From positions 4,137,872-4,192,178 of the forward strand of contig CP070751.1 in assembly GCA_020348445.1 (NCBI GenBank): a stretch of DNA of 54,307 nucleotides, read 5' to 3'. This document shows, one piece after another, positions 1 to 54,307 of this stretch; positions within the stretch are counted from its first letter, which is position 1, and each line of letters starts with the position of its first letter. Origin of the DNA: Thermoplasmata archaeon. GTDB taxonomy: Archaea; Thermoplasmatota; Thermoplasmata; GCA-020350865. Both the position numbers and the translations under genes were made by a program. Below the pieces are notes generated by a model, which was not told the origin of the DNA, searched no databases, and was given only the letters and a program-made list of their open reading frames with translations.

Positions 1-120
1 GAGGAGGGCCCACCGGAGGAGGAGGGTCCACCAGAGGAAGAACTTCCTCCACCTGATGAACCAGGCCCACCTCCAGAAGAACCTCCGCCACCAGAAGAAC
101 CACCCAAGGGAGGTGCATAA
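1..120 (+). CDS. 3' end of a gene entering from the left; Pro/Glu-rich C-terminal tail
   Basis: Frame +1 reads EEGPPEEEGPPEEELPPPDEPGPPPEEPPPPEEPPKGGA* (TAA 118-120), ending 1 nt before the next ATG; same tail style as other membrane proteins here. Confidence 0.7.
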   Translation, partial: EEGPPEEEGPPEEELPPPDEPGPPPEEPPPPEEPPKGGA

Positions 121-121
121 A

Positions 122-1102
122 ATGGACAGACCACAACAAATCCAGCAAAACGTGGGCCAACAAGAGGTGGATACCAAAATCGAAACCCACTGCTACCTAT
201 GTCAGGAGGGATTACCTGACGGCCTACCAGTGATAAGCTCAAAATGCGGTGTTTACTACCATGAGGACTGCGCAAGAAGATCCGTAACCTGCCCCGCGTG
301 CGGAGAGAACCTCTTGGAGCATTTCCTAAGCCAAGAGGCCAGGAAAAAGATAGTCAAAAAGGACAGGATATATACAATTTTGATGTTCCTCATTCCATTT
401 GTACTTGTGGAACTGCTTATCGCCTTATGGTCGATGATGAACCATCCCAGTAGATGGAGTATACTTCCTTGGTTCGGCGAGGCATTTATTCTTGATCTTG
501 TGATACTGATTGTGGGTATTCTGATTGCAGTTGTAATATTTGCTAAATTGGGATATAAACCCGAAAAAACCACGATCAACGCCATTGTTTTGCAGCAAAA
601 AGGTCCAACTCCGCAGATGCCGGATCAGCAGCTTTACGCATGCGGGTATGGAGAGAGGATATCCCCAATCCAATTGGGTGATATTTCCATACCAAACAAA
701 GCGGGAGTCCAGCGCGAGAATGTAATACGTGTTTCAGTTGACAGGCTTTCAATGACACCTGATCAAACCTTTGTCTGGCTCAATCCAAGATTTATGAAAG
801 TCCTTCCCGCAAAGGACAATCCACAGCCTAGCAGCCTACAGGAATTAGATGCCGTATGGAAGGCAACAGGCAAGACGAAGATAGCGCCTTCAGAAGAGAA
901 GGCTGAGAAGGAGGAGAAGTACTGCTCCACCTGTGGAAAACCACTGGAGTACATTGCTGAGTACGATGCCTGGTACTGCTCCTCATGCGGTAAGTACGAG
1001 GAAGAAGAGGGTAAGGAAATACCAGAGGATCTACCGCCTCCACCTGAAGGCGAATCACCTCATCCAAAAGATGACACCCCACCGCCACCTGAAGAGCTAT
1101 AA
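122..1102 (+). CDS. Membrane protein with N-terminal RING-H2-like finger, 2 TM helices, C-terminal Zn ribbon and Pro-rich tail
   Basis: ATG 122 follows the upstream stop (the ORF-track start at 56 overlaps the upstream gene); CYLC..KCGVYYHEDC..CPAC; two hydrophobic segments; CSTCGKPLEYIAEYDAWYCSSC. Confidence 0.7.
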   Translation: MDRPQQIQQNVGQQEVDTKIETHCYLCQEGLPDGLPVISSKCGVYYHEDCARRSVTCPACGENLLEHFLSQEARKKIVKKDRIYTILMFLIPFVLVELLIALWSMMNHPSRWSILPWFGEAFILDLVILIVGILIAVVIFAKLGYKPEKTTINAIVLQQKGPTPQMPDQQLYACGYGERISPIQLGDISIPNKAGVQRENVIRVSVDRLSMTPDQTFVWLNPRFMKVLPAKDNPQPSSLQELDAVWKATGKTKIAPSEEKAEKEEKYCSTCGKPLEYIAEYDAWYCSSCGKYEEEEGKEIPEDLPPPPEGESPHPKDDTPPPPEEL

Positions 1103-1165
1103 ACAACAGTTTCAAATGCTCTCATTTGGGGTGCGAAATTTACTTAACACTTAAGGGTATTAGGC

Positions 1166-1969
1166 TTGCCCATGGTAGTTCTGGAGTATGTTGTGGGCGT
1201 TTTGGTACTCTGTATTTTGCTTTCCCTTTTGGCGTACTGGCAAAAGGTTCTGGATATTTGGGGATGCATTCTTGCATTCATAATAGGGGCGGTAATCGGG
1301 ATATTTGGCGGTATAATGTGGTTGATACTCTTGCTGTTCTTTTTGATAACGAGCTTCGGCGCCACAAAATACAAATATTCACTAAAAAAAGAAAGGGGTG
1401 TCTCCGAGGGGAAGATAGGGGAGCGGCATTTTAAGAACGTGCTGGCAAATGGATTGGCACCTGCCTATATTGCCATTCTCAGCTTCGAGGACTTCCATTT
1501 TATAGAGGAGAAATGGATAGCCGAGGTGGCCTTTGTAGCGGCAATCTCTGTTGCAGCTTCAGATACGGTGGCAAGCGAGCTGGGAGTGTTTTCAGATAAG
1601 ACCTATTTGATCACGAATCCAAAAAAGAGAGTTAAGCCAGGGACCTCAGGGGGAGTTTCCATGCTGGGCCAGTCCTGGGCTCTAATTGCCGCATCCTACA
1701 CTGCCTTGATGGGATGGATTGTGCTTTTTCTGATACCCCAAGCCCTGCCATCTGAAATCGGGGCCATATCATTTGAGACCATATCAGCTACAAATTCATA
1801 TATATTGATTATAATCCCCTTGATAGTGGGATTTTTAGGATGTCAGCTGGACTCGGTTTTGGGTGCCACTTTGGAGCGTATTGGGTTGCTTTCAAATAAT
1901 GGAGTTAATCTTGTTGCCACAAGTTGCGGGGGATTGATAGCATGGTTGATGATACTTTATCTGGTATGA
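1166..1969 (+). CDS. DUF92 (TIGR00297/TMEM19-like) integral membrane protein
   Basis: Motifs ER..KNVLANG, A..ASDTVASELG, PGTSGGVS..G, G.LG..LDSVLGATLE, N..VNL.AT. Confidence 0.9.
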   Translation: MPMVVLEYVVGVLVLCILLSLLAYWQKVLDIWGCILAFIIGAVIGIFGGIMWLILLLFFLITSFGATKYKYSLKKERGVSEGKIGERHFKNVLANGLAPAYIAILSFEDFHFIEEKWIAEVAFVAAISVAASDTVASELGVFSDKTYLITNPKKRVKPGTSGGVSMLGQSWALIAASYTALMGWIVLFLIPQALPSEIGAISFETISATNSYILIIIPLIVGFLGCQLDSVLGATLERIGLLSNNGVNLVATSCGGLIAWLMILYLV

Positions 1970-3183
1970 AAATGATGCTGGTAATTTGCGATGGAATGGG
2001 AGACAGACCTGTTGCAGAGTTAGATGATAAAACACCCCTTCAGTATGCAAACTGCCCCAACTTCGATTGGTTCGCCAAAACCGGGATATGCGGAATCATG
2101 GACACAATAGCTCCAGGAATTCCCCCTGGATCCGATACAGCACATCTTGCCCTTCTGGGTAATGATCCATTTGAGGTGTACAGCGGAAGGGGTCCATTTG
2201 AAGCCTTTGGCATTGGAATGGATGTAAGACCTGGGGATGTTATATTAAGAGGAAATTTTGCCAATGTTGATGAAAACCGAAAGATTGTGGACAGGAGAGC
2301 TGGTAGAATAAAGGAGGGGACCAGTAAAATCGCGGAAAGCTTAAATGGCATGGAAATCGAAGGCGTTCAGATACTCTTTCAAGAGGGCACAGAGCACCGA
2401 GCTGCGCTTCTTCTAAGGGGTGAGGGACTTTCTTCTGAGATAGGTGACACAGATCCACATAGAACAGGATGCTGCCCAGAAAAAGCAGAGCCCAGGTCTC
2501 CATCGGCCAAGAAAACCGCGGATGTTGTGGAAGAGTTCTCAAAAAGAGCCCAAGATATTCTCAAGGAGCATCCAGTGAACAAGGAAAGGGAAAGCCAGGG
2601 ATTGCTTCCTGCAAACTACATCCTTTTAAGAGGTTCTGGCACGGCACCCAAATTGATCAGTCTGAAGGAGAAATACGGCTTAAAGAGTGCCGCTGTGGTG
2701 GGAGTCATGCTAGTCAAAGGAGTGTGCAAGGCATTGGGCATGGAAACAATAAAAGTTGAAGGTGCAACTGGGGGTGTGGACACGGACATGATGGCCAAGG
2801 CAAGAACTGCCATATCAGCATTAGGGGACCATGATTTCGTGCTTCTCCACGTCAAGGCATGCGATGTATATGGTCATGACGCAGATGCCAGGAAAAAGGT
2901 GGAGACTATAGAGAGGCTGGATGAGATGCTGGGTTATGTGAAAGACAATATTTCCAACACTTGTGTCGCCGTAACTGCCGATCATTCTACTCCTGTTTCA
3001 GTAAGAAACCACAGCGGGGACCCAGTTCCACTGGCCATTGTTGGTCCAGGCGTTAGAGTGGATGATGTTACAAGTTACGATGAGATATCAATGGCAAAAG
3101 GAGACCTAGGCAGGATAAGGGGCAAGGACCTTTTGCCCATCTTGCTAGACATTGTAAATAAGAGTGAGATGTACGGAGCATAA
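1966..3183 (+). CDS. apgM: 2,3-bisphosphoglycerate-independent phosphoglycerate mutase (archaeal type)
   Basis: ICDGMGDRP, PGSDTAHL, GRGPFEA, HVKACDVYGHD, TADHSTP, HSGDPVP; ATG 1966 overlaps the DUF92 stop (ATGA). Confidence 0.95.
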   Translation: MKMMLVICDGMGDRPVAELDDKTPLQYANCPNFDWFAKTGICGIMDTIAPGIPPGSDTAHLALLGNDPFEVYSGRGPFEAFGIGMDVRPGDVILRGNFANVDENRKIVDRRAGRIKEGTSKIAESLNGMEIEGVQILFQEGTEHRAALLLRGEGLSSEIGDTDPHRTGCCPEKAEPRSPSAKKTADVVEEFSKRAQDILKEHPVNKERESQGLLPANYILLRGSGTAPKLISLKEKYGLKSAAVVGVMLVKGVCKALGMETIKVEGATGGVDTDMMAKARTAISALGDHDFVLLHVKACDVYGHDADARKKVETIERLDEMLGYVKDNISNTCVAVTADHSTPVSVRNHSGDPVPLAIVGPGVRVDDVTSYDEISMAKGDLGRIRGKDLLPILLDIVNKSEMYGA

Positions 3184-3251
3184 TACATAATTTTGTAAAA
3201 ACTAAAAGAACACCCAAGCGAAATTTTAGAAAAAGTGAAAAGTCTTGAAGA

Positions 3252-4133
3252 TCATTTTCTAAGCTCACCCAGCGTCGTTACCCTTTCTGCAAATGCATTA
3301 TGCTTGTGGATGGACTCCTCGCTTTCGCTTCTTACAGTGACCACCACACTGTCAGGTAAATTCTCATACTTTATCAAAATCTTTCCAAGTATGTCTCTAA
3401 CCACATCCTCAACGAACTTTGGATTCTCGTGAGCCCGTAAAGTGATTTCGGCCTCGTCATCCCTTTTCAGTATCTCGTAAGTTGGGCTTGACAAGGAATC
3501 CTCCACTATCTGGATCAGATCATCAGCCTCGATTTCATAGCCCTTGGGTACCTCGATCATGAGCGTGGTTTCATTGCGCTGGTTGTGAGTCACAACAGGC
3601 ATTGTTTTTAGGCACTCTGCAGCTTCAGGATGTTCTGCTGTGAGTCTCTTTCTCACTGTCTCCATGGCACAGGGACAGGTTGTCATACCTATTACTTCAA
3701 CTCCGATGAGCTTTTTAATTGCCATTTCCTCATTTCTTTTGGCTGTTGCCTTGGCTATGAGCTTGTACCCTTCTAGGCTTTTTTTACCTGAATCTAAAGC
3801 CTTTTCAAGGAAATAATCGGCACTTATTCTGACCTCAGATGAGGATGCATACTCATGACGGTCAAGGAGCATGTGGCATATCTCTTCACAAAGGTCTTCA
3901 AGGCACAAAACAGGCTGGCGAACACTCCTATCAAGAATCTCACTAATGATCTCTACGTTCCTTGAAAGATGCGAGCCCTTTTGGCTTGCTGGAAGGTCCA
4001 CAAAAACATCCATCTCCCCTGTCAGGGTCACAACCTTATCTGGGCGCTTAACGTTAATTGGCTTTTTTATTCCCGTTACCCCCACCCTTGTGAGCTTGAA
4101 GGATCCTGTGGGTTTGAGGTTCTGAACATCCAA
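3252..4133 (-). CDS. mptA: GTP cyclohydrolase MptA/FolE2 family
   Basis: DVQ..RVGVTG, QKGSHLSR, GMTTCPCA, THNQR, KR.DE..(A)HENPKFVED, ESIHKHNA; start codon uncertain (TTG). Confidence 0.92.
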   Translation of the reverse strand: MDVQNLKPTGSFKLTRVGVTGIKKPINVKRPDKVVTLTGEMDVFVDLPASQKGSHLSRNVEIISEILDRSVRQPVLCLEDLCEEICHMLLDRHEYASSSEVRISADYFLEKALDSGKKSLEGYKLIAKATAKRNEEMAIKKLIGVEVIGMTTCPCAMETVRKRLTAEHPEAAECLKTMPVVTHNQRNETTLMIEVPKGYEIEADDLIQIVEDSLSSPTYEILKRDDEAEITLRAHENPKFVEDVVRDILGKILIKYENLPDSVVVTVRSESEESIHKHNAFAERVTTLGELRK

Positions 4134-4282
4134 GTGGCTTACAGTATCACCTCCCCGCCTAAATGACTTGTACCATTTAAATTTTGGGTTTTTAAATCTG
4201 ATACCAATATTGGAATATTTTTAATGATTGGAGACGATATCAATTTATACTATTTTACATATTCTCGATTGGAAGCGTTAAA

Positions 4283-4513
4283 ATGTCAAATCTGACCGTA
4301 AAGGAAGTATCTAAGATCGTTAGAGAGTACTTCGATGATATCAAGAAAAGTAAGTTTATTTTTGATGTAATAAGTATTACATTCGATGAGGACGAGGAGG
4401 AATGGGACATGGAATGTGAGATTTCCAATGTCTTCGATGAGGAACCTAGACATTATCGTGTTACTGTTGATGATGGTTCTGGGGAGATACAAGATGTGTC
4501 CGAAGGGAAATAG
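4283..4513 (+). CDS. Small acidic protein with PepSY-like C-terminal hairpin; putative partner of the PIN protein
   Basis: 76 aa, very acidic, YRVTVDDGSGEI pattern; overlaps the start of the PIN gene. Confidence 0.6.
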   Translation: MSNLTVKEVSKIVREYFDDIKKSKFIFDVISITFDEDEEEWDMECEISNVFDEEPRHYRVTVDDGSGEIQDVSEGK

Positions 4514-4985
4514 GGCCAGAAGGCCTCTATTCATATATACCAGTCCATTATTTCTTTTACTAGTAGGTACTTATAAAAAGAACTTGATAAAGAAATTCAA
4601 GCGTGTTAAATCTTATAGTGTAGCGGATTTTGACATACTAATACAATTTTTAGCCAGAAAAAGGGTCTTTGTAACTCCGGGTGTCTTAGCAGAAGTGTCA
4701 AACATGGCTATGGAATTAAAAGGAGATGGTTTCCAGAAGTTAGTTGATACCAATATCGATGCATTAAAACGATTGGGTGAATGCTACATAACAAAAGATG
4801 TTATTCTCGAAACTCCAGAATTTAAAAAACTTGGAATAACTGATACTTCCATAATAATCGCCGCAAAAAAGAATAAAGGAGAGATATTAACTGCTGATCA
4901 CCACCTATGTTCGAGATGTAAAACCATTGGAATTCCAGCTACACATATGATGGAACTGCAATCGAGAGTCGAACAATTTTCATAA
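4494..4985 (+). CDS. PIN-domain protein; first acidic catalytic position appears to be Tyr
   Basis: ATG 4494 with GGGGAG RBS; LFIYTSPLFLLLVG, FVTPGVLAEVSN, LGITDTSII, ILTADHHL match the PIN fold layout. Confidence 0.75.
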   Translation: MCPKGNRARRPLFIYTSPLFLLLVGTYKKNLIKKFKRVKSYSVADFDILIQFLARKRVFVTPGVLAEVSNMAMELKGDGFQKLVDTNIDALKRLGECYITKDVILETPEFKKLGITDTSIIIAAKKNKGEILTADHHLCSRCKTIGIPATHMMELQSRVEQFS

Positions 4986-5009
4986 TATTGAGGACTGGAG
5001 GTATTAGGG

Positions 5010-5399
5010 TCACCCGTACCCGTCCATCTCATAGACAAGGCGCGTTGATTTGGTGGCGCATTCAAGCCTGTGTCTGATATAGTCCTTTATTGTGTTCCTC
5101 AACATGGTGGTTGGAATGGTTCCCACGACCTCCCCAATTGGTTTTTCCTTGCAAAAGAACTTGAAAGTTGGAACTCCCATGATTCCATAGCGTGCAGCAA
5201 CATTCATGTTTTGTTCTGTATTGAGCTTAGTAAACACGGCCTCATTTTCAAGTTCCTCGGAGAGTTCGGCGTAAATAGGGGCGATTGCCCTGCAGTTTGG
5301 GCAAGTTGTGGTGTAGAATTCCACTATTATGAGCTTGTCTGTCGTTTTCAGGGTCTCATCGAAAGAAGCATCATCCAGTTCCTTGACTTTTCCCTCCAT
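5010..5399 (-). CDS. Thioredoxin family protein
   Basis: VEFYTTTCPNC, YGIMGVPTFKFF; short C-terminal extension. Confidence 0.9.
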   Translation of the reverse strand: MEGKVKELDDASFDETLKTTDKLIIVEFYTTTCPNCRAIAPIYAELSEELENEAVFTKLNTEQNMNVAARYGIMGVPTFKFFCKEKPIGEVVGTIPTTMLRNTIKDYIRHRLECATKSTRLVYEMDGYG

Positions 5400-5483
5400 A
5401 AAGTAGCCTCCATTTCTATTTCAGATTAAATTTGGTATTGCCATGCTGGTATTTTATTCTGTCGAAATTCTAGGGCAAGTTTT

Positions 5484-5663
5484 TTACTTTTCTCTGTTCT
5501 TTCCTACCTTTCCCTCCCCTCTCTTTTTCTCATCAAAATGGGTATGCCCTTTGCGCTCAGCAATAAGCCTTACTATGATATAAAACACGACAAAAAGCAA
5601 TAATCCCAAAATAAACAGCCCTCCGCCTAAAAGTAGATTTTGTGGGATTTCAAAGCCTGCCAT
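5484..5663 (-). CDS. 59-aa single-TM membrane protein (below the ORF-track cutoff)
   Basis: Manual translation MAGFEIPQNLLLGGGLFILGLLLFVVFYIIVRLIAERKGHTHFDEKKRGEGKVGKNREK*; starts 3 nt after the upstream stop. Confidence 0.7.
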   Translation of the reverse strand: MAGFEIPQNLLLGGGLFILGLLLFVVFYIIVRLIAERKGHTHFDEKKRGEGKVGKNREK

Positions 5664-5666
5664 GGC

Positions 5667-5891
5667 CTATTTCTCCTCTCTCTCCTCTTTATCTTCCTTT
5701 AAGGCCAAAAGGAATTTCTCGTACTCCTCTTCTGAGTCAAAGATAATTGGCAATCCGCGATGATTGCAGTCATCACACACATAGGTGACAAGGCCGTCCG
5801 TATAGCCAGGAAGCACCCCGTCGCTTATTGTGCCCGATCTAATTTTTCTACTGCCGCAGGAAATACAGGCTTCGATTTTCATTATCATCAC
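5667..5891 (-). CDS. Small Zn-ribbon protein
   Basis: CISCGS...YVCDDCNHRG..IIFDSEEEYEKF. Confidence 0.75.
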   Translation of the reverse strand: MMIMKIEACISCGSRKIRSGTISDGVLPGYTDGLVTYVCDDCNHRGLPIIFDSEEEYEKFLLALKEDKEEREEK

Positions 5892-6433
5892 CTTATTAGG
5901 AAATTGATCGTTTTATTTCCCTTTTCTTTTAAACTGAACATTCCTTGCTTTGTGATCCCGCATATGATTTCATCGTCTTCTAAATGATGATCATTTACTG
6001 AAAGAATCCCATTGGGTTTTAATACCCTGTGAATCTCTGCAAGTATCTTATCTGGTTCGCTTAATAGATGGAAAATATCGTATAAAAGTGCAACATCGAT
6101 TTCATTATCTGGCAATCCAGTTTTGCAGTCCGATTGGATAGTTTGAACGTTGGTTAGGTTCTTTTTTAATGCCATCTTCGTAACGCGCTTTATTGCAAGT
6201 GGCTGGATATCCAGGGCATACACCTTCCCCTTCTTGCCAACCAACTCAGATGAAATAGGAACATAACTTCCTGGGCCGCATCCATAATCAAGAACGTGAA
6301 AGCCTGGTTTCATTCCAACCTCTGATAGCACATTCTTTCGTGGAGAAAATAGATCACGAAATTTCATCAAAAATGACATGATCTTAAAATATGTATCAGG
6401 CATTGGTTCATCCATGGTAATCTCCTCATACAA
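5888..6433 (-). CDS. Class I SAM-dependent methyltransferase
   Basis: VLDYGCGPG, VYALDIQ, EIHRVLKPNG. Confidence 0.88.
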   Translation of the reverse strand: MYEEITMDEPMPDTYFKIMSFLMKFRDLFSPRKNVLSEVGMKPGFHVLDYGCGPGSYVPISSELVGKKGKVYALDIQPLAIKRVTKMALKKNLTNVQTIQSDCKTGLPDNEIDVALLYDIFHLLSEPDKILAEIHRVLKPNGILSVNDHHLEDDEIICGITKQGMFSLKEKGNKTINFLIR

Positions 6434-6448
6434 AGTATCACGATTCTT

Positions 6449-6952
6449 CTACCCAAATATCTTTTCATAGCAATAAAATGGTCGGGTAAGGGGTGGAAAG
6501 AATATTTCCCCTGTTCTTATGTACCCTCTTTGTTCGATTATTTTTATCATCCTAAGATTTTTACAGTAAGTATCCAGCCGCATGGAGGAATGTCTATTTT
6601 TATGGGCATACTCCTCGGCAAAATCGAACAATTTCCTGGCTATCCCCTTTTTCTGCCAATCCGGGTGAACGGCAATGCGGTGTATTTCAAGGGCTTTTGT
6701 ATTTTTATCCATCCAATTTATCCCAACATATTGCGGCTCCTCATTTTCTGTAAGTGCACATAATGCGATAAATTCCCCTTTTTCTTCCATAACGAATAAG
6801 GTGCCGTCTTCAATATCATGAAAAAGAACCTCCTTAATAGGATAACTCTCGTCCCACTGGGGATTCCCCTTAATCTCCATATCTTTGATAATATCAGATA
6901 CCAAATCAAGGACATTATCATAGTCCTTTTTTTCTGCCTTTACAATTTTCAT
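6449..6952 (-). CDS. GNAT family N-acetyltransferase
   Basis: IHRIAVHPDWQKKGIARKL motif A; LDTY..N..MI. Confidence 0.88.
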   Translation of the reverse strand: MKIVKAEKKDYDNVLDLVSDIIKDMEIKGNPQWDESYPIKEVLFHDIEDGTLFVMEEKGEFIALCALTENEEPQYVGINWMDKNTKALEIHRIAVHPDWQKKGIARKLFDFAEEYAHKNRHSSMRLDTYCKNLRMIKIIEQRGYIRTGEIFFPPLTRPFYCYEKIFG

Positions 6953-7623
6953 TTGTTCACCTTGTATCGCAGCCAGACTAAATCATCTTTCAGGTTTTCT
7001 AAATGAGATAGCTTCAGTTTTATTTTTATTTCCTTGGATGTAGGATCAGATGCTCCAAAAATAGACAAAGGGGATGTTCCTCCCACAAGATCTGGATGAA
7101 TAAGCACACTGACCTCATCAACCAGCCCTTCTCCAAGAAGTACACCGTTTAGTGTCCCCCCGCTGTCCACTCTTACAATATTCACTTTATACTTGCTATT
7201 AAGCTCCTCTAGAGATGTCTTCAGATCCACATGTTCATCCCCAAAAATCATGAACTCAATATGCCTTTTTTTCAGATAGTCCAGGTATTCCTCTGGCGTG
7301 GCCTTCGAGCACAGCGCAATATGCTTTCTCCAGTACGGCCACTTTCTGATATAATGCCAGATTCGAATCCTGCCTCTGCTGTCTGGTATAACAAGAAGAG
7401 GACGTTTATCTTCAGGGTCCGTTTTTGGAGGCTCAAACACATCCTCCTCTTCCTCTGGCACCTCCTCCTGCTCCTCTGCTTTGAGTATAGTGTTGCATCC
7501 AACAAGAGTGGCATCTTCCTTCCATGTACTTGCAAGTTCATAATACTGGGCCATATCTACATCGAATCCGTCGATTCTTCCATCCAGACTCACAGCATTG
7601 TGGATAATAACACGAGGTTTCAT
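6949..7623 (-). CDS. RibD C-terminal-domain reductase (archaeal pyrimidine reductase family)
   Basis: HNAVSLDGRI, DATLVGCNT, PDSRGRI, VRVDSGGTLNGVLL.EGLVDE. Confidence 0.85.
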   Translation of the reverse strand: MKPRVIIHNAVSLDGRIDGFDVDMAQYYELASTWKEDATLVGCNTILKAEEQEEVPEEEEDVFEPPKTDPEDKRPLLVIPDSRGRIRIWHYIRKWPYWRKHIALCSKATPEEYLDYLKKRHIEFMIFGDEHVDLKTSLEELNSKYKVNIVRVDSGGTLNGVLLGEGLVDEVSVLIHPDLVGGTSPLSIFGASDPTSKEIKIKLKLSHLENLKDDLVWLRYKVNK

Positions 7624-7682
7624 GGAAAATTCACTCCCAGGGGAATAATGACTTAATATTGATAAATATTTTCTTATTTTGA

Positions 7683-8165
7683 CTATTTAACATGTTCAAT
7701 AGAAGTTATGTGACCAACAAGGTTTGGTTTCCCGTCCACCATTTCCTGGTTCATTTCTATTTTTAGGATTACCTCATCCCCTTCCCGGTAATCACCTGTA
7801 ATATTCCTTGGATATCCTGCATCGTACTCCCAAGGATCAGTTCTATACCCGTCCATGCTCTCAAAGGCAAGATAGGTGTAATGGGCATCTTCGTTATACC
7901 AGATTCCCGAGAAGACATCTTTGATGTATACAATGTCCCCATCCTTCAGATCCAGGCTATCATATTTATCATGAAATTCCTTGAAGGTGAAGTAATATCT
8001 GCTTTCACCCTCATCCCTTAGAAAGAGACTAAAAAATGAGAGTGGTATGGCTATGGTGAGCACCAGGATGATGAGGACTAGAGCCACCATTTTTTTTCTA
8101 CCCAGTTTATTACCGTTCTCTTCTATGGCTTCCCGATACTCTTTCATATCATCCATTCCATACAT
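7683..8165 (-). CDS. Hypothetical protein, single N-terminal TM anchor and beta-rich exported domain
   Basis: Hydrophobic MVALVLIILVLTIAIPLSFF after a basic stretch; no family recognised. Confidence 0.6.
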   Translation of the reverse strand: MYGMDDMKEYREAIEENGNKLGRKKMVALVLIILVLTIAIPLSFFSLFLRDEGESRYYFTFKEFHDKYDSLDLKDGDIVYIKDVFSGIWYNEDAHYTYLAFESMDGYRTDPWEYDAGYPRNITGDYREGDEVILKIEMNQEMVDGKPNLVGHITSIEHVK

Positions 8166-8690
8166 TTAAAAAATTGCCTCACGGGTCAAATCTCTGGCAA
8201 AAATACTCACCCTTTTCAGAAACTCCCTGGGATCATTGGGAGTCAGATAGAGTCCCCAGCCTTTCTTTCTTTTAAATACCACGGCATCAGTCATTCTAAC
8301 GCAGGGTGTAACAGAAGGCCAGCCAATTCTTGCAGAGAAGATTCCAAGATTCAGATATGCTCTTTCGAACTCAACCCAGTAATAGGTCTTTTTCCAGGGG
8401 CCATACCTGACCCCAATTCCATCTGGTTCGATAGTATAATAGGTTGTGTACATGGGCCAAAGGAAAAATCCGCAGATCCCTGCAGCCATTATCATAATCC
8501 CCACAAATGAAAATGCGATCCACACAGGCAGTGCGTGGGCCACATATATCGCCAGAGCAGCACCAAATATACAGGCAAGAAAGCTTATGAGGAGAATAGA
8601 GAATATGAACACACTGGGTGCAGGATGATCCACGTACCTCTTGCTCCCTTTATCGGATCCATCCTCGATCATTATAAATCCTCTTGTCAC
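8166..8690 (-). CDS. Two-TM membrane protein with bacterial PH-like domain
   Basis: Two TM helices then YTTYYTI..DGIGVRYG and LYLTPNDPREF. Confidence 0.65.
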   Translation of the reverse strand: MTRGFIMIEDGSDKGSKRYVDHPAPSVFIFSILLISFLACIFGAALAIYVAHALPVWIAFSFVGIMIMAAGICGFFLWPMYTTYYTIEPDGIGVRYGPWKKTYYWVEFERAYLNLGIFSARIGWPSVTPCVRMTDAVVFKRKKGWGLYLTPNDPREFLKRVSIFARDLTREAIF

Positions 8691-8815
8691 TTAAAAGGTG
8701 TTGATTACTTTTATAAATTATGGGGGATAGCCCTGGGATGCCCTAAATGAATCCATAACATTTTTTTATACCTACTCTTACAAAATCCCTTGGCATCCTA
8801 AGAAGAAGGTCATTT

Positions 8816-9286
8816 TTATCCTATTGGCGCGTATATCTCGGTAATAATCTCCTCTTTGGGAACTTCCCTTGGATCATTCATATAGATCTCTCTAATTGGT
8901 CCAACTATGCATTTCTGGTTTTCTTCTATCCATGCATAAAGCCGTCTATAAGTTGGCTCACATTCCTCATACGGTCCCTTATGTATGATCTTGGCCATCT
9001 TTCCACCGGGTAATTCGTAATATTTGATATCCTCGGTTTCTTCAACCTCCTGCGAAACAGGAACCACGACCTCGACGTCCGCATTGCCTTCTGAATCTGC
9101 CTTCATAACCTCCTCCACAGTCTTTTCATGGCACACGAAAATGGGTGGACCTTGAATCTGGGCCTCTTTTTGCACGGCATACTCACATACCTTGGGTATC
9201 AGCTGGGCTATGATCTCATATTTTCCTCTCTTTCGCGTCCCAAGCACCATCTGCGGGTCAATATCAACAACTGTTATCTCGCTCAT
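8816..9286 (-). CDS. GyrI-like small-molecule-binding domain protein
   Basis: LPGGKMAKIIHKGPYEE, GPIREIYMNDP, ITEIYAPI. Confidence 0.88.
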   Translation of the reverse strand: MSEITVVDIDPQMVLGTRKRGKYEIIAQLIPKVCEYAVQKEAQIQGPPIFVCHEKTVEEVMKADSEGNADVEVVVPVSQEVEETEDIKYYELPGGKMAKIIHKGPYEECEPTYRRLYAWIEENQKCIVGPIREIYMNDPREVPKEEIITEIYAPIG

Positions 9287-9398
9287 ATAAATACCTCAGT
9301 TGTGATAGTATTTTAGGGTATTTAAGGATTAATAGGGGGTTTATGAAAGTAAATAATAAATCAATTCCCCTCCTTGCTCAAAATCCTATAATCATTTT

Positions 9399-9920
9399 TT
9401 ATGAGGCTGATTTCTTATTTAATATTCTCTCAGTCAATACCTGAGAAATTACTCTAAAAAGTTCCTTTACTGAATCTAGATCTTCACTTTGAATATAAAA
9501 CCAAGGTGAATTGTAGGTGCGGGCCTCCTCCTGAAACCGATTTAATGCTTCCGGTGTTCCTAAATTGATATTGTTGGCCACAAAGAAAAGTGGAATATCT
9601 CCAGCCACTCTGAGTATGCTATTTGCCCAAACAGGTGCTCGCTCAACTGTTTTCGGCTTTGTGAGGTCACAGACAATAATAGCTGCTGCCGAGTGTCCTA
9701 GGTGGGTGGTATCCTTTGGTCTTCCTCTTGTGATTGCCCAGGTAATAAGCATCATCTCACAGGACATATCAGAAAATCTCTCGGAAATTTTCCCTATAGA
9801 GGCTCCGATCTCCCGAACCGGTATACAGGCATCTGCAGCTCGTGCAATAAAGGACTTCCCTGAGCCCGGCTCCCCTGCGATTATTATCTTCAATTTAAAG
9901 TTCTTCACGAAGCTACCCAA
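9399..9920 (-). CDS. Ras/Rab-like small GTPase fold with degenerate G3/G4
   Basis: KIIIAGEPGSGKS P-loop; WAITRG at G3; AAAIIVCDLT; PLFFVANNIN at G4. Confidence 0.7.
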   Translation of the reverse strand: MGSFVKNFKLKIIIAGEPGSGKSFIARAADACIPVREIGASIGKISERFSDMSCEMMLITWAITRGRPKDTTHLGHSAAAIIVCDLTKPKTVERAPVWANSILRVAGDIPLFFVANNINLGTPEALNRFQEEARTYNSPWFYIQSEDLDSVKELFRVISQVLTERILNKKSAS

Positions 9921-10032
9921 GAAAATATTTTACACTATCCTTTAAATATTTTCCCATATAAGCAACTTTTTTGATAATTGTAAAAATCAGTCTTATGTTA
10001 GAGGGAAAAGGAGCTTTGCTACCTTTATTTTT

Positions 10033-10428
10033 TCATCCCTTTAAAGAGTCAGATGTTGGAAATAATTCACCTTTCCCACAATTCGGACATACCTTTGCCA
10101 GATCGTTGGTCTGGAAAAGACAGTGGGGGCAAAAAAAATCGTATTTTTTGGGAAGATTGTTTATTTCTATCTTGGTTTTATTTCGAATCTCTATTCGTTC
10201 CTTTTTGATTCTTTTTATCCTCATCCTGTGATAGAGATAAAACACTATGATGAGAACGATTGGATAAATGAAATAATTTACAGGTAAAAGGGATTCAAAT
10301 CCACTGGCATTTATCAAAAGCACGATCAAATATGCGATTAAAGATCCTAAGGCAAAGACAAAGAGAATGTGAATTATATGGCCAAAAGCCTTCTTTTTCT
10401 GATTTTTATCCTTCTTATTCATACCCAT
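10033..10428 (-). CDS. Two-TM membrane protein with C-terminal Zn ribbon
   Basis: Two hydrophobic helices; FCPHC...VCPNCG. Confidence 0.65.
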   Translation of the reverse strand: MGMNKKDKNQKKKAFGHIIHILFVFALGSLIAYLIVLLINASGFESLLPVNYFIYPIVLIIVFYLYHRMRIKRIKKERIEIRNKTKIEINNLPKKYDFFCPHCLFQTNDLAKVCPNCGKGELFPTSDSLKG

Positions 10429-10488
10429 GCTACCTCTTACTCCCTCATCAATCCTAACTTGCTACCCTCATCTTTCAAGGCTTCGTCG

Positions 10489-11064
10489 TTACTTTATCCA
10501 TTCCTCTTTCAGCAGAGAATAAACTATATCGTCGTGGTACTCCCCATTGTAAAAGTACTTCTTACGCAATACACCCTCTTTTTTAAATCCAACTCTTTCG
10601 GCTAATCTTATGGAGCGGGTATTCTTTGAATTTGTGGATGCTTCTATCCTATTTAGCCCCATATGTTCGAATCCGTATTGTATCAGGGATTTCAGGGCTT
10701 CGGTCATAAGTCCCTGGCCCCAGTATTCCCTCATCAGGTCACCGCCCACTTCCAGGCATGAGTCTTTTTTACTGAATCTGTGAAAGCCAAGAGTTCCAAT
10801 CAACTCATTCGTATCCTTCAGAACCATACCCAAGCGAAATCGCGTCGTTGTGGGCACTATGTATTTTTTATAAAAATCCCTTGCTTCTTCCAGAGATGTT
10901 AAATTATCAAATGAAGAGTATTCATTTATTTCATCCTTACTAAAATGTTGATACAGAAATCCAATATCATCTTCCACAAGACCTCTTAATATCAATCGCT
11001 GGGTTTCGATATAAGGAACCTCTATGATATCATTTACTTCATCCATTTTTTTCATAACCTCCAA
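10489..11064 (-). CDS. GNAT N-acetyltransferase, RimJ/RimL family
   Basis: IETQRLILR, YWGQGLMTEA, LNRIEA, N..S..LAERVGFKKEG.LR. Confidence 0.9.
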   Translation of the reverse strand: MEVMKKMDEVNDIIEVPYIETQRLILRGLVEDDIGFLYQHFSKDEINEYSSFDNLTSLEEARDFYKKYIVPTTTRFRLGMVLKDTNELIGTLGFHRFSKKDSCLEVGGDLMREYWGQGLMTEALKSLIQYGFEHMGLNRIEASTNSKNTRSIRLAERVGFKKEGVLRKKYFYNGEYHDDIVYSLLKEEWIK

Positions 11065-11166
11065 AAAGTCCCGGCTTCGTGTCGGATATTAATCACTGTT
11101 TCCGCTTATATGAGTTTTGCTATAATTTGGTTGAGTCCCGGCCAATCATCCTATCTAAAACGTAAA

Positions 11167-11943
11167 TCATTTCAATTCCTTGTTCATTATGTTCTGAAAT
11201 CTATTTTTGCTAATTGGATGATGGGCAACTATTTTTCCATTATATATGATACAGAAGGTGCCAAAAGCGCATGGACTGTTTTGGGCCTCCTTGTAATTTT
11301 TAAGATCAATTATATTTGGTTTTACCCCATACGTCTTTTTAGCTGTATCACAAATTTCTTTTACATTCTTTACAGTATAAGGGCATTGATCAGCCCTGAT
11401 TATGGTCAGTCCCTTTGCATATTTCTCCAGCCTTTTTTCCATTCCACCTTTGAATTTCGGATCTGGTGCCTTTTTTACGAACTTTTTGGCCACCAACTCG
11501 AAATCTGGTGGTGCAGAATCCACCACTTTAAATCCATTTTTTAAAAAAAATTCTTTTCCAACCATGAAAGAGCCTTTGCGTGTGACTGCAGCCACGCCAT
11601 GCATTTTATCCTTTTTCGCATCCTTTATACATTCATCTAGCATGAGAGTTCCATAGCCTTTTCCTTTATAAGCCCCTTTAAAACCAACAAATATGCAGTG
11701 AATGAACATGTATCCATTAGCCTCAACTGGTCTCCAGCAGTATTTACCAGGCAAATACTCTATCATGCCCTGTGTTCCGTCCTTCTCCGAGTACAAAGTT
11801 TTGATTCTCATACCCTCTTTAAAACGGTCTTTTAGCCAGCTGATTTTTTCTGGGTATCCTTCTCTTTTAATACTTTTATATCCACAAATTCCGTAGTTTA
11901 AAATATTGCTGGAGTCGGTGTTTATTATCTCTATTTCTGCCAT
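11167..11943 (-). CDS. GNAT acetyltransferase with YoaP-type C-terminal domain
   Basis: GMIEYLPG..CWRP, IHCIFV, KGKGYG, QCPY, SPCAFGTFCIIYNG. Confidence 0.85.
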   Translation of the reverse strand: MAEIEIINTDSSNILNYGICGYKSIKREGYPEKISWLKDRFKEGMRIKTLYSEKDGTQGMIEYLPGKYCWRPVEANGYMFIHCIFVGFKGAYKGKGYGTLMLDECIKDAKKDKMHGVAAVTRKGSFMVGKEFFLKNGFKVVDSAPPDFELVAKKFVKKAPDPKFKGGMEKRLEKYAKGLTIIRADQCPYTVKNVKEICDTAKKTYGVKPNIIDLKNYKEAQNSPCAFGTFCIIYNGKIVAHHPISKNRFQNIMNKELK

Positions 11944-12085
11944 TATATTCTACCCCCTTTTTATTGAATTTATAGATCAAAACCCGATATACACTTTTTT
12001 TTATTTCATTGTTCGTATTGAAAGCACTCTTTTTTTCATTACCTCTAGAAAGCCACTGCCCCATCTCTCTTTTTATGGATTTTTC

Positions 12086-12787
12086 TTAGTCGAACATATA
12101 TTTCCAGATAATAGCCGCTAAAATACCCCCGATAATCGGAGCTAGCCAGAAGAGCCAAAGCTGTATTATTGCCTCTCCGCCCACCAAGAGAGCGGGTCCC
12201 AGACTCCTTGCAGGATTAACTGATGTACCAGTAATTGGAATTCCTATCAGATGGATAAGCACAAGGGAGAAACCGATAGAGAGTCCTGCAAATCCCTCTG
12301 GTGCCTTGCTGCTGGTAGAGCCGAATATCACCATCAGAAACAACGCAGTCAACACAACCTCGGCCACAAAGCAGGCCAAAAGAGAATATCCCGCCGGGGA
12401 TTGCCCCCCATAACCGTTTTGACCCAGTCCATCTGCTTCAAGAGAGTAATCTGCCTGTCCTGTGGCTATTAGAAGTAAAATACCAGCAGCTAGTATAGCT
12501 CCTGCGCATTGAAAAATTATATAAAATAAGGTATCCTTGGTTTTAATCTTGCCCGAGAAAAACATTGCTATTGTTATTGCCGGATTTATATGGCACCCCG
12601 AGATATGTCCAATTGCATATACCATGGCAAGTACAGTCAAGCCAAATGCAAAGGATATACCAAGGAATCCTATATATTCACCAGCTATAACAGCACTACC
12701 ACAACCCACAAAAACCAGTGCAAATGTCCCAATTCCTTCGGCTATATATTTCCTCAAACTTGCCTTTCCCATACGCATCTTCTTCAC
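12086..12787 (-). CDS. aqpZ: Aquaporin Z (MIP family)
   Basis: SGCHINPA and GTSVNPARS NPA boxes, six TM helices, NGYG..SP.GY loop. Confidence 0.9.
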   Translation of the reverse strand: MKKMRMGKASLRKYIAEGIGTFALVFVGCGSAVIAGEYIGFLGISFAFGLTVLAMVYAIGHISGCHINPAITIAMFFSGKIKTKDTLFYIIFQCAGAILAAGILLLIATGQADYSLEADGLGQNGYGGQSPAGYSLLACFVAEVVLTALFLMVIFGSTSSKAPEGFAGLSIGFSLVLIHLIGIPITGTSVNPARSLGPALLVGGEAIIQLWLFWLAPIIGGILAAIIWKYMFD

Positions 12788-12879
12788 CTCCTGAGCACTA
12801 AGAAGATAAGACTGAAGCGTAGATTGTATTATCCTATTATAATAATTGTGCTCTTTTGCCTCTTAGTTATCGAAACTTT

Positions 12880-15663
12880 CTAAAGAGGAGGTGGTTCAGG
12901 CTGTGGTGGCGAAGGCGGATTTGGCGGTGGTGTCTGTGGTTGTTGCCCATTTTGCTGCTTTTCATCATCCTTCTTTTTCTTTTTTAAAATAAGAAACAAT
13001 ATCAGGATAACAACTGCGAAAACAACGATGATCACCAATATCCACAAATAATCGAAAGGATCCTCATCTTCTGGTGAAGGCGGCAGAGGGCCATCTTCTG
13101 AGGTATTGACTGTAAAAGACCAGGTCACATTGGCTTTATTCTGATTGCTGGAATTGTCCCTAACCTCGAGGTAGATTGTGTAAGTCTTGTCCTCATAGGG
13201 TGTCGCAGGGCTGTACATCACACCGTTCTGGGTTACCACAGCCAAATTCGTTACATCTTGCCCATTGACCCTCAGAGTCACACTGGTTGTATTAATGCCT
13301 GTATCATCGCTGAAATTCGCACTTATCGTGGAAGTATTGTCACTTGTTGTCGAATCATCTTCAGGCAGTAAATTCGATATTGTGGGCGGAGTTGTGTCTG
13401 TTTCAGATGGTGGAATATCTATGAATACAGTGAAAGTCCAAAAGGCTGTTGCCTGATTCCCGAAGGTATCATTCACCCTAAGATAGACATCGTGGTTTTG
13501 ATCTGATAATGCCGTTGAAGGAGTATAAGTCACACCTGTGGAGGTTACAGTGGCATCTGAGGTTACATCCTCCCCATCCACCTCTAGAATAACAGTGTTC
13601 ACATTTATACCAGAGGTATCAGTGTAATTTGCGCCTATTACTGGTGTATCCTCGTCTATTGTGGATAAATCAGGGGGCATCAGATCCGTGATAGTAGGAG
13701 GCGTTATGTCAAGTGGTGGAGGAATGCTTCCGCCGGGGCTTGTTAGAGGATAGTAATCTATGCTGTCGAAATCGATGTCATATTGATAATCGCATATACC
13801 ATCTGGAACGCCAATTGTCTGGGGCGTAATAGGTCCGCTGAAATTGTCTGGGCAAAAAGGGCTCCAGTTGGACCAGTAATTGCCACCGGAAGGATATGTA
13901 TCGTTCCAGAAATTGCTGCCTGAATCGTCCTCTGCTTGATTGGTGTTGTTGATAATATAATTATGATAGATCTTATTTGAACCTGATGAACTTGTACAAT
14001 ATAGACCATAAAGAGTATTTGTTGATATGTTGTTACTTAAGATCCTGTTACCGCCACTTGTGATGTAGAAGCCGATTTGGTTATCTGAGATGTTATTTTC
14101 TACGAAAATATTGTTGTTCGCACTGGCAACAAGGTTCATTCCCTTTTCATTGCTGGATACCCTATTGCTTGATATTGTATTATCTGATGCCCCCCATGCC
14201 GTTATCCCGTTCTCGGTAGACTCAGCCACTGTATTATTGTCTACAATATTATTACTGGAGCCACCAGTGAGAATGATACCGTGCAGATTGCTAGATCGGA
14301 CGTGATTCCCGATTACGAAATTGTTCGATACCTCATAAAGATATATAGCCTGATTATTACCTGTGAAGTTATTGTTCGCGACCGTGACGTTGGTAGTCTG
14401 TGCGTGGATTCGAATGCCATGCACATTTCCATCAAAAACGGTGTTGTTGGTCACAGTTATATTAGCCGTGCTCGCCAAATCAATGTTCTCATAGAATCCC
14501 GAAACATTGTTTTTAATGATTTGGCAATTTTCCGAATATTCTCCCAAATTTATGCCCTCGAATCCACCTGAGAGGTTGTTTTGCGATATAATGTTGCCAG
14601 TCGAGGGAAAGGATGACGAAATGGAGCCAACATAGATGCCGTGATCGTTTGCTGTAACATTATTGTAAGTCAAGCTGTTGCCCATTGACTCAAACACATA
14701 TATGCCGTAGCCATCATTTGAATCCACATCATTACCCTTAATCGATATGCCGCTTGACCTCCTAATCTCTATCCCGTGATCAGAATTACCAGATATATTG
14801 TTGGACAATATCATACTATTTGGAGATTCGCGCACCAAGATGCCCTCGATAGAGTTATCGAGAATGTTATTTCCAATTATTTTGCTATCATTGGAAAACT
14901 CGGCATAGATCCCCTGTTCCAAATTGCCTGTGATATTGTTATTTGATATGGTGTTGTTTGGGGCAGAACTAAGAGATATTCCTTCCCAGCTATTAGAAGA
15001 TATGTTGTTTTTAGATAAGGTGTTGTAATCAGAGGACGAGCCCACCAGGATACCATAACCAGTGTTGGAGGATATCTCGTTGTTCGTGATGTTGTTATTG
15101 AATGCTGCTCCAATATTGATACCTTTGTCATTATCTGAGATATTGCTATTTGTCACGGTATTGTTTTGCCCCCAAAGAATAATAAGACCCCAACCTGAAC
15201 TTGCGGATATGTTGGTGTTGGAAATAATGTTGTTGGAGGATTCCAAGCGAAGACCATCTGTCGCATAGGATATATCAGTATAACTGATGTCTATGTTTCC
15301 TGTTGACGTTACCAAGATCCTGCTCCAATCCCCAGCAGCAGGAGTGGAGCTGTTAGAGGTAATGGTTATCCTGTCAGCCATTGTACCCATCACTTTCAGG
15401 TTGCCGTTAACCTCGATCCGAAAGCTCCCGTTTACCCTCACCTCTACACCAGCTTCGATTGTAAGGGTCTCTCCCGCAGGCACATATACTGTCCCGACGA
15501 CATAATATGGACTTTTAGCTGGGACCCAAGGTCCCCCTGAGCCGTCATACACCGTACCGCTTACCGTTGTCCCACCTGCGTTCTCGTCCGTCAGATCTGT
15601 GATCCATATAAGGCTTGAAAGCACGATTAGGAATCCAACTCCTAGTTGTGATGCTTTCTGCAT
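12880..15663 (-). CDS. Cell-surface protein: right-handed beta-helix (NosD/CASH) repeats, two Ig-like modules, C-terminal TM and Pro-rich tail
   Basis: Signal peptide; many N..I..N.I..N...GI.L repeats; N.WN..YPSGGNYW; duplicated D.TPPTI..L.P.D.ST module; TM then KKKKKDD. Confidence 0.85.
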   Translation of the reverse strand: MQKASQLGVGFLIVLSSLIWITDLTDENAGGTTVSGTVYDGSGGPWVPAKSPYYVVGTVYVPAGETLTIEAGVEVRVNGSFRIEVNGNLKVMGTMADRITITSNSSTPAAGDWSRILVTSTGNIDISYTDISYATDGLRLESSNNIISNTNISASSGWGLIILWGQNNTVTNSNISDNDKGINIGAAFNNNITNNEISSNTGYGILVGSSSDYNTLSKNNISSNSWEGISLSSAPNNTISNNNITGNLEQGIYAEFSNDSKIIGNNILDNSIEGILVRESPNSMILSNNISGNSDHGIEIRRSSGISIKGNDVDSNDGYGIYVFESMGNSLTYNNVTANDHGIYVGSISSSFPSTGNIISQNNLSGGFEGINLGEYSENCQIIKNNVSGFYENIDLASTANITVTNNTVFDGNVHGIRIHAQTTNVTVANNNFTGNNQAIYLYEVSNNFVIGNHVRSSNLHGIILTGGSSNNIVDNNTVAESTENGITAWGASDNTISSNRVSSNEKGMNLVASANNNIFVENNISDNQIGFYITSGGNRILSNNISTNTLYGLYCTSSSGSNKIYHNYIINNTNQAEDDSGSNFWNDTYPSGGNYWSNWSPFCPDNFSGPITPQTIGVPDGICDYQYDIDFDSIDYYPLTSPGGSIPPPLDITPPTITDLMPPDLSTIDEDTPVIGANYTDTSGINVNTVILEVDGEDVTSDATVTSTGVTYTPSTALSDQNHDVYLRVNDTFGNQATAFWTFTVFIDIPPSETDTTPPTISNLLPEDDSTTSDNTSTISANFSDDTGINTTSVTLRVNGQDVTNLAVVTQNGVMYSPATPYEDKTYTIYLEVRDNSSNQNKANVTWSFTVNTSEDGPLPPSPEDEDPFDYLWILVIIVVFAVVILILFLILKKKKKDDEKQQNGQQPQTPPPNPPSPPQPEPPPL

Positions 15664-15871
15664 GTTAATATCCTCATTTCTATAAATGATCTAATGATTC
15701 CCAAATTGCATATTGGGTGCTACAAAAGCAAGACAAATTAACACCCTTATTTTATTTTCGTTCTAATTATTAAACTGGGTTATCAGGCCAAAGATATGTA
15801 CCCTAAAAAATTATCTGGCCTCTTTAACTGTAAGAGATTATAAAGAAAATTAAAAAAAAGTGAAGATGTCT

Positions 15872-16252
15872 TCAGGGATCATCTTCTTCATCATCGTCAT
15901 CATCGTGTTCGTCATCGTCGTCCTCTTCATCATCGTCATCATCATGTTCGTCGTCGTCATCATCATGATCGTCATCATCATCGTCGTCATCTTCGTAATC
16001 ATCGTCTTCCTCTATCTCCAGGATCGTTCCATCCTTGGCGTCGATTTCGACCTCATATCTCCCTGTCTCGTTTATTATAATCACTTCGTACACCAGTGAA
16101 AAACCTTCCTTTTCCAGTTCAACAGAAATAGCCTTACCGTTTGTGGCCTTCTCGGCAATGGCCTTTGCTTCCTCGGCTGTTATCTCTGGATCACCTGCAA
16201 AGACACCACTTGTATATGCAAAAATACTTATCGCTGCTATATATTAAAGCAA
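15872..16252 (-). pseudogene. PepSY-domain exported protein with poly-Asp/His tail; in-frame TAA at codon 3
   Basis: GGAGG RBS, TTG 16252, CTT, TAA (16244-16246), then open frame YIAAISIFAYTSGVFAGDPEITAEEAKAIAEKATNGKAISVELEKEG...YEVEIDAKDGTILEIEE into the Asp tail. Confidence 0.55.
15875..16010 (-). repeat. Low-complexity GAT/GAC codon repeat encoding an Asp-rich tail with interspersed His
   Basis: DDDYEDDDDDDDDHDDDDDEHDDDDDEEDDDDEHDDDDDEEDDP. Confidence 0.9.
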
Positions 16253-16270
16253 GAATCGCCCTCCTTTTTT

Positions 16271-16783
16271 CTACTCGACTTCCATGAACTCCTTGGGGTA
16301 TTGAACACATCCAGCCTTTCCTTCTAAAGAGCCTTCAACAAGCTCGATTACCATAAATACTTCATCCGGTACCTCAAATGGGTACTTGATACTCCACAAA
16401 GATGCCTTTTTGAATCCAAATCTGGGGTAATAATCTTCGTGGCCCACGACGATGACTGATTTAAAGCCGAGTTTCTTGGCAATTTCAAGGCCAGTAGTAA
16501 CAAGTTTACCTCCAATTCCCTGTTTTTGAAGCTTGGGAACAACTGACATGGGAGCAAGTGCAAGTGATTCATATTCGGCTTCACCAATTATCTTTATTTT
16601 GGAAAAGAGAATATGTCCCACTATCTCGTTGTCTTGTTCAGCTACCAGTGAAAGCTCGGGAACAAAACCCTCACTGGCTCTGATTCTTTCGATGAGTTTG
16701 CTTTCGTCTTCCTGATTAAATGCCTCTTTGTTTATTTCATAGACTTTTTTGTAATCATCTTTTTGCTCTTGCCTGATTTTCAT
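16271..16783 (-). CDS. GNAT N-acetyltransferase (YhbS-like)
   Basis: LSLVAE....VGHILFS, LAPMSV.PKLQKQGIG..L, VVGHEDYYPRFGF. Confidence 0.9.
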   Translation of the reverse strand: MKIRQEQKDDYKKVYEINKEAFNQEDESKLIERIRASEGFVPELSLVAEQDNEIVGHILFSKIKIIGEAEYESLALAPMSVVPKLQKQGIGGKLVTTGLEIAKKLGFKSVIVVGHEDYYPRFGFKKASLWSIKYPFEVPDEVFMVIELVEGSLEGKAGCVQYPKEFMEVE

Positions 16784-16847
16784 ATTATTTCCCCTGAAAT
16801 TGCATGCAACCTATTCTTAAAACCCAATTGCTCATAATTATTGACGG

Positions 16848-17027
16848 TTATTTTTTCTTTTCTTTCTTATCGCTTTTAAAATGAGAGCCTCTTTGATAGG
16901 TCCTGTGATAGGCAGATTCAGTAAGTGTGCCTATTGGTGGACCTTTGTATGTTTCCTCCCCGCATTTAGGACATTTATCAAGATTGGGATCAAAGCTTGT
17001 TTGACAATATCTACATCTTTGTTTCAT
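16848..17027 (-). CDS. 59-aa Zn-ribbon protein (below the ORF-track cutoff)
   Basis: Manual translation MKQRCRYCQTSFDPNLDKCPKCGEETYKGPPIG...KKEKKK*; GGAG RBS upstream. Confidence 0.65.
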   Translation of the reverse strand: MKQRCRYCQTSFDPNLDKCPKCGEETYKGPPIGTLTESAYHRTYQRGSHFKSDKKEKKK

Positions 17028-17207
17028 GTAAATATTCTCCTAGATTAGGGTTGTGTTATTGATTTACCTCCTCACATATAATTACTCTCTTATCGTTTTT
17101 TTGATTTGGGGTTTCACCCTTTTGGCTCACCACTTGGCCTAGCGTAGAGGGTACACCCATACATTCTCGGAGATAGCTGGGCATCCAAAAGAGTTGCGCT
17201 AAATATT

Positions 17208-17870
17208 TCAAGGAATTATTGTTCCATTATCAGAATTTATCCTCACTTCACCTTCGTATTCTGCATCAGGACTTTCGTACCTTATACTCCATTCGTTTTG
17301 ATAGTAATCCATCCACTCATTTTTATACGAGTAATAATCATACGATATACAAAGATCACTTGCATTTTTTAGTGCTTCGCTATAATTTTGATCTGCTTTA
17401 GCAATTTCAGCAGCTTCATCGCTATCTATTGCAGGTTCCATCCATTGGTGTTCATCACCAACATAATATGTATCTCTCGATTTAACTGAACCATCATAAT
17501 AAAATGCAAAAGCATGTGCTAAATCAGATTCGTTAGTATAAGGATTAATATCTACTCCAAAACCGTATAACCAAACAGGTGTTTTTCCATCTCCGTAAGT
17601 TGTATCTGAAGACAAATCATAATGCCATCCCTCCATTCCCATAATTACCTCGGCTGATCCCTTTAATTCTACCGAGCTGACTCTTATTGGATAGGCTTCT
17701 GAATTCCACTCCAGAGCAAGTGCTAAAGCATCTTCAAAATGATCAAGGGCTGTAAGCATTTTTTTCTCATCTTCCTCCTTAGGAAGAAAATATTGATATG
17801 CAACTATGGCAAATATTATAATAATAATTACTATAATAGAAAAAAATATTCGCTTGTTTTTCCTCTCCAT
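17208..17870 (-). CDS. Membrane-anchored exported protein with C-terminal PepSY-like region
   Basis: N-terminal TM; IDSDEAAEIAK...WSIRY...EVRINSDNGTI. Confidence 0.65.
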   Translation of the reverse strand: MERKNKRIFFSIIVIIIIIFAIVAYQYFLPKEEDEKKMLTALDHFEDALALALEWNSEAYPIRVSSVELKGSAEVIMGMEGWHYDLSSDTTYGDGKTPVWLYGFGVDINPYTNESDLAHAFAFYYDGSVKSRDTYYVGDEHQWMEPAIDSDEAAEIAKADQNYSEALKNASDLCISYDYYSYKNEWMDYYQNEWSIRYESPDAEYEGEVRINSDNGTIIP

Positions 17871-18097
17871 TCTTAATTCCTCCTTAAAACCGCCCTTTTG
17901 AACCCTTCGGGGCTATAAGCCCCATCCATAAAACAATTATCTTCAATAGTGATAAAGGTTTTGCCACTCAGTCAGCGTGCCGATTGCCCCACTCTCCATC
18001 TTTACCATCCCAGAATAGGACTGACACTAGGAAGGTGGGTGAATATTCCTAAATAAAATCGGCAACCTTTTCTACAAAGAAGCATTTTCAGATTCCA

Positions 18098-18907
18098 ATG
18101 GGTAATCAAGAAAACAGATGGGCACTTTCTAATTGGCAGGAAGTAACAAATTGGTGCAAAGAAAGGAACAGCCAGTCAATCATATGCACAATCGACATTC
18201 TGGGCGAGAACATAAGAACAGAGGAGGATGCAAAACAGGTTCTGAATAAGCACATTGATTGTATTAGAAGAATCCAAAAGGAGAACTTGAAGGCATCCCT
18301 TGCCGTGAAGTTAAGTGCCCTTGGCGCGAACTTCGACCAAGAGCAATGCAAGGAATATCTTTTTATAGTTCTAAAAGAGGCTCAAGAGAATCAGGTGCCA
18401 ATAGAAATAGACATAGAAGGAACTCCAATGGTTAAGTTCACATTAAAGACTGCTTTTTTGGCAAAAGAAAAAGGATACCCTGTAATTTTGGCACTCCAGT
18501 CATATCTCGACCGCACAAAAAACGACCTGAAAAAAGTCCTAGATCATGGAATCACAGTGCGTCTTGTCAAGGGAGCCTATAAGGGTAACATAAATGACTT
18601 CTTCCTTATTCAAAAGAGATTCAGGGGATTGTTTACGCAGCTACTAGAAAACGAATCTCACTTTTTAGTTGGGACACACGATCGTGAATTGATTGCCTGG
18701 ATGAAGGAAAAAGCAGGCAACAATAAAGAAATTATAGAGTTCGGATTTCTAAAAGGTCTTGCAGACAAAACAAAAATTATCTTAGCAGAGCAAGGTTGGG
18801 GAGTATCAGAATACGTCCCTTTTGGTTCAGAAAGAAAAGCATACGAGACAAGGAGAAGAAGGTATCTTTCAGAACTGCAAAGATTGAGGAGAATCCCGGC
18901 ACCCTAA
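18098..18907 (+). CDS. Proline dehydrogenase family flavoprotein (monofunctional)
   Basis: VKLSALG, IDIE, LQSYL.RT, VRLVKGAY, GTHD, EF..L.G, EYVPFG, Y..RR. Confidence 0.85.
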   Translation: MGNQENRWALSNWQEVTNWCKERNSQSIICTIDILGENIRTEEDAKQVLNKHIDCIRRIQKENLKASLAVKLSALGANFDQEQCKEYLFIVLKEAQENQVPIEIDIEGTPMVKFTLKTAFLAKEKGYPVILALQSYLDRTKNDLKKVLDHGITVRLVKGAYKGNINDFFLIQKRFRGLFTQLLENESHFLVGTHDRELIAWMKEKAGNNKEIIEFGFLKGLADKTKIILAEQGWGVSEYVPFGSERKAYETRRRRYLSELQRLRRIPAP

Positions 18908-18911
18908 AAAC

Positions 18912-19688
18912 CTAAGATGTTTTTGCCACTGCAAATATGTTAAATGCAGATGGCTGGCCGCTTTCCAAGGCCTGAGTTTTAAAATCTTTGTTGTAGGTGG
19001 CTAGAAGATCGAATCCATGCTCATCCAATATCTTCGAAATTTCGGACACACTAAAGCAACGCAGTTTATGGACCTCTGTGAAAGAATCCACGATCTCTGA
19101 ACCACTATACACAATAAATTCCATTGAGAACTTCGCTATATTGGTCTTCTCATCCAATCTCGATTCATTCAGCCTGATCACAGTAATATTCCCCTTTTCA
19201 TCCTTAGCCTTATTCCAGCTTTTGAATTCTTTTACTGCCCCCTTAGCATTCCAGAACTCGAAGAGAAAAAGAGATTTTTTTTTCAGATTCTTCTTGAGTC
19301 TTCCAAGAAACCTACCCAGATCCTTTTTTGTTGTCAGATATCCAAAGGAGCCGAACATGCATATTGCACAATCGAATTTAAAATTAAAGTTCAACTCCCT
19401 CATATCCTGAACCAGGAAATCACAGTCCATATTTTTGGCCTGGGCCTTCTTTTTCGCCTGCTTTATCATAACAGGAGAGATATCGATACCAGTCACCTTG
19501 AATCCACGCCTGCAAAGTTCGATTGCATGACTTCCAGTTCCACAACCAATATCCAGGATATTCTCTGGGCTCTTTTCACAATACTTCTTAAAAAGATTTT
19601 CAAGATCATTGCATTCCTGTTTATAGTTATACGTGGGGCAGTATATCTTATCATAGTATTTTCCAAATTTTTTATATAAATCTTCCAT
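18912..19688 (-). CDS. Class I SAM-dependent methyltransferase
   Basis: ILDIGCGTGSH, GIDISP.MI, QDMRE; start set at ATG 19688 (ORF track 19727). Confidence 0.88.
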   Translation of the reverse strand: MEDLYKKFGKYYDKIYCPTYNYKQECNDLENLFKKYCEKSPENILDIGCGTGSHAIELCRRGFKVTGIDISPVMIKQAKKKAQAKNMDCDFLVQDMRELNFNFKFDCAICMFGSFGYLTTKKDLGRFLGRLKKNLKKKSLFLFEFWNAKGAVKEFKSWNKAKDEKGNITVIRLNESRLDEKTNIAKFSMEFIVYSGSEIVDSFTEVHKLRCFSVSEISKILDEHGFDLLATYNKDFKTQALESGQPSAFNIFAVAKTS

Positions 19689-19698
19689 TGGGTAACAC

Positions 19699-20343
19699 CT
19701 AGACCCTCTCAACCATCCCAATTGCACCCTCGGTGCAGTATTTCAGACAAAGACCGCAGCCAAAGCACTTGTCTTTATAATATACCAGTCCATCTGCTGT
19801 AATCTCCCTTGCACCGAACTGGCATCTTTCCACACAAATCCCGCAATCGTTGCAATCATCAGAGTTATGGGTAGATACGAACTCAGAGCTGAACACATGC
19901 TCAGGATAACCGAACCTCAGGGCTGCAGAAAGCGAGTGGCAGCAGCAGGAGCAGCAGCTGCATATTATCCCCACCTTATCCTTTCCCTCATCTGTGTAAG
20001 CCATATGTACAAAACCCGCATCGTAGGTTCGGTGCATGGCCTGTATGGCCTCGTCAACGGAGATTCTTTTCGCGTTGTCCTTCTCGATAGCTTCCTTTGC
20101 GTCCTCATCTAGACTGAGACAGCCGTCCATTGGCTCTATGCAGTTACCCATCCTTTTTCTGCAGTAACATTCCTCCTGGGCAATTATCTCTGCATTCTCA
20201 AGCAGCTCCCTAAGCTCGCTCATATCTAGGATCCTGTGTACACCTGAGAACTTCTGATTTACAGCTATTGTAACTGCTTTCATCTTTCCTATGTAGTTCT
20301 TCTCCAGCTCTTGCCTACTCCAGTCTTTGTTCATCAATTTCAC
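19699..20343 (-). CDS. 4Fe-4S dicluster protein with CxCR and CSCCSCCC motifs (paralog 2)
   Basis: ECYCR, GC, ICSCCSCCCH, CNDCGICVERC, CFGCGLCLKYC. Confidence 0.85.
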   Translation of the reverse strand: MKLMNKDWSRQELEKNYIGKMKAVTIAVNQKFSGVHRILDMSELRELLENAEIIAQEECYCRKRMGNCIEPMDGCLSLDEDAKEAIEKDNAKRISVDEAIQAMHRTYDAGFVHMAYTDEGKDKVGIICSCCSCCCHSLSAALRFGYPEHVFSSEFVSTHNSDDCNDCGICVERCQFGAREITADGLVYYKDKCFGCGLCLKYCTEGAIGMVERV

Positions 20344-20979
20344 CTAACTTCTTTTGACCATCTCTATTGCATCCCCAGGACAGGTCTCAACACAAACTCC
20401 ACACCCAAAACATTTCTCTTTTTGGTAAACTAACTTTTCATCCACAAACTCCCTTGCATGAAACTGGCATCTGTCCACACATGTCCCGCAGTCTTCGCAT
20501 TTATCCATATCCTGGGTTGCAATGAATTTCGAGGAAAAAACATGATCAGAGTAACCGAACCTCACTGACGCGGAAAGTGAGTGGCAGCAGCAGGAGCAGC
20601 AACTGCAGACCCAGGTGAGCTTACCATTTTCTTTGAGATAATAGGCCATATGCACAAGGCCAGCATCATAGGTTCTTCTCATGGCTTCAAGAGCTTCATC
20701 GAGTGTTATGCGTCTGGCTTCCTTTCTTGCGATCCAATCAATTGCCTCATCATCGATTGCAAAGCAGCCGTCCATTGGGTCGATACATTTACCCATTTTT
20801 TTTCGGCAATCGCACTCCCCCTGAGCAATCACCTCAGCCTGTTCTAAAACCTCCTTAAGCTCGCTTAGGTCAAGGATTTTCTGGACTCCTGAAAATTTTA
20901 GATTAAGGGGTATGGTCACTGCCTTCATTCTGTTAACGTATTTCTTTTCAAGTTCTTCCCGATCCCAGTCTTTATCCAT
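20344..20979 (-). CDS. 4Fe-4S dicluster protein with CxCR and CSCCSCCC motifs (paralog 1)
   Basis: ECDCR, GC, VCSCCSCCCH, CEDCGTCVDRC, CFGCGVCVETC. Confidence 0.85.
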   Translation of the reverse strand: MDKDWDREELEKKYVNRMKAVTIPLNLKFSGVQKILDLSELKEVLEQAEVIAQGECDCRKKMGKCIDPMDGCFAIDDEAIDWIARKEARRITLDEALEAMRRTYDAGLVHMAYYLKENGKLTWVCSCCSCCCHSLSASVRFGYSDHVFSSKFIATQDMDKCEDCGTCVDRCQFHAREFVDEKLVYQKEKCFGCGVCVETCPGDAIEMVKRS

Positions 20980-21031
20980 CTTATCTCCCCTAATTCAAAT
21001 TACCTATTAATAATATTTCTCGTAAACCACC

Positions 21032-22177
21032 TTAAAATCGAGTATTTTCGTCCAGCCAATCGAAATCGGGGGGAACAAAATCAGATAGCCTTCGTAATGC
21101 TGACAGCTTCTCCTTCTTCCCGATCTTGGCTTCCTCAATCCCATGCTGTATAATATCCACACTCTCATCCATGACCTTCCGATCAACAGGATACGGGACT
21201 CCGTCCTTTCCACCCACAGCAAACGAAAACTTCACTGGATCCTTCCAAGATGGCGGCTCTCCATAAACGAGCTCTGAGACAAGAGCCAAGGCGCGCACTG
21301 TCGCAGGACCGATTCCCTTTATGCTCACTAGTTCCTCATAATTTTTAGGTTGGAACTCGTATGCTCCCCTTACAAAGTTCCAGTTTATTCTCTTGGGCAT
21401 AATCAGGGTGGATATGTATTTTCCCTTTGCTACCTCAAGACCCCATTCGGAAAGTGATGATTGGCCGGGTTTTCTTAAGGATTCCACAATCCACTTTAAC
21501 TTCTTGGGGGAATCCCGTATAAGGTCCACGGAAATTTTCTGCACCTCCTCACTTTCTCTTGAGGTCATATCCAGTGTTTTCCCCCTCTGTCTTTCACCTA
21601 CAATAGCATCATGGGGCTCAAGTATGAAGCTGTCCAAGTTCTCGGAAAGCCAGTGATACCTCCTTGCATAACCACTTTCGTTGTTAATGCCCTGCTGAAT
21701 CACACACCAGTTACCCTTCTCAGTAAAAACCAGGACATGATGGTACAGTTGATAGGAATCCTGAATTGCTGTATTGTCCACCTTGGCACTCATCTTGCTG
21801 GAATACACAAGCTCATCGCTCTTCAGGGTTGAAAGTCCCAATGTATCGCATCCGGAAACGATCTCAGAGGGAGCTTTCTTTGAGGCCTTCCCCTTTCCAC
21901 CAGCAACCATGATGCCGTGCCTTTTAGGATCGAGGGCTTCTTTTAGAGCTCCACACGTCACGGTAGTGGTTCCTGAGGAATGCCAGTCAAATCCAAGGAC
22001 ACAGGAGAAGGCCTGGAACCAGAAGGGATCAGAGAGCCTACGAAGAAGCTCAGACTCATCGTATTCAAGGACTATGACCTCGGAAATTCCCTCAGCAAGC
22101 TTCACCATTCTCTTAAAGAGCCATCTCGGGGCTGAGCCACCGTGCAAGGGAAGCTCAGCATAACCTGTTCTGGGCAA
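21032..22177 (-). CDS. DUF763 family protein
   Basis: A.LPLHGG.AP.WLF.RM, GFDWHSSGTTT, SAKVDNTAIQD.Y.LYHH, GIGPATVRAL, FAVGGKDGVPYPV. Confidence 0.9.
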   Translation of the reverse strand: MPRTGYAELPLHGGSAPRWLFKRMVKLAEGISEVIVLEYDESELLRRLSDPFWFQAFSCVLGFDWHSSGTTTVTCGALKEALDPKRHGIMVAGGKGKASKKAPSEIVSGCDTLGLSTLKSDELVYSSKMSAKVDNTAIQDSYQLYHHVLVFTEKGNWCVIQQGINNESGYARRYHWLSENLDSFILEPHDAIVGERQRGKTLDMTSRESEEVQKISVDLIRDSPKKLKWIVESLRKPGQSSLSEWGLEVAKGKYISTLIMPKRINWNFVRGAYEFQPKNYEELVSIKGIGPATVRALALVSELVYGEPPSWKDPVKFSFAVGGKDGVPYPVDRKVMDESVDIIQHGIEEAKIGKKEKLSALRRLSDFVPPDFDWLDENTRF

Positions 22178-22249
22178 TTAATCTTCACCTGGGAACAAAT
22201 CGGAGTCAGGACTAATAAAAGTTTTTCAGGGGGAGCAATGAAAGTAAAA

Positions 22250-23725
22250 TTACATGCGCATGACCTGGGCCGATGCAGTCTCGTCTGCTAATTGGTAAAC
22301 ATCCTCTTCGGGAACGTACTTAACCTTACCTGCATAACAGGCTGTCTCCCTACCCGCACGTTCCAATCTGATCAAACCCGCGCCTTCCAGGATTTTCACG
22401 TGGTAATTGACTACCTGTTTGCTCTCGTCAAGGAGCTTTGAGATCTGTTTTTGTGTGATACCGGGGTGCTTTTGAATGATCTCAAATATATCTCTTTGTA
22501 TCCTGGAAAGATGCAGCCTTTTCTCGGGAATCCTCATGGTGCTAGGATAGAACCTTTTGTAGATTCCGTCCCTAAGTGACCTTATGAATCCCTCCCTTTC
22601 CAGAACCTGCAGATGATAGGCGCCGACACCGTTGTGCAGACGTAAATCTTGAATAATTGCATTGTAGTGTGTACCGGGATTGGCCTGTATGTAACCGAAG
22701 ATTTGACCACGGGTGAAGTGGGAGAGAACGTCCTTTTTCTTCAAACGCACATACAGAGGTAAGAATAGGGAGATGAGGCTAAAGTATCCTACCTCGGTTG
22801 CTCCGAGGAAAGCAGCAATACCAATTCCGCAACCCACAAAGCCCACCATAAAAAGCAGCATCCAGTCTATCTGAAAAGGAGAAGCTATCTCAGGCACTCT
22901 GACCTTTGTCGTGAAGGTTTGGCTTGACTGCGAGCTCGCATGTTGTGACGAGGAAACCAAGACATCGAATTTGTAATCACCCTCCAGAACATCAGGTGGT
23001 ATTTGTTGGTCAATATAGATTATTTGCGTATCCCCTGGATTTAATATCAGGTTATCGACACTTTTAGTAAATGTCCAGCCTTCGTTCTCCAGTTCTTCAT
23101 GGTTTTGCAGCTCGATTTCGAAAATATCGGAAACTGTGGCTGCGTTTGTGACTGAAATGGAGTAAGTAATTGAGGAACTAGGAAGGATACGCTGTTCAAT
23201 AATATCGGTAACCATTTTTACCCTATTTTGGATCACCTCGATGATAGAGGATTCACTGAATACATTGGATGTGGAAGACACTATATCTGGCGGTTCAGGA
23301 TTCTTTTTATCAATACTTGCCCAGACGTAGATATTATGTTCTTCTTGTTGGGCGTTTTTAGGGGGAATTATTTCCCCGTCGAACGTAACAATAACAGGCT
23401 CTGGATTAGGGCTTGGGTCGAAAGGAACCCAGGTTTCCTCAGGGGTGATTGAGGTCTCCCATCCCTCTGGTGCATAGATACCAAAATAAACATTACCAGT
23501 ATAATCTTCAATTTTAAAAGTTCCAGAAATTTCTATTATTATTGACTCATCCACTGTAAAATCAGCAGTTTGGTATATTTTGTCTATTGTAACCGTGATC
23601 TTTGTTTCCTGTGCACTTACAGGGTATGCAGATAATAAGATAAGAAATCCCAATAAAACCAGAGCTACAAGTAAAAAAATCGACTTTTTTCCATTATCCT
23701 GGTTCTTTGCCAATAAAATCGGCAT
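22250..23725 (-). CDS. Membrane-tethered transcription regulator: exported Ig-like domains, TM, cytoplasmic tandem winged HTH
   Basis: Signal peptide; YSISVTN.....D.FEI Ig-like module; TM; RGQIFGYIQANPG.HY and IFEIIQKHPGITQKQIS..V.YHVKILE. Confidence 0.8.
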   Translation of the reverse strand: MPILLAKNQDNGKKSIFLLVALVLLGFLILLSAYPVSAQETKITVTIDKIYQTADFTVDESIIIEISGTFKIEDYTGNVYFGIYAPEGWETSITPEETWVPFDPSPNPEPVIVTFDGEIIPPKNAQQEEHNIYVWASIDKKNPEPPDIVSSTSNVFSESSIIEVIQNRVKMVTDIIEQRILPSSSITYSISVTNAATVSDIFEIELQNHEELENEGWTFTKSVDNLILNPGDTQIIYIDQQIPPDVLEGDYKFDVLVSSSQHASSQSSQTFTTKVRVPEIASPFQIDWMLLFMVGFVGCGIGIAAFLGATEVGYFSLISLFLPLYVRLKKKDVLSHFTRGQIFGYIQANPGTHYNAIIQDLRLHNGVGAYHLQVLEREGFIRSLRDGIYKRFYPSTMRIPEKRLHLSRIQRDIFEIIQKHPGITQKQISKLLDESKQVVNYHVKILEGAGLIRLERAGRETACYAGKVKYVPEEDVYQLADETASAQVMRM

Positions 23726-23891
23726 TTCACGTCCTCGTTCAATATATATAAGAATTATCGCTTATAAATAAATTGGTGGGGAAGTTTGACTGTTTATACC
23801 AGAAAACCGGGGTTCTAAGGGGGTTTTAGACGGATAAATAATGCCAAAAATGATATAAACCACCAAGGCATATCACTTAATCGGGCACAAC

Positions 23892-25277
23892 ATGACAAGA
23901 CATGGATTCAGGGTGACATTGGCAGCACTCTTTATTTTTCTGTTACTCTTTTCCTTGGTCCCGGGTATTGCCCAGGCCGACATTGGTAGAAACGGTGGCA
24001 CCACCCACGTTAAATCCGACATGGAGATGATGTCAGGGGTCCCGGTTCACGGCGGCGGGCACATCACATGGATCGTAAGTGGTGAAGCAGCCAGAGAGCT
24101 TCGAAACAAGATAATAGAAAAATATGATGGCCATATCAATCTAACAGGGACTCCAAATGGCAGATTGGATCTTCCTGAGGTGGAGTTGTATCAAATACAC
24201 CTGGAAAGATACCTGGAGGATGAAGAGCATGTGTACATGGGAGCCAACCTCCGCCGCTTCGCGCTTTTAAACCGTAATCCAAGTAAGGATATATCGGGTC
24301 TCATTGACACAACCGAGGCCTCCACAGGTAAAATCGAGATAAGGTTCTATTTTGATGCCTGGATGCCCGAAGGATCAGGAGCAACTGACGTTCTCCTCAC
24401 CGACACGACAATTCCTGATGCAATCTATTACCCATTGGGTGAGACCTTCCATGGAACCTACAAGATCGAACACACGAACTACATGGTGAGTGTGGGGGAC
24501 TTCGCCACAGAAAAGGTCAGCAAAGGGACATATTACCTGATAAGAACCCCCTTTGGAGATATCTTTCATTACAGCGTAACATTCAAAGCAGATAGCAATC
24601 CAAACGAGAAGTTGAAGTACGAACCTTTCAGTTGGATAGAATGCCCACTGGTTTTATTTATCATGGTCGTGGTTATTGGATACTTCGTTGTCACCATGCC
24701 CGGAAGGTTTCGAAGGTACGACGTAATGAAAAATGTGAAGCTCCACACGCTTTCGAAGATACTGCTTTTGTTAATGATTCTGCTTTATCTTTTCGCTGGA
24801 ATCGGCGGTTTTTTTGTGGCAGGCATGTACCTTTGGATAATCAGTATAGTCTTTCTTTTCGTAATTTTAGTGATATCAAAGACTATCTACGAAAACGCTG
24901 CTCGAGTAACGAGGATGCCCGAAAAACCGGAGCCAACGCCAGCTGGCGCGGCCGCGGCAGGAGAAGCAGCGGGATCAGAGCTTGAAAAGGAGAAGGAAGA
25001 AAAGACTGTTCAGTGTGCCACATGCGGAGAAATCTACAATCTCATGGACAGGTACTCGCTGTCCTCTGCACCTTGTCCTGCATGCGGGAGCATTGGTGCT
25101 GTGGAGTTCGGCCGCGAAGAACTCCCTCCGCCGCCACCGCCTGAACCCCTCCCTCCACCGGTTCCGCCTGAGATTGCGGAGCCTGAAGAAATCGAAGGAC
25201 CAGAGGAAGCAGCTGAACCAGAGGAGATGGAGGAACCTAAGGAGCCCAAGAAGCTCAAGAAGAGCAAGAAAAAGTAA
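23892..25277 (+). CDS. Secreted/membrane protein: exported domain, 3 TM helices, Zn ribbon, Pro/Glu-rich tail
   Basis: Signal peptide ending AQA; TM cluster; CATCG...CPACG; PPPPPPEP. Confidence 0.7.
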   Translation: MTRHGFRVTLAALFIFLLLFSLVPGIAQADIGRNGGTTHVKSDMEMMSGVPVHGGGHITWIVSGEAARELRNKIIEKYDGHINLTGTPNGRLDLPEVELYQIHLERYLEDEEHVYMGANLRRFALLNRNPSKDISGLIDTTEASTGKIEIRFYFDAWMPEGSGATDVLLTDTTIPDAIYYPLGETFHGTYKIEHTNYMVSVGDFATEKVSKGTYYLIRTPFGDIFHYSVTFKADSNPNEKLKYEPFSWIECPLVLFIMVVVIGYFVVTMPGRFRRYDVMKNVKLHTLSKILLLLMILLYLFAGIGGFFVAGMYLWIISIVFLFVILVISKTIYENAARVTRMPEKPEPTPAGAAAAGEAAGSELEKEKEEKTVQCATCGEIYNLMDRYSLSSAPCPACGSIGAVEFGREELPPPPPPEPLPPPVPPEIAEPEEIEGPEEAAEPEEMEEPKEPKKLKKSKKK

Positions 25278-25509
25278 TTCATGGGAAATCCTCAAGTTGC
25301 TTTGAATAATTTTAACAACTCCTAAATAATTTATTTTAATTGGGAAGAATCCCACAATTACTCCCTAGAATTCTTAGAATCGATAATATTTATAACCTCG
25401 TAATTCTATTCACCTGTGTTCGGATGGGATAAAGAAGTAATATTCTATGAAAGAGCAATTAATCAGAATGTTGAGAATGAATGGATAATAGAAAAGGAGA
25501 GTGAATATT

Positions 25510-27519
25510 ATGGCAAGGTCAATTGCTGAGGAACTGGCAAAGAAGCAAAAGGAAATCTCGGTCTCGGAGTTCTTCGAAAGAAACAAACATATCCTTGGTT
25601 TTGATACATTAACAAGATCCCTTTTAACTGCAGTAAAAGAAGGTGTTGATAATTCCCTTGATGCCTGCGAGGAGGCCAACATCCTTCCCGAGATATTTGT
25701 GGAGATAAAGCAAGTATCAAGAAACGAATATTTGCTGATTTCAGAGGACAACGGCCCAGGTATAGTGAAAAAGCAGATTCCACATATCTTCGGGAGATTA
25801 CTTTACGGCTCCAGGTTTCATGCAATAAGACAATCAAGAGGACAGCAGGGAATCGGAATTTCTGCAGCTGTTATGCATGGGCAACTCACAACCGGCAAGC
25901 CCACCAAGGTCAAATCAAAGACATCAAAAGAGGATGTGGCCCACGAGATCACTTTGATGATGGACACCAAGAGAAACAGACCCGAGGTTCTCAAGCAGGA
26001 CTTCGTGATATGGGAGGGAAAGGAGCATGGAACAAGGGTTGAGATACACCTAAAAGGCAAGTATATAAAGGGCAAACAGTCAGTGTTCGAGTACTTAAAG
26101 GGAACGGCCATTGTAAATCCCCACGCTCAGGTGACATTGATTGAGCCCGATAACACAAAAACAGAATTTAAAAGGGTCACTGACAAGATGCCTCCTACAA
26201 CAAAGGAGATCAAACCCCATCCTGAGGGTATAGAATTGGGTATACTCATGAAGATGGCCAAGGCAACAAAAGCCAAGAGGATGACATCATTTTTAACACA
26301 GGATTTCTCTAGAATCTCCAGTCGAGTTGCAAAGGAGATATGCGAGAAGGCTGAAATCGAGCCCACCATGAGGCCGACAAGGTTGAAGCTGGACAGTGCA
26401 AAGAGGGTGATAGATGCCATAAAACAAGTAAAGATCATGTCCCCACAAACAGATTGTCTTTCACCCATTGGAGAGCTTCTCATAAAGAAGGGCCTGAAGA
26501 ACGTACTGGAAGATCAGAGACCTGATTTCTATGCGCCGCCTGTGACAAGGGATCCAGGGGTGTACTCGGGCAATCCGTTTCAGGTAGAGGTGGGTGTGGT
26601 GCATGGAGGTGATTTACCCTCAGATGCGCCTGTCAAGATACTCAGGTTCGCAAATAGGGTGCCCCTTCTGTACCAGCAGGGAGGCTGTGCATGTACTAAA
26701 GCGGTTGAGAATGTGGACTGGCGGCGCTACGGCCTTGAGCAGAGGGGGGGAAAGGGCATACCCTATGGACCTGCCATAATCCTGGTCCATGTGGCCTCAA
26801 CAAAGATCCCCTTCACCTCAGAAGCAAAGGAGGCCATTGCAGAAATACCCGAGATTAGAGAGGAGATAGAGTGGGCCTTAAGAAGATGCGCAAGAAGATT
26901 ACAGATTCATATCAAGAAGAAGGTGAGAAAGAAGAAGACCAGGGAGAAGTTCGACATCGTACAGACTATCCTGCCCAAGATCGCGGAAAAATCTGCTAAG
27001 ATAGTGGGAAAGCCCGTGCCCAAACTTGAGCCCATCATCACCAAGATCATGGATGTTGTGTGGATCGACGATCTAGTTGAGTATGAGAAGGGAAAACATA
27101 ACGTGACAATCAGTCTATACAACTATACATCCTCAAGAAAGAAGTTCAATTTGTACGCTGTTGTTCCCGAGGGCTCAATCGATGAAAAGAGCATAAGTCT
27201 AAAACCTACAAGGATAAGAAAGAGCGGCAAGATAAGATGGGAGCTAAGAGCAATTCCCAGCACTGAGAAAATAGACATCACATTCAGGTTAAAGGGTCTT
27301 GACAAGGACGATTTCGACGAGGCCGAAATCTATGTTTCAGGAATCAATCCCGTTCAGGTGATAGGAGCCGAACCCCTACCTGGAGATTGGGATCTGGACG
27401 AGGAGATCCAGGAGCCCTCCACGCTGGATGATTTCATAGAGGAGGAACAGGGGGATGAGGAGATGGAGGTCATTGGTGAGGCTGACGAAGAGGTGGAGGA
27501 GGTGATGGAGAATGACTGA
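25510..27519 (+). CDS. top6B: DNA topoisomerase VI subunit B
   Basis: [54 protein letters not shown]; C-terminal extra domain and acidic tail. Confidence 0.97.
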
Positions 27520-28606
27520 GGCAAGGTATAAGAATGCGGTAACAGAACTGGAGGATATTGCATCCGATATCTACAAACAGATGGACAAGGGCAAGATTCC
27601 CAGCATGAAGATCCCTGTTCGCACCAAGGCCAATATCAAGTTCTCGAGAAAGAACCATGTGTGGACATTGGGTAAATCCATGGGTGCAAGAAGCGCAAAG
27701 AAACTCAACGGAGCGTACATGTTGCTTCGAACATTGCATATGATGGAGTTTATCGAGGATATGATCTCCAATTCGCGCTCTTCAACTCTAAGGGAGATGT
27801 ACTACATCTCCGAGGGCTGGGAGCAGGCCAAATTCTCCACGCAGAACGAATCCAACAAGCTTGCAGAGGATCTTGAGGCCATAACTGGCTGCATGCGGGA
27901 GGATTTCAAGCTGCGGCCCGAGGAGGATGGCGCAAGGGTCATAGGCAACATCACATTAGAGGAAGTGAATAGAAAAGGCCAGAAGAAGAAGATCAACTGC
28001 CGAGACGATGTCGGGGATTCTGGATATGGTATCCCGTACAATGTGGAGAAGGACAAGATAAAATTCAAAGATATTGGAGTAAAATTCATTATAGCAATCG
28101 AGACCGGTGGTATGTTCGATAGGCTCGTGGAAAACGGATTCGACGAGACGGCATCGGCACTTCTTCTACATCTCAAGGGCCAGCCAGCAAGAAGCACAAG
28201 ACGCTTTGTAAAGCGTCTATCAGTGGAGCACAATCTGCCTGTCGCCGTGTTCACCGATGGTGATCCATGGTCATTTCGGATCTTTGCCTCCGTTGCCTAC
28301 GGAGCCATAAATACCGCCTATATATCCGAATATCTGGCAACACCTACAACAGAATACATCGGCATTACGGCCTCGGACATCCTAAACTACGAACTTCCAA
28401 GCGACAAGCTCAACGAACAGGATATAAGGGCATTAAAAGCCGAGCTTTCTGATCCCAGGTTCAAGGGGCAGTTCTGGAAAAACGAAATCGAACTAATGTT
28501 GGATATAAAAAAGAAAGCCGAGCAGCAGGCCCTGGCCAAATACGGCCTTGACTTTGTCACAGACAAATACCTGCCAGATAAGCTGGGTGAAATGGGACTC
28601 ATGTGA
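27512..28606 (+). CDS. top6A: DNA topoisomerase VI subunit A
   Basis: [45 protein letters not shown]. Confidence 0.97.
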
Positions 28607-28626
28607 TCTTTTTTGTGGTGCGGGAC

Positions 28627-29394
28627 ATGAACTTCGTGGGAATCGACCTGTCCTGGGGAGTTACTTCTCCAAAACCCAATAGGACAGCTGCAGGGGTACT
28701 TACAGAGAATTGCGAGCTTGTGGCAAATGCCCTGCTCACAACAGATGATGATATATTAGAATTCATAAAAAATTACCTGGATGAAGGCTGCATCGTGGGT
28801 ATAGACGCACCCCTTGTTATTCCTCCCAATGTGAAACAGAGGGAATGTGAGAGGCAACTTCTCTTATGCAAAATCGCGGTTTTTCCGGGGAACAGGGCCT
28901 GGTTTGTGAGAGCTTTCGGCGGCGTGCGCGGTGAGATTCTTGTTGATAGGCTAAAGGAGTGCAATTTGCAGTTAAGGGATTTTATTGAACCTAAAAAGAG
29001 AACTTCTGCGGTTCTGGAGGTCTACCCGTACGCCTCATGGAGGGTCCTTTTCGAAGGTGATACAGTCCCAAAGTACAAGAACACCACCAGAAAGAGGAAA
29101 ATCCAGGGTTTGACGCAGTTGAGAAAAAAGCTATTTGAGATCGATTCGCCGAGGAAGTTGAGAATCCCAAAAAATCTAGATCATAAATTGGATGTGGATT
29201 TAAATTCCCTTGATAGCGGCTCGCTTGACCAGCTGGGTGACCTTCTTGACGCAACAATAGCCGCATACACCGTCTTGATGTACTGGCATTTTGGGGATGA
29301 GAAATGTGTTGTGCTCGGTGATTTGAGACGCGGCTTTATTTTAACGCTGGCTAGTGATTGCTTGAGGAAAACAGCCTTTAAAAGAAAATATTAA
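28627..29394 (+). CDS. DUF429 family predicted nuclease (RNase H-like fold)
   Basis: FVGIDLSWG, GIDAPL.IP, R.CE..L, EVYP, D.LDA. Confidence 0.8.
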   Translation: MNFVGIDLSWGVTSPKPNRTAAGVLTENCELVANALLTTDDDILEFIKNYLDEGCIVGIDAPLVIPPNVKQRECERQLLLCKIAVFPGNRAWFVRAFGGVRGEILVDRLKECNLQLRDFIEPKKRTSAVLEVYPYASWRVLFEGDTVPKYKNTTRKRKIQGLTQLRKKLFEIDSPRKLRIPKNLDHKLDVDLNSLDSGSLDQLGDLLDATIAAYTVLMYWHFGDEKCVVLGDLRRGFILTLASDCLRKTAFKRKY

Positions 29395-29400
29395 ATATAA

Positions 29401-30555
29401 TTGGTCTTATCCATGCGGTTTGAGGCCCAAATATCGGAGAATCAGAGAAATCAGTTGGTGCATAGTATGGCTGTAAAGGACAAGGGTAAGAAAAGAATGC
29501 AGGGTGTGATGCTACTTTCGGTTTTATCGTTCGCTTTGGGTTTTATATTGATCGGGGCTGGGATATTTTCTGTTGTCACAAATTCTGACTCTATAATGAG
29601 CAACATAAACCTTGTTGCTCAACAGGATGTGACTGCAGCTGCCGCAGCATCCATGATCATTTCAATAATATTTTTCTTTATAGGTCTTGGACTTTGGTTT
29701 ACCAGGGGATGGGCAAAATCGATACTGCTTATATTTGCCGGGCTGGGTCTTATTTATTTCATTTTACGGGGACTATTTATTGCCTCCTCAGTTGCCAGTT
29801 CCCGGGACGGTATCACCTCCTCGGAGACCATAGGTTCCGGCATCACGGCAATCTGTCTTGTGGCATCGATATTTATTCTGTGGTACTTTACGCGGCAAAG
29901 CGTGATCATATTGTTTGAGGCAAAGGAGATGAAGCTCACAAAAAGGAAGATCAGAGCAATAGAGGAAAAAATAGAGCTGGGAAGGCAGAGATGCAATGCA
30001 GGGGAAATTTCAAAGGCTGAGCTGTCGAAATTGAGATCAGACTGTATTGCCGAAGAAAGGCTTCTTCGAGCCAAGATCAGGCATTTCGAGAAACTGCGCC
30101 TTTCCAGGGAAAGGAAAATCAAGGAAAAAGTGGAAGGAAGAAAAAAGGCAAAGGAGGAAAAACAGGCTAAGAAGGAGAAAAAGCTGGCAGAGAAGGAGAA
30201 GAAGGCTGAAGAGAAAGTAGGGTTTGAATGCCCGGATTGCGGTGCCGACGTTAAAGAAGATGAAACCGTCTGTCCAAAATGCGGAGCAGAGTTCGAAGAG
30301 GAGGAAGAGGAAAAGCCCAAAAAGAAGAAGGCCAAAGGCGAAGAGAAGGAAGAGAAGGAAGAGGAAAAACCCAAAAAAAAGAAGCCTAAAGGTGAGGAGG
30401 AGGAAGAAGAAAGGGAAAAGAAATCCAAGAAGAAATCCAAAAAGAGGAAGGCCAAAGATGAGGAGGAGGAAGAAGAAACGGAAAAGAAATCCAAGAAGAA
30501 ATCCAAAAAGAGGAAGACCAAAGACGAGGAAGTGGAAGAAGAGGCAGAAGAGTGA
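29401..30555 (+). CDS. Four-TM membrane protein with coiled-coil, Zn ribbon and Lys/Glu-rich repeat tail
   Basis: Four hydrophobic helices; FECPDCGADVKEDETVCPKCGAEF; likely start ATG 29467 after GGTG. Confidence 0.7.
   Translation: MVLSMRFEAQISENQRNQLVHSMAVKDKGKKRMQGVMLLSVLSFALGFILIGAGIFSVVTNSDSIMSNINLVAQQDVTAAAAASMIISIIFFFIGLGLWFTRGWAKSILLIFAGLGLIYFILRGLFIASSVASSRDGITSSETIGSGITAICLVASIFILWYFTRQSVIILFEAKEMKLTKRKIRAIEEKIELGRQRCNAGEISKAELSKLRSDCIAEERLLRAKIRHFEKLRLSRERKIKEKVEGRKKAKEEKQAKKEKKLAEKEKKAEEKVGFECPDCGADVKEDETVCPKCGAEFEEEEEEKPKKKKAKGEEKEEKEEEKPKKKKPKGEEEEEEREKKSKKKSKKRKAKDEEEEEETEKKSKKKSKKRKTKDEEVEEEAEE
30415..30546 (+). repeat. Two near-identical 66-nt tandem units (EKKSKKKSKKRK.KDEE.EEE.)
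   Basis: gaaaagaaatccaagaagaaatccaaaaagaggaag at 30415 and again at 30481. Confidence 0.9.
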
Positions 30556-30646
30556 GAAAAAAAGCCATATATTGACGGTGATTGCTGAATACTCTTAGAT
30601 ACACGAATCCTAAAGTTTATATACGGGCATGTAGGTCTATATTTGT

Positions 30647-31792
30647 ATGCCTGTCGATGACATTAGAGATACGTTGCTGACAGTGGTCTTTATAGTCGGA
30701 GTTATTGTGATTACTATTATGGTTTTTAGAATAATGCTTAAGGTTCGTCGGGGTTCAAAACCTAAAAATATGAAGGAGCCCAGGGTTTTGAAGGCTGTTT
30801 CTGCCACTCCAGATATGGACGACCTGTTCAATGCAATCACTTCCTCCAGAAGAATAGCCACGGATTTAAAGAGAAGAGGAATCGATACAAGCTCGGCTGA
30901 TGACTTGATTTCAAAGGCCAGTGAAGAATACGAGATTGGAAGGGAAGCTAAGGCAAAATTGTACATAAGTGAGGCCAAAGAGCTGCTTTTAAGATCAAAG
31001 AAAGAATGGGACGAAAAGACCGGTTTTGATGTGGTTCCCATAACTTCGACCATGGGGGAGAAACCCACTCTGAAAAAAACTCTGGATGTAGCGGATGAAG
31101 CGAGCCTAAGTACCTCAGAACCTGTCAAGCCCGATGAGGTTTTCCCAGAGCTTAAGAAAGCAGAAAAGAAAAAGCCAGATAACTACCTCCCCTCGAAATT
31201 TACGATATCCTTGGCGGGTACAGCAATCGAGAATGCCCAAAGGGAGGGTGCAAACGTGGGCGAGGCCCAAAGATACCTTATAGAGGCCAAAGCCTACTTT
31301 GATCGCGAGGATTACGACGGTGCTTTTAAATCGGCCCTATGCTCCAAGAGGGAAGCCGAAGCACTTCTTGGAATGGCTCCAACTACGGGGGAGGAGAGAA
31401 AGAGGGTGATGTCGGACTTGGCCATGGACACCGAGGAACTCAAGATATGCTCAATTTGCGGCAAGAATAGAATCCCTTACATTTGCATCGAGGTCGCGGG
31501 AGGAGAAGAGGCGACATGCAAAGAATGTTATGACAGGTCCATGGGAAAGATCGCATTGGAAGAAAAAAAGCTACCACCGCCACCACCTCCACCGCCTGAA
31601 GAAAAAGAGGAGGAAAAGGGGGAAGAGCAGAACTTCTGCCCCAACTGCGGTGCAAAGGTGAAAGAAGATGATGTTTTTTGCGGGAAATGTGGCAAACCGG
31701 TACAGGAGGAGTTAAAATGCGCGGGGTGCGGGACGAAGATTGAGCCAGGAGATGTTTTCTGCAGAAAATGCGGGGCTAGGATGGTTACTTAG
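30647..31792 (+). CDS. Single-TM-anchored helical protein with Cys-rich finger, Pro-rich linker and double Zn ribbon
   Basis: N-terminal TM; two similar helical repeats (A..LI..A...Y); CSIC..C..CKEC; CPNC..CGKC..CAGC..CRKC. Confidence 0.75.
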   Translation: MPVDDIRDTLLTVVFIVGVIVITIMVFRIMLKVRRGSKPKNMKEPRVLKAVSATPDMDDLFNAITSSRRIATDLKRRGIDTSSADDLISKASEEYEIGREAKAKLYISEAKELLLRSKKEWDEKTGFDVVPITSTMGEKPTLKKTLDVADEASLSTSEPVKPDEVFPELKKAEKKKPDNYLPSKFTISLAGTAIENAQREGANVGEAQRYLIEAKAYFDREDYDGAFKSALCSKREAEALLGMAPTTGEERKRVMSDLAMDTEELKICSICGKNRIPYICIEVAGGEEATCKECYDRSMGKIALEEKKLPPPPPPPPEEKEEEKGEEQNFCPNCGAKVKEDDVFCGKCGKPVQEELKCAGCGTKIEPGDVFCRKCGARMVT

Positions 31793-31807
31793 CCCAAAAA
31801 TAAATAA

Positions 31808-32851
31808 CTACTTTTTCTTCAAAGTCATTCTTCTTTTAGGCCTTGTATAGACCTTCTTTGGCATGCCCGAGGTTTCATCGAATTTAGTGTTTATACGCCC
31901 CAAATGGATTTCCTGTTCCTTTATCTCGGGAGAAAGATGCTTTTCAAATTCTGAGTAATTCATGTCATTCCAGGTGAGGTAGACTATGTAGTCCGCGATC
32001 TCGTTTTTCATGGACTCTGCTGCTTGCTCCAAATCGATTTTGCCCTTTGGAACGTATATGGTGGGAGTCAGGTTCATTATGGCCTTTATGGTCAATTCGC
32101 CGCCATTTGGAGTTATCCTGAAGAAATTTCCCTTTCCCTCCGAAGAATCCCCAGTACTCTTTTCAAAGGGCAGTATGCGCAGCACATTGCCCAAAGGACC
32201 CTGCTGGATATTAACATCATCATCCAAAAGTTCCCTATCCAAATCCGAAATAAGCTTCTCCTCGATTTCTCTTATCATTTTTGCTAAATTAGGTTTTTTG
32301 TCAAAGCTTTGTTCATATTTCAGATGGACCTTGGAGTTTATCTGGCGCATATGGTCCTTGAAGTTGATTGAGTTCACAAGGTTCTCCTTGATCTTCTTGG
32401 GCTTCTTTCGTTGCATCATATAGCACTGTATGTTCTCTACATCTGTCACAATTGAAACGTAGTTCTTCATCTTGCTGGACCTGCTTTTCAGCATGGCGTC
32501 ATCAGTGCCTGAGTGAAAGAGCTCAGAAACACCATAGAGCTTACGAAACTCACCTGTTTCGAAATCCATCTTAAATGGATGCGAATGGTACAATCCAACA
32601 ATGCCCACATTCCTTGGGAACATAACGGCAAGTTTCGCCTCCTCGGCAGGATCAGATTCTGCGCTGTATCGGGACTGCCTCTTGTAATTTGTGCAGGGCA
32701 CTGCATCGCAGATGTAGACAGTATCCTCAGTAAAAAATCCAGTGAGCCAACCCAAAACCTCAAAACCATGCTCTCTGGCACCCTCCAGAGCATGCTCGGA
32801 TATAACCCGTTTTAGGTCGCGTTTCATCACCAGGTTTTTTTGCTCAGCCAT
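31808..32851 (-). CDS. JAB/MPN+ (JAMM) metallopeptidase with ODR4-like C-terminal region; candidate modifier maturase/deconjugase
   Basis: EV.GWL.G, GLYHSHP, S-x2-D (HSGTDD); last gene of the UFM-like operon. Confidence 0.8.
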   Translation of the reverse strand: MAEQKNLVMKRDLKRVISEHALEGAREHGFEVLGWLTGFFTEDTVYICDAVPCTNYKRQSRYSAESDPAEEAKLAVMFPRNVGIVGLYHSHPFKMDFETGEFRKLYGVSELFHSGTDDAMLKSRSSKMKNYVSIVTDVENIQCYMMQRKKPKKIKENLVNSINFKDHMRQINSKVHLKYEQSFDKKPNLAKMIREIEEKLISDLDRELLDDDVNIQQGPLGNVLRILPFEKSTGDSSEGKGNFFRITPNGGELTIKAIMNLTPTIYVPKGKIDLEQAAESMKNEIADYIVYLTWNDMNYSEFEKHLSPEIKEQEIHLGRINTKFDETSGMPKKVYTRPKRRMTLKKK

Positions 32852-32868
32852 GATTTATTCACTCCGCT

Positions 32869-33750
32869 TTACTTGGTCATCTCGTCGAACATCTTGGCAG
32901 CTTCCTCGATTTTTCTGAGTTTTTCATCATCCAATTTATCCTTTGCCTCACCGCAGACAGGACATTTGGGGTCCCTCTCCCAATCGTACCTCTCTATCAC
33001 ACCCCTTATGCCGTTGTACATCAGATAATTGGCAACATCCCCGAATTCGAGTAGATACTTGAAGCCTTCCTGACACTGTAGGGCCGCGATTATGGTCATC
33101 GTGGTGGGAAGGGAGGTCAGGTGGCATATTCCAGTTTGTCTGTCCTTTCCAGGCTCCTCTAGTTCGAGGTAGAGCATCGGATCCTCTTTAACAGAAACTG
33201 TTTTTTCGGACTTTTCCTTTCCCAGACCCAAGGTGTGCCTGTGGCATCTGTAGCATGCTGTTTTTCCTGGTATCACCACCTGAACAGATCCTCTTATTCC
33301 GTCTAGGCTTGCTCCACCGTCTATGAACGTCCTCTTTTGCTCGACACATTTGGCGTTCATAAAAAGGCGAACACCGAAAGTGTCCACGCAGCCAAATATC
33401 ACATCCGATTTTCCCACCTCATCCATGAACGCTTTATACCCGTCCCCGGAGGTGATATTAAAGGGATGTGCAACGATATCGATTTGCTCATTGATCTCCA
33501 AGAGGTATTCCGAGAGTGCCTCCACCTTGAACTTGCCGATCTGATTGGGTTTGTATATCATCCTGTTCATGTTGGCCATCTCGAGAGTGTCATAGTCCAT
33601 GATAACCAATCTTCCAATGCCCACCCTTACTAAAATCTCGGCCACGGTGGCGCCCAGACCTCCCACTCCCACCACTAAGGCGCTCTTTTCGCGCAACTTC
33701 GAGAAATCGGCGAATTCAAATAGAGTCAGTCGCTGATATCTTTCGTCCAT
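32869..33750 (-). CDS. uba5: UBA5-like E1 activating enzyme (ThiF/MoeB/E1 superfamily)
   Basis: VGVGGLG, DYD..E.ANMNR, NIT....FMD, CVD, PG.TACYRC, GICHLTSLPTTM, KYLLEFG.V.NYL.YN, CPVC; start ATG 33750 (or TTG 33759). Confidence 0.85.
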   Translation of the reverse strand: MDERYQRLTLFEFADFSKLREKSALVVGVGGLGATVAEILVRVGIGRLVIMDYDTLEMANMNRMIYKPNQIGKFKVEALSEYLLEINEQIDIVAHPFNITSGDGYKAFMDEVGKSDVIFGCVDTFGVRLFMNAKCVEQKRTFIDGGASLDGIRGSVQVVIPGKTACYRCHRHTLGLGKEKSEKTVSVKEDPMLYLELEEPGKDRQTGICHLTSLPTTMTIIAALQCQEGFKYLLEFGDVANYLMYNGIRGVIERYDWERDPKCPVCGEAKDKLDDEKLRKIEEAAKMFDEMTK

Positions 33751-34229
33751 TGTAACCAACCTTTTTCTTTAAGATGGAAAATAACGCTCTGAAGCCAGTA
33801 GGACACCTCCCTTTTCAGATAAAGTGCGAGACTGCAGTGCTCGTTCCACCAGTAATTCTGCTCCATGTGCATGTCGCAGATGCGAAGGCCGAGGATAGGG
33901 TCATCAAGCTTTCTATCAGTGTAGCGCATGAGCTCCGGTATCCTTGCGGCAGGGGGAGTGTGCGGGTACGAATCAGTGAACACCAGTTCTATTAGGTAGT
34001 TTCTGCCCTCGGCTGTCAGGGTGCCCTCCCATCTTGTGGCATCATCGCCGATGGGTCTGATAGAGAACCACCTTTCCTCCTCCTGGTTCTTCTCCATGTA
34101 ATCAACGTACTGCATGTACTTCAAAAGAGCGTACTTCTCCTCTTTGACCCTAAGTGGCCACATCTCATTCCCGGGAGAAGCCACGGTTGAACATTGTAAG
34201 AAATAGAATAAATCAGGTTCTTGTTTCAC
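33726..34229 (-). CDS. ufc1: UFC1-like E2 conjugating enzyme
   Basis: W..R.KEE..AL..Y, WF, TRW.G, YP.T.P, PEL..T, RIC (catalytic Cys 33876-33878), W...C.LA, WL....L..KG.LQ. Confidence 0.82.
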   Translation of the reverse strand: MKQEPDLFYFLQCSTVASPGNEMWPLRVKEEKYALLKYMQYVDYMEKNQEEERWFSIRPIGDDATRWEGTLTAEGRNYLIELVFTDSYPHTPPAARIPELMRYTDRKLDDPILGLRICDMHMEQNYWWNEHCSLALYLKREVSYWLQSVIFHLKEKGWLQWTKDISD

Positions 34230-34324
34230 GACATCACTTTTTTTATTTGACTAATTCAATATGACGATTACAAGAGCAATTAAATGTATGAAAGTCCTCT
34301 ACTAATTCTTTGTTTTCGATGGAA

Positions 34325-34585
34325 CTAGGTGCCCACAACAGATGGGTCTATGACATGGATATTCGTGCCCTGCTCGATGACTTTTTCAACGGTCCCGCCG
34401 GTAATCGGCGTTCCTGCAGGATATGTGGCACTGAGAATGCTGGGATCCTTGCCCTGTTTTTTTGCAGCCAAAACCAGTGCCTCCTGAAACAGCATCTCCT
34501 TTGGAACCTGGACCGTTACAACGGGCTTCTCCGGCTCTGAAATGAACGTGAAACGAAGTGCAACCTTATTGTCCATTCTAACCAT
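34325..34585 (-). CDS. ufm1: UFM1-like beta-grasp modifier with C-terminal VG-T
   Basis: KV..T..SEP..P...VP....F...L..AA...G..I..T...V...G....I....VG-T; colinear with UFM1 and gap-free over the first ~56 positions; GGAGTGA RBS. Confidence 0.8.
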   Translation of the reverse strand: MVRMDNKVALRFTFISEPEKPVVTVQVPKEMLFQEALVLAAKKQGKDPSILSATYPAGTPITGGTVEKVIEQGTNIHVIDPSVVGT

Positions 34586-34623
34586 AATCTCACTCCCTGA
34601 TTGTTAGAATGATTGCGTTGAGG

Positions 34624-34633
34624 TTATATATTT
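34624..34633 (-). promoter_or_regulatory. Candidate archaeal TATA box for the UFM-like operon
   Basis: AAATATATAA on the minus strand about 40 nt upstream of ATG 34585; only strong TATA-like run in that interval. Confidence 0.4.
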
Positions 34634-34853
34634 GTTGCGGTGTTGTTGTGAGATTTTTGAGGATAAATCTGGATTTGGGGATTATGAGGGCGGATATTAT
34701 CGCTTGGGAAATCATATTTGTGAAGTTTATCTTTGCCTATTAGAGGATGAACACCAAGAGCAATACGGGGGTGGATTTAATCCTCATTTTATATCGAGGA
34801 AATAATCCCAAAAGATTTATCTATTTTGACCCTATTCACAGTTCGGGAAGATA

Positions 34854-35258
34854 ATGCAACATGTCAAAATCTCTAAAAAAGAGCTAAGAAATGTTGCCAA
34901 GCTGTACGAGAGCGTCATGTCGAGCGCGTGCAACGGGCTGTTCTTCAGGGAGGGATCAGCCTATGGAGAGGAGATCACGGCCCCCGCACTTAAGGAAAGG
35001 GAAAAATTCTGGGAGATAGTTAAAAATGAGCTGATAGAGCGTGGCTGGGTTACGGATGTCACATTCAAAGAGAATAAGATCACGGTAAAAGGCTCCATCG
35101 AGTCCTACAAAAACGACGAGCCTACATGCCACAGGCTAAGAGGGATAATTCGTCATATTTACGAGACATATAGAAATGAGAAGCTTTTTGTATCTGAAAA
35201 AAAATGTGAAAGTACAGGGGCAAAATCCTGTGTATTTGCTATAGAATCCATCGATTAA
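34854..35258 (+). CDS. V4R-domain protein
   Basis: LF.REG..YG, RGW, CH.LRGI, E.KC.S.G...C.F. Confidence 0.75.
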   Translation: MQHVKISKKELRNVAKLYESVMSSACNGLFFREGSAYGEEITAPALKEREKFWEIVKNELIERGWVTDVTFKENKITVKGSIESYKNDEPTCHRLRGIIRHIYETYRNEKLFVSEKKCESTGAKSCVFAIESID

Positions 35259-35268
35259 AGATGGTAAT

Positions 35269-36270
35269 ATGTCCATAATTTTTGAATTGTCACAAGAACA
35301 TGAAAGCCTTCCAAAGGCAGAGATTATCGCATGTCTTTTGGCCGAGGAAATCAAATTCAATATCGAGGAGGAAGATCTGGGTATTTTGGTGGTAAATGCA
35401 CCAGATTTGGACATCCAATACCTCATCGGAAGACTGGCTCTAACACATGTCATCGACGAGCTTCTTTTTTCCTGCAAAGCAGATGAATCCATTGACACAA
35501 AGAATACTATTAAAATAGGCGAAGGCAGTTTTGCTGTTCGGGCCAAGAGAATACAGAGGTTGAATGAGCAACTTGATCTGAAAGAGATTGAAAAGGTGGT
35601 GGCAGACCTTGTTGGGGACGAGAACCCTGTGGACTTAACATATCCAGATCACGAGATTCGGGTAATAGTCTCCAACAGATGCCACATTGGAAAAAAACTC
35701 GCCAAAATCGATAGGAGCTCCTTCGAGGAAAGAAAAGTGGCCAACAGGCCTTATTTCTCTCCTGTGTCCCTTCACCCAAGGCTGGCCAGGGCCCTAGTGA
35801 ATCTTTCAAGGGTGAAGGAGGGACAGACTCTGCTGGATCCGTTCTGCGGAACAGGAGGGGTGTTGATGGAGGCAGCCCTGATAGGTGCAAGACCCGTGGG
35901 AAGCGACGTTGACAAGAGAATGGTGAAAGGTTGCAGAAAGAACCTCGAACACCTTGACATTCAGGTTTCGGAAATTTTTTGTGCGGATATAAGTGAGGTG
36001 GTGGGCAGGGTAAAAGAGGTGGAGGCCATAGCAACTGACCCCCCTTATGGGAAGGCTGCAACTACGAACCGCGAAGACGTTTTTGCTCTATATGAAAGGA
36101 CGTTTGAGACCTTCAATAAGATCCTTAAGCCAGGAGGTTATGCCTCAGTGGTGCTGCCCCATGCAGAATTAATAAAAATGGGGGAGGATTTCTTGAGCTT
36201 AGAGGAAACCCATGCCATGAGGGTGCACAGGTCCCTAACAAGGAACTTTTGTGTGTACAAAAAAGAATAG
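35269..36270 (+). CDS. trmG10: tRNA (guanine(10)-N2)-methyltransferase, THUMP plus MTase
   Basis: RPYFSPVSLHPRLARALVNLS, LLDPFCGTGG, TDPPYG, VHRSLTR. Confidence 0.9.
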   Translation: MSIIFELSQEHESLPKAEIIACLLAEEIKFNIEEEDLGILVVNAPDLDIQYLIGRLALTHVIDELLFSCKADESIDTKNTIKIGEGSFAVRAKRIQRLNEQLDLKEIEKVVADLVGDENPVDLTYPDHEIRVIVSNRCHIGKKLAKIDRSSFEERKVANRPYFSPVSLHPRLARALVNLSRVKEGQTLLDPFCGTGGVLMEAALIGARPVGSDVDKRMVKGCRKNLEHLDIQVSEIFCADISEVVGRVKEVEAIATDPPYGKAATTNREDVFALYERTFETFNKILKPGGYASVVLPHAELIKMGEDFLSLEETHAMRVHRSLTRNFCVYKKE

Positions 36271-36329
36271 GTATTTGGTTTGTACTAATTAATAAAAAAA
36301 ATAAAAAAGAAATTTAGTTGACCTTAGTT

Positions 36330-36785
36330 TTAACCGCCGCGCGGGACAATATGGGCCGAGTACTGACCGCCACCACCCATTGGCGTTACAAGTACAAGGT
36401 ATTGTCCCCCTCCTCCTTCAGGAAGTATATGGGCCATGTATCTACCGCTTCTGCCAAGAGGTTTAACCATAGTCCTGTATTGTCCTGCGCCGAGCTCGAA
36501 GATGTACTGTCCTCCTCCTCCAAGATCGAATACATATTGGCTACCACCTCCTAAGATGAAGCGGTATTGCCCACCACCACCTAATCTGATCATGTAATGC
36601 CCTCCACCGCCGAGGTTGAATACGTATTGCCCTCCTCCGCCAAGGTCGAACTCGTACCGACCAGATTCATCCAAGTCAATGACGTTCTCGCTGCTGGTGT
36701 CTGCAGTTGCTAGTCCTGGTAACAGACCCACAAAAAGAACAGCGAGTACGCCGATACAGATTACTTTGGTTCTTTTCATAAGCAC
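36330..36785 (-). CDS. Secreted protein made of about 10 GGGGQY-x-(hydrophobic)-x-L repeats; family not recognised
   Basis: Signal peptide (..LPGLATA); GGAG RBS; repeat array to the C-terminus. Confidence 0.7.
   Translation of the reverse strand: MLMKRTKVICIGVLAVLFVGLLPGLATADTSSENVIDLDESGRYEFDLGGGGQYVFNLGGGGHYMIRLGGGGQYRFILGGGSQYVFDLGGGGQYIFELGAGQYRTMVKPLGRSGRYMAHILPEGGGGQYLVLVTPMGGGGQYSAHIVPRGG
36333..36662 (-). repeat. Degenerate 30-nt (10-aa) tandem repeat, lengthening to 12-13 aa at the 3' end
   Basis: GGGGQYVFNL, GGGGHYMIRL, GGGGQYRFIL, GGGSQYVFDL, GGGGQYIFEL; synonymous codons differ between units. Confidence 0.85.
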
Positions 36786-36890
36786 TCCCTCCTTATTTCA
36801 TATAAAGTTCGATGTTGTACTTAAAATTTGTTACGATTACACCCAAATATAAATATTTAATATAAGATTCGAGACAAAATATCTAAATCA

Positions 36891-37976
36891 GTGATATGCA
36901 TTAAGCTCTGCGTGGCCAAACAATTTGAATGTCAGAGTTGCGGTGCGTATTTGGAATTCGATCCCAAGACCCAGGCATTAAAATGTGACTTTTGCGGATC
37001 AGTTAAGGTGATCGAAGTCGAGCATAAGGCAGTGATAGAACACGACTTTTTTTCTGCCCCAACAAATTTGGGATGGGATGCGCAAGTGACCACTATCCAG
37101 TGCGACTCCTGCGGCGCCACAACCTCCATGGGGAAAAAGATTTCAGGTGATTGCTCCTTCTGCGGCTCGGCATATGTAAAAGAGATTTCGCCTCATCCAG
37201 ACATCATCCGCCCCGAGACCTTAGTTCCCTTCAGGGTGGATAAAAACGGTGCTTTGGACAGGTATCATACGTGGATAGGCAAGGGATTTTTCAGGCCCTC
37301 GAACCTAAAAAAACTCAAGAAACTGGAGATGTTAAAGGGGGTCTACGTTCCATTTTGGACCTATGACAGCAGTACCTATTCAACTTGGACGGCCCAAAGC
37401 GGCTACTACTATTATGAAACTGAAACGTACAGCACATACGAGAATGGAAGGCGGGTTACCAAAACCAGACAGGTGAGAAAGACACGATGGGTTCCCTCAT
37501 CAGGCGCCAGAGGCGATTTTTACAATGACGAGCTTATCGTGGCCTCACGGGGTTTGGATTATCATCTCGTGTTCAAGATATATCCATTTCATTTGAACCA
37601 GCTTGTTCCCTATAAATCCGAGTTTTTAAGCGGCTGGCTTGCAGAGGAGTACGCATTAGATGTCCGCCAGGGCTGGGAAATCGCCAAGGACAATATCATG
37701 GCAGCCGAGCGGTCAAAATGTGCAAGCGAGGTTCCGGGAGATACCTATCGTTTTCTGCGGGTCAACACGTCGTTTTCTGGAATAACCTATAAACATATTC
37801 TCTTGCCAATCTGGGTTGCCTCGTACCATTATAAAAACAAGACCTATCATTTCCTAGTAAATGGACAGACAGGCGAGGTGCAGGGATATGCCCCAATTTC
37901 TTGGCTTAAGGTAGGCGCTGTTGCAGGAATAATTGCTGGTATCGTGGCTGGATTTTTGTATTTCTTTGTATTGTGA
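36891..37976 (+). CDS. Double Zn-ribbon protein with C-terminal TM (family often found beside SPFH genes)
   Basis: CQSCGA..CDFCG, CDSCGA..CSFCG, PE..VPF, YVPFW, LLPIW..Y, VNGQTGEV.G..P. Confidence 0.75.
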   Translation: MICIKLCVAKQFECQSCGAYLEFDPKTQALKCDFCGSVKVIEVEHKAVIEHDFFSAPTNLGWDAQVTTIQCDSCGATTSMGKKISGDCSFCGSAYVKEISPHPDIIRPETLVPFRVDKNGALDRYHTWIGKGFFRPSNLKKLKKLEMLKGVYVPFWTYDSSTYSTWTAQSGYYYYETETYSTYENGRRVTKTRQVRKTRWVPSSGARGDFYNDELIVASRGLDYHLVFKIYPFHLNQLVPYKSEFLSGWLAEEYALDVRQGWEIAKDNIMAAERSKCASEVPGDTYRFLRVNTSFSGITYKHILLPIWVASYHYKNKTYHFLVNGQTGEVQGYAPISWLKVGAVAGIIAGIVAGFLYFFVL

Positions 37977-38024
37977 TAATATAATACTTTAATTTATCAT
38001 TTCCAGTTTTCTCAAGCTCAATTA

Positions 38025-38309
38025 TCAAGGTACGTTGCCCTTTTGATATTTTTTTCTCAGCTCATCATCTATCATCTTCGACACCATTTTTCTGGAAATC
38101 AAAATGCACTCAACTTGCTTCAATTCGGCAATGTCAGCGAATTTTTCATCCTGGGTAACGATGACCAGGGAGTTTTTATGGGCAAATTCCAATATCTTGT
38201 TGTCCTCTGCACCTTGAAGATCGACAGTATTGACAGTTTCAATATCCCAGCCCAGAGCCTCAAGATAGTCTTTCATGCCTGTGAACATCTCGTCAAGAAG
38301 TATTTTCAT
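38025..38309 (-). CDS. DUF5615/Mut7-C-type PIN-like protein
   Basis: MKILLDEM, GWD..TV, AED..IL..A, IVTQD..F. Confidence 0.75.
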   Translation of the reverse strand: MKILLDEMFTGMKDYLEALGWDIETVNTVDLQGAEDNKILEFAHKNSLVIVTQDEKFADIAELKQVECILISRKMVSKMIDDELRKKYQKGNVP

Positions 38310-38482
38310 GGTCGATTTCCCCTTTATTATCTATTTGACTGTCTAATGAGAATCGGTGATGTACGGTTGTATTCTTATATAAGTTTGTATCAAATGTATC
38401 AAAATAAAACTTTGATCCTTCCAAGCGCTGAGAGAGGAGCACCACCGCAAATGAATTATACCCTCCATTATATCCCAAAATT

Positions 38483-38953
38483 ATGAAATTCGTGCTTGAT
38501 ACCTCCGCTATTCTCTCAGGCAAGGACTTCTCCTCAGAATACGAGCTTTACTCCTCCCCGGGGATCTTAAAGGAGATTGAACATGGGAGAATGAGAAGGA
38601 GACTGGATTATCTATTGGAGTCTGGTCTAAAGGTAATGTCCCCTTCAAAAGAAACCCTCAAAACCGTGAGAGAGTGCGCGCAGGATACAGGAGACATAGC
38701 AAGGATATCGGAGGCTGACATCGAGATTCTAAGCCTTGCAAAGGAACTTGATGCCGTACTTGTTACGGACGATTATTCTATACAGAATCTAGCTTCAAAA
38801 CTTCACGTCAAATATCAAGGCGCTGCCCAGGAAGGCATCACGAGGATCATCGAATGGAGCTATCGTTGCAGAGGTTGCGGTAGGTATTGGGAAGACTTCC
38901 ATGATTCCTGCCCTGTATGCGGCTCTGAATTGAAGACGACGAGGAAGAATTGA
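38483..38953 (+). CDS. nob1: NOB1 family rRNA endonuclease (PIN plus Zn ribbon)
   Basis: VLDTSA, SEADIEIL.LA, TDDYSIQNLA, CRGCG...CPVCGS. Confidence 0.9.
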   Translation: MKFVLDTSAILSGKDFSSEYELYSSPGILKEIEHGRMRRRLDYLLESGLKVMSPSKETLKTVRECAQDTGDIARISEADIEILSLAKELDAVLVTDDYSIQNLASKLHVKYQGAAQEGITRIIEWSYRCRGCGRYWEDFHDSCPVCGSELKTTRKN

Positions 38954-39015
38954 TCTTTTTATAGGAAAAAGATTTTAACTAATATTGTATGACATGCCTT
39001 TAAGGAGGTACCAAT

Positions 39016-39396
39016 ATGGCAAAGATAGTATTTCAAAGCAAGACACTGCCTTCCACGAAAGCACCGTACTCCCAGGCGATAATACATGAAAACCTATTAT
39101 TCATCTCGGGGCAGATCGCGTTCGACCCAGAAAAAAGTGGCGTGATTACGGGCACCTTAGAGGAGGAGACAAAGCTTACCATGGATAACATCAAAAGGAT
39201 CCTGGAGGAGGCTGGCTCATCACTTGACAAGGTACTTAAGGTCACGGTGTATCTGACCGACATGAAGAAGTTCCATAAGTTCAATTCGATATACAAACAG
39301 TACTTTACGGAGGAGCCCCCGGCACGAAGCTGCGTGGAGGTTAAATGTCTGCCCTTCGATGCCAAGGTGGAGATAGAGGCAATAGCACATCTTTAG
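39016..39396 (+). CDS. ridA: RidA/YjgF/UK114 family enamine deaminase
   Basis: PYSQA, SGQI, VLKVTVYLTDM, N..Y..YF...PPARSCVEV..LP...KVEIEAIA. Confidence 0.9.
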   Translation: MAKIVFQSKTLPSTKAPYSQAIIHENLLFISGQIAFDPEKSGVITGTLEEETKLTMDNIKRILEEAGSSLDKVLKVTVYLTDMKKFHKFNSIYKQYFTEEPPARSCVEVKCLPFDAKVEIEAIAHL

Positions 39397-39407
39397 GGGT
39401 TCAGGGA

Positions 39408-39889
39408 ATGGGTGAAGAAGAATCCATAAATATCGTGCCTATAGGATTCGTGAAAAATGCATTCGATTCCGAGGTTCCCCAGGATTACGAGAACCAACTA
39501 TCTGATATAGTGATTGATGAAAAATTCTCCGAGGGGCTGCATAAAATTGAAGAGAACTCCCATATCTTGGTAGTTTTTTGGATGGACAGGGTAGAGGGTG
39601 AAAACCGAAGGATAATGAAGATGCACCCAAAGGGAAGGGAGGACCTACCTCTTTTAGGAGTTTTTGCAACAAGAAGCCCGAGAAGGCCAAATCCCATTGG
39701 AATCAGGGCCGTGAAGCTGGTTGAAAAGGAAAAAACATATTGAAGGTGGAAGGCCTGGACGCTCTTTCTGGAACTCCTGTTTTAGATATCAAACCTTATT
39801 CATCAAAGCATGATTATATCGAGGATGCAAAGGCACCATGGTGGGTTAAACATCTGCACGATAAAAAGGAACGAGATGTGGATGAGTAA
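39408..39889 (+). pseudogene. trmO: tRNA m6t6A37 methyltransferase TrmO/TsaA, split by a frameshift at an A6 run (39730-39735)
   Basis: PIG, GVFATRSPRRPNPIG in the first frame (stop 39741-39743); NILKVEGLDALSGTPVLDIKPY...APWWV continues in the -1 frame to TAA 39887-39889. Confidence 0.85.
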
Positions 39890-40208
39890 GAATTGGTTAA
39901 GAGAGGATGAATACATAGTTTTGGAAGGAAAGGTTTGGGTATGGATAAAAGGCCCTTTAGGACCTAATCTCACAAAGTCCAGGTTGTTCCTCACAAATTA
40001 CAGACTCTACGGAAAGGATGCGTTATTTAGGATCAAACTGTTCGATTTTCCACTGGATTCTATCACCAAAATCGAAAGCACCAAAAAATATCTTCGTATA
40101 GAAGCTGAAGTGAAGGGAAGAAAGCATAAAATCGACCTTTCGCAGAAGAACTTGGACGGTTCATGGGAATGGATGATAAAAGAAAGGATCAAGGCATTTG
40201 ACAGATAA
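39882..40208 (+). CDS. Small PH/GRAM-like domain protein
   Basis: LREDE.I..EG...SRLFLTNYRL......FPLDSI.KIE; ATG overlaps the trmO stop. Confidence 0.6.
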   Translation: MSKNWLREDEYIVLEGKVWVWIKGPLGPNLTKSRLFLTNYRLYGKDALFRIKLFDFPLDSITKIESTKKYLRIEAEVKGRKHKIDLSQKNLDGSWEWMIKERIKAFDR

Positions 40209-40258
40209 ATAAAAAAAATACTAAAATGTAAAAATCCTACCGAAAAGAATGTCCCATT

Positions 40259-41014
40259 TCAGGACTCGATAATTCCAATTACCAAGGCGTTTGCGCAGTG
40301 AAAGGGATCCCCAAACTTTGAATTGGAAACCTCGTCCCAGGTCGTCTCCTTCCATCTGTTTTCACTGGAAATTCGCTTTAAGAAATATCGTTTTGTAAAT
40401 GGTATTTTATCCTTTGCAAGCAATCTGTCCATTTCAGTATTAACGCCCAGGGGCAGGGTGACCACCATCTTTCCCTTGGGAGCAAGGCATTCTTTTAGGT
40501 TATCCACAGCTCTTAGGATCTTTTTCGGCTCTTTTGGTGTTTCATCCCACCCCACATGCTCCAATGTTGATATGCTGACTATAAGGTCGTACTTCTCAGA
40601 TGGATTAAAATCGACTACATCCTCATTTATAACGCCCTCTGCCTTTTCATACTTATCCACAACATCATGATCAACAGGAAAATAATGCCAGAGAACGTTG
40701 CCAACTTCGAGGATTCTCTTATCTTTATATTGTTTTACCAGCTCCCAGATAATGGGTATCTCAACAGCTCTTTCAGTTATACATGCAAAGTTCCTCTCAG
40801 ACCAGAAATAATCATATTTCCTTCCTTGGAACTCAAACTTTTCTTTTGGCTTGAACTTCTTAAAATGATAGAGGCACATAAGGCGGTTTTCTATGGAGAC
40901 GATCCTATCAGATTTAGCACTCACAAAATCATAGATCCCCATTTTCATGAAGACCTCTTTACTAAGCAATAGAAGTCCATTCAAACTGAGAATTTTTTTT
41001 TGTGTCATTCTCAT
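40259..41014 (-). CDS. SAM-dependent methyltransferase-like protein, glycan-cluster type
   Basis: ERAVEIP, ILEVGN, YDLIVSISTLEHVG, LAPKG; start uncertain. Confidence 0.7.
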   Translation of the reverse strand: MRMTQKKILSLNGLLLLSKEVFMKMGIYDFVSAKSDRIVSIENRLMCLYHFKKFKPKEKFEFQGRKYDYFWSERNFACITERAVEIPIIWELVKQYKDKRILEVGNVLWHYFPVDHDVVDKYEKAEGVINEDVVDFNPSEKYDLIVSISTLEHVGWDETPKEPKKILRAVDNLKECLAPKGKMVVTLPLGVNTEMDRLLAKDKIPFTKRYFLKRISSENRWKETTWDEVSNSKFGDPFHCANALVIGIIES

Positions 41015-41069
41015 ACCACATAATATAGTCCAAGGTGATAATCAAGATTACTTTTACATTCTTCCCGCC

Positions 41070-41372
41070 TCAGTCCTCGATTCTCTCCATCTCGAATACA
41101 ACCCTGCCGCCATCTGTGTAGGGCTCGCCCGGATCCGGGCAATGTATGTAGGCTTTATTTCCCTTCTTTGTAAGGCCCAACTTCTCTGGATCCGCACCAT
41201 CTCTTAAGGCAGCAGCATAGTGGAGGATCGGAGCCAGAGCATGAATACATATCTTATCAGTTTTTTCTAGATCTATCTGGGGACCGTCTATGATTATCCT
41301 GTCTCCCAAGGAGTGCACGACGCAATTTCCCGTAATTTCTTTAACTTGTACTACAAGTTTGGCCATCCTCAC
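41070..41372 (-). CDS. TIGR04076 family protein
   Basis: VKEI.GNC..H..GD.I, IC.HA, CPDPG....G.V.FE. Confidence 0.8.
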   Translation of the reverse strand: MRMAKLVVQVKEITGNCVVHSLGDRIIIDGPQIDLEKTDKICIHALAPILHYAAALRDGADPEKLGLTKKGNKAYIHCPDPGEPYTDGGRVVFEMERIED

Positions 41373-41791
41373 TCCCCCACCATCTGTACTATCAATCTTC
41401 TTCGCCTTGCGCTGTTATCCAACTCCAAAAACACAATCTGCTGCCATGTACCCAAAATCAGGTTCTTATCCTTAAAAGGAACTGTTAGGCTCGGTCCGAG
41501 AAACGAGGCCCTGACATGGGAATGCCCGTTGCCGTCATGCCATCTGAGCTGATGTTGATATGTTATGTCCCTTGGAAAGAGTCTGTCAAGGGCATCAGGG
41601 AGATCTTGTAGTAAACCAGGCTCGTATTCTACGGTTGTTACAGCTCCTGTTGCTCCGGGCACGAAAACGCAGGCTATTCCCGAATTGAGACGAGACTTTT
41701 CTAGAACCTGCTGGACATAACCTGTGATATCCACGATATCTCCTTCACGTTTTGTATTGAAATTTATCTCTTGGGTTACAGTTGCCATCAT
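41369..41791 (-). CDS. yjbQ: YjbQ/UPF0047 family protein
   Basis: DIT, VPGATGAVT..EYEP, H......NGHSH.RAS.LG, LGTWQQI.F.ELD; start set at ATG 41791. Confidence 0.88.
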   Translation of the reverse strand: MMATVTQEINFNTKREGDIVDITGYVQQVLEKSRLNSGIACVFVPGATGAVTTVEYEPGLLQDLPDALDRLFPRDITYQHQLRWHDGNGHSHVRASFLGPSLTVPFKDKNLILGTWQQIVFLELDNSARRRRLIVQMVGE

Positions 41792-42199
41792 CACACCATC
41801 CCAAAGTGTCCTTATACCAAATTTCCCCAAATGAGCGTAATTTCGAGAGGTAGTATTAAGTTTTATGCTAGAAATCATGCAAATGCAGATATAAGTTGTC
41901 AAGGGCAAATATCCATACCCAATTTTAAGGCTTTCAGCAAAAACTTTTTAATAGCGTAAAACAATATTCCTATTGCTGTGAGTATACCTCCTAGTGGGGC
42001 GGTGGAACTCACAGTAAGGTGCGGTTTTAGCCCACTCCGCTTCCTTGTTCATTTCCACCACCCCACACATTATTCTTATCAGGGCTATTAATCTGATTTT
42101 TATACTCATGATAATCGGTGATATTTTTGGGTTTTCAAAACAAATAAGAAAATCAAATTCACAAAATGGTCTTCGCTTCCCCTTCCCTATAAAAAGGAG

Positions 42200-42721
42200 C
42201 TACTTTACTGCCTCCATTGTGACATGGAGCCCCACCACCACTTCCTTTATTATGAACCTGAGCCTGTTTTTAATGAATTTTGGCATCCATTTGAATTTAG
42301 GATGATATTGCATATCCATTTTCTTGATATTGAACCTGGCCGTGGTTATGAAGCTGAAATCCGCCTTTCCAGTGAAGAAATCGAAGGTGTACTCTGTGAA
42401 CATGTGCTTATGCGTGGGATCAGATGCAAAGCCAAAGCCGTCCCAGTACGGCACAGTTAAATCCAAGATGGCGTTGGGCTTCATTATCCTGTGTATTTCC
42501 TCCATTGCCTTGACAACATCGTCGAGATGCTCCAGGATGGAGTAGGCCAAAACCTCGTCAAAGGTGTTGTCGGGAAACGGATACGGGAATTGGTTTAGAT
42601 CCCATACCACATCTGGATTTACAGCCTCGCATGAATCCAAATTGATATATCCCTCTCTTTTGGCCCTGCCGCAGCCAAGATGTATTTTCTTTTTCTCTCC
42701 TTTTGCATCCAATTGACCCAC
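42200..42721 (-). CDS. Class I SAM-dependent methyltransferase (glycan cluster)
   Basis: IHLGCG, GYINLD, DL..FPYPF.DN.FD, ILEHL, E..RI.KP, DPTH. Confidence 0.8.
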   Translation of the reverse strand: MGQLDAKGEKKKIHLGCGRAKREGYINLDSCEAVNPDVVWDLNQFPYPFPDNTFDEVLAYSILEHLDDVVKAMEEIHRIMKPNAILDLTVPYWDGFGFASDPTHKHMFTEYTFDFFTGKADFSFITTARFNIKKMDMQYHPKFKWMPKFIKNRLRFIIKEVVVGLHVTMEAVK

Positions 42722-42723
42722 CG

Positions 42724-43743
42724 CTATTTGATTTCTTCACGCCAATAATCCAACATGCTGCCCAGTGTTTCTTTCATTTCCATTTTGGGAACCCAACCGC
42801 ATGTTTCTCTTATTTTGGTGTTGTCCCCCATGATAATGGGCTCGTCCGTGGGTCTCAGCTTGTTGGGATCAACATTGAACTCCACATCTACTCTGGAGAG
42901 CGATATTGCCCAATCCAGAATATCCTTTATCCTGTATGCTCTGGATGAGCATATATTGTAGACATCACCCATCTTACCTTTTTCTGTAAGAAGCCAGAGG
43001 GCATTGACCACATCAGTAACATCTGTGATATCCCTTTTTGGCTCGAGGTTTCCTACGAGCATCTCATTTGTCTTACCCTTTTCAATTTCAACTATTCGAT
43101 TCGTGAAATCAGAGCAGACATCCTTGGTCTTTCTGGGTCCAGTGGTGTTGAAGATCCTAGCCCTTACTGTCCTGATTGCGAAGTTCTGGTGATATTGATA
43201 GGCTAGAAGATCCTGCGCCACCTTGCTAACGCCGTAGGGATGCAATGGCAGAAGAACGTGATCTTCTTTTACAGGCACCTCTTTTTCGGAAACGAAACCG
43301 TACTCAGCGCTGGAGCAGGCAACGAGGACTATTGGGTCAAGGCCGCTTTTTCTTATTGCCTCGAACACATATGCAGTGCCAAGAACGTTCGTGTCCAGTG
43401 TTCTTTTTGGCTCGTCCCATGATACAGTGGGAAAGCTCTGGGCTGCAAGGTGGAATATACGATCGGGTTGTACCTCTTTGATTATCTCTGTGACTCGATT
43501 TTCGTCTCTGATATCGCATTCGAGTATCGGTATCTTATCCTTTACAGCTTCCACATTTTTCAGCTCGTTTTTATCCCAAACAGTGCCTGCGACTTCCATT
43601 CCCTTGTCTAATAGGAACTCTGCAAGATGGCTTCCAATAAACCCTGTCATACCAGTTACTAAAGCCTTTATCTCATCACTCTCCAAGTCAGTGAAATTGT
43701 TATTTGTATTTATTATTTTGGTAATGGGGATAGAGGGTGTCAA
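42724..43743 (-). CDS. GDP-sugar SDR, Rmd/Gmd-like (GDP-4-keto-6-deoxy-sugar reductase or dehydratase)
   Basis: GMTGFIGSHL, HLAAQS, SSAEYG, PYGVSK, FN.TGP, GNL...RD.TDV; true start probably near 43686. Confidence 0.85.
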   Translation of the reverse strand: MTPSIPITKIINTNNNFTDLESDEIKALVTGMTGFIGSHLAEFLLDKGMEVAGTVWDKNELKNVEAVKDKIPILECDIRDENRVTEIIKEVQPDRIFHLAAQSFPTVSWDEPKRTLDTNVLGTAYVFEAIRKSGLDPIVLVACSSAEYGFVSEKEVPVKEDHVLLPLHPYGVSKVAQDLLAYQYHQNFAIRTVRARIFNTTGPRKTKDVCSDFTNRIVEIEKGKTNEMLVGNLEPKRDITDVTDVVNALWLLTEKGKMGDVYNICSSRAYRIKDILDWAISLSRVDVEFNVDPNKLRPTDEPIIMGDNTKIRETCGWVPKMEMKETLGSMLDYWREEIK

Positions 43744-43820
43744 TCAGATGCTCTTCCTTTCTCTTGAATGTCTTCCGCCCTATCGCACTCTTTCATTCCA
43801 AATTTTACTTTCCTCCTCCT

Positions 43821-43945
43821 TCCCTCCTCCTTCCTCCCTCCACTCCCCACCATCCACCATATCCTCCTCCTCCCACCCTATTAACCATTATTGAGGATAA
43901 GATTTAATCTAAAGGCCCTCCCTCCAATACCCCCTCCACCCACCC
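43821..43945 (-). other. Intergenic purine-rich (minus strand) tract including a canonical G-quadruplex motif
   Basis: Plus strand CCC-T-CCC-N7-CCCCC-N4-CCC-A-CCC at 43916-43945, plus (TCC)n runs at 43821-43878. Confidence 0.5.
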
Positions 43946-44042
43946 AATAATTTGAGTGGAAGATGATAATTACAAAAATAATACAAACTCAAACAGTACA
44001 TATAAAATAGGATATAGCATTAAGAAAATATCAGCCAGTCTT

Positions 44043-45182
44043 TTATTTTTTCTTGAAGTTCTGAACTGCGGAAAGATACAGACTTTCGATTCTGTCAATC
44101 ACACTCTTCCATCTGCTTTTTGTATCCGCTATCTCAAATCCCCTCTCCCCCATCGCCCTAGCCTTACCGGGATTTTCCAAAAGGAATCTAATGTGGGCAG
44201 TCAGAGCATCTATGTCACCGTATTCATACAAAAGCCCTGTTTCACCATCAGCAACAACATAAGGCACTCCCCCCACCCTGGTTCCCACAACTGGCTTTTT
44301 TTGCGCCCAGGCTTCAATAAAGACAATGCCCTGTGCCTCGAACTTGCTGGGCAAAACAAAGAACTCGCAACCAGAAAGAAGCTCGTATTTTTCCTTCTCA
44401 GTGACTTTACCTGCATACACGATCCTATCCTTGAGGCCCAGCTTCCTTGCCAGAGCCTTGACTTTTTCAACCTCGCCCTGATCAGGACCTATGAAAATCA
44501 CACCAAGGTCTTTATGATCATCATGCAGTTTCGATAATGCCTGGACTAGATGCAAGGGGGCCTTCTCGTGGTACATCCTTCCGATAAAAAGGAGGTACCT
44601 TTTTTGCCGGAACTTCTGTTTTGGAAGATCGGAATCGTACTTCTGAAATGCCAAATCAGAAATGCCGTTGGGGATGATTTCAATTTTTTTGGTATCTATG
44701 CCTTTTTTTTGGCACCAGTCTTTCTCAAGCTGCGTCATTGCTATGAGCCTGTCTACCCTCTTAAGGGTCTTGATGCCGAAGAAAGAATCATAGAATTTCT
44801 TCTGAAATGCAGCAAACCCGGAAAGTGGAAGAACCACACCCTGGATGTATATAACCAAGGGGAATTCTTTGGAATATCTCTTTCTTATATAGTCGTTTGT
44901 GAGATTTGGATATCCCTCCATTGCTATGATATCCCCTTCTCTGATTTCAGGCTTGAATTTGGTTAGGTAGAAGCTCCTTTTTATGGTGGGTTTGTACCTT
45001 TTGATTTGAATATCACCCAATTTACCGGTTTTTGGAAGCTCCTTGTTTGTTACAGTATGCGAACTTGTATGCACAACAACCTCATGTCCCCTTTTTATGA
45101 GCCTGTTTGATATCTGCTCAACATGTGTCTCCACACCCCCTGTCTCGGGGTAGAAATGCGGGGCAACCCAGTTGATCTTCAT
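44043..45182 (-). CDS. Glycosyltransferase family 4
   Basis: GGVETHV, IIPNGI, FIGR..HEK, PSKFEAQG..F.EA. Confidence 0.92.
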   Translation of the reverse strand: MKINWVAPHFYPETGGVETHVEQISNRLIKRGHEVVVHTSSHTVTNKELPKTGKLGDIQIKRYKPTIKRSFYLTKFKPEIREGDIIAMEGYPNLTNDYIRKRYSKEFPLVIYIQGVVLPLSGFAAFQKKFYDSFFGIKTLKRVDRLIAMTQLEKDWCQKKGIDTKKIEIIPNGISDLAFQKYDSDLPKQKFRQKRYLLFIGRMYHEKAPLHLVQALSKLHDDHKDLGVIFIGPDQGEVEKVKALARKLGLKDRIVYAGKVTEKEKYELLSGCEFFVLPSKFEAQGIVFIEAWAQKKPVVGTRVGGVPYVVADGETGLLYEYGDIDALTAHIRFLLENPGKARAMGERGFEIADTKSRWKSVIDRIESLYLSAVQNFKKK

Positions 45183-45196
45183 TTGTATTCTCCTTT

Positions 45197-46348
45197 TTAT
45201 CTGCTACTTAAGGTTTTATCATAGATTGTCTTGACCCTGTCAGCGATGATGTCCCAGTCAAATAGTTCTCTTCTTGTCTTCGTGTTTTTCTTTAACTTAT
45301 TGTATTTTTTCTCATCTCTTAAAAGCTCGATTATTGCTTTGGCCACGCTCTGCTCGTTCTCCTGGCATAATATCCCAGCATCGCCGACAACCTCTGGAAT
45401 CCCCCCCACGCTGCTCACCACAACAGGTGTTCCACAGCCTATGGCCTCCATTATCGTGATGCCAAATGCCTCGTACTTCGAGGTGAGGACAAAAACCTTG
45501 GCGCGGTTGTAATGCTCAACAAGTTTTTCGAAGGGGACCTCCTTTAGGAACTCCACATTCTCTTTCAGGTTCAGCCCTTTGATTAATTCAACAAGTTTTG
45601 CCTTTTCTCCCCAGTCCCTTCCTATGATTTTGAGTTTGACATCTGGGATTTGTTTCTTAACAATTGAAAGCGCCTTAATCAGCATATCCAGTCTTTTTAC
45701 AGGAGAAAGGCGCCCAACAAACAAAAGAGAATTCTTTTCTCTTTCATAACCCAAATCATGGAACTTTAAAAGGTCAATACCATTTGGGATGGCAGTCATC
45801 TTTTTCTTGGGAATGCCGAACCTTTTTGCCATGTAGTCCTTTTCTATCTCTGTTATCGTGATTATATGGGTGTACCTTTTCAGGGTTTTCTTGCCAATGA
45901 TGCTGTCATATATCGTGCGCAGCATCTTGTGATGGGAATGAGATGCAGGATGAAGATGGGTAGTCAATATCGAAGGGACTTTCAGTTTTTTTGCGATCTT
46001 TGCAGCTTTGTCTGCATGATGCGCACCATAGGTATGTACGTGTATCATCTCAGAGCCTGAAAGAGCCTCGGCAAGTCCCTTTATCTTCACACCGTAGCCT
46101 TCCACGGGAAGGAATTTCTTGGATTCCAATCTTTTGATGGGCACACCCTTATATTCTGTCAATTGTTCAGTTTCAGATAATCTTTGAAAGGGCCTCTCCA
46201 TCTTTAAATCAGATGTGACAACGTTAAGATCAAAGGATTTTGCGAGCCTGTTCGTGACCTCGAGCGCCCGTGTCTCCACACCGCCTAAGGCAGGATAATA
46301 ACGCAAACACACAACAGGTATCATCGCACACCTTCCACGATAATCCAC
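45197..46348 (-). CDS. Glycosyltransferase family 4
   Basis: GGVETRA, IPNGID, FVGRL..VKR, SKYEAFG....EA; start likely 46324. Confidence 0.92.
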   Translation of the reverse strand: MDYRGRCAMIPVVCLRYYPALGGVETRALEVTNRLAKSFDLNVVTSDLKMERPFQRLSETEQLTEYKGVPIKRLESKKFLPVEGYGVKIKGLAEALSGSEMIHVHTYGAHHADKAAKIAKKLKVPSILTTHLHPASHSHHKMLRTIYDSIIGKKTLKRYTHIITITEIEKDYMAKRFGIPKKKMTAIPNGIDLLKFHDLGYEREKNSLLFVGRLSPVKRLDMLIKALSIVKKQIPDVKLKIIGRDWGEKAKLVELIKGLNLKENVEFLKEVPFEKLVEHYNRAKVFVLTSKYEAFGITIMEAIGCGTPVVVSSVGGIPEVVGDAGILCQENEQSVAKAIIELLRDEKKYNKLKKNTKTRRELFDWDIIADRVKTIYDKTLSSR

Positions 46349-46878
46349 ATGACAGCATCTAGGAGATCTTCTGCTATATAATCAGGAGTAAATTCCCAAT
46401 TATTCTTATCCTTAAGCTCATCTTTTCCATATCCTGTGAGCACGAGCACAGTCTTGCATCCCATTTTGCGGCCAGTCTCAAGATCCAATAACTTATCCCC
46501 TACTATAAATGAAGATGATACCTCTATATCAAAATCTGCCTTTGCCTCCACTATCATGCCAGTTTTTGGTTTTCTGCAGTCACAACCGTCATCAGGATGA
46601 TGGGGACAAAAGTAAATCCCATCCACAACAGCCCCTTCATTTAAAAGCTCGTCTCTCAGATGGTTGTTGACGTTCTCTAGATCCTCTTTGGAAAAATAGC
46701 CTCTAGCCACGCCTGACTGATTTGTGACTACAATAACCTTAAAGCCGTTCTCATTGAGGAGTTTGATGGCCTTTGGAGAATTTGGTAGGATTTTCACCTG
46801 CTCTATTTTTGAGAGGTAATTAACTTCCTCATTTATCGTTCCATCTCTGTCCAGAAACACGGCTTTGTTAGTCATCAC
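46321..46878 (-). CDS. gmhB: D-glycero-D-manno-heptose-1,7-bisphosphate 7-phosphatase (HAD)
   Basis: FLDRDGTIN, TNQSG.ARG, CPHHP...C.CRKP, GDK..D. Confidence 0.92.
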   Translation of the reverse strand: MMTNKAVFLDRDGTINEEVNYLSKIEQVKILPNSPKAIKLLNENGFKVIVVTNQSGVARGYFSKEDLENVNNHLRDELLNEGAVVDGIYFCPHHPDDGCDCRKPKTGMIVEAKADFDIEVSSSFIVGDKLLDLETGRKMGCKTVLVLTGYGKDELKDKNNWEFTPDYIAEDLLDAVMWIIVEGVR

Positions 46879-46893
46879 GACCTTCCTTTTCCT

Positions 46894-47457
46894 TTACCCT
46901 CCAAAAATCTCTGATTCCACCAAAAAGCATATGATATGACCTGCTGTAATATGCGCCTCCTGGATACGGGGAGTATCCTTTGAGGGAACAGAAAGCCAGA
47001 TGTCCACAGCATCGCCCAAACCGGTTTTTCCCTCACCTGTAAAACCAACGGTCACTGCGCCCTTTTCCTTTGCGACCTTGATGGCCTCTATTACATTGGG
47101 AGAAGTCCCGCTGGTGGAGATTCCGATCACCACATCATCCTTTTGGGCCATGGCCTCAACCTGCTTAGCAAACACGAATTCATAGCCAAAGTCGTTGGCA
47201 CATGCTGTTAGTATGGAGGTGTTCACAGTGAGGGCCATTGCAGCAAGTGGTTTTCTTACCAATTTATATTTGCCCACAAGTTCGGCCGCTATATGTTGGG
47301 CATCTGCTGCACTTCCTCCGTTTCCGAAGATAAGCACCTTTTTCCCCTTCTTATAGGCATCGATTATAGCTGAAGCGATTTCTACTATTTTCCCTTCATC
47401 CAGGTTCAATTTAACATCAGCACTTTCCTTAAGCTTGGATCTTACAAGTTCCTTCAT
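46894..47457 (-). CDS. gmhA: Sedoheptulose-7-phosphate isomerase
   Basis: GNGGSAADAQH.AAEL, NDFGYE.VF.KQ, STSG.S.NV, RIQE.H. Confidence 0.95.
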   Translation of the reverse strand: MKELVRSKLKESADVKLNLDEGKIVEIASAIIDAYKKGKKVLIFGNGGSAADAQHIAAELVGKYKLVRKPLAAMALTVNTSILTACANDFGYEFVFAKQVEAMAQKDDVVIGISTSGTSPNVIEAIKVAKEKGAVTVGFTGEGKTGLGDAVDIWLSVPSKDTPRIQEAHITAGHIICFLVESEIFGG

Positions 47458-47471
47458 TTAAAAACCTCCCT

Positions 47472-48479
47472 TCACTCGACAACCCAGCTCTGCAGGCCTT
47501 TGTATTCAAAGCCGAAATTCACAATCTGACCCCCCAGGTTCTCGAGCTTCTCGGCAATTATATGTTTCTTGTCAAATTCACAGAACAAAAGCAGGTATCC
47601 CCCTCCACCTGCACCTAGGATCTTCCCGCCCAGGGCGCCGTGCTCTCTTGCTGTCTCGTAGAGTTTGTCGATCTCTGGATTCGAAATCTTGGATGCGAGC
47701 TTTTTCTTATGCATCCACCCCTGATGCAAAAGTGCCCCGAACTCCTGCAGATTACCCCTTAAGAGAGCGTTCTTCATGTCTATGCATATGGCCTTAAGCT
47801 CATCAAGGGCTTCAACTGATTTCTTTTCCTTCTTGACGTACTTGTCCACCTGCTCAGTGAGAATGTTGGCAGAAAGCCTCGTCCTTCCTGTATAGCATAG
47901 GATAAGACTATACTCGAGCTCGTTCAGGATGTCTCTTTTGATTCTAAGGGGGTTGACTATCGTGGTTGGCCCGTGGAACTCAATGTAGTTGAAACCTCCA
48001 AAGGTGGCGGCGTACTGGTCCTGTTTTCCGCCTTTTACACCGAGATCTTCTCTCTCGATTTTGTATGCAAGTTCTGCGATATCGTAATCTGTTAGGGGCA
48101 TGTTCAGCCATTTCTGAAAGAGCCCCACAAGGGTAACAACCACTGTGGATGAAGAACCCAAGCCCGAACCCGGGGGTGCGTCGCTGTGCATGAAGAGATC
48201 AAGGCCCTGCTTTGCCTTCATGGAGTTGATTACGGCCTTCACAAGGTCGAGCTCACCGTCAAAAAATAGCTTCTCATCGGTTCTGTACTTTGCCACGATA
48301 TCGTAATCCAAGGACTTCACGCTGATGGTGTCATCTTTTCGGGGAATCAAGGTGGCGTAAGCGAACTTGTTCACGGTTGTGGAAAGTACAGCTCCGCCCC
48401 TTTCTTCAGGGTAGGGAGGAACATCTGTTCCACCTCCCGCGAAACTTATTCTTAGAGGTGCCTTACTTCTTAATATCAA
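47472..48479 (-). CDS. hddA: D-glycero-D-manno-heptose-7-phosphate kinase (GHMP family)
   Basis: APLRISFAGGGTD, PPGSGLGSSS, GGKQDQYAA.FGG, GGKILGAGGGG. Confidence 0.88.
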   Translation of the reverse strand: MILRSKAPLRISFAGGGTDVPPYPEERGGAVLSTTVNKFAYATLIPRKDDTISVKSLDYDIVAKYRTDEKLFFDGELDLVKAVINSMKAKQGLDLFMHSDAPPGSGLGSSSTVVVTLVGLFQKWLNMPLTDYDIAELAYKIEREDLGVKGGKQDQYAATFGGFNYIEFHGPTTIVNPLRIKRDILNELEYSLILCYTGRTRLSANILTEQVDKYVKKEKKSVEALDELKAICIDMKNALLRGNLQEFGALLHQGWMHKKKLASKISNPEIDKLYETAREHGALGGKILGAGGGGYLLLFCEFDKKHIIAEKLENLGGQIVNFGFEYKGLQSWVVE

Positions 48480-48587
48480 GACTAATCACCGCATTTAGCT
48501 TTTTCTTCATGATTTTATTTGGTATAAAGATTGCGGTAAAGGAACATGGCTTTACTAAACGGCAATTGTTACCGAAATCCCTGCATT

Positions 48588-49379
48588 TCATCCCTTGAGT
48601 AAATGCTCTATGAATTCGTTTACTTCCATTCCCTGCCCTTTCGCAATCCTTCTCAGCTCCTTTAGAATCCCGGAGCTGTACTGCACTGCTTTCTTCTCCT
48701 TGAGGGCAATTTCCCTTGGCAGGCCCATTTTCACTGCAAGCTCCCGTAAAATGATCTTCCTTTGGCCCTCATTTACTTTATATTCCAATGGAATCTGCAT
48801 TGTGCAATTTACCACATCCATATCAAGATAGGGGATTTTGAGGGTTTTAGAGAAATGCCTGGCTATTTGATAATCCATCTCAATGTCCTTTGTAATCAAT
48901 GAATCGACATCTTTTTTCAATTCCATCTCCAATTCATCATGCCCCATCTTAAGATATCTTGCATATCCCCCGAACAGCTCATCTGCACCCTGCCCAGTGA
49001 GTATCAGCTCCTCCTCTATGTTCCCCAAGGCCAGGTATAAAGGCAGTTCAAAGGATATTGTTACAGGATGGTGAATATCTATGATTTGGGTGAGCTTTGG
49101 AATCGAATCAATTATCTCTTGATTCGCAATCTCGATTCTGCTTAAATTCATGCCCAGCAGTTTTGAAGCATCCTCGGCATATAGAAAATCGTATGAATCG
49201 AAGGTTCCCACAGTATACAGTGTTATTTCGGCCTCTTGTGCCCCCTTTTTGGCGATAAAAGCCACAAGGGAGCTGTCCAAGCCTCCTGAGAACAGAATTC
49301 CCACCCCGTCCTTTCCTTGGATGCTCTCTGACACTGCCTTTGAGATTTTGTCTTTCAACTGGTTTATATGATCTTCCAT
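48588..49379 (-). CDS. Stand-alone asparagine synthase C-terminal (ATP pyrophosphatase) domain protein
   Basis: LFSGGLDSS, GQGADELFGGY.RY, PYLD, K..LR, K.A.QY.SG; no glutaminase domain. Confidence 0.82.
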   Translation of the reverse strand: MEDHINQLKDKISKAVSESIQGKDGVGILFSGGLDSSLVAFIAKKGAQEAEITLYTVGTFDSYDFLYAEDASKLLGMNLSRIEIANQEIIDSIPKLTQIIDIHHPVTISFELPLYLALGNIEEELILTGQGADELFGGYARYLKMGHDELEMELKKDVDSLITKDIEMDYQIARHFSKTLKIPYLDMDVVNCTMQIPLEYKVNEGQRKIILRELAVKMGLPREIALKEKKAVQYSSGILKELRRIAKGQGMEVNEFIEHLLKG

Positions 49380-49447
49380 GGGGTAGCATACCCACTAAGT
49401 CATATTTAAATAATGCTAATTCATATGCATTTGAGAGAGGTTCAGAC

Positions 49448-50812
49448 ATGGCAGAATTGGGCAGTTCGTTCTACAGGCAGTTCATGTATCCAATTCTGGA
49501 TAAACGGCGCGGCACAGACTCACTTGCGCGCTATTCTGAGTTGAAAAAAAGTCAGTGGCTCAGTTCGGACGAGATAAAAAGATTGCAGCAGAAAAAGCTA
49601 AAGGCTCTCGTAAAACACGCCTTTCACAACGTGCCCTTTTACAACAGAACGTTCAAGAAATTGGGAATAAGACCCGAGGATATCCAAACCAAATCCGATC
49701 TTAAAAAGCTGCCCATAATCGACAAAGAGACGGTAAGAAACCATTTCGAGGAACTCAAGGCAAAGGATTTTAAAAGCTGGAAGCCCACCGAAAGAACCAC
49801 AGGAGGAACAACAGGCAAACCTCTTCGATATTACAGTAATAAAAGTGAGCACAGCGTGTTCTGGGCAGACCTATGGAGAGCCTGGAGCTGGGCAGGATAT
49901 GAGCTAGGTGACAGGCGGGCCACAATCGGGGGTTCAAAGCCCTCGGGCTCTGGATTTCGTTCTTTTATTAAATCAAGGGTCATGGAAAGGAACCTTTCCC
50001 TTTCATCCTTTGAGGTCAAGCCCGAGGCAATGCAGGTTCATGTCAAAAAGATAAGCAGGTTCAAGCCCAGGATATTGAGGGGTTATCCATCTTCACTTTA
50101 TCTTTTTGCTAAATATCTAAATGATGCCAAAGTGAAAAACCTGGGAGTTGGCAGTGTTCTTTCCATCTCAGAGCAACTGTATGATCATCAGAGAAGTGCC
50201 ATCACGCAGGCCTTTGGCTGCGAAGTATACGACAACTACGGCTGTCCTGATGCTGGTGTTTTGGCCTGCGAATGCATGGAGCATGAATATCATCTGAACA
50301 GCGAAAACGCCATTGTGGAGATCGTGAAGGATAATGATGTGGTATCCACAGGTGAAGAAGGGGAGATGGTATCAACAAACCTGGTCCGTTATGCCATGCC
50401 TTTTATCAGGTACAGGACAGGCGATATGGGCAAGGCCAGTGATGCAAAAAGCAAATGCAAAAGAGGTCTTGAGATGCTTGATTCGGTTTTGGGCAGGACA
50501 GCTGATTATATTATTTTGCCAAATGGAAATCTGCTTGCTGCTGTTAATATAGCAGCAGTTTTTAACGCAATATCTTCTAAAATCCATATCATCCAATATC
50601 AGGTCGTACAGGAGAAAAAAGGTGAACTTAAGGTACTGGTTGTGGAGGATACGGGCTTTTCGGAGAGCGACTCTTCTCTGATTAAGGACACCCTGCTTGA
50701 GCATATGGGCCCTGATATGGCCATAGATGTGGTTATCGTGGATGACATACCACTTACTGAGAGTGGAAAGAGAAGAAGTGTGGTATCGAAATTGGAGGTG
50801 GGCATTTTTTGA
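49448..50812 (+). CDS. Phenylacetate-CoA-ligase-like (CapK-type) adenylate-forming enzyme
   Basis: VPFY, TGGTTGKP, GYPSS, YGC.D, TNL....MPFIRY.TGD, GR..D, T.SGK.R; start set at ATG 49448. Confidence 0.85.
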   Translation: MAELGSSFYRQFMYPILDKRRGTDSLARYSELKKSQWLSSDEIKRLQQKKLKALVKHAFHNVPFYNRTFKKLGIRPEDIQTKSDLKKLPIIDKETVRNHFEELKAKDFKSWKPTERTTGGTTGKPLRYYSNKSEHSVFWADLWRAWSWAGYELGDRRATIGGSKPSGSGFRSFIKSRVMERNLSLSSFEVKPEAMQVHVKKISRFKPRILRGYPSSLYLFAKYLNDAKVKNLGVGSVLSISEQLYDHQRSAITQAFGCEVYDNYGCPDAGVLACECMEHEYHLNSENAIVEIVKDNDVVSTGEEGEMVSTNLVRYAMPFIRYRTGDMGKASDAKSKCKRGLEMLDSVLGRTADYIILPNGNLLAAVNIAAVFNAISSKIHIIQYQVVQEKKGELKVLVVEDTGFSESDSSLIKDTLLEHMGPDMAIDVVIVDDIPLTESGKRRSVVSKLEVGIF

Positions 50813-51981
50813 GTGGGGATGCAAAATCAAAGAAGAAGGTGTGTCATGTGGGTAGGGCCTCTTCGATTCTCGTCCAGAGATGGGTCAATTATTTTGCAGA
50901 GAGGGGGTGGGAAGTGGACATTATCACTTTTGAGCCCGCCGAAAAGAAGTTTTTGCATTCAGATATTAGGCAGCATGTTGTTAATCCAGGAAAAATACCG
51001 TTTATCGGGTTTATCAGGGCATATTTGGGTGTAAAAAAACATCTGAAAAGAATCAAGCCAGACATCATTCATGCACACAGCATACCAGCCTATGGAATCT
51101 ATGTAGGTCTGTACTCCAAAAAAGGAGGAAAGGAGCCGTATATCCAAGCGGCCTGGGGTTTTCATCACATAGAGATTGACAAGGGCTATAAAAGAAAGCT
51201 GGATAAGCTCTGTCTCGAGAGAGCAGAAGTCATAACCACAACATCAGATGATCTGAAAATTGCCCTCGTCAAGAACCTCCAGGCAGACGAGAGTAAGTTC
51301 AGGGTGTTCTCCTGGGGAATAGATCTGAATATATTTCGGTTGAATTACAAAGAGGAGCTAGAAAAACTTCGTAAGGAGTTGGATATCCGCAGTGGTGCAC
51401 CTGTAATAATCAGTCCTCGCAACATGGCCCCATATTACAGAATCCAAAATATCGTAAAGGCAGTTCCAAAGGTGCTTAAGGCACATCCCGAGAGTGTATT
51501 CATTTTCCTGAGGGGATACGGCTCTGAGGAGTTCGAGAGGAAGATGAAGGAGGAGGCTAAGAATTTGGATATAGAGAAGAATACAAGATTCATATCTGGG
51601 CTTCTAACTCCAGAGGAAATGGCAATTTATCTGAATCTCGCAGATATATCGATATCAATTAGCAAAACTGACCAGCTTTCATCTGTGCTCTTGGAGTCCA
51701 TGGTCTGCAATGCATTTCCGATTTTAAGTGACATTGCCATATATAAAAAATATATTACTTCTGAAAAAAATGGCCTTTTTGTGAGTGGAAATAATCCAGA
51801 CGAGATCGCTAATGCAGTGATTCAATGTTTAAATAACAAAGCATTTATGGAGCGCGCTTATGATATTAATTCTAAATTTATTAAGGAATCTGAAAACTGG
51901 CACGTCAATTCAAAAAAGATGGAAAATATCTATATGGAGTTACTGGTAACTGAACAGAAAAAGTCTACTAAACCAATTTAA
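50809..51981 (+). CDS. Glycosyltransferase family 4
   Basis: RW..YF...GW, PDIIHAH, WGID...F, D.....LLESM. Confidence 0.85.
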   Translation: MSGDAKSKKKVCHVGRASSILVQRWVNYFAERGWEVDIITFEPAEKKFLHSDIRQHVVNPGKIPFIGFIRAYLGVKKHLKRIKPDIIHAHSIPAYGIYVGLYSKKGGKEPYIQAAWGFHHIEIDKGYKRKLDKLCLERAEVITTTSDDLKIALVKNLQADESKFRVFSWGIDLNIFRLNYKEELEKLRKELDIRSGAPVIISPRNMAPYYRIQNIVKAVPKVLKAHPESVFIFLRGYGSEEFERKMKEEAKNLDIEKNTRFISGLLTPEEMAIYLNLADISISISKTDQLSSVLLESMVCNAFPILSDIAIYKKYITSEKNGLFVSGNNPDEIANAVIQCLNNKAFMERAYDINSKFIKESENWHVNSKKMENIYMELLVTEQKKSTKPI

Positions 51982-52002
51982 AATAATTTATTAGGGAGTG
52001 TC

Positions 52003-52839
52003 ATGACAAAAAAATCTAATGACTTATCAAGGGAATCTCCGAAGCTTTCAAGAAAGAAGAATAAGTATGATAAGACGAGGATGGACCCAAAAAGGGAGAC
52101 CTACGACGATAAATATTTTGATTTAGGTATATACAGTTCCTATAAACAAGGCTATGAAAATTATATTGAAGATTTACGGTACCCAGATATTGTCGATGAC
52201 ATAATAAAAAATGTTAAACCTAAAAGAGTACTTGATATCGGTTGTGCTTTTGGAAGGGTTGTAGAAATGTTTTGTTCCCAGGGAGTCGAGGCTTATGGGG
52301 TGGACATATCTGATTATGCAATTTCCAAGGCGAGTGACGATATTAAAAAAAGACTTTTTCAGGTAAATGTTGAAAACGAAAAGATACCGTTTCCAGACGG
52401 TCATTTTGATTTCATATCTTGCTTGGTGGTAATAGAACACCTTCATGATGATACACATCTTCTAAACGAAATATCTCGCCTTATTTCTAAAAAAGGAACT
52501 GTGTATATCACCACACCACCTAAAAGTTATGAGCCATCATATACTGATAAGACACATATAAACCTTCACGATCCTGAATATTGGATTAAGCGTTTTGGGG
52601 ACTTTGGTTTCAATATAGAGCCACTCAGAATTCATCAGATGTTTGGATATACTTATATGAAAAGTATCAAGGGCACATATTGGAAGGTAAAAAATGAAAA
52701 ACCGACAAGTAATTTTGGGAGTAAATTGCCCCGCTCAATATGGATTTATACGGTTACCATAATAAAATTTATCAGAAATAGCAGGTTATTTAAAAGAAAT
52801 AGATATATATGGGCTTATATTTTGACCAAAGCAAGTTGA
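52003..52839 (+). CDS. Class I SAM-dependent methyltransferase
   Basis: VLDIGCAFG, GVDIS.YAI, FD...VIEHL, THIN. Confidence 0.85.
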   Translation: MTKKSNDLSRESPKLSRKKNKYDKTRMDPKRETYDDKYFDLGIYSSYKQGYENYIEDLRYPDIVDDIIKNVKPKRVLDIGCAFGRVVEMFCSQGVEAYGVDISDYAISKASDDIKKRLFQVNVENEKIPFPDGHFDFISCLVVIEHLHDDTHLLNEISRLISKKGTVYITTPPKSYEPSYTDKTHINLHDPEYWIKRFGDFGFNIEPLRIHQMFGYTYMKSIKGTYWKVKNEKPTSNFGSKLPRSIWIYTVTIIKFIRNSRLFKRNRYIWAYILTKAS

Positions 52840-52858
52840 AATAAGAAGAGGTGATCAA

Positions 52859-53521
52859 GTGAGCGAGAAACAAGAAAGGGTTGTCATTATCGGAGCGGGG
52901 GGTATGGGTGGAGTATATTTCGATGTCTTAGATGAAATGAATGTTTATGAAGTAATCGGATTTATTGACGATGATCCCAAGAAACACGGCAAGAATTACT
53001 ATGATATTCCAATACTAGGCGGTGTTTCTGATATGCCCTCTCTCAAAGAAAAACATCAAATCCATGGATTCATAATTTCCATTGGTAACAATAGGTTACG
53101 AGGGAAAATGGGGTCATATCTCGAAAACTTGGGTTTAAAACCGGTGAATGCCGTTCATCCCCGGGCAGCTATTTCAAGATATTCCACTTACGGTAATGGA
53201 GTTCTTATAGAGGCAGGTGTTGGCATAAATCCTCATACCACAATAGGAAACCACGCTATGATCAGTCTAAGCGCCTCCATTGGCCATGATGTTGTAATAG
53301 GTGACTGTGTGCATATCGCTCCTAACGTTGTTATCGGCGGTGAGGCAAAATTGGGTGATTATGTTGATGTTGGTTTGGGGGCGACAATAAATCCTACCCT
53401 GGTTGTTGGAGAAGGGGCGGTTCTCGGTGCTGGTGCCGCTGTGGTAAAAGACGTTCCTAAGAACATTGTGGTGGTAGGCGTTCCAGCACAAAAGCTAAAA
53501 GATGTGGTAAACGAAGATTAA
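52859..53521 (+). CDS. NeuD/PglD-type sugar O/N-acetyltransferase (hexapeptide repeat)
   Basis: IIGAGG.G, GFIDD, ISIGNN..R, HP.A.I, HD..IGD.VHIAP, GVPA. Confidence 0.9.
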   Translation: MSEKQERVVIIGAGGMGGVYFDVLDEMNVYEVIGFIDDDPKKHGKNYYDIPILGGVSDMPSLKEKHQIHGFIISIGNNRLRGKMGSYLENLGLKPVNAVHPRAAISRYSTYGNGVLIEAGVGINPHTTIGNHAMISLSASIGHDVVIGDCVHIAPNVVIGGEAKLGDYVDVGLGATINPTLVVGEGAVLGAGAAVVKDVPKNIVVVGVPAQKLKDVVNED

Positions 53522-53606
53522 AGGGACGTATTGGAATACTATTTATAAGATTAAAATATATATGGGATAATCCTTGGGCAATTATTTCTGATAAATGGTG
53601 ATTAAC

Positions 53607-54307
53607 GTGAGGATATTGGTGACAGGTGGAACTGGATTCATAGGTTCGAGGATTGTTCAAGAAATAAATAACCAGGGATACGAAGTAGTTGTTTTTGATA
53701 TAAATACAAAAGATGGAATTAGAGATGGTGTACATCATATTAAAGGTGATATTTTCGATACAAAACATCTATTGGAAGTAATAAAAGGATGTGAATTTAT
53801 AATCCATATGGTAGGATTGCCGATTGCCAGAAAAGCACAAGAGCGACCCCAACTTAGTTATGAATTGAACGTAAGAAGCACTCAAGCAATTTTAGAGACA
53901 ATGCGGGAGACAGAGGTTAGGAATATTATCATCCCCTCTTCTGCTGCAATCTATGGCAAAACAACAAAAGATTATGTTGATGAAAGTACACCTTCAAATC
54001 CTACCAACACATATGCGTATCATAAATGGATTGCAGAAGAGATTTGCAGATGCTACTCTTTGAATTATAAAATAAATTCTACAATTCTTAGATTGTTTAA
54101 CGTTTACGGGGGTAAGGGATCAGGAATAATAAACATCCTCATTGAAAAAGCATTAAAAAACGAAACTATAACCTTATATGGCGAGGAACAATTGCGTGAT
54201 TTTATCCATATTAATGATGTTGCTAAAATATTTTCAAAAGTTATTGACTGCAAGGACTGTGCCAATCAAACGATTAATATTGGGACTGGCGTGGGAAGAA
54301 GTATAAA
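53607..54307 (+). CDS. NAD-dependent epimerase/dehydratase; runs off the window end (not in the ORF track)
   Basis: Manual translation from GTG 53607: MRILVTGGTGFIGS...SSAAIYG...TYAYHK...RLFNVYG...RDFIHIND. Confidence 0.9.
   Translation, partial: MRILVTGGTGFIGSRIVQEINNQGYEVVVFDINTKDGIRDGVHHIKGDIFDTKHLLEVIKGCEFIIHMVGLPIARKAQERPQLSYELNVRSTQAILETMRETEVRNIIIPSSAAIYGKTTKDYVDESTPSNPTNTYAYHKWIAEEICRCYSLNYKINSTILRLFNVYGGKGSGIINILIEKALKNETITLYGEEQLRDFIHINDVAKIFSKVIDCKDCANQTINIGTGVGRSI

Follow-up and report, generated by a model that had tools for sequence, protein, structure and literature searches.

Four adjacent genes of a Thermoplasmata archaeon (assembly GCA_020348445.1, contig CP070751.1) very probably form a working UFM1-type protein-conjugation system, in which a ubiquitin-like modifier (Ubl) is activated, conjugated and deconjugated. 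They lie within a stretch of 54,307 nucleotides, referred to here as the window. UFMylation is known as an essential and disease-linked pathway of eukaryotes. Our reading is drawn from homology, the catalytic residues, the conservation of the operon and its distribution, and from these we infer the biochemical steps and the targets. It agrees with the UFM-type interpretation proposed in a first-pass annotation of this DNA, which is supported by the E1 and E2 proteins, the fold of the Ubl, the MPN+ site of the peptidase and the conserved gene order.

Organization of the operon

The four genes are all on the minus strand and, in a program-made list of open reading frames, run in one direction in the order Ubl, E2, E1 and JAMM peptidase. 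A TATA-like box, AAATATATAA (34624..34633, minus strand), was read from the sequence about 44 nt upstream of the Ubl ATG and is a candidate archaeal promoter for the operon, and a GGGAGTG ribosome-binding site, also read from the sequence (34591..34597, minus strand), lies 5 nt ahead of the same ATG. The UFM1-like modifier (34325..34585, minus strand) is 86 aa long with the C-terminus ...DPSVVG-T, and is separated by 95 nt from the gene for a UFC1-family E2 of 167 aa, which has a GTG start (33726..34229, minus strand). The UBA5-like E1 is 296 aa long from a TTG (32869..33759, minus strand), and alignment of homologues favours an ATG at 33750 as the probable start, giving 293 aa; the E2/E1 overlap is 25 nt with the ATG and 34 nt with the TTG. 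The JAB peptidase gene (31808..32851, minus strand; 347 aa) follows after 17 nt, and a convergent neighbour (30647..31792, plus strand) encodes a 4-Cys module and a double zinc ribbon. The ORF coordinates thus bear out the four co-oriented genes, the 25-nt overlap (with the ATG start) and the 17-nt gap described at first pass, and the protein types given there also hold, with a beta-grasp Ubl (from the structural model), an E2 with Cys118, a ThiF-type E1 (from Pfam) and a peptidase with MPN+ residues. Rfam and tRNA scans across the window were both empty.

The E1 and E2 proteins

The closest solved relative of the E1 is human UBA5 (163 bits, 7e-47), and UBA5 leads MoeB (82 bits, 3e-22) by 80 bits among PDB matches, with UBA1 at 76 bits. 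The E1 scores 162 bits against Pfam ThiF; in NCBIfam, MoeB, ThiF and the SAMP E1 match it best, with scores that fall far short of the cut-offs (92 versus 450). The E1 contains a GxGGxG motif and an invariant zinc site (C169/C172/C266/C269), and the catalytic Cys212 lies in a C-x3-SLPTT motif in which the cysteine is 97% conserved and SLPTT is invariant; in UBA5 the aligned segment is GVCAASLPTTMG. As a control, a ThiF paralogue encoded in the same genome matches UBA1, SAE2 and UBA3, not UBA5. No rhodanese domain was found with Pfam. The protein ends in a short helix, ...IEEAAKMFDEMTK, and an amphipathic C-terminal helix of about 25 aa is present in the E1s of the window's order, of a second lineage and of an Asgard archaeon. 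Most Thermoplasmata E1s stop directly after the CxxC and have no C-terminal tail to stand in for the UFM1- and UFC1-binding sequences of UBA5, a point against the UFM1-type reading. Compared with PDB sequences, the tail gave spurious matches only (designed PPR repeats and rubredoxins), with no detectable similarity to the UBA5 tail and hence no sign of a UFC1-binding sequence like that of UBA5.

The E2 scores 39.7 bits against Pfam UFC1 (PF08694), above the cut-off of 25, over model positions 11–153 of 155, and every one of its 26 best PDB matches is UFC1. Cys118 is near-invariant and aligns with the KIC active cysteine of UFC1, which is C116 (PMC12032130). There is no HPN motif in the E2; T104-D105-R106-K107, conserved at 90% or more, occupies the position of the TAK motif of UFC1 as defined in PMC12032130, the register of D and R being uncertain because four extra residues lie between this motif and the cysteine. 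The N-terminal segment DLFYFLQC is also conserved. The assignments of the E1 to UBA5 and of the E2 to UFC1 made in the first-pass annotation are therefore both upheld, the former by the lead over MoeB and the retention of the zinc cysteines and Cys212, the latter by the Pfam threshold, the PDB leaders and the aligned Cys118. That annotation had named best profile matches to MoaD/ThiS/SAMP and canonical UBC families as an outcome that would speak against it; here the E2 passes Pfam UFC1, the E1 matches ThiF and the PDB leaders are UFC1 and UBA5.

The modifier

The AF2 model of the Ubl is a beta-grasp (pLDDT 86), and in a Foldseek comparison ranks 1–14 are all UFM1, with TM-scores of 0.77–0.87, an rmsd of 1.2–1.6 Å for most and 20–24% identity; SUMO and ubiquitin rank after UFM1 with TM-scores of about 0.65, and MoaD, ThiS and SAMP are absent among the matches listed. 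Sequence searches with the Ubl returned matches to UFM1 only. Its sole Pfam match is Ufm1 (PF03671), at 12.4 bits and an E-value of 0.16, below the cut-off of 27, and a genome-wide scan with the same model did not pick out the Ubl. The Ubl is very strongly conserved, with a mean column identity of 67%, and Gly85 is kept in each of 30 sequences. Most orthologues stop exactly at VG, and in the window's genus the VG carries an extra T, SC, FR, FQ or SR (one congener ends in VGSC), such that the terminal glycine is masked by zero to a few residues (about 0–2). The proposal that the modifier belongs to the UFM branch is thus borne out by the fold and by the VG end, with the Pfam Ufm1 threshold being missed.

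The JAMM peptidase

The peptidase consists of a JAMM/MPN+ domain (residues 1–160; 32372..32851, minus strand) and an alpha/beta C-terminal domain with a basic tail (residues 161–347; 31808..32371, minus strand). The MPN+ residues E31, H89-x-H91, S114 and D117 are invariant, with a variable insert of 20 residues between the HxH and SxxD motifs, and the only NCBIfam match is the desampylase, at 31.8 bits versus a cut-off of 130. The C-terminal domain appears to resemble the N-terminal 'new' domain of UfSP2/ODR8. ODR4 has an MPN domain followed by a domain like this same UfSP2/ODR8 domain (PMC13137144), an arrangement that the archaeal peptidase may share with ODR4 and with the first half of ODR8. 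However, ODR4 is a pseudoenzyme (PMC10952357), whereas the MPN site of the archaeal peptidase is intact; and compared with C. elegans UfSP (ODR8) and UfSP2 the archaeal protein lacks the C78 cysteine-protease domain, the second domain being its last. Unlike ODR4 and UfSP it shows no sign of a membrane anchor, and it has no similarity to them in sequence. Among 21 members of the peptidase family there was no match to Pfam ODR4 (PF14778) at E≤10, the matches at that level being JAB families and scattered noise only; a profile of the C-terminal domain alone gave 0 PDB sequence matches, and an ESM Atlas search with this domain gave no usable match. For the proposed match between the JAB protein and ODR4, there is thus an apparent resemblance of the second domain to the UfSP2 N-terminal domain but no sequence match to ODR4 in Pfam.

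Proposed mechanism and missing partners

We propose that the modifier would be made with one extra residue, Thr86, beyond the invariant Val-Gly, and that the JAMM peptidase would trim it; in the majority of other lineages translation of the modifier stops at VG. The zinc-containing, UBA5-like ThiF-type E1 would adenylate Gly85 and load the modifier on Cys212 as a thioester, from which it would move to Cys118 of the UFC1-like E2. The E2 may then hand it to target lysines, either directly or via an unrecognised partner, and the JAMM peptidase would take it off again. In eukaryotes deconjugation is carried out by UfSP1/2, cysteine proteases that are unrelated to the JAMM peptidase.

Other components of UFMylation were sought in the genome, which is scored as 82% complete. 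No homologue of UFL1 or of CDK5RAP3 was detectable there, and DDRGK1 gave only sub-threshold winged-helix noise, similar to that in control genomes. Neither the UfSP Peptidase_C78 domain (PF07910) nor an ODR4-like protein was matched in this genome; the control genomes likewise gave none, and for the ODR4-like protein this search by itself is therefore no proof of absence. Human UFC1 requires the UFL1-DDRGK1 E3 for transfer to substrate (PMC12032130), and that no such E3 was found here counts against the proposed discharge to targets.

Distribution and relatives

The order Ubl-E2-E1-JAB is identical in 31 Thermoplasmata species, and recurrence of the four genes in the same order argues that the operon is not a chance arrangement. 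In a search with our own profile it was found in 31/401 genomes of the class and in all six genomes of the window's order, with whole families positive (7/7, 6/6, 3/3 and 2/2) and always in single copy. Pfam UFC1 run over a 400-genome sample of the phylum, which missed the positive families, recovered the window's genome only. The neighbours of the operon encode a THUMP methyltransferase, V4R, DUF429 and zinc-ribbon proteins. In at least 18 loci a zinc-ribbon gene lies next to that of the JAB protein; its product, which in the window has a transmembrane helix at the N-terminus and an extended helical part, is a candidate partner of the operon.

A homologous four-gene set is present in an Asgard contig, although in the order E1-JAB-Ubl-E2, unlike that of Thermoplasmata. 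The two E1s share 33% identity (4e-53), the JAB proteins match over 260 columns, extra domain included (hhalign 99.9%), and the Ubls align (hhalign E 4e-5) with their terminal VG/AG in register. The Asgard E2 is homologous to that of Thermoplasmata but has an insert ahead of the catalytic cysteine and frequently forms a fusion with the Ubl. Scored with a profile of eukaryotic UFC1, the Thermoplasmata E2s reach a median of 52 bits and the Asgard E2s one of 30 bits. One Lokiarchaeal E2 relative is fused to SIR2 and TPR domains. An E2 phylogeny, suggested as a check at first pass, has Thermoplasmata, Asgard-like and eukaryotic E2s in three clean clades in a star; the tree is unrooted, has no outgroup and was flagged for long branches. 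Its Thermoplasmata clade is well supported (96/92) and distinct from the other two; the E2s within it share 55–90% identity, a deep internal divergence.

Alternative explanations

To our knowledge, phage defence and not housekeeping is the role of all prokaryotic E1/E2/JAB/Ubl operons studied to date (Bil, Bub and CBASS Cap2/Cap3), a point against the reading given above. The operon could be an antiviral module of this kind, in which the Ubl is put on virus or phage proteins, or on a host effector, upon infection. We consider this unlikely. The E1 does give generic PADLOC E1-E2 matches of up to 71 bits, the JAB protein weakly matches the PADLOC JAB model (E 0.004), the PDB matches include Cap2, Cap3 and BubCD, although far below UBA5, and the Lokiarchaeal SIR2 and TPR fusion is an architecture typical of defence genes. 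However, there is no significant PADLOC family for the E2 (E 0.009) or for the Ubl (none), and curated PADLOC models are not matched for all operon components, the E1 matching a generic ThiF domain only. Several whole families have one copy in each genome sampled and the other families have none, which is a vertical pattern and not the patchy one of defence islands; the neighbours are of housekeeping type, and the strength of Ubl conservation also argues against a defence role.

A recent horizontal transfer from Asgard archaea or eukaryotes, without a settled function in Thermoplasmata, would fit the restricted distribution in the class, the same gene set in Asgard archaea and an E2 tree without a root, but it is very unlikely given the well-supported and deeply divergent Thermoplasmata clade, the strict gene order across families and the retention of all catalytic residues. 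The genes may, however, have been transferred long ago and then inherited vertically, which would be compatible with UFM1-type conjugation. It is also very unlikely that the Ubl is mainly a sulfur carrier of the SAMP/Urm1/MoaD/ThiS kind with a MoeB/ThiF-type activator, conjugation being secondary or absent. Archaeal SAMPs and Urm1 do serve both in conjugation and in sulfur transfer, and the NCBIfam matches of the E1 point in this direction at scores far below cut-offs; however, sulfur transfer can do without a catalytic-Cys E2 and without a JAMM peptidase of its own, which are always co-encoded here. Moreover, the E1 lacks a rhodanese domain and favours UBA5 over MoeB, and the Ubl ends in VG, not GG, and has a fold that matches UFM1 first.

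Relationship to known systems and significance

UFM1, UBA5 and UFC1 of eukaryotes are homologous to the Ubl, E1 and E2 of the operon. UBA5 and the archaeal E1 share the four-Cys zinc site and a catalytic cysteine inside the adenylation domain before SLPTT; UFC1 and the archaeal E2 share the lack of HPN, a Thr-x-basic at the TAK position and the cysteine aligned to C116; and UFM1 and the archaeal Ubl share a single glycine after valine at the end, masked by about 0–2 residues. Unlike the eukaryotic system, the archaeal genes are in an operon and the protease is a metalloenzyme, and the E1 is without the long C-terminal region of UBA5 and its recognisable UFM1- and UFC1-binding sequences, with just the helix of about 25 aa in some lineages. 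The Caldiarchaeum subterraneum operon is of the ubiquitin/UBA1-like/UBC type with a RING E3 and Rpn11, whereas that described here is of the UFM1/UBA5/UFC1 type with no recognised E3. Sampylation (SAMP/UbaA/JAMM1) similarly uses a Ubl, a ThiF-type E1 and a JAMM desampylase, but has no E2, and the SAMPs have a GG terminus and also act as sulfur carriers.

A 2023 survey described UFM1 and UFC1 as exclusively eukaryotic and UBA5 as derived from bacteria (PMC10183829), and Koestlbacher et al. 2026 reported Ufm1 in Asgard archaea and 'not in any other prokaryote', without mention of UFC1 or UBA5 (PMC12962969). Because the E2 of Thermoplasmata is closer to eukaryotic UFC1 than that of Asgard archaea, the eukaryotic core was perhaps not inherited by simple vertical descent from Asgard archaea; alternatively, the Thermoplasmata version may best keep the ancestral state. 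We speculate, although we lean somewhat against it, that all of the UFMylation machinery, deconjugation included, goes back to this operon as its prokaryotic root, in which case the archaeal peptidase would be the still-catalytic form of what became ODR4 and the UfSP2 N-terminal domain, its chemistry having later been replaced in eukaryotes by the C78 cysteine protease. The origin of ODR4, a puzzling pseudoenzyme, would thereby gain a concrete explanation, and as four small soluble proteins the operon provides an in vitro route to UFC1-type E2 function without UFL1. A UFM-type core published as restricted to eukaryotes, with the tag alone also in Asgard archaea, is present in minimal form in a non-Asgard archaeon. 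A complete set of tag, E1 and E2 together with a protease is a fixed feature of several Thermoplasmata families and is common to Asgard archaea, and this would place the core cascade before or outside eukaryogenesis.

Organization of the operon

The four genes are all transcribed leftwards, and encode a UFM1-like modifier (Ubl; 34325-34585, minus strand, 86 aa), a UFC1-like E2 (33726-34229, minus strand, 167 aa), a UBA5-like E1 (32869-33759, minus strand, 296 aa counted from a TTG codon) and a JAMM/MPN+ peptidase (JAB; 31808-32851, minus strand, 347 aa). A TATA-like sequence (AAATATATAA) and a GGGAGTG ribosome-binding site lie 5′ of the Ubl gene; the Ubl and E2 genes are separated by 95 nt, and the E1 and JAB genes by 17 nt. 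The E2 gene starts at a GTG, and we regard this long form as real because the N-terminal DLFYFLQC segment is kept across the aligned orthologues. For the E1 gene, the orthologue alignment points to the ATG at 33750 as the more likely start codon, and with this start the 25-nt overlap of the E2 and E1 genes reported in the first-pass annotation is borne out.

The genome is a single 5.16-Mb contig, and CP070739.1 represents the same genus. The E2 is present in all six genomes of the order and in 31 of the 401 of the class, always as a single match, and the gene order Ubl-E2-E1-JAB is maintained in 31 species loci wherever the contig permits. Some families are wholly positive (4/4, 7/7, 6/6, 3/3 and 2/2), large families score 0/40 or more, and the distribution looks vertical rather than island-like. 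The named relatives of the E2 and Ubl are exclusively Thermoplasmata, Methanomassiliicoccales, Methanobacteriota or Thermoplasmatota MAGs.

Relationships of the E2, E1 and modifier proteins

The three proteins had been assigned to the UFM branch from sequence inspection, and for the E2 and E1 database comparisons agree. The E2 matches Pfam UFC1 at 39.7 bits (cut-off 25) over nearly the whole model, and its top 26 PDB matches are all UFC1; the canonical Pfam UQ_con scores below threshold. There is no HPN motif, Cys118 aligns with the active-site cysteine of UFC1, and the position of the UFC1 TAK motif is occupied by a conserved T104-D105-R106-K107. Residue W145 aligns with a Trp conserved among eukaryote-type UFC1 sequences, which from this alignment we take to be UFC1 W145. 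In UFC1, the active-site residue C116 and the TAK motif have been described, and W145 is among the positions mutated (PMC12032130).

The best matches of the E1 among all PDB sequences are five human UBA5 constructs (7e-47 to 1.5e-45, about 160 bits), followed by MoeB (3e-22) and UBA1 (3e-20), and NCBIfam scores for MoeB, ThiF or SAMP E1 functions are all far under their cut-offs. The same genome encodes four further ThiF paralogues, which provide an internal control: the closest matches UBA1, SAE2, UBA3 and UBA7 at about 1e-30 but UBA5 is absent from its matches, and the UBA5 affinity is thus specific to the operon E1. Among 30 orthologues the GxGGxG nucleotide loop, the zinc cysteines C169, C172, C266 and C269, and S216-L-P-T-T220 are invariant, and Cys212 is 97% conserved. 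Cys212 aligns with the cysteine of the UBA5 segment GVCAASLPTTMG, which is the catalytic Cys250 of UBA5. We note that one Thermoplasmatota E1 (L011:6546-7673, plus strand) has a long acidic linker of about 90 residues and then, like the operon E1, a short terminal helix (…DRAARIFDEIS…), an arrangement reminiscent of eukaryotic UBA5, in which a linker joins the adenylation domain to a C-terminal peptide.

The sole Pfam match of the Ubl is Ufm1, under the cut-off (E 0.16), and its PDB sequence matches are all UFM1 (E 0.05-1), with a single sequence and a 30-sequence profile alike; this sequence evidence is weak but one-sided. With the AlphaFold model (pLDDT 86), Foldseek ranks 1-14 are UFM1 (TM 0.77-0.87, rmsd about 1.2 Å, 20-24% identity), with SUMO and ubiquitin ranking below (TM about 0.65). 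The terminal Gly is invariant in the family alignment and follows a Val; VG is the very C-terminus in most orthologues, and members of this genus have one or two further residues (T in the present protein; SC, FR, FQ or SR in its congeners). An invariant terminal Val-Gly with 0-2 added residues is, as judged from the alignment, the signature of a predicted conjugatable UFM1-type Ubl.

The peptidase

Residues 161-347 of the JAB peptidase form a second, alpha/beta domain for which no sequence-level match was found; a structural search connects it with the UfSP2/ODR4 domain. In ODR4/C1orf27 an MPN domain precedes one that resembles the N-terminal 'new' domain of UFSP2/ODR8 (PMC13137144), and its MPN fold is missing the catalytic residues (PMC10952357). 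The archaeal peptidase thus appears to have the two-domain plan of ODR4, but with the active site intact. The proposed likeness to ODR4 is supported at the level of architecture only, and Pfam ODR4-like gives no match.

Asgard and eukaryotic relatives

A search of 1.84 billion representative proteins with the E2 profile yields only 58 matches, which fall into three groups. One comprises the Thermoplasmata clusters and another eukaryote-type UFC1; the third consists of about a dozen 'Asgard-like' proteins, of which those with names come from Promethearchaeota, Heimdallarchaeota, Sigynarchaeota, Lokiarchaeota and one Korarchaeota MAG. The groups form clean clades (96-99% support) in an unrooted star, with the shortest stem leading to Thermoplasmata; median scores against a eukaryotic UFC1 profile are 52 bits for the Thermoplasmata E2s versus 30 bits for the Asgard-like E2s. 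One Promethearchaeota contig carries E1-JAB-Ubl-E2; its E1 shares 33% identity with that described here (4e-53), including the C-terminal helix, its JAB has both domains in common (hhalign 99.9%, 260 columns), and its Ubl can be aligned over its whole length to the Thermoplasmata family, the terminal Gly falling in the same column. Several Asgard-like E2s (P0153, P0154, P0162, P0163, P0176 and P0177) have a Ubl fused N-terminally with the VG/AG junction intact, which suggests either proteolytic release or an E2 bearing its own tag. In an 866-aa Candidatus Lokiarchaeota protein (P0191), a UFC1-like E2 is fused to a SIR2 domain and a TPR region, a combination that recalls defence genes.

Neighbouring genes and a second cluster

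At least 18 loci, from several families, have a convergent gene encoding a 4-Cys module and a double zinc ribbon immediately after JAB (30647-31792, plus strand; also downstream of JAB in L013, L015, L016, L021, L027, L029 and L031). Its product, a candidate partner or substrate of the UFM1-type system, is 127-147 aa long in most lineages; in this order it has 381 aa and includes a transmembrane helix at the N-terminus as well as a long helical region. In nine loci a small conserved protein (DNVI…PEDRKLFY…GR-WRIFYWE) is encoded 3′ of it (e.g. L014:9020-9373, L015:8862-9347, L027:3985-4359 and L029:8618-9319, all plus strand). Adjoining the zinc-ribbon gene here, and beside a DUF429 gene (28603-29394), is a gene (29401-30555, plus strand) for a zinc-ribbon membrane protein whose very long low-complexity tail is rich in Lys and Glu. 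A 151-aa protein (36330-36785, minus strand) with a signal-peptide-like start is composed almost entirely of GGGGQY-x-hydrophobic repeats and matches no Pfam family.

About 2 Mb away is a second eukaryote-like Ubl cluster (G000:C1:2150000-2155500; L044:6519-11414), encoding a JAB/MPN protein (428 aa), an 83-aa protein above the Pfam 'ubiquitin' cut-off, a ThiF E1 (322 aa), a 151-aa protein without family assignment and another ThiF (260 aa), with UBA1, SAE2 and UBA3 as its top PDB matches. This genome seems to carry a ubiquitin-type system besides the UFM1-type one.

Comparison with eukaryotic UFMylation

No match to UFL1 or to the cysteine protease UfSP was found in this genome, and DDRGK gave solely sub-threshold matches, of the same kind as in control genomes. 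In 2023 UFM1 and UFC1 were described as observed exclusively in eukaryotes (PMC10183829), and within the open-access literature we found no further report on UFC1 in Asgard archaea, Ufm1 in Thermoplasmata, or 'UFC1-like' proteins. This non-Asgard archaeon has a real, conserved UFM1-type operon with predicted activation, conjugation and deconjugation. The system shares homology with the eukaryotic UFMylation core but is simpler, without a detected UFL1-type E3 and with a JAMM enzyme in place of the cysteine protease.

Follow-up and report, generated by a model that had tools for sequence, protein, structure and literature searches.

A divergent UFC1-family E2 in a four-gene cassette of Thermoplasmatota with UFM1-like and UBA5-like partners

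The DNA analysed was a stretch of 54,307 nt (the window) from the genome of a Thermoplasmatota archaeon, and all coordinates are positions in this whole window (Table 1). The E2 gene is read from the minus strand; the strand had not been given in the initial annotation. Its product carries the motifs WPLRVKEE (W-x2-R-x-KEE), RWF, ATRWEG, YPHTPP, PELMRYTDR, LRIC and YWL...KEKGWLQ, and the tripeptide HPN was not found anywhere in its 167 residues, as that annotation had stated. The motifs were not ascribed to chance because they are near-invariant across 94 homologues and the gene has a dN/dS of 0.04 (dS about 2, versus same-genus copies). The GTG start was supported by an invariant N-terminal block, DLFYFLQC-x-T-x-A-x-P, which lies upstream of shorter, 152-aa gene calls. 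A Shine-Dalgarno-like GTGAT element was located 3-4 nt 5' of this start, and the open frame can be extended N-terminally by at most 7 further residues. The G+C content of the gene equals that of its surroundings. NCBIfam provided no model for the E2 and none for the ubiquitin-like protein (Ubl) encoded next to it.

Table 1. Features of the E2 locus and their positions in the window.
Feature	Position	Strand	Basis
UFC1-family E2, 167 aa, GTG start	33726..34229	-	Pfam PF08694 39.7 bits, Foldseek, VIA
Thr104-Asp105-Arg106-Lys107 codons; counterpart of UFC1 T106-A107-K108(-M109) in the best-supported register	33909..33920	-	hhalign register, codons read directly
Predicted catalytic Cys118 codon	33876..33878	-	gca, reverse complement tgc; aligned with human UFC1 Cys116
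Trp145 codon; counterpart of human UFC1 Trp145	33795..33797	-	hhalign alignment
Cys13 codon; second invariant cysteine, N-terminal family-specific block	34191..34193	-	Residue conservation
UFM1-like modifier (Ubl), 86 aa, C-terminus ...HVIDPSVVG-T	34325..34585	-	Foldseek, weak PDB sequence matches
UBA5-like E1, 296 aa, alternative start ATG 33750 possible	32869..33759	-	PDB sequence matches
JAB/MPN metalloprotease, 347 aa, C-terminal extension of about 250 aa	31808..32851	-	Pfam Prok-JAB 27.7 bits, JAB 20.7 bits
Membrane-anchored multi-zinc-ribbon protein, 381 aa, convergent	30647..31792	+	Pfam DZR, Zn_Ribbon_1
Cassette upstream region: TATA-like aaatatataa and Shine-Dalgarno-like element GGGAGTGA	34586..34640	-	Read from sequence; no expression data

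A motif-based scan of the whole genome collection recovered the cassette in 30 Thermoplasmatota species, and the gene order Ubl-E2-E1-JAB was kept in nearly all of these loci. The E1 gene overlaps the 3' end of the E2 gene by 25-34 nt, and the position of the JAB gene after E1 is conserved across loci. The Ubl frame stops straight after Val-Gly in most relatives, with one extra Thr in the present genome; this protein is the most conserved component of the cassette (62-96% identity). The zinc-ribbon and JAB genes stand tail-to-tail in 22 of 27 loci, and the product of the former is a putative fifth component. The cassette is located among housekeeping genes, and its V4R and THUMP-methyltransferase neighbours are shared with a genome encoding an 81%-identical E2. 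Exactly one copy was present in each of the six genomes of the order (6/6). No other carriers were found in a 400-genome sample of the phylum, which shows confinement of the family to a few lineages without establishing its absence from others.

The initial annotation had proposed a UFC1-type E2, to be checked by profile search against UFC1 versus UQ_con and by structure prediction. The Pfam model UFC1 (PF08694) matched with 39.7 bits (cut-off 25) over profile positions 11-153 of 155. UQ_con (PF00179) reached 17.6 bits, below its cut-off of 27, and covered residues 43-97 only. Nearly all homologues of the E2 carry a precomputed PF08694 match, and its PDB sequence matches were to UFC1 only. Its identity to eukaryotic UFC1 is 22-29%. 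Profile-profile comparison of the family with eukaryotic UFC1 using hhalign gave a probability of 98.9 with an E-value of 1.3e-17 at 29% identity. In the AlphaFold model (pLDDT 87.8), a single helix (134-156) ends the chain, leaving a UBC core without the C-terminal helices of canonical E2s. Foldseek ranks 1-29 against the PDB were all UFC1 (TM 0.55-0.75), whereas canonical E2s reached 0.32-0.44. VIA structural alignment to UFC1 yielded Z scores of 18.4 and 17.9 with rmsd values of 2.8 and 2.0 A over 146 and 144 residues, respectively; every other E2 remained at or below 10.1 (canonical E2s 8-10), a gap of 8 units. In the reciprocal direction, the family profile was searched against 1.84 billion proteins and returned UFC1-type proteins only, without a canonical E2; PF08694 was present in 39 of 42 distant matches. 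Profiles, profile-profile comparison, two structural aligners, reciprocal search and a rooted tree thus agree in grouping the protein with UFC1 and separating it from canonical UBC E2s, the two of the same genome included, and by family membership and fold it is a true but divergent UFC1 relative. The UFC1-type assignment therefore held, as did the profile and structural checks proposed for it, and the outcome named in advance as refuting it, a grouping with bacterial Prok-E2 or canonical UBC clades, was not obtained.

Alternatively, the protein could be a generic archaeal E2 of ubiquitin or SAMP type with superficial or convergent likeness to UFC1, acting with an ordinary Ubl tag as in Caldiarchaeum-type operons. 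In favour of this reading are the weak UQ_con match, the fold common to all E2s, seen in the Z scores of 8-10 for canonical E2s, and the E1/E2/JAB operon format, shared by the canonical system of the same genome. It is very unlikely and was largely refuted by the opposite outcomes of the two Pfam models relative to their cut-offs, the 8-unit Z gap, the absence of HPN from an E2 whose genome encodes canonical E2s that have it, the exhaustive profile search without any canonical E2, and partners that are specifically UBA5-like and UFM1-like.

The genome's two HPN-containing E2s served as the root of the tree. The Thermoplasmatota sequences formed a monophyletic clade (support 100/97) on a long stem inside a UFC1 superclade (95/79) and were not nested in eukaryotic UFC1. 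Their clade was sister to an Asgard/Korarchaeota UFC1-like clade (97/90), and both together were sister to eukaryotic UFC1. The term "UFC1 orthologue", used in the initial annotation, is right as to family and too strong otherwise, because the protein belongs to a distinct archaeal clade with these sister relationships. One distant relative (P0129) also carries SIR2 and TPR domains as a fusion. A recent horizontal transfer of UFC1 from a eukaryote, followed by free evolution, might be considered since UFC1 has otherwise been published as eukaryote-only (PMC10183829). The tree refutes this explanation, with the clade on its long stem outside eukaryotic UFC1, and the identity of 22-29%, the presence of the whole cassette in 30 species, the matching G+C content and the strong purifying selection also speak against it; it is all but excluded.

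Residue frequencies were determined in 94 family sequences obtained by a protein-database search, which was separate from the 30-species scan. Cys118 is present in 94/94 and is followed by invariant Asp119, Met120 and His121 (each 94/94). Thr104 is present in 92, Asp105 and Lys107 in all 94, and Trp145 in 93 of these sequences, and position 106 is Arg in 91 and Lys in 3. Cys13 is kept in 83/83 sequences in which the N-terminus is present and has no counterpart in the aligned eukaryotic or Asgard-type relatives. Cys118 pairs with Cys116 of human UFC1 both in PDB sequence alignments and in hhalign; a misplaced cysteine, which would have counted against the UFC1 reading, was thus not observed by alignment, without spatial distances from the model. 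Between Thr104 and Cys118 lie 13 residues, whereas human UFC1 has 9 from Thr106 to Cys116, and the "few extra residues" claimed ahead of the cysteine amount to 4 (hhalign), residues 109-112 (DDPI).

The replacement of TAK by TDR, claimed from sequence alone, held in part. This register was favoured by hhalign, by identical spacing from PEL to Thr, and by the secondary structure of the model, whereas MAFFT puts Lys107 on Lys108 of human UFC1 and HMMER gives other registers. It is the best-supported alignment and probably correct, but not settled. The T-x-K triad (Thr106, Lys108) is invariant in 12 aligned eukaryotic UFC1s and is missing from the archaeal E2 in this register. Roles of the human UFC1 residues were taken from PMC12032130 and PMC9627666: Trp145 hydrogen-bonds the carbonyl of K108, and the K108R mutant is inactive (both PMC12032130). 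Since Arg at this position abolishes activity in human UFC1, either the local geometry around the archaeal Arg must differ or Lys107 must take over the role. The N-terminal helical extension of UFC1 is absent: no alpha0 helix was present in the model, and only 5 residues stand ahead of the conserved block, which itself aligns to the segment following alpha0.

The identity of the partners was examined with the same tools. For the Ubl model, Foldseek ranks 1-12 were all UFM1 (TM 0.77-0.82, rmsd 1.2-1.6 A; one fusion entry 4.4 A). A single-sequence PDB search gave 12 weak matches, all to UFM1 (best E 0.049), and the family profile had no match to PDB sequences at E-values up to 1. VIA did not tell beta-grasp folds apart, with Z 8.6-10.6 for many unrelated Ubls, and did not single out UFM1. 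The top PDB matches of the E1 were UBA5 with 163 bits versus MoeB with 82 bits, and its invariant features comprise G-x-C212-x-x-(T/A/V)-SLPTTM and two CxxC pairs. The C-terminal tail of the E1, LRKIEEAAKMFDEMTK, had been suspected to resemble the UFC1-binding peptide of UBA5; this was dropped after a PDB search of the tail yielded spurious designer-PPR repeats and no UBA5. Complex prediction with an E1 dimer and the E2 scored 0.57 (best of three controls 0.00); the runs share at least 65% of contacts, and partner pLDDT was at least 82. Of 80 solved complexes, 58 attained the pass mark, as did 2 of 110 mismatched pairs, and passes at or below 0.60 comprised only 7 of the 80 solved complexes together with both passing mismatches. 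Solved UBA5-UFC1 complexes exist, and the pass may therefore reflect likeness only; the predicted complex was taken as weak support for the pairing.

A further possibility is a non-catalytic, UEV-like E2 variant or scaffold, with E1 and Ubl serving mainly sulfur transfer in the manner of ThiS/MoaD/SAMP-type proteins. ThiF-type E1s and beta-grasp proteins were ancestrally involved in sulfur chemistry, and NCBIfam lists MoeB, ThiF and UbaA models for the E1, all far under their cut-offs. Against it stand the invariance of Cys118 and its surrounding motif in 94/94 sequences, an E1 bit score to UBA5 twice the next best, the lack of a rhodanese domain in the E1 as judged by Pfam, and the JAB isopeptidase in the cassette; in addition, sulfur transfer needs no E2. 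This explanation was judged very improbable.

It might also be argued that the E2 serves antiviral defence, in a module resembling bacterial Bil/CBASS (Ubl, E2, E1 and JAB) that tags viral proteins and is not a housekeeping system. Bil operons are made up of the same four parts. In PADLOC, the E1 matched CBASS E1-E2 models with up to 71 bits, and the best match of the E2 to bacterial defence E2 models (CBASS Cap2/Bil-type) was 12.7 bits (E 0.0087); the library dates from 2023 and may miss Bil models. The domains fused to P0129 are frequent in defence proteins. However, the PADLOC matches were generic or marginal, with none for the Ubl. The single copy in 6/6 genomes of the order, the housekeeping neighbours shared with the genome of the 81%-identical E2, the high conservation of the tag (62-96%) and the E2 dN/dS of 0.04 are unlike a mobile, fast-evolving defence island, and this reading, too, is very unlikely.

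Matches to UFL1 (PF09743), DDRGK1 (PF09756) and UFSP/Peptidase_C78 (PF07910) were not obtained in the 5.16-Mb genome. This negative result is limited by a genome completeness of 82% (CheckM), and two of the three models were also silent in control genomes, so that the sensitivity of the search is unproven. As these components were not detected, the downstream logic is taken to be unlike that of eukaryotic UFMylation.

The preferred interpretation is that the open reading frame encodes the E2 (carrier) of an archaeal UFM1-type conjugation cassette, which is likely in the absence of biochemical or expression data. Family membership, fold, residue conservation and operon partners are shown; the chemistry by way of thioesters, what each residue does, the targets and any need for an E3 are inferred. 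The UFM1-like protein would expose its C-terminal Val-Gly after loss of one Thr, probably through the JAB protease. The UBA5-like E1 would adenylate the Gly of the modifier, bind it as a thioester on Cys212 and hand it to Cys118 of the E2, which would discharge it onto lysines of unidentified targets. The E2 would do so with an HPN-less, UFC1-type active site. By analogy with human UFC1, the hydroxyl of Thr104 may pin the backbone amide of Arg106, two residues on, and Trp145 may hold the Arg106 carbonyl. The fixed backbone (C-alpha of Arg106, N-H of Lys107) would stabilise the oxyanion, and the wall of the cleft that receives the incoming lysine would include Arg106 or Lys107, with the longer hairpin ahead of Cys118.

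UFC1 was stated to be eukaryote-only in the phylogenomic survey cited above, and UFM1 homologues were stated to occur in Asgard archaea and in no other prokaryote (PMC12962969). No paper describing the archaeal cassette was found in the literature searched. A UFC1-family E2 with UFM1-like and UBA5-like partners in non-Asgard archaea alters the picture of the origin of UFMylation, and a four-protein cassette without detectable UFL1 or DDRGK1 could be rebuilt in the test tube. The family also offers a naturally evolved test of the TAK element, with Thr and Trp145 kept and the Lys108 position occupied by Arg in 91/94 sequences despite the inactive human K108R mutant; how Arg is tolerated bears on the oxyanion-stabilisation model for HPN-less E2s. 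A bolder reading is that the tag, E1, E2 and JAB protease, perhaps with the zinc-ribbon protein as adaptor, form a self-sufficient minimal UFM1-type system sharing an ancestor with eukaryotic UFMylation that predates the Asgard-eukaryote split. The balance of evidence falls slightly short of this proposal. If it were true, UFC1-type chemistry would be of archaeal origin, and a UFC1 oxyanion site and cleft could be assembled with Arg in place of Lys108, a change lethal to the human enzyme, by means of an extended hairpin and an additional Lys.

The canonical UBC E2s of the same genome (L042, L043) share the UBC fold and a catalytic Cys with the UFC1-type E2, and L042 is encoded in an operon with an E1 and JAB. 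They differ in having HPN (WHPNI, SHPNI), C-terminal helices and UQ_con scores of 62-78 bits versus 17.6, and are split from it in the tree (95/79). The UFC1-like E2s of Heimdallarchaeota (P0106), Promethearchaeota (P0101) and Korarchaeota (P0111) are likewise archaeal, and most match Pfam UFC1. Common to these and the Thermoplasmatota E2 are C-x-x-H-M after the Cys and a REV-x-x-W helix, and the Heimdall locus also contains ThiF, JAB and a small ORF. In contrast, the Asgard-type E2s lack the PEL-x3-T-x-[KR] element, have a far longer insert ahead of the Cys, often carry additional N-terminal domains by fusion or adjoin ESCRT genes, and are slightly further from eukaryotic UFC1 in profile distance (E 6.3e-14 versus 1.3e-17). 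Compared with eukaryotic UFC1 (PDB 2Z6O, 3KPA, 7NVK), the archaeal E2 lacks the alpha0 helix, has the extra invariant Cys13 and a pre-Cys hairpin longer by 4 residues, and is encoded in an operon with a JAB protease in a genome with no detected UFL1, DDRGK1 or UFSP. Arg with an invariant Lys behind it stands at the Lys108 position, an invariant Asp takes the place of Ala107, and from the Cys onward the motif reads C-D-M-H-M, against C-L-T-D-H-F in eukaryotic UFC1. Both have in common the Pfam family, the HPN-less E2 core with the aligned Cys, the PEL-x3-Thr spacing, Trp145, and one long helix past the active site with no further C-terminal helices. Each also has as partners an E1 of UBA5 type and a tag of UFM1 type with terminal Val-Gly; for the archaeal tag, sequence-level support is weak. 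Glu149 of human UFC1 corresponds to Val or Ile in the archaeal E2, which matches the active human E149I mutant.

The 167 residues encoded on the minus strand contained every motif that the initial annotation, made from sequence alone, had named (WPLRVKEE, RWF, ATRWEG, YPHTPP, PELMRYTDR, LRIC and YWL...KEKGWLQ), and HPN was absent throughout, as also stated there. The upstream GTG is very probably the true start; it is supported by an N-terminal block (DLFYFLQC-x-T-x-A-x-P) invariant among homologues and by a GTGAT element 3-4 nt upstream. Because this block is invariant, the 152-aa gene calls in the databases were regarded as truncated. Comparison with same-genus copies gave a dN/dS of 0.038-0.045 at a dS of ~2; strong purifying selection acts on the reading frame, which is a genuine gene.

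Coordinates of the features (positions in the window; G000 denotes the source genome)
Feature	Position	Strand	Remarks
UFC1-family E2	33726-34229	-	167-aa ORF, GTG start
Cys13 codon	34191-34193	-	invariant in the Thermoplasmatota family, inside the DLFYFLQC-x-T block
Thr104-Lys107 codons	33909-33920	-	verified on raw sequence
Cys118 codon	33876-33878	-	verified on raw sequence
E1 C-terminal tail LDDEKLRKIEEAAKMFDEMTK	32869-32946	-	~25 residues, helical, after the last Zn CxxC pair
Multi-zinc-ribbon protein	30647-31792	+	381 aa; N-terminal membrane helix, poly-Pro stretch, three CxxC...CxxC zinc ribbons
Repeat ORF	36330-36785	-	151 aa; almost wholly GGGGQY-x-hydrophobic repeats after a signal-like N-terminus
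L042, canonical E2 locus	G000:C1:2563844-2567260		E2 (178 aa) in operon E1 (440 aa)-E2-JAB (401 aa, C-terminal zinc ribbon)
L043, canonical E2 locus	G000:C1:2154380-2157619		229-aa fusion, Ubl-like domain + E2

The protein had been called a UFC1 orthologue, a reading to be checked by profile search and structure prediction. Pfam PF08694 (UFC1) matched with 39.7 bits (cut-off 25 bits; profile positions 11-153 of 155), and UQ_con remained below its cut-off (17.6 versus 27 bits). All significant PDB matches were UFC1, both with the single sequence and with a 40-sequence family profile (5.6e-9; best canonical E2, E 0.95). The family profile retrieved 48 proteins from 1.84 billion representatives. 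Those outside the family were eukaryotic UFC1s and a second, distant archaeal UFC1-like group including Promethearchaeota, Heimdallarchaeota and Korarchaeota proteins; PF08694 was found on 39 of the 42 distant matches, and no canonical UBC was among the matches of this search. An AlphaFold2 model built from the family alignment (pLDDT 87.8, pTM 0.83) was searched with Foldseek, and ranks 1-29 were all UFC1 entries (TM 0.55-0.75), followed by canonical E2s (TM 0.32-0.44). With an independent all-against-representatives aligner, human UFC1 (Z 18.4, rmsd 2.8 A, 146 residues) and Leishmania UFC1 (Z 17.9, rmsd 2.0 A, 144 residues) scored far above the best non-UFC1 E2 (Z 10.1).

Profile-profile comparison linked the window family to eukaryotic UFC1 (probability 98.9, E 1.3e-17, 29% identity) and to the Asgard-type group (98.9, E 2.2e-17), and the latter two to each other (98.2, E 6.3e-14). 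A maximum-likelihood tree (LG+C20) was rooted with the two canonical HPN-bearing E2s of the source genome. The Thermoplasmatota clade was monophyletic (support 100/97) with the Asgard-type clade as its sister (97/90); eukaryotic UFC1 was sister to both together, and the canonical E2s were split from all three groups (95/79). The deep branching order is provisional because the branches are long. The Thermoplasmatota clade lies neither within canonical UBC nor within eukaryotic UFC1, and the grouping with canonical UBC clades that would have refuted the initial annotation did not occur. Its overall interpretation was thus supported: family membership held, strict orthology did not, and the protein is very likely a divergent archaeal UFC1-family member in which the TAK element takes the form T-D-R-K.

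P0129, a distant relative of 866 aa from a metagenome, joins SIR2-like and TPR-repeat regions to a UFC1-like E2 domain at its C-terminus, in which the catalytic Cys is replaced (MISHDHM); it might be a non-catalytic or defence-type derivative. Heimdallarchaeal locus L041 (WJIK01000029.1) carries two UFC1-like E2 genes, 191 and 192 aa long, together with a ThiF E1 gene, two genes for Prok-JAB proteins and an ORF of 91 aa, adjoining two EAP30 (ESCRT-II-like) genes and one Band_7 gene.

Experiments on human UFC1 have shown that Thr106 forms a hydrogen bond through its hydroxyl with the amide of Lys108, that the oxyanion hole is made up of the C-alpha of Lys108 and the amide of Met109, and that the Lys108 carbonyl is held by the Trp145 indole; Glu149 contacts Thr106 and is dispensable (E149I is active), and K108A, K108R and K108M are inactive (PMC12032130; PMC9627666). 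Alignment with hhalign paired Thr104, Asp105, Arg106 and Lys107 with human Thr106, Ala107, Lys108 and Met109, followed by a four-residue hairpin insertion (DDPI) and the pairs Cys118/Cys116, Trp145/Trp145 and Val149/Glu149. This register is backed by the identical six-residue spacing from the PEL anchor to Thr and by the model layout (helix 98-103, strand from 107), which matches that of human UFC1. MAFFT paired Lys107 with Lys108, and phmmer and hmmsearch placed the gap elsewhere. The equivalence of T-D-R and T-A-K is probable and not settled. The proposed replacement of TAK by TDR held in the hhalign register; the few extra residues before the Cys correspond to DDPI, and the Cys, whose displacement would have counted against the assignment, aligned with Cys116. 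In any register T-D-R-K is a family signature. Among 94 sequences, position 104 was T in 92 and S in 2, and position 106 R in 91 and K in 3; D105, K107, C118, D119, M120 and H121 were each present in 94/94, W145 in 93/94, and V or I at position 149 in 92/94. In the alignment the element was missing altogether from the Asgard-type relatives.

The source genome, a single 5.16-Mb contig, also encodes two canonical HPN-bearing UQ_con E2s (L042, L043), so that three E2 systems occur in one Thermoplasmatota genome. One copy of the UFC1-type E2 was present in each of 6/6 species-level genomes of the source order and in 0/400 other genomes sampled across the phylum. A motif-based scan found 30 carrier species among 185,579, all labelled Thermoplasmata, Thermoplasmatota, Methanomassiliicoccales or Methanobacteriota MAGs.

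Within a cassette ordered Ubl-E2-E1-JAB, the E2 gene stands second. Practically all loci of sufficient length preserved this order, even with unrelated flanks. At L011/L006 (CP070739.1, same genus, closed 3.2-Mb genome) the E1 match ended at residue 244 and tblastn gave no JAB match downstream, so that in this genome the cassette may have been broken up or rearranged. The E1 gene overlaps that of E2 by 25-34 nt; its product matched UBA5 best in the PDB (163 bits versus 82 bits for MoeB). Its catalytic segment, G-x-C-x-x-(T/A/V)-SLPTTM, is invariant, and it has two CxxC pairs for Zn. With 62-96% identity the 86-aa Ubl is better conserved than any other component, and its sequence resembles that of UFM1 only weakly. 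In a Foldseek search with its model (pLDDT 89.4), UFM1 entries took the first 12 ranks (TM 0.77-0.82; rmsd 1.2-1.6 A, except one fusion entry at 4.4 A), with SUMO and ubiquitin ranking lower (TM <=0.69). A fifth gene, that of the multi-zinc-ribbon protein, is also conserved in position: a homologous zinc-ribbon gene was convergent, tail-to-tail, with the JAB gene in 22/27 loci; inferred from position, its product could be an adaptor, E3-like factor, tag-binding partner or substrate. A defence function of the cassette was also considered; it is unlikely, because the cassette is single-copy among housekeeping genes, and PADLOC returned marginal or generic matches only. The E2 probably carries the modifier as a thioester within a minimal cassette of UFM1 type, the thioester chemistry being inferred.

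Complex prediction for an E1 dimer with E2 scored 0.57 (best of 3 controls 0.00), with runs agreeing in >=65% of contacts and partner pLDDT >=82. The mark applied was met by 58/80 solved complexes and 2/110 mismatches; at scores <=0.60 it was met by only 7 of the 80 and by both passing mismatches. As UBA5-UFC1 structures exist, the pass may reflect likeness only, and docking remains a weakly supported possibility predicted by a model. UBA5 recruits UFC1 through a long tail. Most family E1s end just past the last Zn pair (CPVCG) and thus lack it. The helical tail of the window E1 was limited to the source order and one other lineage (L015, L016); no relation to the UFC1-binding peptide of UBA5 could be established.

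UFM1, UFC1, C53 and UFSP2 have been described as exclusive to eukaryotes (Picchianti et al. 2023, PMC10183829), and Ufm1 as present in nine Asgard clades and no other prokaryote (Koestlbacher et al. 2026, PMC12962969). Asgard E2s are treated generically in published work, and no paper on a Thermoplasmatota UFC1-type system was found in the literature searched. UFL1, DDRGK1 and UFSP models had no match in the source genome. Unlike eukaryotic UFC1, the window E2 lacks the alpha0 helix, the N-terminal extension named in the initial annotation: the conserved block begins after only five residues, and <=7 more would fit in the open frame. Cys13 is absent from both eukaryotic and Asgard-type relatives. 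The Ubl ends in ...HVIDPS(V/I)VG, with the stop directly after it in most genomes and a short variable tail in a few (T in the window Ubl), much as UFM1 has a single-Gly RVG terminus and a tail that can be cleaved off.

Follow-up and report, generated by a model that had tools for sequence, protein, structure and literature searches.

Surveys have placed the UFM1 system within narrow limits. According to one of them, UFM1 and UFC1 occur only in eukaryotes (PMC10183829), and according to a later one (Nat Microbiol 2026), Ufm1 is found among prokaryotes only in Asgard archaea (PMC12962969). Our literature search turned up no publication connecting UFM1 or UFC1 with Thermoplasmata, or describing the operon outside the Asgard archaea. 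In the 25 eukaryotic UFM1s compared here, the ending RVG is invariant and is followed by a variable tail (SC, SS, YTR or NN) or by none. A reference for the processing of an archaeal tag is CsRpn11 of Caldiarchaeum subterraneum, which in experiments cuts its cognate ubiquitin precursor precisely behind the terminal Gly, cleaves conjugates as well, and is specific for the Ubl of its own operon (PMC6043591).

The locus described herein lies in a window of 54,307 nt, the whole stretch of DNA that was analyzed, from the Thermoplasmata archaeon contig CP070751.1 (GCA_020348445.1; positions 4,137,872–4,192,178, forward strand). On the minus strand of this window is a four-gene operon that encodes, from the first gene to the last, a UFM1-like tag, a UFC1-type E2, a UBA5-type E1 and a JAMM protease (JAB). 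This order was kept in all 26 of the species loci that reach the JAB position (29 loci in all), and in at least three different neighborhoods. At one locus from the same genus (L010, tail SC), the sequence is masked with N after residue 244 of the E1 and the JAB position is unreadable. We consider it probable that the first ORF encodes the precursor of a divergent UFM1-family modifier, which would work through a cycle of maturation, activation, transfer and removal. In this cycle, the JAMM protease would cut the bond between Gly85 and Thr86, exposing the carboxylate of Gly85; the UBA5-type E1 would adenylate Gly85 and form a thioester with it on Cys212; the tag would then pass to Cys118 of the UFC1-type E2 and on to lysines of the targets; and the same JAMM protease would take the tag off again. 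The source genome consists of one contig of 5.16 Mb, unusually large for the group, as the sampled genomes of the same class measure 1.2–3.7 Mb.

The modifier gene (34325..34585, minus strand, stop codon counted in) encodes a pro-form of 86 aa, with its ATG at 34585–34583 and its TAG at 34327–34325. An SD-like element, GGGAGTGA, is located 5 nt upstream of the ATG (34597–34590), and a TATA-like element, AAATATATAA, about 38 nt upstream (34633–34624); judging by motif and spacing, the two are likely to be the expression signals of the gene (34590..34633, minus strand). Homologues of the modifier numbered 45 in a collection of 5.8 billion proteins and 29 in the GTDB species genomes. Because these homologues are conserved (58–97% identical in protein) while their DNA shows synonymous codon changes, the pattern of substitution indicates a real gene and not a chance ORF. 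Longer, fused forms of the modifier were searched for and none was found, which is weak evidence. One metagenomic protein of 109 aa (P0051) has modifier residues 1–28 joined directly to the N-terminus of the E2, and is probably a deletion or an assembly artifact, not a natural fusion.

The last codons of the gene, GTT GTG GGC ACC TAG, read V-V-G-T-stop. Gly85 (GGC, 34333–34331) is invariant in the 37 homologues and Val84 is conserved in at least 90%, while the codon for Thr86 (ACC, 34330–34328; the pair spans 34328..34333, minus strand) corresponds to a position that is absent or variable elsewhere. The protein ends exactly at VG in 22 of the 29 GTDB species orthologues. Within the genus of the source, the tails are T, SR, SC, FR or FQ (one or two residues), and metagenomic relatives of this clade carry L, Q, R, C or CW. 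Across all the homologues the tails vary from 0 to 9 residues (T, FR, L, Q, R, SR, SC, FQ, QP and others), with longer, unrelated ones in a few other lineages. Since Gly85 is invariant, most orthologues end at VG and the tails of close relatives differ, comparison of the sequences marks Thr86 as a dispensable, unconstrained pro-peptide. The predicted mature C-terminus is thus Gly85, the predicted scissile bond Gly85–Thr86, and the predicted pro-peptide the single residue Thr86. The sequence-only reading had already described Thr86 as an extra residue after VG, and these comparisons bear this out. It is the free carboxylate on the terminal Gly that an E1 adenylates, so Thr86 would have to be removed before activation.

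The tails also coincide with a difference in gene spacing. In the tail-less orthologues that were aligned as DNA, the E2 starts 4–10 nt past the modifier stop, and in the clade of the source's own genus a spacer of 28–115 nt separates the two genes. In the window this spacer measures 95 nt (34230–34324, minus strand) and contains an A-rich run; an internal promoter within it is possible. Within this genus, tail and spacer look like joint acquisitions. Sister species with no tail, or with T, SR, SC, FR or FQ, amount to a natural experiment, and this variation bears on whether the pro-peptides of Ubls are functional or merely tolerated.

The putative processing enzyme is a two-domain JAMM/MPN+ metalloprotease of 347 aa (31808..32851, minus strand), predicted to be both maturase and deconjugase of the modifier. 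The JAMM motif is complete, and its residues (Glu31, His89, His91, Ser114 and Asp117) are invariant among orthologues; the closest structure is that of CsRpn11 bound to ubiquitin. A model of the complex of JAB, tag and zinc scored 0.86, against 0.33 for the best control; the mark for such scores is one that 58 of 80 solved complexes attained, as against 2 of 110 mismatched pairs. Three runs of the model shared at least 90% of contacts, with a partner pLDDT of at least 86. In the model, tag residues 79–86 contact JAB residues 31, 89, 91, 114 and 116–117 in the active site, while helices 191–205 and 280–295 of the extra C-terminal domain hold the body of the tag. The model thus supports binding between JAB and the tag, although its score may partly reflect a memory of solved JAMM–Ubl complexes. 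The C-terminal half of the protease (residues ~175–347; window 31808–32329, minus strand), which grips the tag in this model, belongs to no Pfam family. Over the whole length of JAB, Foldseek also matched UfSP of Caenorhabditis elegans (5xda_D) across 365 columns, at TMq 0.42 and an rmsd of 10.3 Å, which hints weakly at the MPN-like N-domain of UfSP/ODR4 proteins.

That the operonic JAB probably clips the Thr had been proposed from the sequence, and the intact JAMM residues together with the modelled position of the tail in the active site are consistent with such a cleavage. Maturation as the conserved role of the enzyme, however, does not stand: the tail-less orthologues keep a JAB with intact catalytic residues, therefore deconjugation is probably its main, conserved function, and maturation would be a by-product, at best secondary. 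The same observation lends some weight to the idea that the Thr is trimmed by another JAB-type protease or by a general carboxypeptidase, and that the operonic JAB only deconjugates. Four further JAB-type ORFs are present in the genome, and a tail of one residue is an easy substrate for a carboxypeptidase. On the other hand, the complex model places residues 79–86, Thr86 included, in the JAMM site with a score well apart from that of the controls, and the nearest solved relative both matures and deconjugates, with specificity for the Ubl encoded beside it (PMC6043591). We therefore regard trimming by another enzyme as unlikely, though it deserves to be taken seriously, and a cut by the operonic JAMM protease remains the preferred reading. 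Elsewhere in the genome, outside the window, are two other clusters (G000:C1:2150587-2155395 and G000:C1:2564692-2567061) in which a large JAB (413 and 434 aa) has a ThiF-type E1 no more than about 2 kb away, as well as five ThiS/MoaD-type ORFs. Several Ubl-type systems therefore coexist in this organism, which raises the question of cross-specificity.

As to the identity of the tag, the evidence from sequence, profile and fold supports a divergent but specific relative of UFM1, a beta-grasp Ubl closer to UFM1 than to any other family. Its sole Pfam match was Ufm1 (PF03671), at 12.4 bits (E 0.16), over residues 7–43 only and below the gathering cut-off of 27 bits, so that the HMM search suggested as a check by the sequence-only reading fell short; none of the 37 homologues that form the modifier family reached this cut-off. 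Ufm1 was matched by 10 of the 37 (best E 0.0069), no other Pfam family was matched by more than one member, and the ubiquitin, ThiS, Urm1 and Rad60-SLD/SUMO-type families were matched by none. When the modifier was searched against the PDB sequences, all 12 matches were UFM1, although weak (best E 0.049), and so were all seven matches of the family profile (E about 1). The modifier's C-terminal 42 residues alone gave only chance matches in the PDB, with no UFM1 among them. Comparison of the modifier family with the 25 eukaryotic UFM1s by hhalign gave a probability of 80% (E 1.4e-5) and 26% identity over 86 columns, in an alignment that runs end to end, beginning at the first strand and finishing with the VG ends of the two families matched. 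Gly85 pairs with Gly83 of human UFM1 in this alignment and also in the structural one.

The structure prediction told the same story. The AlphaFold2 model of the modifier (pLDDT 87.9) has a beta-grasp fold, and the best ten Foldseek matches in the PDB were all UFM1 (TM 0.73–0.89, 20–24% identity), with an rmsd of 1.2–1.5 Å over 74–76 columns for nine of them and of 4.0 Å over 83 columns for the other. SUMO and ubiquitin ranked after UFM1, with an rmsd of 2.2–3.8 Å. Foldseek and VIA together gave 18–25% identity to UFM1 over 72–84 aligned residues. The likeness to UFM1 that had first been noticed by eye, from about 20 identities, is in agreement with these figures and with those of hhalign, and the superposition on UFM1 that had been proposed as a second check came out in its favor. 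The claim that no gap occurs in the first ~56 residues was not strictly right, since HMMER and hhalign alike open a gap of one residue at about position 44.

A more skeptical reading would take the protein for a generic prokaryotic beta-grasp modifier, SAMP/ThiS- or ubiquitin-like, whose likeness to UFM1 is convergent or too weak for membership. The Pfam score below the cut-off agrees with this. So does the search of the family profile against 1.8 billion representatives, which reached no eukaryotic UFM1 and returned only the modifier's own clade and four giant LVIVD/PKD repeat proteins, and so does a representative-only fold search, in which UFM1 was not ranked first. Against these stand the missing matches to the other Ubl families in all 37 members, the PDB sequence matches without exception to UFM1, the end-to-end hhalign alignment and the VG end in place of GG. 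In addition, UFM1 leads the fold matches by about 3 Z units and by rmsd, and the E1 and the E2 are independently of UFM1-pathway type. A generic modifier is therefore improbable, and a divergent UFM1 relative is retained. The four giant LVIVD/PKD repeat proteins were rejected as relatives, being compositional false matches. A search of the ESM Atlas returned unnamed or generic Ubl clusters only.

The lysines of the modifier were also compared with those of UFM1. In the hhalign alignment, human Lys69 pairs with Glu71 of the modifier, in a column that varies within the family, with E or D as its commonest residues and, at the position after it, frequently K or R. The statement of the sequence-only reading that the chain-forming Lys69 is not conserved is thus correct, but its conclusion that the tag is attached singly does not follow, because the modifier has seven lysines, one of which (Lys46) is invariant across the family. 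We have rejected this inference, since the loss of Lys69 says nothing about the lysines that remain.

The neighbors of the modifier gene match, by their sequences, the enzymes of the UFM1 pathway. The E2 (167 aa; 33726..34229, minus strand) is assigned to the UFC1 type by Pfam UFC1 (PF08694; 39.7 bits, above the cut-off of 25) and by the PDB sequences, where its best 26 matches were all UFC1, and its catalytic Cys118 is invariant in 30 orthologues. The E1 (296 aa; 32869..33759, minus strand) is a minimal enzyme of UBA5 type, with UBA5 as its best PDB match at 163 bits and MoeB, the next family, at 82 bits. Its GICHLTSLPTTM motif pairs with the Cys250 motif of UBA5, and both the catalytic Cys212 and the zinc site formed by Cys169, Cys172, Cys266 and Cys269 are conserved in 28–29 of the 29 orthologues. 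In the source genome, which is 81.7% complete by marker count, no UfSP-type Cys protease (Peptidase_C78) scored above the cut-off (best 11.5 bits, E 0.42), and no match to the E3 UFL1 (PF09743) was found.

An E1 of this kind could in principle serve another purpose. ThiF-type E1s, and beta-grasp proteins that end in Gly, carry sulfur in all domains of life, and SAMPs and Urm1 have both roles, so that the modifier might be mainly a sulfur carrier, on which the E1 would make a thiocarboxylate at Gly85, as with MoaD, ThiS and Urm1. This chemistry is well established for such pairs. The operon, however, contains a dedicated E2 whose Cys is invariant, together with a JAMM protein of isopeptidase type, it encodes no rhodanese domain, MoaE or ThiG, and separate ThiS/MoaD-type proteins and other E1s are available in the genome. 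We consider a role mainly in sulfur transfer very improbable.

A possible additional partner lies just past the operon. The gene at 30647..31792 (plus strand), convergent with JAB, encodes a protein matched by Pfam DZR and Zn_Ribbon_1, and its C-terminal ~115 aa, with three Zn ribbons, are a conserved neighbor of the operon. By tblastn, 18 of the 29 loci (for example, L020:7448-7762, L029:7465-7776 and L004:8480-8830) have a homologue in opposite orientation immediately past JAB, only a few bases from its stop codon. The version in the window is longer, having in addition a membrane anchor, a long helical stretch and a poly-Pro linker. A reader, a substrate or an E3-like factor are conceivable roles for this protein, a candidate fifth component of the system. 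The adjoining gene (29401–30555, plus strand) encodes a membrane protein that has one zinc ribbon and whose long, low-complexity tail is rich in Lys and Glu.

All the carriers of the tag are Thermoplasmata or Methanomassiliicoccales-type MAGs. In a class-wide sample, the tag was present, in single copy, in 29 of the 301 genomes and in 10 of the 88 genera; of the positive families, five had it in every member sampled, and three in most or some of theirs. A UFC1 match was found in none of 400 further genomes of the phylum, but since this sample excluded the positive families, it shows only that the system is uncommon. In one lineage the operon is located beside core genes (RNA polymerase and L7Ae). 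The least credible alternative, an antiviral Ubl-conjugation defense of the Bil/Bub/CBASS-Cap2-Cap3 kind, which shares with the operon the combination of E1, E2, JAB and Ubl, is very improbable, judging from generic or marginal PADLOC matches (release of 2023: generic for the E1, at 71 bits or less against 163 for UBA5; marginal for the E2, E 0.0087, and for JAB, E 0.0038; none for the tag), from the single copy and the occurrence within families just described, from vertical retention, in one lineage beside core genes, and from flanks free of mobile-element genes.

The presence of a conserved UFM1/UFC1/UBA5 operon in Thermoplasmatota, outside the Asgard archaea, contradicts both of the published ranges and reopens the question of the origin of UFMylation. 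One scenario, which we put forward only tentatively, is that the UFM1–UFC1–UBA5 core was an archaeal invention, both older and wider than the Asgard–eukaryote lineage, and existed first as a self-contained operon in which the JAMM enzyme was both maturase and eraser and no UFL1-type E3 took part. Eukaryotes would later have exchanged the JAMM enzyme for UfSP. Under the same scenario, the tails would be products of repeated neutral drift of the stop codon, tolerated by the protease, and the role of missing specificity factor or main target would fall to the zinc-ribbon protein. The system is also small and testable: its four proteins are soluble and include no E3, its E1 is minimal and lacks the tail of UBA5, and a metalloprotease replaces UfSP. 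Reconstitution in vitro could be used to ask which parts the core chemistry requires.

Of the systems known, eukaryotic UFMylation (PDB 5IA7, 5HKH, 6H77 and 8BZR; PF03671 and PF08694) is among the closest to the operon, which would work in a similar way. The modifier shares the beta-grasp fold of UFM1, with the lowest rmsd of all matches, and 22–26% identity over the full length, and both proteins have a single terminal Gly preceded by Val, with a short variable tail after it. The enzymes are likewise similar, as both systems use an E1 of homodimer type, whose Cys lies in the crossover loop, and a UFC1-type E2. The differences are that the modifier scores below the Pfam Ufm1 cut-off and has Glu71 in place of Lys69, that the operon E1 is without the long C-terminal tail in which UBA5 bears its UFM1- and UFC1-binding motifs, and that a JAMM metalloenzyme replaces the UfSP cysteine protease, the UFL1 E3 was not found and the genes form one operon. 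The Ufm1 homologues of Asgard archaea (PMC12962969) are also prokaryotic, and were judged to be relatives of UFM1 mainly by their predicted structure; the modifier family, in contrast, is confined to Thermoplasmata lineages, the Asgard side of this comparison being known here from the published description.

Two other archaeal systems are similar in organization or in chemistry. The operon of Caldiarchaeum subterraneum (CsUb precursor and CsRpn11; PDB 6FNN; PMC6043591) encodes a ubiquitin-type tag with a GG end and a 9-residue tail, together with a ubiquitin-type E1 and E2 and a RING E3, unlike the operon of Thermoplasmata, in which neither the ubiquitin profile (PF00240) nor the GG end, the ubiquitin-type E1 and E2 or the RING E3 was found. 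Compared with CsRpn11, the operon JAB has an extra C-terminal domain of ~190 aa, which contacts the tag in the model. Sampylation (SAMP/UbaA/JAMM1) relies, as the operon would, on a ThiF-type E1 to activate an archaeal beta-grasp tag and on a JAMM protease to take it off. SAMPs, however, are of ThiS/MoaD type, end in GG, need no E2 and also carry sulfur, whereas the modifier, none of whose 37 family members matched ThiS (PF02597) with an E-value of 1 or below, combines a UFM1-type fold and an end in VG, not Gly-Gly, with a dedicated E2.
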